DNA from: Promethearchaeota archaeon
GTDB taxonomy: Archaea > Asgardarchaeota > Lokiarchaeia > Sigyniarchaeales > SOKP01
Length of the DNA: 27,979 nucleotides
Reading direction: 5' to 3'
NCBI GenBank assembly: GCA_016839765.1
Contig: JAEOTP010000080.1
Coordinates: 1 to 27,979 of the forward strand
Shown here: one piece after another, positions 1-27,979 of the stretch
How the letters are laid out: each line of letters begins with the position of its first letter
Numbering within the stretch: the stretch's first letter is position 1
Notes under the pieces: generated by a model
Databases searched by the model: none
What the model saw: only the letters and a program-made list of their open reading frames with translations
What the model was told of the DNA's origin: nothing
Translations under genes and position numbers: made by a program

Positions 1-41
1 AAAAAGATTCAAAATCTAACAAAACAGAAAAAGTATCTAAG

Positions 42-485
42 ATGCCTAAAAGACAAAATAATAGACCTAAAACGATAAATCAAAATAATAGGAAAGAAAT
101 GCACAAGTTCGTAAAGGCATTATTTTTCATATCAGGGATGATATGCTTAATTTTAGGAATCATTGGAATAATTTTACCTATTTTACCTACTACACCTTTT
201 CTTTTACTTGCGGTAGCCTGTTTTTTAAGAAGTTCTAAGAGATTTTATGAATGGCTCCTAAACAGTAGAATTCTTGGTTCATATATTAGAAACTATAGAG
301 AAGGAAGGGGTATGCCTAGGAAAATTAAAGCCTTTACGATTTCTATGTTATGGATAACAATTCTAATATCCTTTTTCTTAATACAAATTGCATGGGTAAG
401 GTGCATTTTGATTGTAGTCGCCATAGCTGTAACAATTCATATTATCTTAATTAGACCAAAAAATGTGAAGAAAGAAAATAATTAA
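42..485 (+). CDS. YbaN/DUF454 family inner membrane protein
   Basis: Contains the GIIGIILPILPTTPFLLLAVACFLRSS motif typical of DUF454, plus hydrophobic segments. The true start may be the ATG at 99, which follows AGGA. Confidence 0.9.
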   Translation: MPKRQNNRPKTINQNNRKEMHKFVKALFFISGMICLILGIIGIILPILPTTPFLLLAVACFLRSSKRFYEWLLNSRILGSYIRNYREGRGMPRKIKAFTISMLWITILISFFLIQIAWVRCILIVVAIAVTIHIILIRPKNVKKENN

Positions 486-798
486 ATTAATAGTATTTAA
501 GAAAATTTCTTAAACTACAACAATTTAAATCCTTTCTAATCTAAAAAATCGGTTACCAATTCTTGATTCCAAAAATCTAAAAATAAATAAGCTTTGCATT
601 TTTTCCTATATGAACATAAGAATATTTTTCAAATTGGGTTATATTTTTAATATTTGAATTCTAAAATTATAAGTCATTTTGCGAAACATTTTTCCGATTT
701 TAGGATCCATAGATAATATATATAAGATACAATTCATAATGGATTTAACAAATTGGAATTAAAATTTTAATTAAAATATAAAATAGTGTATAATATTT

Positions 799-1188
799 AT
801 GCCAAAAATGAAAAAACGTCAAGTTAAAAAAGGTAGAAAAAGCTCAGGGCCAACTGAACAGCCTGAAGTATCCCGTGTAAAAATGCCTTATAGAAGAAAT
901 GGAGAAATGTTTGCTCGAGTTACCGATATCTACGGGCAAGAAAGAATGGGAGTTTATTGCGAAGATGGAAAACATCGTATGGGACGAATTAGAGGTAAGA
1001 TTAAAAAGAGAGTATGGATAAGAAAAGGTGATTTAGTTATTGTCAATCCTTGGGAATTTGAAACCGAAATTAAAGGTCAAAAAGAAAAGTGTGAGATCTC
1101 TTGGAGATATTTAAAACATGAAATTTCTTGGTTAATCCGTAAAGATAAAATTCCTGAGAATCTAGATATGAATAGTATCACTCTTTAA
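799..1188 (+). CDS. eif1a: Translation initiation factor aIF-1A (eIF1A homologue)
   Basis: OB-fold signature CEDGKHRMGRIRGKIKKRVWIRKGDLVIVNPWE and a basic N-terminal tail. Confidence 0.95.
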   Translation: MPKMKKRQVKKGRKSSGPTEQPEVSRVKMPYRRNGEMFARVTDIYGQERMGVYCEDGKHRMGRIRGKIKKRVWIRKGDLVIVNPWEFETEIKGQKEKCEISWRYLKHEISWLIRKDKIPENLDMNSITL

Positions 1189-1271
1189 AAATTTTTTTCA
1201 AAAATTGAATGTATATTGTACTTTCAAATTAACTTATCTAAAAGTAGCTAAAAAAATAAAATAAAAAAAAA

Positions 1272-1340
1272 GATAAGTTTCGATAACAATTGTAAAAAGT
1301 TCTTTTTACTAAAAATTATTTACTACTTATGTTTATTTGT
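1272..1340 (-). terminator. Conserved structured 3' element of csp copy 1, followed by a poly-U tract
   Basis: The mRNA strand can fold AUAAGU/ACUUAU, AAUAAU/AUUGUU and GUAAAAAG/CUUUUUAC, followed by a long U run. A paralogous copy lies at 1787-1853. Confidence 0.6.
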
Positions 1341-1371
1341 TCTTTTGTGAGATTTATAATCCTGGTTCAGC

Positions 1372-1632
1372 TTAAATACGAAATCCTCGACTGTATTCGG
1401 ATTTAGGGGCTTTTTCGGTAACCACAACATCACTAGCCTGTGGACCTTTTTGCCCTTCAGTAATGTTAAATTCAACTTTATCATTTTCATTAAGGGTTTT
1501 GTATTCCTCATCACGCCCACTTAACGCGGAATAATGTACAAATACATCAGTTCCCTCCTCAGAACTTATAAATCCATAGCCTTTACGGCTATTAAACCAT
1601 TTTACTGTTCCTTTTACCAATTTAAAAACCAA
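1372..1632 (-). CDS. csp: Cold-shock domain protein (CspA family), copy 1
   Basis: RNP1 (KGYGFI), RNP2 (VFVH), GTVKWFN and GQKGPQA motifs. TTG start at 1632 or 1620. Confidence 0.95.
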
Positions 1633-1786
1633 TTTTCCAATTTTTAAATAAATCTTTCATTAAGAAAGATACATTATCAATATGTATTCAAAGGTAATAA
1701 ATTTTGGGTTTATCAGTTTTTCCAAAATAAGATTATTTGAAAAAAGGTAATTAGAAGGATTTCCATTTTTATAATAATAAAAAAAT

Positions 1787-1853
1787 GATAAGTTTTGATA
1801 ATAATCGTAAAAAAGATTTTACTACTTATTATTTGCTACTTATACTTATTTGT
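1787..1853 (-). terminator. Conserved structured 3' element of csp copy 2, followed by a poly-U tract
   Basis: Same architecture as 1272-1340: AUAAGU/ACUUAU, AAUAAU/AUUAUU and GUAAAA/UUUUAC, then a U run. Confidence 0.6.
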
Positions 1854-1885
1854 TAATTTTTATTGAAACACAATACACAACAGAT

Positions 1886-2146
1886 TTAATAGAACCTATT
1901 TTGTGCTTTATATTGTTGAGGTGCTCTTTCAGTAACAACAACGTTACTCGCTTGTGGACCTTTTTGACCTTCGGTAATATCAAATTCAACCTTGTCGTTT
2001 TCATTTAAAGATTTGAATTCATCCCCTTGTGCTTGTATTGCTGAGAAGTGAACAAATACATCAGTTCCTTCTTCAGAGGTTATGAATCCATAGCCTTTAC
2101 GGCTATTAAACCATTTTACTGTTCCTTTTACCAATTTTAAAACCAA
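1886..2146 (-). CDS. csp: Cold-shock domain protein (CspA family), copy 2
   Basis: Close paralog of 1372-1632 with RNP1/RNP2 motifs. TTG start at 2146 or 2134. Confidence 0.95.
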
Positions 2147-2513
2147 ATTTCTACTTATTTTATAAATTTATTAAAGTTCTAATAGAACTATTTTTAAAAA
2201 GGAATTAAAGCAATTAAATTTTTACTTTTATGGGATATATAAAAATTAGTTCCTTGCGGAGAAATGATAAGAGATTAAAAATTTAGATTTTAATTTGAGT
2301 CCAATCTTGCTCCTCAGAAGAAGATAACCATTTTTCTCCCAACACGTCTTGAACAGCTTTAATTAGAATTTCCTCTCTTTATTCTAAAAGTTAGAATTTT
2401 TTATTTTTGTTTTCATATTTTCAACTATTATTTCTGCAGTTTATTTTGCTTTTTTCCCAATTTTTTTCTTAAAATAACTAAACAAATTTATTTTTTTATA
2501 ATTTCTATATTAT

Positions 2514-3425
2514 ATGGATAAAATTGATCTTAAGATTATTCTACTTTTATTTAACAATTCAAGATTAACATATAGAGAGATTTCAGACCATTTAGGGTTA
2601 TCAGTTAATGCTGTATATAAAAGAGTACAGATACTTATAGATTTAAAAATCATAGAAAAATTTTCCGCAAAATTGAAATCTTATGCAATTAATGCGATTT
2701 ATGCATTTGTTTTTGGACAATGTAATGCTCAAGATATAGATAAGGCAATATCAGAATTGGGTAAACATGAGAACACATGGCAGATTATATTATCAAGTAG
2801 AAATTATATGTATATAGGAGCTATGTTAGAAACAATTCATCAATTAGATGAGTATTCCTCGTTTGTTTCCCAAACGGTTGAAATCCAATCTCCAAAAATT
2901 GGACTGCTTTCTGGGGTACAATATACTGCTCCAATTCCCTATATTGTTCCAAAGTCTAGATCAATGAACTATGATAAACTAGATTTAGAAATTATTCGAT
3001 CACTCAATAAAGACTCACGGAAACCTATTTCGGAAATAGCAGATGATGTTAATAGCACTTCAAGTACTATTCGCCGTCGCCTAACTAGAATGATTGAAGA
3101 AGGAATAATTGAATTATCTATAGATTTCAATCCTGAAGCTTCGAATGATATATTCGCCTTATTTCAGATAACGATAAATCCTATGGTGGATAAGAATGAA
3201 TTTGCCAAGTATTTGAATGAAAATTTTCACCCGAACCTCTTTTTTTGTTGGACGTTTAGTAATCTACCAAACCTAATTTTATGTTGGGTATGGGCCAATA
3301 CTATGAAAGAGTTAACTGAATTGGTTGAGAACATAAAAAAAGAAAACATTGACTCAATCATCATTGATATAATGTATAAAGTCTTTTATTTTGACACTTG
3401 GAAAGAAAAACTGATATTTAAATAA
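2514..3425 (+). CDS. Tandem (two-unit) Lrp/AsnC-family transcriptional regulator
   Basis: Two HTH units: DKIDLKIILLLFNNSRLTYREISDHLGLS and DKLDLEIIRSLNKDSRKPISEIADDVNST. Confidence 0.85.
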   Translation: MDKIDLKIILLLFNNSRLTYREISDHLGLSVNAVYKRVQILIDLKIIEKFSAKLKSYAINAIYAFVFGQCNAQDIDKAISELGKHENTWQIILSSRNYMYIGAMLETIHQLDEYSSFVSQTVEIQSPKIGLLSGVQYTAPIPYIVPKSRSMNYDKLDLEIIRSLNKDSRKPISEIADDVNSTSSTIRRRLTRMIEEGIIELSIDFNPEASNDIFALFQITINPMVDKNEFAKYLNENFHPNLFFCWTFSNLPNLILCWVWANTMKELTELVENIKKENIDSIIIDIMYKVFYFDTWKEKLIFK

Positions 3426-3458
3426 AAATAAAAATTTTTAATTAAAGAATAGAGTGAC

Positions 3459-4298
3459 TTAAATTACGCATATTAGAATATATAGTGATGCCCTTATCAA
3501 ATGAATTATATAAGTCGTGACCACAGAGAAGAAAACTACTTTCCGCGAAAACAATTTTCTTAATTTAAATGTTTGGCCTAAATATGGTCCCTTTATCCAT
3601 AAAATTAAGCTTACTATGCTTGTTAAGCCTGATATCACAAGTTCTAATAAGAGCATAAACCAAGAAAAAAATGGGTTTAATGCGCTTAAGCAATCTCCAC
3701 CAGCACTTATAAGAGTGATTGCCCGAATAAAGAAAAAGAGGGGGCCACCTCCTAAAAGAAGCCACTGTAATCGATTCCAACGCAAGAGTACATTTTCCAT
3801 TTTAGGCAATCCATGTTTGTTTTCATGAGATTGCTCTTTCATATCGTTATTCAATTTCTCTGCGATATTTAATCCAATATTTTCCATTTTGTTTAAACTA
3901 TTTTCTTTCAAAGGGCCCTCTTTGTCGATCACTAAACCCGTAATGGTTGAATGTATAATTTCAATTTTCATTTTTTTTAAATACCTTATGATCCGCTTGG
4001 CTGCTGATCCTGCTAATTGAAAATCAGCTTTGGTTTCAAATGCAAATCCTTGTTTATTTTCCATCTTAAGATGCTTAATTTTTGATAAAAATGATTTCAT
4101 TGCCTTTGATGCTCCATGAAAATGAGTAGGCCCTCCGATTCCAATTACATCATAATTTTTGAGTTCTATTGTATCGAAATCTTGAATAGAGTTGCTATCT
4201 ACATAGACGCCTCCTGCTTCTAATCCACGACTCAATGACATTGCTACTTTCTTTGTATTTCCATATATAGAATCATATAAAATTAGAGCTTTTTTCAT
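3459..4298 (-). CDS. Flavodoxin-like domain fused to a C-terminal domain with about three transmembrane helices
   Basis: FMN P-loop YDSIYGNT and YDVIGIGGPT; hydrophobic stretches after about residue 175. Confidence 0.8.
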   Translation of the reverse strand: MKKALILYDSIYGNTKKVAMSLSRGLEAGGVYVDSNSIQDFDTIELKNYDVIGIGGPTHFHGASKAMKSFLSKIKHLKMENKQGFAFETKADFQLAGSAAKRIIRYLKKMKIEIIHSTITGLVIDKEGPLKENSLNKMENIGLNIAEKLNNDMKEQSHENKHGLPKMENVLLRWNRLQWLLLGGGPLFFFIRAITLISAGGDCLSALNPFFSWFMLLLELVISGLTSIVSLILWIKGPYLGQTFKLRKLFSRKVVFFSVVTTYIIHLIRASLYILICVI

Positions 4299-4492
4299 AC
4301 TTTTCCCTCACTTTTTAACATTTGAACCATTTCATAATTTTTCCGGTAAAATAATTTCGTAAAAAATCCATACTCACGTTTACAAAAAGGTAAACTGTTT
4401 GAAGCTGAATGATAAGTGTTACATTCTTCACAATTTCCATGATTTGAACATCCTGTTTTAGGGCAGGGGCAATTAAAACTAATTAATATCAC
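4295..4492 (-). CDS. Small Cys/His-rich putative metal-binding protein (DUF6485-like)
   Basis: CxCx3Cx2HGxCx2Cx3H...LPxC pattern; ATGA overlap with the flavodoxin gene; SD-like GAGGTGA at 4495-4489. Confidence 0.75.
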   Translation of the reverse strand: MILISFNCPCPKTGCSNHGNCEECNTYHSASNSLPFCKREYGFFTKLFYRKNYEMVQMLKSEGKV

Positions 4493-4774
4493 CTCATTTT
4501 TATTTAATTTAGGTATAGGATGCTGCTAGATATAATTCTATGTCCATGATAGAGTGATTAAATTAACTTATTTCAGTATTAAATTTAATTAAATCTTCAA
4601 CTACTTGGTTGAAAAATGAACTATTAAACCCATATTTTTTTAACTCTTTAATTTAAAATCTTCTATCCTCTAAGGTCTAATATTATTACTTTATTCAATT
4701 CTCAGTGTACATGGATATATATGAGGATAATTAAGTTTAATTAATTAACTCAAAACTATATTGGGTGTAAATAA

Positions 4775-5101
4775 TTGGAAAAAAATAAAAAATCAGTTAA
4801 ATTTATATTGAAAACAATAATCAAATCATTTTTTTTGCTATTGTACGTGATCTTTTTAGGTGGATTGATAATAGGCGGTATATCTTCAGGTATTATGACC
4901 TTAATGCCTGATAATGCAAGCAAACCGTGTTATTTAGGATATTACGCACACTGTTCGTTTACGCCTTTTAGTACATTAATTTTATTTGCGATGACAATAA
5001 TAGGAACAATTCTCCTAATTAAACTAATAAAATACCTTAAAAGAAAGCATAAAAGGGCTATTGAAAACAAACCAATACTAAAAACTTTAATAAAAAAGTA
5101 A
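4775..5101 (+). CDS. Small two-TM membrane protein with a Cys-containing loop (ASKPCYLGYYAHCSFTP)
   Basis: Two hydrophobic helices, basic termini, TTG start after GGGTG. Confidence 0.75.
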   Translation: MEKNKKSVKFILKTIIKSFFLLLYVIFLGGLIIGGISSGIMTLMPDNASKPCYLGYYAHCSFTPFSTLILFAMTIIGTILLIKLIKYLKRKHKRAIENKPILKTLIKK

Positions 5102-5301
5102 AAACAAATAACTTACTTCTTTTCTTTTTTTTGTATTCGCAAGAAAATGTGATTAAATTTTTTAAAAAAATAACTTCCAGTAAGCATTCAATTACAATTT
5201 TAGTTTATTAAAAATTTTAAAAGATTATTTATAGATCTTAATTTAATATATTTTAAACTTAAAAAATATAGTCAACTCACTATTTAAAAGGAGAGTAGAG
5301 A

Positions 5302-5856
5302 ATGTTTTTAGAAAAATTAAAGGAATTTCCAAAAAATTTATACGTTTTAATTATTACAATTATAGGCTTTTTGATTTTTATTCTGACTACTACACTAGTT
5401 TTTGCGTCTATAAATCAGATGGTGCCACCCCCCTATGGAATTTTAGATTTCGAATTCGCATGGGTACCAGAACAAGTTCTCATAATTTTTGCCTCATGGG
5501 GGTCTTCTGGAATGGCAGCAGAAACCTTAGCAATCTATTGGGACTTTTTATACATTGTAGGTTATGGATCTTTTATTTTTGGAGCTATTTTGCTTGTTAC
5601 AAGAAAATTAGAGGAGAAACTTCAAAAAATCGGCCTGTGGATGACCTTAGCTCCTATCCTCGCAGGGATTTTTGATATTATAGAAAATATCAATTTACTA
5701 GTCATGTTAGATATGGCTCCCACATTTTCATCATTTGTACCATTTATAGCCTCTTTAATGGCTTTAATTAAATTTAGCGTACTTATTTTAGGGATAGTTT
5801 TCTTTTTTGTGGCACTAGTTATTGTAATAATAAAACTAATTAGAAAAAGAGATTAA
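5302..5856 (+). CDS. Hypothetical four-TM membrane protein
   Basis: AGGAG upstream of the ATG; four hydrophobic segments; DFLYIVGY and FDIIEN motifs. Confidence 0.8.
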   Translation: MFLEKLKEFPKNLYVLIITIIGFLIFILTTTLVFASINQMVPPPYGILDFEFAWVPEQVLIIFASWGSSGMAAETLAIYWDFLYIVGYGSFIFGAILLVTRKLEEKLQKIGLWMTLAPILAGIFDIIENINLLVMLDMAPTFSSFVPFIASLMALIKFSVLILGIVFFFVALVIVIIKLIRKRD

Positions 5857-5924
5857 TTAATCTTTTTTATTTTTAATTTTAACCCTAACTACATTAAAGT
5901 AATAGCTTGAAAAATTGAATTTAA

Positions 5925-6251
5925 ATGGAAAAAAAGAATAATAAGTCAAAATTGAATAGTGAAGAATTGAAAGAATTCTATGTAAAAACAAAAAATATCG
6001 ATAAAAAACTAGATCATGGCCGAGCTTATAGAACTCTTATTAATCCAATTAGAAGAGAGATACTAAAATTTATTGGGTATAACATTAAAACTATGAAAGA
6101 GATAAAAAGTGAATTTAAGTTTGACGAAACTCAATTAAATTACCATCTTAATATGCTCAAACAAACATTTTATGTTTTAGATTCGAATGAAGGCTGGAAA
6201 CTAACTCCAAGAGGAATTGGTTTTCTAGAAAATGCAAGATTAGAAATGTAA
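5925..6251 (+). CDS. ArsR-like winged-helix protein
   Basis: NPIRREILKFI...LNYHLNML...WKLTPRG wHTH pattern. Confidence 0.75.
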   Translation: MEKKNNKSKLNSEELKEFYVKTKNIDKKLDHGRAYRTLINPIRREILKFIGYNIKTMKEIKSEFKFDETQLNYHLNMLKQTFYVLDSNEGWKLTPRGIGFLENARLEM

Positions 6252-7403
6252 TCAGAAGAGTGGGTACTTTCCATATTCTTTTGCTGCTCCAATCATCCAA
6301 CTTAGGCGATCAACCGATATACCTGGATGAAAATTCGCGGGAGATAACATATATCCACCGCCATGTCCAAGAGCCTTAATAGCATTTTTCACAGCATCCT
6401 CAACTTCCTGTTTAGTAGCATCAACCAAAATATGACGTGTATCAATATTTCCTGATAAGCATAATTTATTACCAATTTTTTTCTTAACCAGATAGGGATC
6501 GACAAGAGGTGGTTCTAAACACTGAAGCCCATCAAATCTAGATTCAACAATGAAATCCAAAAGAGTTGTAATATCTCCATCTGTATGTAATATAAATTTT
6601 CCACCCCATTCATGGATTGCGTCTGCTACTTCTTGATAGCATGGTAATAAATACTTATAGAAATACTTTGGATTAATCATTGGACCTCCACTATGTGCGA
6701 TATCTCCCCCTTCAAGAAAAACTTTCGCTCCACAATCAGAATAAGCTTTAAAAATTGTTAAAACATAGTCAGTAGTAAATCGAAATCGTTCTTCAATTAA
6801 TTTAGGGTCATTTTTTAATGCACGAGCGAAGTAGTTCATTCCCATACCTTGCCAAACAGGCGGAAAAATAGAAGTAAGAGCATCTTGAGCAATAATATAG
6901 ATGTCATCTTTAATATCACGACACTTTCGTAAAACTCCTTTATAAAATTTTTTAGCTCTTTTATATTCTTCTTTCAAATCGGGTTTAGGATATGCTTCCC
7001 AATCTTCTCGATTTTTAATATACCCTCCATAGTAATCTGGATACGGATTTCCATCTATATTCTTTATTCTATGTCTTTTCCCAAAAATATCAGTCATTTC
7101 AGTTTTACTTTCGATGATAAATGGTATATAATGAATGCCGACTCCATCAAATCCTAGTTCATAAGCTGCTCTGACACATTTCGCGAAAACAGATATTTCA
7201 ATATCATCGAGGATTGAATTTATTCTATCCAACCATTCATCTGAATATTTTTTTTCCATCTCATCAAAAATATCAAACGCGTTTCTTTCTGGTTTACCAA
7301 TAACTTGATCAGCTACATTACCATCGAATTGTATTGTATGAATGGGAATTCTATCTGGTTCTTCTAGATTTAGAGCTGTCCAAATACGTTCAAAATTATT
7401 CAT
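6252..7403 (-). CDS. Uroporphyrinogen decarboxylase (URO-D/MtaA-like) family protein
   Basis: EEPDRIP N-terminus, GDIAHSGGPMINP, LHTDG, GNIDT and GGGYMLS motifs. It lacks the HxC zinc motif of MtaA-type enzymes. Confidence 0.85.
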   Translation of the reverse strand: MNNFERIWTALNLEEPDRIPIHTIQFDGNVADQVIGKPERNAFDIFDEMEKKYSDEWLDRINSILDDIEISVFAKCVRAAYELGFDGVGIHYIPFIIESKTEMTDIFGKRHRIKNIDGNPYPDYYGGYIKNREDWEAYPKPDLKEEYKRAKKFYKGVLRKCRDIKDDIYIIAQDALTSIFPPVWQGMGMNYFARALKNDPKLIEERFRFTTDYVLTIFKAYSDCGAKVFLEGGDIAHSGGPMINPKYFYKYLLPCYQEVADAIHEWGGKFILHTDGDITTLLDFIVESRFDGLQCLEPPLVDPYLVKKKIGNKLCLSGNIDTRHILVDATKQEVEDAVKNAIKALGHGGGYMLSPANFHPGISVDRLSWMIGAAKEYGKYPLF

Positions 7404-7495
7404 AAAATATAAACCAAAATCTCAAAATAATTGAGTTATATTTATTAAAACAGAGAAATAAATTTTAAGAAAAGTAACTTTATTGAGTAATTGCA

Positions 7496-8257
7496 GTGCA
7501 GATTAAAAGTACTTTAGAAAGACTTAGAAATTTCTTGGATTCCCAAATTCAAAATGGAGTAAAAGTAAAGGTTTATACCAGAAAAGATGATCAACTGAAT
7601 TACTTTAGAGAAATTAATATAGGGGTAAAATATGAAGAATTCAAAGAAATAATCCTTCAAGAGGAAACTAAATTAGAATTGGGAGGCGTAGATCAAAAAT
7701 CCTTTTCTCTTGTTTATCCAATAGAAGAGTTAGACTTAGTAAATAATGGAAAAATACTATTAATTGGCCCTGAAATCAAAGAAATATCGAATAAAACTGT
7801 AGATTTTGGATTATTTTTATTAATTGGAGTTGATAATCTTCCAGAAAATTCTTTTGATGAATTGAAGAATCTTAATTTTATTTCAAATGGAATTGAAGGC
7901 TTTATGATTCGGACTATACCAAGAAGATTTTGGTGTAGGTTAACTAAATCTATTATTAGCAAATTTTCTTTTGAATTCCTAGGTAATGCCATAATGTTTC
8001 TATATCAGCAGAAATTCAAGGACATTATTAAGTCCATGGAAATAATATTTATAAACTCAAATCCAGAATTAATAGATTCTTTTATTGACATGAGCTCATC
8101 GATTAGATTGGATATAGAACAAAAGTGGAGGAAAAAAGTAAAAGAATGGAAGAGAAGAGTTGACTGTGACTATGATTGGGATTGCAATGAATGTCCCTAT
8201 TATGATATATGTGAAGATGTTAAAGAAGTATTAGGGAAAAGAGAGGGGTTAGATTAA
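7496..8257 (+). CDS. Short acetyl-CoA synthase beta-subunit (AcsB/CdhC)-like protein with a C-terminal four-Cys motif
   Basis: ETKLELGG, IxLIGPEI and WCRLTK resemble a CdhC segment; C-terminal CDYDWDCNECPYYDIC; adjacent to cooC. Family assignment is from recalled motifs, not a search. Confidence 0.65.
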   Translation: MQIKSTLERLRNFLDSQIQNGVKVKVYTRKDDQLNYFREINIGVKYEEFKEIILQEETKLELGGVDQKSFSLVYPIEELDLVNNGKILLIGPEIKEISNKTVDFGLFLLIGVDNLPENSFDELKNLNFISNGIEGFMIRTIPRRFWCRLTKSIISKFSFEFLGNAIMFLYQQKFKDIIKSMEIIFINSNPELIDSFIDMSSSIRLDIEQKWRKKVKEWKRRVDCDYDWDCNECPYYDICEDVKEVLGKREGLD

Positions 8258-9036
8258 TTAATAATTTTAAGAAACCTATTAGAATTGCGATTGTTGGTAA
8301 AGGTGGAGTTGGAAAGACTGTAATTACAGTTTTATTTACAAAAATTATTACTGAATATTATGATTACAAACTTCTATTGATTGATGCTGATCCTACTCAT
8401 CCACATTTAAGCAATATGGTTAAAGTTAAACCCAATAAATCCCTTGAGGAATTAAGAATTGAGGCTGTAAAGAAGGCGCACAACGGAAGAGAATCTGCTC
8501 AAAAACTTGCTGAGAGAATAGATTTTGATGTGTATGAAGGGATGGCTGAAAGTAAAAATTTTTGCTTGTTTTCAATTGGTCAACCAGAAGGTCCTGGATG
8601 CTTTTGTCCATCTAATATTCTTCTGAGAAAAGTGATCGAGTCAATATCTAAAGATTTTGATATTATCTTAATAGATGGTGAAGCTGGACTTGAACAAATT
8701 AATCGGATGGTGTTAAAATCTATTGATATCCTTATAATTATAACAGATTTGTCTCTAAGAAGCATTGAAACCGCAAACTCTATAAGAAATCAAGCTAAAA
8801 AGTATACAAATTATAAAAATTTAGGTGTTCTAATCAATAAGGCTAAAGGAAATATTGATATCATTGCTAACAAGCTAAAAGAATTAGAACTTCCTTTAAT
8901 TGGCTCAATACCAGAAGATAATATTATACTGGAATTCGATTTACAAGGAAAGCCTCTTATTGATATTCCAAAGGATTCCGTAAGTTATGAAAGCTTAAAA
9001 AATGCAATAGAAGAGCTATTCTCTTCTTTTAATTAA
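8257..9036 (+). CDS. cooC: CooC/AcsF nickel-insertion ATPase (MinD/ParA type); N-terminus extended upstream of the ORF-track start at 8377
   Basis: The open frame upstream of 8377 encodes RIAIVGKGGVGKT (Walker A). Downstream motifs are IDADP, GPGCFCP (CxC Ni site) and DGEAGLE. Probable ATT start at 8257. Confidence 0.9.
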   Translation: MNNFKKPIRIAIVGKGGVGKTVITVLFTKIITEYYDYKLLLIDADPTHPHLSNMVKVKPNKSLEELRIEAVKKAHNGRESAQKLAERIDFDVYEGMAESKNFCLFSIGQPEGPGCFCPSNILLRKVIESISKDFDIILIDGEAGLEQINRMVLKSIDILIIITDLSLRSIETANSIRNQAKKYTNYKNLGVLINKAKGNIDIIANKLKELELPLIGSIPEDNIILEFDLQGKPLIDIPKDSVSYESLKNAIEELFSSFN

Positions 9037-9523
9037 ACTGTTTCATAATTTCATTTACCCATGAAATTGCTTTCTCCTTTGATTCTTCAGGATTATTATT
9101 TAGTGGTTCACGAAAACCAATCTTTCCTATAATTTCTGTATCTTTTAATGCACTACTGAATCGTTCTAATCCTTTTGCAGTTCCTCCAGCGCTACAAGTC
9201 CAAATAGCTATTTTTTTGTCAGAAAGATCATACATAGATAAAAATGAGCGCAATGGCGGTGAGTAAGTCCAAGCCCATACTGGAGTTCCTAAAAATAATA
9301 AATCATAATCGAGAGGGTTTTTATCAATTTCATGTAATTTAGGTTTCTTTTTCATTGTTGCTTGAAACCCTCCCCACATATATTTCATTGAACTACTTGG
9401 GTTAAGCTGCTTAATTGGCTTTAGCTCTAAAATGTCAGCTTTTGTTATATCTTCAATAATTTCAGCAATGAATTGGGTATTTCCCGTAAGAGAATAGTAA
9501 ACTATTAAAATTTTTTCAATCAT
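9029..9523 (-). CDS. Flavodoxin family protein
   Basis: YYSLTGNT and YDLLFLGTPVWAW motifs. Overlaps the 3' end of cooC by 8 bp, convergently. Confidence 0.9.
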   Translation of the reverse strand: MIEKILIVYYSLTGNTQFIAEIIEDITKADILELKPIKQLNPSSSMKYMWGGFQATMKKKPKLHEIDKNPLDYDLLFLGTPVWAWTYSPPLRSFLSMYDLSDKKIAIWTCSAGGTAKGLERFSSALKDTEIIGKIGFREPLNNNPEESKEKAISWVNEIMKQFN

Positions 9524-9588
9524 TTTTGTTAATAGGCTTTTTTAAACTAAAGAATAGCACTTAAGATAAATATTTAATTAATTTCTAA

Positions 9589-9605
9589 GAAAAAGTTTTT
9601 ATATT
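9589..9605 (+). promoter_or_regulatory. Putative BRE/TATA promoter for the leader-leuS transcript
   Basis: GAAAAAG-TTTTTATA lies about 24 nt before the ATG at 9627, consistent with a leaderless start at that ATG. Confidence 0.5.
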
Positions 9606-9626
9606 AAAAAGCACGATTTCTATATA

Positions 9627-9716
9627 ATGATCTCAAATAATACTGCACCACAATCAGGCGTAAAAGCAAAATTTTCTTTAATTGATTTACTTGCAGTGTT
9701 ATTGTTATTATTATAA
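9627..9716 (+). CDS. Leucine-rich leader peptide (uORF) upstream of leuS: MISNNTAPQSGVKAKFSLIDLLAVLLLLL*
   Basis: Translated by hand: 29 codons with 8 Leu, ending TTA TTG TTA TTA TTA TAA; 132 nt upstream of the leuS ATG. Confidence 0.75.
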   Translation: MISNNTAPQSGVKAKFSLIDLLAVLLLLL

Positions 9717-9830
9717 GCGAAACCAATCCGCCTATTCTTTTTCTATTAAAATTCTCACGGATTGTTTCGCGTGGTATGGATTTTACTTGAAATAGATCAT
9801 AGGTGGGGCGTTTCTGATGATACATCAAAA
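9717..9830 (+). promoter_or_regulatory. Structured leuS leader with alternative helices (candidate attenuator)
   Basis: GCGAAACCAATCCG (9717-9730) pairs with CGGATTGTTTCGC (9758-9770). Alternatively, 9719-9747 pairs with 9791-9814. Confidence 0.65.
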
Positions 9831-9848
9831 CCAAAATAAGGAAATAGT

Positions 9849-12746
9849 ATGAAAAAAATGTATAATGCACAAGAAATTGAAAAGAAATGGCAAGATAAAT
9901 GGGAAGAAGCTAAAATATTTGAAGCTAACCCTGATACTTCGAAAATTAAGATTTTTTTCACCTCCCCGTACCCTTATGCTTCTGGAACTCTACATATAGG
10001 TCATGGAAGAAGTTTCGTGAATGGTGACATATTTGCACGGTATTATCGAGCTAAAGGATATAATGTTTTATATCCTATGGCATTTCATATAACAGGAACT
10101 CCAGTTTTAGCAGTTTCCTCATCAATCAAGAGAAATGATGTTAAAATTATCACCAGAATGAAAGAGTATGTCTCTTTACACACAAAAAATAAAAAAGAAG
10201 TGGAAAAAATTGTAGAAAGTTTTAAAGATCCTTGGAATATCGTAGGTTATTTTTCGAATACAATGAAAAAAGATTTTAAATCAATTGGAATGAGTATTGA
10301 CTGGAGGAGAGAATTTACAACTGGAGATGAGTTGTATAATAAATTAATTGAATGGCAATACTATAAATTTCATGAGAAAGGTTATTTAGAAAAAGGAGAT
10401 TACCCAATACTTTATTGTCCTCGATGTGAAAATGCAGTTGGGGAAGATGACATTGTTAGTGGTGATGAGCTTAATCTAGAGATTAATGAGTACGTTTATA
10501 TAAAATTCCCTTTCAATGATTCATACCTAGTTCCGGCTACATTAAGACCAGAAACAATTTATGGTGTTACCAATATATGGCTCAACCCAAATGGAATCTA
10601 TGTCTATGCTCGAGTGGATGGAGAAAAATGGATAATTTCTGAAGAAGCAGTCTCTCTTTTAAAAAATCAAAATAAATCCATAATTATATTGGAAAAAGTT
10701 AGGGGGAGCGATTTAATAGGTAGGAAAGCTAAATCAGTTTATGGTAATAGAGATATCTTAATTCTTCCAGGGGAATTCGTAGATACCTCTGTTGCTACTG
10801 GTGTAGTATATTCTGTCCCTGCTCATGCTCCTTATGATTATATAGCATTAGAAGATTTGAAAAATAATAAATCAATGATAAACCAATTCAACCTTAACGA
10901 ACAAGATATTAATAAGATAAAACCTATTCAAATTATTGACTTAGAAGAAGTCCGAGATATTCCTGCTAAATTCTATTGTAATAAATACAAGGTTTCGTCG
11001 CAAAATGATATTGAAAAATTAGATAAGGCTACAGCGGACAATTATAAAACTGAGTTTTATACTGGAATCTTAAACGATAAGTGCAACAATTATGAGGGTA
11101 TCCCTGTAAATAAGGCAGTAATTCAAGTAATTGAAAATCTTAGAAGCATGGATAAAGCAGATAGGTTATATATTCCAGTAACAAGAGATCTTCGATGTAG
11201 GTGTGGAGAAAATATAATAATTACTATTTTGAAAGATCAGTGGTTTCTCAATTTTAATACTGGTAACTGGAAGCAAAATGCCTTTGATTGCTTGAATATG
11301 ATGACTATTGTACCCAAGAAATATCGATTAAATTTTGAGAATGTTTTTAATTGGTTAGAAAAAAGACCATGCGCACGAAAACGAGGATTAGGTACGAAGC
11401 TACCATTTGATAAGGATTGGATAATTGAATCCTTGAGTGATTCTACAATCTATATGAGCTTCTATACCATCTCTCACCATTTAAAGCATAATAATATCAA
11501 ACCTGATCAATTAATCCCTGAATTTTTTGATTTCATATATTTAAAGAAGGGAGATAGCCAACACATTTCAAGGATAACAAAAATTAATGAGAAGCTATTG
11601 GAAAAAATGCAAGATGAATTTCACTACTGGTATCCAGTAGACCATAGACATACTGCTATAATGCATATTTCCAATCATTTAAGCTTTTATATATTCCATC
11701 ATGTTGCGATATTTCCTAATCAATTGTGGCCCAGAATCATAACTTTAATTGAACCGGTAATCATTGAAGGTCAAAAAATGGGTAAGTCAAAAGGAAATGT
11801 GAGATCTTTAGCAGATATTCAAAATAAATATTCTGCAGATTTATTTAGGTTTTACATTTCGCATAGTGCCGATTTAGGAATTAATATGGACTGGAAAGAA
11901 AAGGAAATTCAAGCCGTTAAAACCCATATTAATAGATTTTATAATTTCTTTTCTGAAAATGGTCAAGAGATTCAAGATTTAGGACTTCAGTATAAAAATA
12001 TAGAATCGAAATATGCGAAGGTAATCATTTCAAAAATAATACAGAACTTTTTAGAAGTAGATAAATCATTAAAACAGTTTAATTTACGACGCTATCTCCA
12101 ACTTTCATTTTATGAAACATTCAATTTAATTCGAGATTTAAAGAAATTTGTCGAAAGTAAAGAGGATTTCAAAATTGTCTTTAAATTGGTATATGAGGAT
12201 TGGCTTAAGGTGCTTTCATTAGCTATGCCCCATCTATGTGAAGAATTATGGGAATTTTATGGTAATAGGGGATTTATTTCTAATTCAGTTTGGAGAGATT
12301 TAAATACGGCTTACATAAATGAAGAACTTGAAATTGAATTTTACTATATTTCCAATCTTATTGATGATATATTAAGTATTAAAAAAATAATAAAATCTCA
12401 AGATTATAACGAAATATTTATATACACTGCCCCAAACTGGAAACAAGATGTTTTAAACGTGATAATTTCTAAGAAAGGAGATTTTAATATAATTATTGAT
12501 GAATTGAAACAAGAGACAGAGCTTATGAAAAATCAAGATATTATTCCCTTTATTAAACTTCAAATTAAAGATCGTATTTGGGAAAAATTATTTCCTCAAA
12601 TCAGTGAGCAAGAATTATTGAAACAATATTTGGAATATATTGAAAAGAGAGTAGATACGAAGGTTATTATAAATTCAGAATATGACCCTAAGCAAAGATC
12701 AAATAAAGCAATACCTTTTAAACCTGCTATTTACATTGATATTTGA
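9849..12746 (+). CDS. leuS: Leucine--tRNA ligase (archaeal/eukaryotic type)
   Basis: PYPYASGTLHIGH (HIGH motif), KMGKS (KMSKS variant), CP1 editing motifs ATLRPET and GVVYSVPAHAPYD, IESLSDSTIY, C-terminal AIPFKPAIY. Confidence 0.97.
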   Translation: MKKMYNAQEIEKKWQDKWEEAKIFEANPDTSKIKIFFTSPYPYASGTLHIGHGRSFVNGDIFARYYRAKGYNVLYPMAFHITGTPVLAVSSSIKRNDVKIITRMKEYVSLHTKNKKEVEKIVESFKDPWNIVGYFSNTMKKDFKSIGMSIDWRREFTTGDELYNKLIEWQYYKFHEKGYLEKGDYPILYCPRCENAVGEDDIVSGDELNLEINEYVYIKFPFNDSYLVPATLRPETIYGVTNIWLNPNGIYVYARVDGEKWIISEEAVSLLKNQNKSIIILEKVRGSDLIGRKAKSVYGNRDILILPGEFVDTSVATGVVYSVPAHAPYDYIALEDLKNNKSMINQFNLNEQDINKIKPIQIIDLEEVRDIPAKFYCNKYKVSSQNDIEKLDKATADNYKTEFYTGILNDKCNNYEGIPVNKAVIQVIENLRSMDKADRLYIPVTRDLRCRCGENIIITILKDQWFLNFNTGNWKQNAFDCLNMMTIVPKKYRLNFENVFNWLEKRPCARKRGLGTKLPFDKDWIIESLSDSTIYMSFYTISHHLKHNNIKPDQLIPEFFDFIYLKKGDSQHISRITKINEKLLEKMQDEFHYWYPVDHRHTAIMHISNHLSFYIFHHVAIFPNQLWPRIITLIEPVIIEGQKMGKSKGNVRSLADIQNKYSADLFRFYISHSADLGINMDWKEKEIQAVKTHINRFYNFFSENGQEIQDLGLQYKNIESKYAKVIISKIIQNFLEVDKSLKQFNLRRYLQLSFYETFNLIRDLKKFVESKEDFKIVFKLVYEDWLKVLSLAMPHLCEELWEFYGNRGFISNSVWRDLNTAYINEELEIEFYYISNLIDDILSIKKIIKSQDYNEIFIYTAPNWKQDVLNVIISKKGDFNIIIDELKQETELMKNQDIIPFIKLQIKDRIWEKLFPQISEQELLKQYLEYIEKRVDTKVIINSEYDPKQRSNKAIPFKPAIYIDI

Positions 12747-12866
12747 TTATAAAAAGATCTTTTAACTTTTTAAATATATTATTTTATTATAATTATGGCT
12801 AAGATATTACGTAATTTATGCATAAATTAATTTCGCTTGTAATTTATACTATTAAATCCAATATTT

Positions 12867-13769
12867 CTATTCTAGACCATAAATCTGTTTAGGTCCAAGA
12901 TATTCTGGAAATTGATCTATTAAAGCTTTACGTGCGAGATAACAACAATGACACTCATCAACATAATTATCTTCATGGTCAATATTGTAGATTTTTACTA
13001 GTTGAGCAGGACCGCCCTTTATTAAAGGACCACAAATAGGGTGAGCTTTTGGGGTATAATCTTTAATTAAAGTAGAAAGAGGTGTTTTCCAGAAATTACC
13101 TATACTTAAACCTTGACATATTTGTGCGTTGCCAAAGGGATCAACATGAATCCTTCCAAGTCCTTCTAAATCTTCATAAGGACATTCTCTCATCTCTTCC
13201 CAAGGTCTTAGTGGTAATCCTTTGGTTAAAGTTTCAACTGCTCTCCCTCGAAACATCGCACCTCCTCCAATTACGGGTTTTCCTTTTTCTTTGTTTTTAT
13301 CCATTTCAACTTCAACTTCAGGCTTATCTATCGTAATCGAAGATATTGGTAAATTTAATTCTTCAGCAGCGATCCTTGCATATTTTGATAAATTTTCCGT
13401 TATTTCTTCAAAATGAAAAAGATCGTCACTTATACTGAAATCTGAGATTTCTAATTTAGAAATTGGTTTAAGCCAGAGCTCAGCATCTTCCTTACAAGTA
13501 GCCCAGTATGAATTCGTGACCAATCCAACTTTGAAACCTCTTTCGTTCGCCAATTTAGCTCCTTCAAGCATTAATGGATAATAAAGGAAAGGTTCTCCTC
13601 CCTCAAAATATATTGATGAAACCGTCTCTATTTTAGTTGCTTCATCTAAAACTTTTTTAATTTGAGCGATAGTAAATGTGCCTTTAGAATTAGGACTACA
13701 ATATAAAAAACAGTGATCACATTCATAATTACAGGTATAAGTTAAAAGAAAATGGATTCCATTTAGCAT
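12867..13769 (-). CDS. Radical SAM protein with C-terminal auxiliary Cys motifs (SPASM/twitch-like)
   Basis: CNYECDHC, FEGGEPFL, then C...HVDPFGNAQIC...ECHCC. Confidence 0.9.
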   Translation of the reverse strand: MLNGIHFLLTYTCNYECDHCFLYCSPNSKGTFTIAQIKKVLDEATKIETVSSIYFEGGEPFLYYPLMLEGAKLANERGFKVGLVTNSYWATCKEDAELWLKPISKLEISDFSISDDLFHFEEITENLSKYARIAAEELNLPISSITIDKPEVEVEMDKNKEKGKPVIGGGAMFRGRAVETLTKGLPLRPWEEMRECPYEDLEGLGRIHVDPFGNAQICQGLSIGNFWKTPLSTLIKDYTPKAHPICGPLIKGGPAQLVKIYNIDHEDNYVDECHCCYLARKALIDQFPEYLGPKQIYGLE

Positions 13770-13956
13770 AATAATCTGGCTTTAACGATGATTTTCTAAT
13801 ATTTTAAGGTAATTTGAGATTGTATTTATTTTTTTTACTCTTTAAAGAATTTCAAAATTTTGAGTATTTATTCAATTCACGCCTCCTTAAAGAAAATTAA
13901 TTAATAAACGTCCTCCATAGAGAAATTATTATTTTTTTACTTTTTATTAATTTAAT

Positions 13957-15060
13957 TTATTTTCTTATTGCCCAGAATTTTGTTCCCCCTTCTTGTATAA
14001 ATTCCACTTTTGTAAATGGAGTTGAATCTATAAATGCTCTGAATGTTTTTTCATTATAAAAACGTGCCGAGCCTGCTTCAGAAAATTTATGAGTAATATC
14101 AAATAGTTTAAATGGTTCTCTAGGAGCAAAAGTATCGGGAACCATACTTTCGCCTACAAGTAAAATTCCATTATCATTTAACAACAAATATAAATCCTTA
14201 AAAAGTTGTCTCCTATAATTTTCGTCTGGATTCATCTCATGAAGAACTTGATTTAATATAATTAAATCAAATTTAACTTTAGTAGTGCGAGCATATTTAT
14301 TAGTGGATGTCTTAAGAATATCAATCCTTTCATTCCACTTATTTTGATCTACTAATTTTTGTGCAAATTCTATTCCATTTGGTTCAATATCGATTCCTAC
14401 AAATCGAGCTTTTTCATATTTTTTAGCCCATGTTTCAATATTAAATCCGTAACCACATCCTACTTCGAGAATGCTGCCTTGTTTATGCAAGTTTTTACAA
14501 AAATCTGTAAAAGATTTAGAGAATAATTTTTCAATTAATTTTCCAAATCTTCTGCTTCTCTCTTGTAAATCTTTCACAACATCACCAGACAATTTAAGGA
14601 GGTCCATCGCTTTACCTGTTTTAAAGTTTTTCAACATAATTTGCTGAGCTGGAGCAATATTATAAAATGCTCCAAGTGTTCCCCCAATATAAGAAATATG
14701 ATCATGATCTATTAGCAATTCATATACAAAAGGAGCAGTTTTTAGACTTTTTGTGTTCAAATCATCTATTTCAAATAAACCACATTCGAGTGCCAAATGG
14801 AGCCAAGCATCTAGGTAATTGACATCAAGATTTAACTTTTCAGCAAGCTCCTCAAGAGTAAATTTTACTACACTACATTTATTTACATTTGACACTGATT
14901 TGGTTTTTTCATAAAGATAATCAAAAATCCCTAATTTCCTACCCATTCCAATTAAAATAATAGTATTAAACCCATAAAGACAATTTATAGCAAATTTTTT
15001 GATTTGGTCTTTTATTGAAATCTCTGCTCCCTCTTGATTATTCCTTGAAATTTTTTCCAC
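13957..15060 (-). CDS. Class I SAM-dependent methyltransferase with an N-terminal wHTH/dimerisation domain
   Basis: ILEVGCGYG, VGIDI and FDLIILNQVLHE motifs; N-terminal TLEELAEKLNLD...WL. Confidence 0.9.
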   Translation of the reverse strand: MEKISRNNQEGAEISIKDQIKKFAINCLYGFNTIILIGMGRKLGIFDYLYEKTKSVSNVNKCSVVKFTLEELAEKLNLDVNYLDAWLHLALECGLFEIDDLNTKSLKTAPFVYELLIDHDHISYIGGTLGAFYNIAPAQQIMLKNFKTGKAMDLLKLSGDVVKDLQERSRRFGKLIEKLFSKSFTDFCKNLHKQGSILEVGCGYGFNIETWAKKYEKARFVGIDIEPNGIEFAQKLVDQNKWNERIDILKTSTNKYARTTKVKFDLIILNQVLHEMNPDENYRRQLFKDLYLLLNDNGILLVGESMVPDTFAPREPFKLFDITHKFSEAGSARFYNEKTFRAFIDSTPFTKVEFIQEGGTKFWAIRK

Positions 15061-15231
15061 CTTTTATTTAAACGATTTTTAATTTTTTATAATCTCTTTT
15101 TAAGGTACCTGAAATTTGATAGCTATTTAATTTTATTCGAATAATAAAACTTAAGAATTATTCGATTTTACTAAAATTTTAGTATTTTATATCCTTAAAA
15201 CAATTAAAATTTCATTAAAAAGGTAAAAATA

Positions 15232-16416
15232 ATGAGTTTAAAATTTACTGAAGAACAAGATATGATTAGAGAATCAGTTCGCGAATTTGCTCAGAGTAAA
15301 ATTGCCCCAATTGCACTTCAAATGGAAGAAACTAAGGAAATTCCAAGAGATGTCGTTAAGGGAATGGCAGAATTAGGACTTATGACATGTACGGCAGATG
15401 AAAAGTATGGTGGTCCTGGACTAGATGCTGTGAGTGCTGGTATTATAGCAGAAGAATTAGCAAAAGCTGATTGCACTGGTTCTACATGTGTCTATTACTT
15501 GGTTCCAGCATCATGGGGTTTTCTTTTAAATAAATATGGAACAGAAGAAGCAAAGCAAGAAATATTTCCAAAAACTGTCTCAGGAGAATGGTTTCTCGGA
15601 ATAGCTACAACTGAAAGTGATGCTGGTTCTGATGTAGGTGCTACTAAGACAACCATAAAACCAAATGGTGATGGATTTGTTGTGAACGGTGAAAAAATGT
15701 ATATAAGCGGTGTACGAGAGGCTGCAACGCATGGGGGAGGGCATATTACCATTGCTCATCAAACTCCTGAGCGTGGAACAAGAGGGATGACTACATTTTA
15801 TTTACCATTAACAGCGGAAGGAATTACACCTACTTATATTGACGATTTAGGTAGGGAGGGGATTTCATGTGGTGGTTTCGCTATAGATAATGTAAAAATC
15901 CCTAAACATTATATCTTAGGAGAAGAAAACAAAGGATTCTATATACTCCATGAAGGATACGAATATGCAAGGGCATTAATTTCTGTAATTTGCGCATCCG
16001 CTGGCTTGAAATCGTTAGAAAACGGAATAAATTATATTAAAGAAAGAAAGTCATTTGGAAAACCTTTAGCGCAATATCAAGAAATAAACTTTAGATTAGC
16101 TGAGCATTATACAAAATTGAATATGCTAAGGGATTTAGGTTACAAAGCTTTAAAGACTATTGATTTAGAACAAGAAGGCAAGGTAGGCAGATTCGAAACA
16201 AGCAATATTGTAGCACAAGCGAAGATGTTCTGCTCAGACTGGGCTTGCGAAGCTATAAATGATGTCATGCAATGGCAAGGTGCATTTGGATATTCACGAG
16301 AATGCCCTGATCAAGCTGCATGGAGAGCTGTTAGATCATTTTCACTTGCAGAAGGGACTAAAGAAGTAATGAAAATGATTGTGGCAAGAGAGGTACTTGG
16401 TAAGAAACAATATTAA
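15232..16416 (+). CDS. Acyl-CoA dehydrogenase
   Basis: TESDAGSD, NGEKMYI, ERKSFGKPL, GAFGY and AEGT (catalytic Glu at the MCAD-type position). Confidence 0.95.
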   Translation: MSLKFTEEQDMIRESVREFAQSKIAPIALQMEETKEIPRDVVKGMAELGLMTCTADEKYGGPGLDAVSAGIIAEELAKADCTGSTCVYYLVPASWGFLLNKYGTEEAKQEIFPKTVSGEWFLGIATTESDAGSDVGATKTTIKPNGDGFVVNGEKMYISGVREAATHGGGHITIAHQTPERGTRGMTTFYLPLTAEGITPTYIDDLGREGISCGGFAIDNVKIPKHYILGEENKGFYILHEGYEYARALISVICASAGLKSLENGINYIKERKSFGKPLAQYQEINFRLAEHYTKLNMLRDLGYKALKTIDLEQEGKVGRFETSNIVAQAKMFCSDWACEAINDVMQWQGAFGYSRECPDQAAWRAVRSFSLAEGTKEVMKMIVAREVLGKKQY

Positions 16417-16496
16417 TTTTTTTTTATATTTTTTATTTTTTCATTCTTGATATGTTTAGGAAATAATTAGATTCTAATCTAATGAAAAAAAACAAG

Positions 16497-17303
16497 TTAT
16501 TGAGCTTCTATTTCAATTTTTTCAGTTAAAAAGTTATTTATCGCATTATGTACTCTTTCAGGATTTGGTTGGAAGAGAAAATGAGCAACATTATCTAACA
16601 TAATCAGTTTTGCTCCAGGGATTCTTTTTGAGAGTATTTCAGCATTTCCAGGCGGGACAATGACATCCTCTTTCCCATGAATTATTAAAGTAGGAGCTTT
16701 AATCTTCTTAAGTCTCATGCCTGAACTGAAACCCATTATTGCTTGTTTTTGGCGTTGAAAAGAATCTGATGAAATTGGTGTTTTTAGCATCAATTGTCTA
16801 TATGATTCTATGAAATCGGGATTATCTTTAATGAAATCTTCAGTAAAACTAAGGGATATAAAATCATCTGGTGTCATTTTCTTAGGGGCCATCATCTTTC
16901 GCATGATTTTGTTTGATGGTGGTATTTGTTTAGACCCTCCACAATGCGTACAACCAAGAATTAACCTTTCAACTCTATCAGGATAAGTAAGTGCTATTTC
17001 TTGGGCAATTAGACCCCCCATACAGACTCCAAGTATATGCGCTTTTTCTATATTTAAAGCATCCATTAAACCTACTGTATCATCAGCAAATAATTTCATT
17101 GAATAACCCATTGCTGGTTCATCAGTTTGCCCTGTACCTCTATTATCAAAAATGATGGTTTTAAAATTTTGTGAAGATGCTTCAATAATCTCTGGTGTCC
17201 ACCAATTGACATCACCTGCCATTGCCATTATCATGACATATGGAAAACCCTCTCCATGGATTTCATAATACATATTAATATCATTTACTTTTATTTTAGG
17301 CAA
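16497..17303 (-). CDS. Alpha/beta hydrolase (3-oxoadipate enol-lactonase-like) with a Cys at the nucleophile elbow
   Basis: FDNRGTG, GVCMGG in place of GxSMGG, HGKEDVIVP and AH. Confidence 0.9.
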   Translation of the reverse strand: MPKIKVNDINMYYEIHGEGFPYVMIMAMAGDVNWWTPEIIEASSQNFKTIIFDNRGTGQTDEPAMGYSMKLFADDTVGLMDALNIEKAHILGVCMGGLIAQEIALTYPDRVERLILGCTHCGGSKQIPPSNKIMRKMMAPKKMTPDDFISLSFTEDFIKDNPDFIESYRQLMLKTPISSDSFQRQKQAIMGFSSGMRLKKIKAPTLIIHGKEDVIVPPGNAEILSKRIPGAKLIMLDNVAHFLFQPNPERVHNAINNFLTEKIEIEAQ

Positions 17304-17494
17304 GTAAAAATCACTTCAATTTGTAATTATTGTTTCGCTAATTTTGGATTAATAGTATATTTTTAAGATTATTTAATATTTAATTTTTCGGGATTTGGTA
17401 TTTCATTTTAGAATAGGGGACCAACAATAATAATTAACTTTTTTTTAGATTTTTAATATCTTTATTTAACTCTTGAAAGTTTGATTGTGAAACT

Positions 17495-18283
17495 ATGAAA
17501 TTTATAGTATGTGTAAAACAAGTACCAGATACAACTGAGGTTAAAATTGACCCTGAAACTAATACTTTAATTAGAGAAGGTGTACCTAGTATCCTGAATC
17601 CCTTCGATCAGTTTGCACTTGAGGAAGCTATTAAAATAAGACAAGAAGGTGATGAGATTATTGTCATTTCTATGGGACCGCCACAAGCGAAAAAGGCCCT
17701 ACTTAAATGTCTTGCTTTAGGAGCTGATAAAGCAATCTTGCTAAGTGATAAAGCTTTTGCAGGTGCTGATACATGGGCAACATCTTATACACTTACTCAG
17801 TGTATCAGAAAAATTGGAGATTTTAACATTGTTTTTTGTGGTTTACAAGCCATTGATGGAGATACTGCTCAAGTAGGTCCTGAAATTGCTGCTCAATTAG
17901 GTATCCCTCAAATCACTTATGTTGAGAGTATTGAAAAATTAGAAGGGAAAAAACTCGAAGCAAAAGTACAGACAGATGATGGTTATAAAATTGTGGAAGC
18001 AAAACTTCCAGTCCTTATAACAGGAATAACATCGTCTTCGTTTGAACCAACTAATCCACCCATGATGAGTATAATGAAAGCAAATAAGAAACCTTTTTCT
18101 ACGTGGACTATTGATGATCTAGGAGGCAGCAGCGATAATTATGGATTGAATGGTTCATTAACCGAAGTTATAAAGGTATATTCACCCCCAGCAAGACAAC
18201 AAGGAGTTGTCATTGAAGATGAAAAACCAGATGCTGCAGTTCTAAAATTAATTGAATTATTATCAAAGGATAAGGTGATCTAA
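17495..18283 (+). CDS. etfB: Electron transfer flavoprotein beta subunit (FixA/CarD-like)
   Basis: CVKQVPD, NPFDQFALE, FAGADTWAT and QAIDGDTAQVGP motifs. Confidence 0.96.
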   Translation: MKFIVCVKQVPDTTEVKIDPETNTLIREGVPSILNPFDQFALEEAIKIRQEGDEIIVISMGPPQAKKALLKCLALGADKAILLSDKAFAGADTWATSYTLTQCIRKIGDFNIVFCGLQAIDGDTAQVGPEIAAQLGIPQITYVESIEKLEGKKLEAKVQTDDGYKIVEAKLPVLITGITSSSFEPTNPPMMSIMKANKKPFSTWTIDDLGGSSDNYGLNGSLTEVIKVYSPPARQQGVVIEDEKPDAAVLKLIELLSKDKVI

Positions 18284-19479
18284 TGTCCATAACGGTAGAT
18301 AAGGAAAAATGTACTGGGTGTGGGTTATGTGAAAAAGCTTGTCCATTCGGAGCGATAAAAATAGTGGAAAAAATTGCAGTAATAGGAGATGAATGTACTC
18401 TTTGTGGAGCCTGTGTTGATCAATGTAATTTAAAAGCTATATCTCTCCAACGAAAAAAACTTAAAGATGTTGACTTATCCCAATATCAAGATGTGTGGAT
18501 AGTTGCTGAAATAAAAGATGGTAAAGTAAGAAATGTATCTTTTGAATTACTAGGTAAAGCGATTGAACTTGCGGATGAGTTAATGCAAGATCCATGCGTC
18601 TTACTTATAGGAAATAATGTAACAAAATTTACTCAAGACTTTTCCAATCGCGGTGCTAAAAAAATTTATATTGCTGAAAATGAAGATCTTAAGGATTATC
18701 ATACCGAAACATACTCTTCTGTAATCACAGGAATAATTTCAAAATATAAACCAAATATTGTTTTATATCCAGCAACTATATCTGGAAGAGATTTAGCACC
18801 AAGGATAGCTGCAACTCTAGAATTGGGACTTACCGCTGATTGTACGGGTTTGTCTATTAAAGATGGGTTACTATTGCAAACAAGACCGGCGTTTGGCGGA
18901 AACATAATGGCAGATATTATATGTCCTATTACTCGGCCACAAATGGCAACAGTTAGACCTAATGTTATGGAAATGGCATCCGCTAATGATAATGAAAATA
19001 CAAAAATCATTGAAATACCTGTAAATGTAGATCTTCAAGGCTTAAAGATAAAAACCAAAGAAATAATCAGTGCATCCTCCTCTGAATGTGGTATTCCCGT
19101 TTGTGAGGCAGACATTATTGTTTCTGGAGGAAGAGGAGTAGGATGTCAAGAGAATTTTAAAATACTCGAAGATTTAGCGAATGTTTTAAAAGGAGCTGTG
19201 GGAGCAAGCAGAGCAGCAGTAGATTTAGGGTGGATTCCAAAATCACAACAAGTAGGACAAAGTGGAACTACAGTTTCTCCACGGATTTATATTGCATGCG
19301 GGATCTCAGGAACAATCCAACATTTAGTCGGAATGAAAAGTAGTGATATAATAATTGCAATAAATAAAGATCCTGAAGCTCCTATCTTTAATGTAGCTAA
19401 TTATGGGATTGTAGGCGATTTATGTGAAGTTGTACCTTTATTAACCGAAGCATTAAAGAAAAGATTAAGTGAAAATTAA
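18283..19479 (+). CDS. etfA: Electron transfer flavoprotein alpha subunit with an N-terminal 2x[4Fe-4S] ferredoxin domain
   Basis: CTGCGLCEKACP and CTLCGACVDQC; TRPAFGGN, QVGQSG and GISGTIQH; TAATG coupling to etfB. Confidence 0.96.
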   Translation: MSITVDKEKCTGCGLCEKACPFGAIKIVEKIAVIGDECTLCGACVDQCNLKAISLQRKKLKDVDLSQYQDVWIVAEIKDGKVRNVSFELLGKAIELADELMQDPCVLLIGNNVTKFTQDFSNRGAKKIYIAENEDLKDYHTETYSSVITGIISKYKPNIVLYPATISGRDLAPRIAATLELGLTADCTGLSIKDGLLLQTRPAFGGNIMADIICPITRPQMATVRPNVMEMASANDNENTKIIEIPVNVDLQGLKIKTKEIISASSSECGIPVCEADIIVSGGRGVGCQENFKILEDLANVLKGAVGASRAAVDLGWIPKSQQVGQSGTTVSPRIYIACGISGTIQHLVGMKSSDIIIAINKDPEAPIFNVANYGIVGDLCEVVPLLTEALKKRLSEN

Positions 19480-19636
19480 TAGAAATAATAATTTCACTCT
19501 TTTTATTGAAACTAAAATTTTAATGGAAACTAAAATATAAGTCTAAAGAGTTAGCTATTTTAAACTTTAAATTTATTAAAGTTGAAATAATAGTTAATTC
19601 AAAACAGAATATAATTTTAATAAAGAGGGATTAAGA

Positions 19637-20926
19637 ATGGCAAGATTTATGACGCAAGTCATTAAGGATGAAATTCTTGAAAAACTAAATCTTGAATATA
19701 GATATAAGTTACTGAATGAAAATTTAATACCTATTTTATCGGAGGATCAATTTGATTTTCTTAAAACTATTCAAGAATTTTGTTTAAAATTTGAGAAAGA
19801 TAACAATATTACTCATGGCCCTGAAGAGGATATTTATGAATGGTATCCATATTTTGGAAAGGAAGGTTTTATTACTCGCCAGCATAATTTTGAGGTGATT
19901 GGGGAAAATTATAACCAATATGGATTAGCTATGGATTTTATGAGGACACTAGCTTTAGATTTCTTCGACCCTCAACTGGCTATGAGTTTTGGAGCAACTG
20001 TAATCGGAATTAACCCCATATATGAACATCATGAAAACGTTCCTGTAAGGTTAGAAGCATTAAAAGAATTAGTAACTGGTCGAACTCCCGGTTGTCTTTT
20101 GATAACTGAACCAGAAAGGGGATCTGATGCTGTACATCAATTAACTCTATGTGAAGAACAAAATGATGGTAGTTTTCTTCTCAATGGGGAAAAGGTATAT
20201 CAAACTAATGCCCCTAAATCCAAATGGGCAGTAGCTTATGCAACAGCAGAGAAAAATAATGGCAATAAAATGGCTCAATTTCTAATTAATACTTCTTGGG
20301 AAGGGTGGAATTGTGAAAGAGTATTAATCCCCTGGGTGCCTAAGCTTTATCTCGGAAAAGAAAATTTAGTTAATCTGAGAGTCCCAAAGGAATATGTTTT
20401 AGGAGGTGTAGGAAAGGGAAGAGATCATCTTTTTGAAGGATTAATACCAGAGCGGATCGCTATCGCATTACGAGGCGTTGCAGAAAGCTGGGGAGCTTTA
20501 TCACATGCAATTATCTATGCTAATATGAGAAAACAATTTGATAAAGAAATTTTATTCTTTCAAGGCGTAGGGTTTTTATTGACAGATTTATGGGCTAAAA
20601 CTACTCACCTAACTCATGCTTTATTAAAATTTTGTGAATCTTATGATGATAAAATGAGAAAGTATGAAGGAAATTTGCCTAGAAACATTTCTGAATCAAT
20701 GGTGGCAGCAGCAAGTCAATACAAATATAGTTGTGCTAAATTGAGTGAGCGTGTGTGCTATCAATGTGCTAATGTTATGGGAGGTGCAGGGTTATGCGAT
20801 AATACGTTAATGCATGACCTATTGAATATCTCTAGAATTCAAGAAATAATCGGTGGAGCTAGACAAATCCATAGTTTTATCATGTCACGCGGTTTGAGAA
20901 GGATGTTCCGCAATATAACAACTTAA
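19637..20926 (+). CDS. Acyl-CoA dehydrogenase family protein (divergent)
   Basis: TEPERGSD, NGEKVY, RKQF and MGGAG. The C-terminal IIGG lacks the MCAD-type Glu. Confidence 0.88.
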   Translation: MARFMTQVIKDEILEKLNLEYRYKLLNENLIPILSEDQFDFLKTIQEFCLKFEKDNNITHGPEEDIYEWYPYFGKEGFITRQHNFEVIGENYNQYGLAMDFMRTLALDFFDPQLAMSFGATVIGINPIYEHHENVPVRLEALKELVTGRTPGCLLITEPERGSDAVHQLTLCEEQNDGSFLLNGEKVYQTNAPKSKWAVAYATAEKNNGNKMAQFLINTSWEGWNCERVLIPWVPKLYLGKENLVNLRVPKEYVLGGVGKGRDHLFEGLIPERIAIALRGVAESWGALSHAIIYANMRKQFDKEILFFQGVGFLLTDLWAKTTHLTHALLKFCESYDDKMRKYEGNLPRNISESMVAAASQYKYSCAKLSERVCYQCANVMGGAGLCDNTLMHDLLNISRIQEIIGGARQIHSFIMSRGLRRMFRNITT

Positions 20927-20951
20927 TATGAGCGAAAAGTGATATACTAAA

Positions 20952-22175
20952 ATGAATAAAGTTGCTATAATTGGGGTTGGGCATACTAAATTTGGAGTTT
21001 TAGAAAATAAAGATTTATTAGATTTACTAAGTGAAGCATCACTTCAAGCTCTTGAAGATTCTAATACTGATGATAAGGATTTTGATTCGGTCTATGTGGG
21101 TGCCATGAGCCCAAATGCCTTTAACAATTTAAGCGGGATTGCAAGTGCCTTGGTTGATAGAATAGGGTTAATTCCCGCTGCAGCTGACCATATTAAAAAT
21201 GGTCCTGCAAGTGGCGGTTCAGCTGTGAAAGCTGGTTTTCAAGCAATTGCTTCAGGTATGAGCGAGCTAGTATTAGTAGTTGGAGGCGAAAAAATGACTC
21301 ACATCACTACCCCTGGATATATTACTTCAAATGTGGCTACTTTAACCCACCCCGATGCAGAGAGGCGCCACGGTGTTTCGCTTCCTTCTTTTGCTGGAAT
21401 GTTAACACGTATTTATCTAGAAAAATATGAAGCTAAACTTGAATGGATTTCTGATATTGCAATTAAAAACCATAAAAATGGAGCATTAAATCCAAAAGCT
21501 CATTTCCAGCGATCAATCGAAGACTTTATGAAAAATGCTATTCAAAAAGGGAAAGGTAATTGGAGTAGTATTTATGAATTCCTTGAAGATGATAATGCCA
21601 ACCCGATAATTGCTGATCCATTAAGACTTTTTCACATTTGCCCTATTTCAGATGGAGCTGCAGCATTAATTCTATGTAATGCTGATGTTGCAAAAACATA
21701 CTGCGATACTCCTATTGTAATCTCAGGTATTGGTCAAGCTACTGACACTCATATCATTTTTGAACGTGAAGAAATTACAACTTTAAAAGCTCTTAGAATA
21801 TGTTCAAACCAAGCATATAAGATGGCAAAAAAAAACCCTGAGGAAATGGATGTAGCTGAATTGCATGATGCTTTTGAGATTCTTGAGGCGATTCAATCAG
21901 AAGATATTGGCTTTTTCAAAAAAGGAGAGGGTGCTAAAGCGGCTCACGAAGGTTTAACTGAAATCGGCGGAAAAATTCCGATAAACCCATCGGGAGGCTT
22001 GAAAGCCCGAGGTCATCCATTAGGAGCTACTGGTGTTGCCCAGGTTGTAGAACTTGTTTGGCAATTAAGAGGAGAAGCAGGTGAGAGACAAGTCGATGGT
22101 GCAAAATCTGGAATAACATGTAATTTTGGTGGATTTGGAAACAATATTATATCAATTTTGGTTGAAAGGGTATAA
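20952..22175 (+). CDS. Thiolase-domain protein (SCP2/archaeal type) lacking the canonical nucleophilic Cys
   Basis: GGEKM, KNHKNG, SDGAAA, ELHDAF and NPSGGLKARGHPLGATG. KNGPASGG sits where xNACASG is expected. Confidence 0.9.
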   Translation: MNKVAIIGVGHTKFGVLENKDLLDLLSEASLQALEDSNTDDKDFDSVYVGAMSPNAFNNLSGIASALVDRIGLIPAAADHIKNGPASGGSAVKAGFQAIASGMSELVLVVGGEKMTHITTPGYITSNVATLTHPDAERRHGVSLPSFAGMLTRIYLEKYEAKLEWISDIAIKNHKNGALNPKAHFQRSIEDFMKNAIQKGKGNWSSIYEFLEDDNANPIIADPLRLFHICPISDGAAALILCNADVAKTYCDTPIVISGIGQATDTHIIFEREEITTLKALRICSNQAYKMAKKNPEEMDVAELHDAFEILEAIQSEDIGFFKKGEGAKAAHEGLTEIGGKIPINPSGGLKARGHPLGATGVAQVVELVWQLRGEAGERQVDGAKSGITCNFGGFGNNIISILVERV

Positions 22176-22212
22176 CACAAAGATAATTCTTAGAAAAATT
22201 TTAAATAGAGAC

Positions 22213-24108
22213 TTAGAGAAATTGTTTTATTTCAGTAAGGAAAAGATCTGCTATTGTTAGCCATTTTTCTTTGGTTTCTGAATCTGCTATGCTTTCACTT
22301 GTCAAGGATTTTCCATTTTTAAGATTTTCAATTGCTATATCGAACTGTTTAAGTTCCTTATAGCAGATTCCTAGCTTAATATAAGTTTGATTAATAAACC
22401 ACTCATCGCCGACTATTTCAATTGCTTTTAAGAATTTTTCTATAGCTTGTTCATATTCTTCATTATACATTAGGAGTTCTCCGTATGTATCATGATAAGT
22501 TCCATTATCAGGAGCTTTATCGACGAGTTCTTGAATTAATTTTAATGCTTCTTCTTTTCTATTTGAATACTGCAACCAATAAACTTTATAATTAAGGAGA
22601 TCATAATTTTCAGGATATTGCTCAAGTAATTCATTGATGATATCTAAACCACTTTCTATATCTCGCATCCTTCTAAGAACTGATGCTTTTTTCATCTTAA
22701 TATCAATTTCACTTTCATGGAATATCTCCAGCATCTCATTTAATAATTGTAATACATCCTCTAATTGTTCAAAATAAAGCAAAATTGAGATTTTTGAATT
22801 GTATAAATCGATATTATCTGGATCAGAAGCGATTTTTTTGTCAATCTCTCTAACTTTTTCTTCAAACTGGTTTTTTAAATCTTCGGAACTCTGTGATTGA
22901 AATAACTCCATCATATCTTGCCAGATTATTCCTTCTAGTTTATCCATTCTCTCTTTAAATTCTACTTTCGCTTCGATCTTATACGCTAAATAATTAATGT
23001 ATTCATGCAAAAATTCACTTAATGATTCTTTAAAACTTTCATTGAATAAAAGCCCACAAATATCATCTAAGATATTATTAATAATGGTACGTAAATCTAA
23101 TGATTTTGAAAATAACTTGTTTAAATAAGTAAACTTAGTTATATGTTCTTCTGTTATTGCCCGAAGCATAACCTCTACTCTATCATCTTCTTGGAAATAA
23201 TAGTATTCATTTTGGGGGAGAATTAATTTAAAGAAGTTTATTGGATAGATTTTTTTATTAACGATCTCATCAACATAATACTCTAATTTGGATTTCTCAA
23301 TCCTATATTTGTTTGAAAAATCTTCAATAGAAACATAATTAGGATATTGATTCAGGTGATTCATCGAAAGAAAAAGTAGTATCTTAGCAAAATCCTCCTC
23401 ATCTGTTAACATGCCTTTAACGCGTGCATAATCTAATTTTATAGCATTATTGAGATACCTAAATTGAATATCTTCATCCTTTATATCATATTTGTAAAAG
23501 AACTTTATGGTTTTTTTTGTAATTTCTTCAATTCTTTTACTTTCTTCATTCAAGATTGATTGCCTGTCTAAATCATAATTTTGTAGCATTCTTGAATATT
23601 CTAACTTACCTGAACGAGTAATTCGATACTCCTTACTTTCTTTTATTACAAATCCTATGTCTATTAAAAGGTTCATGTTATTTGATAATGATGATTGATT
23701 AATGCTGAGAGGTTCAGCAAGAAAATCAGACCATTTTAAATTACTATTATTATACACCATCCACAGAATCCAATCGTCATATTTTCTTTTTCTTTTAATA
23801 ACTTCAGGCGGATAGTTTAATTTTATTTTCTTACCACGAGTTCTTGATACTTCATTAAATCTTTTTATACCTTCAGGAGTTATCTTATAAAGACCTCGAG
23901 AATAATGTTCTACAAATCCCCTGCTTTTTAATATGTTAAAATATTTAGATAACGTTGAGGTGCTAAATCCAAGCGGCTCTTGAGTAAAATAAGACCATTG
24001 GCATTCATCATTGTTCGCTAACATCCAAAGAATAATATGTTCAAAATTTCTTTTTCCAATTTTAGGTTTTTTAGATATCTCTTTAGGAGGATAATTTACT
24101 ACAGTCAT
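22213..24108 (-). CDS. Tandem winged-helix plus C-terminal TPR protein (putative regulator)
   Basis: Two internal repeats NYPP..ILWM..N...W..F..EPL....LS......L...GFV....Y.IT..G; TPR-like repeats from about residue 410. Confidence 0.8.
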   Translation of the reverse strand: MTVVNYPPKEISKKPKIGKRNFEHIILWMLANNDECQWSYFTQEPLGFSTSTLSKYFNILKSRGFVEHYSRGLYKITPEGIKRFNEVSRTRGKKIKLNYPPEVIKRKRKYDDWILWMVYNNSNLKWSDFLAEPLSINQSSLSNNMNLLIDIGFVIKESKEYRITRSGKLEYSRMLQNYDLDRQSILNEESKRIEEITKKTIKFFYKYDIKDEDIQFRYLNNAIKLDYARVKGMLTDEEDFAKILLFLSMNHLNQYPNYVSIEDFSNKYRIEKSKLEYYVDEIVNKKIYPINFFKLILPQNEYYYFQEDDRVEVMLRAITEEHITKFTYLNKLFSKSLDLRTIINNILDDICGLLFNESFKESLSEFLHEYINYLAYKIEAKVEFKERMDKLEGIIWQDMMELFQSQSSEDLKNQFEEKVREIDKKIASDPDNIDLYNSKISILLYFEQLEDVLQLLNEMLEIFHESEIDIKMKKASVLRRMRDIESGLDIINELLEQYPENYDLLNYKVYWLQYSNRKEEALKLIQELVDKAPDNGTYHDTYGELLMYNEEYEQAIEKFLKAIEIVGDEWFINQTYIKLGICYKELKQFDIAIENLKNGKSLTSESIADSETKEKWLTIADLFLTEIKQFL

Positions 24109-24188
24109 AATTTTTGAAATCTAAATTTATGTTTTTTAATTATAATTAGGTTTTTATTTCTATTTATATTAAACAAACTTTTTGAAAA

Positions 24189-24200
24189 ATTCGAACTTCG
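24189..24200. repeat. ATTCGAACTTCG motif copy 1 (CGAAnTTCG palindrome)
   Basis: Exact 12-mer shared with 25124-25135 (reverse strand) and 27421-27432. Confidence 0.7.
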
Positions 24201-24254
24201 AAATAAGTTTCATCTTAAAAACTATTCAACGAAGTATATATAAAAAAAAAAGAT

Positions 24255-24334
24255 ATATAGAATGGAGGGATAGTGGTTTAGGTGTGGTCATTCGAGAAGC
24301 CAATTATCTAAACTTGTTCCTCCTTTTTCTATAT
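24255..24334 (+). ncRNA. Candidate small structured RNA / long hairpin
   Basis: GGAGGGATAG/TTGTTCCTCC, GTTTAGGTG/TATCTAAAC and TGGT/GCCA helices contain G-U pairs valid only on the + strand; TATA-like sequence upstream and a T tract downstream. Confidence 0.4.
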
Positions 24335-24380
24335 TATAAATTATAGATATACACTTTTGCTTATATGTCTCCATTGGATT

Positions 24381-25031
24381 TTATTCAAAAATTATTATAT
24401 CTTCGTAGGGCCAGACTTCTTCTCCCTCAGGTGTATAAGTTTGGTACATATGGAGAAATACCGCTCCTGGCATCCCTGGAGTAAAATCAAACTTTGCCGC
24501 ATATTCAGTAAATACACCACATCCAAAGCCAATCGAATATGATGATACCCATTCACCTACAGCCCCAGACCATAACTGAAATATTTTTGGTATTTCCATT
24601 CCCGGTTCAGGAAGGATAAATACAGATCTATCGATACAGCAATACTTTGTATCTGAAAAAATATCCTGTTCTTTCCAGTCATTCCAGTCTTGTAAACCAT
24701 AAAGGTTTATTCTACAATTTTTTACCACAACGAATACTGTAATCTCAGCGCGTCCATCATCCAATAATTTTTCTTTGATATATCCACAATATTGATCGGG
24801 ACTCTCAATTAACGGTCTTAAGAGAAATCCTTCAGGAAGGAGATTCTCATTAGTTCCATAACCATATACTACACGTTCATTATTTATTAACCAGTCGCTG
24901 AATGGTCTATAAGTTACTCGTTGTCGTTGCCCCCAAGCATTCACACTTATTATTGGAGCGAAACTCAGAAGGATAAGCACTAGAGCGAGAAACAAGTAAG
25001 TTGCTTTTATTGATTTTTTCATTTTTTTCAC
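24381..25031 (-). CDS. Hypothetical secreted or membrane-anchored protein
   Basis: Signal-peptide-like N-terminus (KK..YLFLALVLILLSFAPIISVNA|W). The ATG at 25022 is an alternative start. Confidence 0.75.
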   Translation of the reverse strand: MKKMKKSIKATYLFLALVLILLSFAPIISVNAWGQRQRVTYRPFSDWLINNERVVYGYGTNENLLPEGFLLRPLIESPDQYCGYIKEKLLDDGRAEITVFVVVKNCRINLYGLQDWNDWKEQDIFSDTKYCCIDRSVFILPEPGMEIPKIFQLWSGAVGEWVSSYSIGFGCGVFTEYAAKFDFTPGMPGAVFLHMYQTYTPEGEEVWPYEDIIIFE

Positions 25032-25117
25032 TTTTTGTTAAATTTCTCTAGGATCATCGAAATGATGATCAATAAGAAATTATACATTGCTTATTTATTT
25101 AGTTTTATTACACGAAC

Positions 25118-25135
25118 TTTTCACGAAGTTCGAAT
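25118..25135. repeat. 18-bp motif TTTTCACGAAGTTCGAAT (inverted copy of 27421-27438)
   Basis: Exact reverse complement of 27421-27438. Confidence 0.8.
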
Positions 25136-25375
25136 ATAAGAGAAAGTTTTAGAAGAAAATTCTATGTATTAAAGGAGATGCTACCAGCATACCCTTTTAT
25201 GAATGTTGATAAAAAAATCTTTATTGATAAAAGTGTTTCCCTTAATGCGTAGATTCAAGTTTTTATTGATAATTTAATTTAATTTAATTTTAATTATATT
25301 TAAAATGGAAATTTTCTTAATATGCAAATTATATCTGAAAAATTATAATCCAAGTTTTTCCAAAAACGGTTTTAT

Positions 25376-27352
25376 ATGTCCCACTTAGAATCTGAGGAGC
25401 TAACTCAAGCAAAAATACTCATTGATGAAGGTAAACTAGATGAGGCCCTCACACTCTTGAATAATTACGAGCAGAAAGAAGGGCTCAACCATCATGATAA
25501 AGAATCCTGTCATTTACTTCAATGTCAAATTCTTTTTTGGCAAGGGAAGTATAAAGAGCTTATTAAACATACTGAACCCATTTATAAAGAAAGCAGAGAA
25601 CGGGAAAATAATCTCTTTATAGTCGACAACTTACTTATAATGACACATACATTAATAAGGCTTTATAGATTTGATAAAGCTTTTGATTTGATTAAGCAAG
25701 GAGAAGAACTAATCAAAACAATTCCACATGAATTAGAAAGAGCCTATAAGCAAAGAAAGGCTTATTTAGCTTTCATAAAAGGATATTTATACAATAGAAG
25801 AAGAGATCCAGATGACGCAGATCTGGCATTAAAACAATTGGAGCACAGCTTAGTAATGCGAGAAGAATTGGGGGTTCAACATGAAATTTCAGAATCCCTT
25901 GATCAGATGGCATGGAATCTATTGATTTTTAAAGGTGAAATGGATCGTGCCTTAAAATATTCCGAACGAAGTGTATCTCTTGCTAGAGAAAGTCGCAGAA
26001 AATATTATATCGCATGTAGTCTTCATGTTATGGCGCTTATATATGCGTCTCTAGGGGAAATGGAACGTTGTATAAAAACTTATGAGCAAGGTTTAGAACT
26101 TTTCAAGGAATTTAACAATAAATACGAAATGGCAGATGTTCTTAACAATTTAAGTTTCGATTATAATTTGAAAGGAGATTCGGATCGTGCATTAGAGTGT
26201 ATAGAACAAGCTATGGACCTAAACCGTGAGTTAGGAGATTTAAGAAACCTAGTTAATAACTACGACTTTTTAATTGAAATATTAATTAAAAGGGGAGATC
26301 TTGAGCGAGCTCGGCAAAGTCTTAACGATTTGGAGCGATTGAACAGTCAATTAAAAGATAAACAAATGGATTTAATGTATCTTTTTGATAAAGCTCTATT
26401 ATTGAAAACAAGTCTTAGAGCTCGCGATCGAGGTAAAGCTGAAGAAATATTAATGCAACTCCTTGAAAATGAGAATTTAACCCATGATGGTAAGTATAGA
26501 GCATTAATTAATTTATGTGAATTGCTCTTAACTGAGTTATATATGACTAATGACCTGAATGTGTTGGATGAGTTAAACCAATTTCTTGGTCAACTATTAG
26601 AACTTGCTGAAAAATCGCATTCGTACTGGATTATGGGAGAAACTTACCTTTTACAAGCCAAATTGGCTTTAATTGCATTGGATTTGAAAAAAGCTCGAGG
26701 TTTATTGACTAAAGGGCAGCAAATTGCTGAAAAGTACGGAATTAGTTTGTTAGCCATGAAAATATCGAATGAACATGATGAAATTCTTAAACAATTAAAT
26801 ATGTGGAAAAACTTAAAAGAATCAACTTCATCATTAAAAGAACGTATGGAATTTGCTCGGTTAAGTGAACAAATGGAGAATGTGTTCCGAAAGCGAGCAA
26901 TAGAAGCCCCTGAACTTTTGGATGAAGAACCTGTACTTCTTTTAATTGTATCAGAGGGAGGTAGACCCATATTTTCTCAATCATTTGTAAAGGATCAGGC
27001 TTTTGAAGACCATCTTTTCGGAGGGTTTTTTACCACTATCAATTCATTTATAAGTGATAAGTTCTCGGAAGGACTTGATCGAGCGATTTTTGGCGAACAT
27101 ACACTCCTTATGAACTCTATGTCACCCTTTTTAATGTGTTATGTATTCAAAGGTCAATCGTATTCCGCTCAACAGAGGATTACATACTTTATTGATAAAT
27201 TACAGAGCGATGAGCTTGTTTGGCAGACTTTTGATAAATTTTACCGAGTAAACAAGGAAATACAAATAAATGACATCCCTTCTCTTAAAACATTAATAAA
27301 TAAACTATTTATTGAAAAAACTATTCCGTTAAATTCACTAAAATATAACTAA
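25376..27352 (+). CDS. TPR-repeat protein with a C-terminal longin/profilin-like domain
   Basis: MalT-like TPR repeats (LNNLS..Y..KGD.DRALE); C-terminal PVLLLIVSEGGRPIFSQSF...LFGGFFTTINSF...LMCYVFKG pattern. Confidence 0.8.
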   Translation: MSHLESEELTQAKILIDEGKLDEALTLLNNYEQKEGLNHHDKESCHLLQCQILFWQGKYKELIKHTEPIYKESRERENNLFIVDNLLIMTHTLIRLYRFDKAFDLIKQGEELIKTIPHELERAYKQRKAYLAFIKGYLYNRRRDPDDADLALKQLEHSLVMREELGVQHEISESLDQMAWNLLIFKGEMDRALKYSERSVSLARESRRKYYIACSLHVMALIYASLGEMERCIKTYEQGLELFKEFNNKYEMADVLNNLSFDYNLKGDSDRALECIEQAMDLNRELGDLRNLVNNYDFLIEILIKRGDLERARQSLNDLERLNSQLKDKQMDLMYLFDKALLLKTSLRARDRGKAEEILMQLLENENLTHDGKYRALINLCELLLTELYMTNDLNVLDELNQFLGQLLELAEKSHSYWIMGETYLLQAKLALIALDLKKARGLLTKGQQIAEKYGISLLAMKISNEHDEILKQLNMWKNLKESTSSLKERMEFARLSEQMENVFRKRAIEAPELLDEEPVLLLIVSEGGRPIFSQSFVKDQAFEDHLFGGFFTTINSFISDKFSEGLDRAIFGEHTLLMNSMSPFLMCYVFKGQSYSAQQRITYFIDKLQSDELVWQTFDKFYRVNKEIQINDIPSLKTLINKLFIEKTIPLNSLKYN

Positions 27353-27420
27353 AAATTATAATTGCTGTAATTTTTAATCCTATCCCTACTTTTTAATTTT
27401 ATTTTTGAATTTTTTCTTTA

Positions 27421-27438
27421 ATTCGAACTTCGTGAAAA
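27421..27438. repeat. 18-bp motif ATTCGAACTTCGTGAAAA
   Basis: Exact reverse complement of 25118-25135. Confidence 0.8.
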
Positions 27439-27784
27439 TTTGTTTTACTTAAATTTAATCGATGGAAACCCAAAATAGCCTTGCATAATCGCAGGAAGTT
27501 TTCATGAAGTTAAAAAAAAATGAAAGAATTAAAACTAAGTGAAAATATTCGATTAAAAGTATATAATAAAGGATATAATCCTTGGTTAAAAAATCATTAA
27601 ATAATTTTTTTTTTCTTTTCCTTTTCTCTTTTTTCTTATAATTTTTGAAGAACTCAAGATTCACAGTGACTAAAATTTTAAATTAAAATAAATCTAATCT
27701 TAATTTAATAATTTGAAATCTATTTGAAAAATAGATTATTTATATTATTTAAATAATAATAATATTAAATTTTGGAGAAATTTA

Positions 27785-27979
27785 ATGTTTAGAGATATTG
27801 AGAAGGATATTCAACAATACTATGCCGATCGAGCAAATGAATATGATTTGATCTATGAAAGACCTGAACGACAAACTGACTTAAAAACAATTCGCATTCT
27901 ACTCAAGAATTTACTCAATGAACATCATGTGCTTGAAATAGCATGTGGAACAGGTTATTGGACTAAAATTATTAGCTCC
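27785..27979 (+). CDS. Class I SAM-dependent methyltransferase, 5' part (runs off the window end)
   Basis: Translated by hand: MFRDIEKDIQQYYADRANEYDLIYERPERQ...VLEIACGTGYWTKIISS (motif I); GGAG upstream. Confidence 0.88.
   Translation, partial: MFRDIEKDIQQYYADRANEYDLIYERPERQTDLKTIRILLKNLLNEHHVLEIACGTGYWTKIISS

Follow-up and report, generated by a model that had tools for sequence, protein, structure and literature searches.

We find that the leader of an archaeal leucyl-tRNA synthetase gene (leuS) has the makings of an attenuator in which a translating ribosome senses the cognate amino acid, a reading to which we assign a probability of about 0.85. The leader lies on a 27,979-nt stretch of contig from a Promethearchaeota archaeon, called the window here, for which an earlier note had proposed that ribosomes stalling on a run of leucine codons in a short upstream open reading frame (uORF) raise leuS expression when charged tRNA-Leu is scarce. 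The conserved frame of this uORF, its specificity for Leu and the recurrence of matches between codon run and downstream gene in other leaders all support the attenuator reading; the general scope first attached to it, across Asgard archaea and across synthetases, does not hold.

The uORF itself is as described, with 29 codons, Leu at eight of the final 12, five Leu codons followed immediately by TAA, and 132 nt between the stop codon and the leuS ORF at 9849, whose product is an archaeal-type LeuRS (Table 1). The suspected promoter element is likewise present: positions 9587-9595 are rich in purines and resemble a BRE, positions 9596-9605 resemble a TATA box, and the pair lies 22-40 nt 5' of the uORF ATG. 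A TATA-like motif begins 28-35 nt before the ATG in most of the 52 related leaders described below. Archaeal promoter spacing in general places the expected start site at, or a few bases 5' of, such an ATG. Judged from this spacing, the uORF mRNA would be leaderless or nearly so. A helix said to abut the stop codon begins at the first base past it, and the guess of an Asgard-like host agrees with the closest named relatives, which are Promethearchaeia (Lokiarchaeia) MAGs with identity up to 93%. Further upstream in the window (6252-9036) lie genes for an MtaA-like methyltransferase, a 253-aa ACS-beta-like fragment and a MinD/ParA-like ATPase, with no visible link to the leader.

Table 1. Features of the leuS leader and its flanks, in window coordinates.
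Feature	Position	Strand	Evidence
Flavodoxin-like gene, divergent, bounding the intergenic region, outside the element	9029..9523	-	ORF and profile call
BRE-like and TATA-like promoter	9587..9605	+	Start site predicted at the uORF ATG or a few nt 5' of it
Leader uORF	9627..9716	+	ATG start, 29 codons, TAA stop, Leu-rich C-terminus
Helix H1, 5' arm (codons 4-7)	9636..9646	+	Pairing in 86-92% of cells; double changes at 5 pairs
Helix H1, 3' arm, overlapping Ala-Val-Leu-Leu codons	9693..9703	+	Covariation counts as for the H1 5' arm
Five consecutive terminal Leu codons (TTA TTG TTA TTA TTA), proposed sensing codons	9699..9713	+	Leu at -2 and -3 in 48/51 and 49/51 leaders
Segment 2, helix A 5' arm	9717..9729	+	0 nt past the stop in 47/52; 90% paired; double changes at 8/13 pairs
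U-rich tract, helix A loop and helix B 5' arm; candidate aCPSF1/FttA terminator	9733..9753	+	U4 counts, U conservation
Segment 3, helix A 3' arm and helix B apical loop	9759..9770	+	Covariation, partner-pairing tests
Segment 4, helix B 3' arm, burying the U-tract and excluding helix A	9770..9806	+	Double changes at 16/21 pairs
leuS, archaeal-type leucyl-tRNA synthetase, regulated gene	9849..12746	+	TIGR00395, 943 bits (cut-off 648.5)

Within the family, a uORF of 26-32 codons ending in Leu codons precedes leuS at 52/52 distinct orthologous loci with upstream DNA, which span four genera and LeuRS identities of roughly 40-100% (nearly all above 60%) and needed no exclusions; these leaders are kin, and counts made on them describe conservation and not independent trials. 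Their last 12 codons contain between 5 and 9 Leu (mean 6.9). The middle of the uORF (codons 8-17) has 22% amino acid identity among leaders, and its frame is nonetheless free of in-frame stops: none occurs among 170 distinct codon states, where the other two frames have 21/185 and 10/168 and 9% is expected. The stop codon stands in the same place and is variously TGA (30 leaders), TAA (20) or TAG (2). The synonymous swaps foreseen for a Leu sensor are found as well: all six Leu codons occur, and the dominance of TTA (260/360) is due in part to AT bias and to helix H1. The leader folds more stably than shuffled sequences (z = -3.9). Two loci show irregularities, namely a lost uORF stop that extends the frame three codons into segment 2 (L017, genome G051) and an in-frame TAA within the leuS start region (L004, genome G042).

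Such a TTA run could in principle be a chance product of AT-rich DNA, as the genome has a GC content of about 30% and TTA makes up 52% of its Leu codons. At least six Leu in the last 12 codons are, however, a feature of only 5 of its 2,616 short upstream ORFs, in a genome that has 2,674 called genes, so that Leu runs before unrelated genes are rare; this rarity, the 52/52 conservation, the protected frame and the covariation set out below effectively refute chance, to which we give practically no weight, in agreement with the argument originally made. It is also highly improbable that the 29-residue peptide is itself functional as a tail-anchored membrane peptide co-expressed with LeuRS. Its polar N-terminus, hydrophobic C-terminus and conserved length would suit such a role, but Ile and Phe, which are usual in membrane anchors and whose codons are one base away from TTA, are nearly missing from the pooled last 12 codons (3 and 4, or 7 in all, compared to 360 Leu), the middle of the peptide is poorly conserved and helix H1 accounts for its conserved ends.

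The genome carries a second LeuRS gene, of bacterial type and with no leader, on contig C75 (L047:547-3333, minus strand). Bacterial-type LeuRS is present in 55 of 60 family genomes and the archaeal type in about half; this archaeal family thus has a near-universal bacterial-type LeuRS, a patchy archaeal one, and both in about half of its genomes. A LeuRS tree would suit either vertical descent or transfer of the family's archaeal-type gene. Genera g1 and g11 mostly possess both types, and all 12 bacterial-type loci sampled there lack the leader. The archaeal type was not found in genera g5 and g8; five of their bacterial-type leuS loci carry a Leu-run uORF and the same compensated helices, and an nhmmer profile of the 52 leaders matches two of these five with E-values of 3e-8 and 9e-7, and a third at 0.014. 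One further genome has the leader before an archaeal-type LeuRS of a different clade (L074, a partial sequence). The leader thus appears to track function, being found before three LeuRS lineages. In other genera neither LeuRS gene has it, and the distribution is patchy. Three bacterial-type leuS loci (L264, L273, L275) have leaders that look degenerate by eye, with the U-tract helix kept and a uORF that lacks a clear ATG. A check across Asgard leuS genes had been suggested, and the leader was found in one family only: it was present at none of the about 30 (up to 31) archaeal-type loci checked in other Asgard families (0/31), and three genomes of the sister family have nothing comparable. An 11-codon Leu-rich ORF in genome G199 was considered as a leader and judged to be chance. 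The leader may explain why a second LeuRS is kept in about half of the genomes, namely as a back-up that can be induced in an organism in which no LeuA was found.

Three helices covary in the leader: H1 within the uORF, and A and B after the stop codon, the latter two being mutually exclusive. Covariation exceeds that of shuffles on four of five measures (0/500), and helix arms pair better with their own partner than with those of other leaders in 41 of 49 cases. Helix B, which is AU/GU-rich, pairs the U-tract with a purine-rich segment downstream. In folding runs, masking of segment 2 moves the fold from A to B in silico, and in its absence helix A is the first to appear during transcription (P 0.88); the final minimum is helix B (-18.5 versus -14 kcal/mol), and equilibrium favours B in every ribosome state. 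Departures from helix B are fewer on the U side (22) than on the purine side (58), and this retention of the U side while the purine side drifts suggests that the U residues of the tract matter in themselves. At least two U4 tracts lie in the helix A loop of 38/52 leaders, compared to 11% of intergenic background windows. The Asp-Leu-Leu-Ala codons are complementary to segment 2 and could pair with it as a 1:2 helix; the covariation of this helix is not above that of shuffles, and it is absent from free folding. Covariance models of Rfam leaders, T-boxes and riboswitches do not match the leader, the one weak hit having an E-value of 0.82. Since the Ala-Val-Leu-Leu tail doubles in part as the 3' arm of H1, only the extra Leu codons are likely to form the sensor.

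The same arrangement of H1, helix A, U-tract and helix B recurs in a paralogous leader on contig C64 (about 64540-64760, minus strand; L322, with relatives L323-L352), which is present in 84 of 95 genomes of genera g1 and g11 before a gene for a protein of about 60 residues. Its uORF has about 25 codons with about one Leu near the end and no Leu run. The downstream gene has a strong Shine-Dalgarno (SD) sequence and an apparent start codon that is ACG, CTG, TTG or ATG depending on the genome, and its product matched nothing in Pfam or a protein atlas. Partial conservation of the uORF peptide makes an arrest peptide possible, and the presence of this leader before a non-orthologous gene points to a scaffold that can be reused. 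Seen from this paralogue, the leuS leader might be a generic translation-coupled switch that responds to ribosome traffic or nascent-peptide arrest, with its Leu codons a by-product of H1 and AT bias. A scaffold that lacks the Leu run in so many genomes, before an unrelated small gene, would fit such a switch, as would the fact that an H1 arm fixes part of the uORF tail. The leuS leaders, however, average more Leu in their last 12 codons than H1 needs, and leaders of unrelated sequence before leuA-like genes and trpB2 repeat the cognate match, so that we regard a generic switch as quite improbable. The Val-Leu end of the paralogous uORF comes from H1, and the extra Leu codons are hence the specific part of the leuS leaders.

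Cognate codon runs also precede biosynthetic genes, which the earlier note had named as a place to look. A blind scan of the genome yielded only two uORFs with at least three terminal Trp codons, both before trpB2; the two trpB2 copies lie on contig C50 (L038:630-2045 and L039:5334-6734), each with a Trp-run uORF. Because the Trp codon is TGG, AT bias cannot explain these runs. Trp-run uORFs occur at 21/30 trpB2 loci of the family and at 9/30 loci from four other Asgard families, making five families in all; the leaders in the other four (L220-L223, L227, L235, L236, L238 and L244) look homologous. RNAalifold returned only a weak consensus for the trpB2 leaders (-0.76 kcal/mol). Every leuA-like gene sampled in the family (6/6) follows a Leu-run uORF whose sequence is unrelated to the leuS leader. 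At these loci (L307-L310, L312 and L313) the uORFs have 31-42 codons and, by eye, a single hairpin directly past the stop, often without a looped U-tract. No LeuA-family (HMGL-like) gene was found in the host's own 96%-complete assembly. The expectation that other synthetases would carry runs of their own amino acid was not borne out, there being no cognate-run uORF before any of 15 in the genome; IleRS lies at a contig end, and the 15 do not include the Ala, Cys and class I Lys synthetases. Other candidates from the blind scan, with His, Thr, Val, Tyr, Phe or Cys runs, neighbour unrelated genes and were rejected. Two further uORFs came to our attention: one of 14 codons on contig C3, upstream of 466 (L276), with three Trp codons 208 nt 5' of a class Ic TyrRS-like synthetase, an amino acid mismatch that may reflect chance, and a Phe-rich one 88 nt upstream of a tryptophanase-family gene on contig C61 (11913-13541, L045).

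Collectively, we consider it slightly better than an even bet that these leaders form an Asgard control network, with Leu sensed at leuS and leuA and Trp at trpB2; aCPSF1/FttA, a CPSF73-like nuclease, would be gated in this network by leaderless uORFs at a switchable U-tract. In archaeal termination, aCPSF1/FttA reads U-tracts. It needs at least two U4 tracts to bind, a rule that holds for the Loki orthologue too, which complements in Methanococcus maripaludis (PMC8716108); in the FttA structure, U-rich RNA is held at -30 to -36 and a U at -23 (PMC11616081). By eye, the spacing of the two U-tracts in the leader matches the FttA requirement. The factor is encoded in 25/30 family genomes and 4/4 of the same genus; a full-length, KH-domain aCPSF1 was not found in the host assembly, probably because of an assembly gap.

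For the leuS leader, we therefore favour as fairly probable a mechanism in which the time that a ribosome spends on the Leu codons decides whether aCPSF1/FttA terminates transcription at the U-tract, a shortage of Leu leading to read-through. We infer each of its steps, namely translation of the uORF, stalling, termination and the direction of the response. The mRNA would begin at the uORF, leaderless or nearly so, and the first ribosome would engage the uORF while RNA polymerase is still transcribing the leader. Its dwell time on the Leu codons would read out the supply of charged tRNA-Leu and would set whether aCPSF1/FttA uses the U-tract 20-35 nt past the stop. Under ample Leu the transcript would be cut short, with a predicted cut near 9750, and under scarce Leu-tRNA the polymerase would read through to leuS.

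Two other ways of switching can be weighed against FttA gating. In a classical scheme, helix B would itself serve as the intrinsic terminator, folding once the ribosome arrives at the stop codon; B does lie downstream of A and exclude it, has the greater stability and appears if segment 2 is masked. Bacterial-type terminators, consisting of a GC-rich hairpin and a U run, were nevertheless rejected here: no terminator-like site was found, helix B is AU/GU-rich, and a U4 run lies within 20 nt past helix B in only 10/52 leaders compared to 47/52 with one in the helix A loop. We regard this scheme as very unlikely. Alternatively, a Leu-sensing ribosome could act post-transcriptionally, with A or B setting ribosome loading on leuS or mRNA decay. 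The layout of a predicted leaderless uORF with a cognate run at its end and a helix past its stop matches that of mycobacterial polycysteine leaders (10.1101/834739), the single hairpins of the leuA-like leaders would be in keeping with it, and aCPSF1 is also an RNase. Pairing of the loop to the leuS start is, however, no better than in controls (-6.4 kcal/mol versus -6.9 for non-cognate and -7.2 for shuffled sequences) and an SD core is present at the leuS start in only 2/49 cases, on which grounds SD occlusion was rejected; the stop-to-start distance varies from 103 to 152 nt with its last 30-70 nt not conserved, and helix B wins at equilibrium whatever the ribosome does. We thus consider a post-transcriptional switch unlikely, if less so than an intrinsic terminator.

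How the ribosome would gate FttA can be pictured in two ways. In one, which we put forward tentatively and at somewhat less than even odds, a ribosome halted over the terminal Leu codons masks the first bases of segment 2 and leaves FttA little room at its site; helix B can then form and hide the U-tract, B being the ON state. This version agrees with the best-conserved Leu codons being the terminal ones and with the absence of a 1:2 helix that would lock the leader. In the other, which is more doubtful, a ribosome stalled further upstream frees segment 2 and helix A closes the FttA window early, A being the ON state and resembling the antiterminator 2:3 helix of bacteria; the FttA geometry and the upstream Leu codons fit this version. 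The footprint of an archaeal ribosome extends 15-16 nt from the P-site codon (PMC7261190). A ribosome waiting on the last Leu would accordingly cover 6 nt of segment 2, and one at the stop codon 9 nt; the former weakens helix A from -12.8 to -7.8 kcal/mol without abolishing it. Stalled and terminating positions are thus 3 nt apart, and the switch must hinge on timing. The FttA geometry argues against the gating model, in that the window most favourable to cleavage would already be open by the time either helix could form. Also to be counted against it are the incomplete loss of helix A under the ribosome, the lack of a covarying 1:2 helix, the dominance of TTA, the kinship of the leaders, the scaffold that lacks a Leu run, the host assembly without a full-length aCPSF1 and an actinobacterial Leu-run leader, mentioned below, that did not respond to codon mutation.

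The claim that control of this kind is not established in archaea agrees with our literature search, in which we found no archaeal example of leader-peptide attenuation, although few subscription papers were covered and the result is not proof of absence. New here is that the leader occurs in front of LeuRS genes of three lineages, and that a paralogous scaffold exists which lacks the Leu run. The leader offers a natural substrate of roughly 200 nt for asking whether binding of the ribosome and of FttA to archaeal RNA polymerase is mutually exclusive, a hypothesis raised in PMC11616081. If the attenuator is real, archaea regulate transcription through ribosome position, and they would do so without a hairpin terminator, on a scaffold reused before non-orthologous genes. 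It would constitute direct genomic evidence for regulatory transcription-translation coupling in the closest prokaryotic relatives of eukaryotes, and would place uORF-based amino-acid sensing in the Asgard lineage, beside eukaryotic uORF control.

Leader-peptide attenuation is a textbook bacterial mechanism, exemplified in E. coli by pheM-pheST, leuL-leuABCD and trpL. The leuS leader shares with these a short uORF of cognate codons before a synthetase or biosynthetic gene and exclusive helices after it, but it is archaeal and predicted to be leaderless, its cognate codons abut the stop, and it lacks two hallmarks of classical attenuators, the 1:2 helix and the intrinsic terminator, with its U-tract placed inside a helix loop rather than behind a hairpin. 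In E. coli tnaC-tnaAB, free Trp is sensed through nascent-peptide arrest in a Rho-dependent manner. There, as proposed here, a ribosome near the uORF stop gates a factor-dependent terminator just downstream, yet tnaC relies on Rho and free Trp and the archaeal leader would rely on codon hunger and aCPSF1/FttA. Attenuation of pheST and tnaC-type systems are both mentioned by Seliverstov et al. (2005, PMC1262725), who predicted that Streptomyces leuS and trpS are preceded by attenuators of the classical kind. The Streptomyces leuS attenuators have the same target and a leader peptide with Leu codons; they differ in their terminator hairpins and poly-U. The actinobacterial LEU element lies before leuA, and its Leu codons are paired to the SD, forming a pseudoknot (PMC1262725). 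A Leu-run leader with alternative structures is common to this element and the archaeal leader, and the leuA-like genes of the present family have Leu leaders too, whereas the Leu codons of the archaeal leader pair within the uORF instead. One Leu-run leader in Actinobacteria was reported to be insensitive to codon mutation (PMC1262725). Mycobacteria possess leaderless polycysteine sORF attenuators that together make up a 'ribulon' (Canestrari et al., 10.1101/834739). Their helix hides the SD of the next gene, a property that was looked for and not found in the archaeal leader; what the archaeal leader is proposed to share with them is a leaderless uORF that ends in a cognate run, an RNA helix kept from forming by a stalled ribosome, and several independent loci that read the same tRNA pool.

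Follow-up and report, generated by a model that had tools for sequence, protein, structure and literature searches.

In the leader of the archaeal-type leucyl-tRNA synthetase gene (leuS) of a Promethearchaeia (Loki) genome, a leucine-rich upstream open reading frame (uORF) is followed by two RNA helices, A and B, which are real, conserved and mutually exclusive. The leader is very probably an amino-acid-sensing element controlled by the ribosome. On balance, helix A is favoured as the ON fold and premature termination as the output, and a leucine-sensing, ribosome-controlled transcription attenuator acting through the FttA/aCPSF1 route is tentatively proposed.

The leuS locus and its leader ORF

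The window, i.e. the whole stretch of 27,979 nucleotides analysed (contig JAEOTP010000080.1 of assembly GCA_016839765.1), belongs to a Promethearchaeia (Loki) genome, and the nearest relatives of its leucyl-tRNA synthetase (LeuRS) are found in Promethearchaeia (Loki) assemblies. The presumed regulated gene, leuS, is located at 9849-12746 on the forward strand and codes for an archaeal-type LeuRS of 965 amino acids, which scored 943 bits against the TIGR00395 leuS_arch profile (cut-off 648.5). A second LeuRS gene in the same genome, of the bacterial type (TIGR00396; G000 C75:65046-67832, minus strand, L213), has no such leader, and with the query used no archaeal-type leuS was matched in 13 of 42 genomes of the genus. 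A 253-amino-acid Cys-tailed ORF followed by a gene for a CooC-like ATPase (7496-9036) converges on a flavodoxin-like gene (9029-9523) and overlaps it; the latter shares its intergenic region with the leader. On the minus strand at 1372-2146, two tandem cold-shock-domain genes were recognized by eye beside an aIF-1A-like gene.

The uORF upstream of leuS consists of 29 codons (9627-9716, forward strand, with TAA at 9714-9716). Eight of its last 12 codons specify Leu, including all of the final five. A BRE/TATA-like promoter element is present in the sequence at 9589-9603 (forward strand), 24-38 nt 5' of the uORF ATG, and an A-rich then T-rich box at -39 to -28 from the ATG is kept across the family; this spacing suggests that the uORF is probably leaderless or nearly leaderless. 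A frame of approximately 19-32 codons from ATG to stop is kept over about 100 copies of the leader which, together with the promoter spacing, points to translation of the uORF. The uORF and the same post-stop RNA were present in all 29 of the distinct leuS loci of the family that were examined and had upstream DNA, and were absent from four leuS loci of another family.

Folding of the whole leader gave a third hairpin, conserved family-wide beside A and B, inside the uORF itself (helix P0; 9636-9703, forward strand, pairing 9636-9647 with 9692-9703). The control codons are located in its 3' arm. The P0 duplex was more stable with its own partner than with the partners from other copies (-12.4 vs -8.3 kcal/mol, 83 copies). 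Leu is also conserved outside P0 in the leader copies.

Structure and conservation of helices A and B

Helix A starts at the first base after the TAA and comprises 13 bp with one bulge (9717-9730 paired with 9758-9770). It is the minimum free energy structure of the first 60-64 nt past the stop codon, at -16.1 to -16.4 kcal/mol. Its left arm (9717-9730, forward strand) is common to both helices and, from the folding and the footprint model described below, would lie under a ribosome sitting at the stop codon. Its right arm (9758-9770, forward strand) goes, in the B state, into the inner helix and the tip of B. Helix B is the minimum free energy structure of the full region (-33 to -36 kcal/mol). 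It consists of a base (9719-9723/9810-9814), a lower part (9727-9735/9799-9807), a core (9736-9743/9789-9796) and an inner helix (9747-9785, forward strand, 9747-9761/9767-9785) which was identified in the full-region fold and the alignment. The distal arm (9799-9814, forward strand), which provides the 3' strands of base and lower part, excludes A.

An initial annotation of this DNA had described the segments of both helices, all of which were found where it placed them, and had proposed that A and B exclude each other through the common left arm, which the folds and the own-partner conservation in 89 copies (see below) bear out. It had also described the arms as GC-rich in an AT-rich background, and they do contain 54-57 % GC, compared with 17 % in the upstream intergenic DNA. 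Its loop pairing, 9742-9747/9791-9796, is possible as a slipped register (-2.7 kcal/mol), but stacking into B occurs in the register of the core given above, and the inner helix had been overlooked.

Helix A alone is borderline against chance in the window sequence, in which 87 of 2000 dinucleotide shuffles folded as well; none of 2000 shuffles matched B, and the folding z of the region 9700-9860 was -3.1. That both helices are real beyond chance follows from their conservation across copies. Fold counts were made on 89 non-redundant copies (<90 % identity): all 89 formed A in the 64-nt fold, 85 formed the B core in the full-length fold, and only three kept A in the latter. In 28 aligned copies, 89 % of the cells of A were paired, compared with 27-50 % when it was slid, and seven of its 13 pairs had changes on both sides. 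The purine-rich 3' strand of the B core (9789-9796, forward strand) had 92 % of its cells paired in the 28 copies, and seven of 10 purine substitutions in the U-tract with which it pairs were compensated.

Shifting bulges made column-wise covariation of B weak on the MAFFT alignment (10 double-change pairs; 199 of 500 shuffles as high), and B was therefore assessed with a register-free own-partner test, in which each left part was combined, in fixed windows, with its own partner arm and with those of other copies. In the 89 copies the energies with own and other partners were -16.5 vs -12.4 kcal/mol for the A duplex, -7.3 vs -5.9 kcal/mol for the B core and -10.3 vs -8.1 kcal/mol for B lower part plus base, the last with a z-score of -8.9, such z-scores being inflated by relatedness, which the controls share. 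The controls gave -4.0 vs -4.0, -7.6 vs -7.3 and -3.7 vs -3.3 kcal/mol; one control, the tract against the tail, reached a z-score of -2.9.

The suggestion that the loop pairings could form a pseudoknot with A applies in part. The 3' strand of the core may serve as a toehold on the A loop, where the core, taken as a plain duplex, has -3 kcal/mol in the window and -6 kcal/mol in other copies. A pseudoknot is sterically possible for the core of 6-8 bp only and would be at most a transient intermediate or toehold. It cannot explain the conserved arms of B lower part and base, which compete with A and thus indicate selection for a full alternative helix.

Other candidate pairings were considered. 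An early helix formed by the U-tract and the left arm had a median pairing of 0.09 (z -1.7) and was rejected. GGTGG in the distal arm resembles a Shine-Dalgarno (SD) sequence, but its distance from the start exceeds 40 nt and the pairing accounts for its presence. The small TGATG/CATCA hairpin noted at 9815-9827 (forward strand) does exist, but is weak (-1.8 kcal/mol) and has a comparable counterpart in only three of the 89 copies; it is probably outside the element. Two natural variants may be mentioned. In L085 (G010) the stop codon lies within the left arm of A, after a shift of 9 nt, and in the L005/L095 pair (G002), L005 lacks the distal arm of B and keeps the core strand, either by deletion or through an assembly error.

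Distribution of the element and exchange of the cognate amino acid

With a covariance model, 85 of the 121 genomes of one family were seen to contain the element, and the 23 genomes searched from other families gave no match. Conservation in relatives, which had been proposed as a check, was found for A and B across the family. In a covariance-model search of Rfam, also proposed earlier, no family matched significantly, the best E value being 0.28 or worse and far under the gathering scores.

Versions of the leader also precede other genes. Ile-rich versions are found before FrhB-TrmB genes, coding for a 4Fe-4S/FrhB-like protein fused to a TrmB-type domain (L143:1649-3100 and related loci), and Val/Leu-rich versions before small ORFs of 41-64 amino acids. 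The last 12 codons contain on average 6.9 Leu before leuS and 5.0 Ile before the FrhB-TrmB genes. A diverged copy in the same genome (G000 C64:64571-64673, minus strand, L115) follows a uORF of 25 codons which ends in Val-Val-Val-Leu, upstream of an ORF of 50 amino acids for which Pfam gave no match. That the cognate amino acid varies with the target gene, and that the frame is retained in about 100 copies, argues for reading of the codons.

These two observations argue against a structured RNA that involves no codon reading, such as a protein-binding site, a stable pseudoknot or a small RNA, with the Leu/Val-rich frame a by-product of P0; the P0 arms do constrain the codons, and Leu-codon mutations were reported to be immaterial in a similar actinobacterial LEU element (PMC1262725), but Leu is conserved outside P0 as well, and this reading is very improbable.

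Trp-rich leader ORFs (W-Q-W-P-W) were found before both trpB2-like genes of the genome (G000 C50:83309-83380, plus strand, and C50:68891-68956, minus strand), and at 23 of 30 trpB2 loci of the genus (L214-L245). They have a hairpin spanning the stop codon and a U-rich tract downstream, and no A/B pair; they are a second, independent leader design.

Ribosome position and the proposed switch

To represent the ribosome, 13 or 15 nt from the P site were covered in the folding; coverage measured for the Haloferax ribosome is 15-16 nt (PMC7261190). With the A-site codon at positions -8 to -3 relative to the stop, the median probability of A was 1.0. It was 0.98-0.99 at -2, 0.84-0.98 at -1 and 0.1-0.5 at the stop codon; in the window sequence a stall at -2 already weakened A. 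In the model, a ribosome at the stop codon thus prevents or undoes A, and one stalled at least three codons upstream leaves it, in agreement with the geometry suggested in the initial annotation. The stop codon varies among copies from 5 nt upstream to 10 nt downstream of its usual place and, since it is never more than 5 nt upstream, a terminating ribosome would always reach A.

B has the lower free energy in nearly all copies, the median gap to A being 6.8 kcal/mol. The barrier from A to B on pseudoknot-free paths was 24 kcal/mol for the free RNA and 13-16 kcal/mol with the stop codon covered, and a ribosome at the stop does not prevent the upper part of B from forming. Since B is the more stable and the barrier is high, the switch must be kinetic, with A as the first fold.

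In synthetase attenuators, shortage of the amino acid raises expression of the synthetase. By this logic leucine shortage should switch leuS on, and A is most simply the ON fold. On folding and conservation established by computation, we infer the following polarity and output. A ribosome would first load on the leaderless uORF, a step whose timing P0 may set. Under a shortage of Leu-tRNA this ribosome would stall in the Leu run and leave the left arm free, so that A could zip once its right arm exits the RNA polymerase, which would continue into leuS. When Leu-tRNA is plentiful, the ribosome would get to the stop codon, cover the left arm and block A, and the U-rich segment 9736-9766 would stay single-stranded for longer behind the polymerase. 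FttA/aCPSF1 would then cut and terminate, with predicted 3' ends at about 9750-9765 (OFF). B would be the fold adopted when A is blocked or melted later, and would bury the U-tract in the transcripts that escape.

Several findings count against this model. The pairing of the B base is fully conserved and has no necessary role in it, and the Trp leaders have a U-tract with no A/B pair. Further points are the weakening of A by a stall at -2 in the window, where Leu is among the most conserved, and, as described below, the position of the best FttA window, the greater exposure of the A state further downstream and the negative search for KH-domain aCPSF1 in the source assembly.

Output of the switch and alternative readings

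The conserved U-rich tract at 9736-9747 (forward strand) forms the loop of A and the 5' strand of the B core and is a candidate FttA/aCPSF1 signal. In the 89 copies U is found at 72-91 % in most of its positions. It is the only conserved U-run of the leader, the tail after B being A-rich. No intrinsic terminator, i.e. a GC hairpin directly followed by a U-run, was found, nor was there a U-run behind B. FttA requires that positions -1 to -36 of the RNA be threaded out of the exit channel, and prefers U at -23 and a U-rich stretch at -30 to -36 (PMC11616081). This signature peaks with the polymerase near 9773, which places the cut near 9751; in the mean of 30 copies, there was 81 % U at -30 to -36 and 70 % U at -23. 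This best window precedes the formation of A and is open in both states. With the polymerase at 9782-9788 the FttA window was 32-43 % unpaired when A was formed, compared with 63-70 % when the stop codon was covered. The role of the U-rich tract in archaeal termination that had been suggested is thus plausible by the FttA spacing and the conserved U, and its polarity would follow from the logic above.

Full-length aCPSF1 scored above the cut-off in 36 of 41 relatives, and gene ends in the source genome are enriched in words similar to the leader U-tract. A Loki aCPSF1 cooperates with U-tracts (PMC8716108) and is functional in Methanococcus. A KH-domain aCPSF1 was not found in the source assembly (96 % complete), which has a 434-amino-acid beta-CASP paralogue on contig C57 instead; this is probably an assembly gap. 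KH-domain aCPSF1 is missing, too, from a 99 %-complete relative (G022). Two sediment metatranscriptomes, with small shares and sparse contigs, contained one 151-nt contig of a relative that spans 9725-9870 and is uninformative on ends, strand and level.

With the polymerase at 9803-9818, the A state is more exposed than the stop-covered state. Its greater single-strandedness there would fit the opposite polarity, in which B is an antiterminator that hides the U-tract and is favoured by a ribosome lingering on the last Leu codons, while A, formed once the ribosome has been released, is the OFF fold and offers the tract in its loop for cleavage. Such a logic resembles that of the E. coli tna operon. 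The conserved tract is buried in B and displayed by A, and the control codons abut A, with Leu most conserved, and nearly invariant, at codons -2 and -3 (47 of 50 leuS leaders). However, A is left intact by stalls at -3 or further upstream, and covering its first pair lowers the barrier only from 24 to 21 kcal/mol. In 15 of the 50 leuS leaders the uORF ends with a Ser codon, and in several copies the stop codon lies 3-5 nt further upstream, where a stalled ribosome would barely touch A. By the time A is complete, moreover, the tract is further back than -36, where the FttA footprint does not extend. This polarity is considered unlikely.

With A kept as the ON fold, it is also unlikely that B itself is the terminator, with the upper B hairpin and the freed U-rich end of its 3' arm stopping transcription at about 9810-9815. 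Both helices would then have the classical antiterminator and terminator roles, and a ribosome at the stop codon leaves room for the upper part of B. In vitro, bacterial-type terminators are able to halt the archaeal polymerase (PMC13675443), and some copies (L085, L086, L105 and L167) have a good U-run at this place. The arm is nevertheless generally poor in U: its best 8-nt stretch has just 3-5 U in 60 of 80 copies, the best in the loop tract having 6-8 U in 79 of 80. The arm appears shaped for pairing with the left arm and not for oligo-U, and the stem would be unusually long and irregular.

Control of the leuS initiation region, which had been offered as an alternative output, was not upheld. 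B ends 22-66 nt 5' of the leuS start in 48 of 49 leuS leaders and no SD-like motif is present in 38 of 49, and sequestration of a start codon or SD sequence was therefore rejected, B stopping short of the start and no SD being conserved. Frameshifting or a read-through fusion was rejected as well, the stop codons being scattered in all frames and the phases relative to leuS being 19/16/14. The same distances weigh against a post-transcriptional switch, in which the full mRNA is always made, A lasts during stalls, and the first ribosome at the stop codon flips A to B, which would cut leuS translation or mark the mRNA for a nuclease. This reading would explain why the design runs one way, from A to B, why a ribosome at the stop codon lowers an otherwise high barrier, and why B has been selected as a complete helix. 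A conserved SD, frame or coupling was not found in the leuS leaders, however, and no nuclease motif was identified; it is improbable.

Comparison with known attenuators

Bacterial ribosome-mediated attenuators (E. coli leuL, ilvL, pheL and hisL, pheM-pheST, and the predicted attenuators of Streptomyces leuS; PMC1262725) likewise place, before an amino-acid or synthetase gene, a short uORF in which the cognate codons form a run close to the stop codon; they also share a hairpin that contains the control codons, and mutually exclusive downstream helices at ribosome-footprint distance. The Loki leader differs from them in its archaeal host and promoter, the absence of a compact GC hairpin with poly-U, the location of the U-tract within the switch, the use of one left arm for two long helices, and a uORF that is probably leaderless.

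The E. coli tnaC/Rho system, cited in PMC1262725, is a factor-dependent attenuator. Like the Loki leader, tnaC/Rho and the actinobacterial cys leaders that have no terminators combine a leader peptide and the absence of an intrinsic terminator with a following pyrimidine-rich tract for a termination factor. In the Loki leader, unlike tnaC/Rho, the factor would be the nuclease FttA/aCPSF1, its access would be gated by A/B folding, and tRNA shortage would be sensed in place of a nascent-peptide ligand.

The actinobacterial LEU element upstream of leuA (PMC1262725) shares with the Loki leader a uORF with a Leu run and a pseudoknot or alternative fold. Its Leu codons pair with the leuA Shine-Dalgarno box, whereas in the Loki leader the leuS start region is unpaired and the pseudoknot would be at most an intermediate. 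The mycobacterial poly-Cys attenuators (bioRxiv 10.1101/834739) reportedly likewise have a leaderless uORF and a cognate run as the amino-acid gauge, but are bacterial and have another amino acid and another RNA fold. Archaeal aCPSF1/FttA U-tract terminators (PMC8716108, PMC11616081) similarly have a U-rich tract about 20 nt past the stop codon and a second U-run at cut-site spacing; those known are constitutive gene ends, whereas the Loki tract is in a 5' leader, inside alternative helices. By analogy, the Loki leader would work like a bacterial leader-peptide attenuator, minus the intrinsic terminator and minus the SD pairing of the LEU type.

No report of leader-peptide attenuation in archaea was found in the literature searched, which included few subscription papers. 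A haloarchaeal leuA RNA motif and a trp minigene of Methanothermobacter have reportedly been described and may be archaeal precedents.

The evidence is evenly balanced on whether, more broadly, the ribosome picks the fold as it reads the cognate codons and thereby gates the nuclease FttA/aCPSF1 of the CPSF73 family, which would make the element an archaeal attenuator and a reusable Leu/Ile/Val module. With its approximately 220 nt, the element could readily be accommodated in reporter assays in model archaea. If its output is FttA/aCPSF1, the leader would be a case in which this archaeal relative of the eukaryotic CPSF73 is used conditionally.
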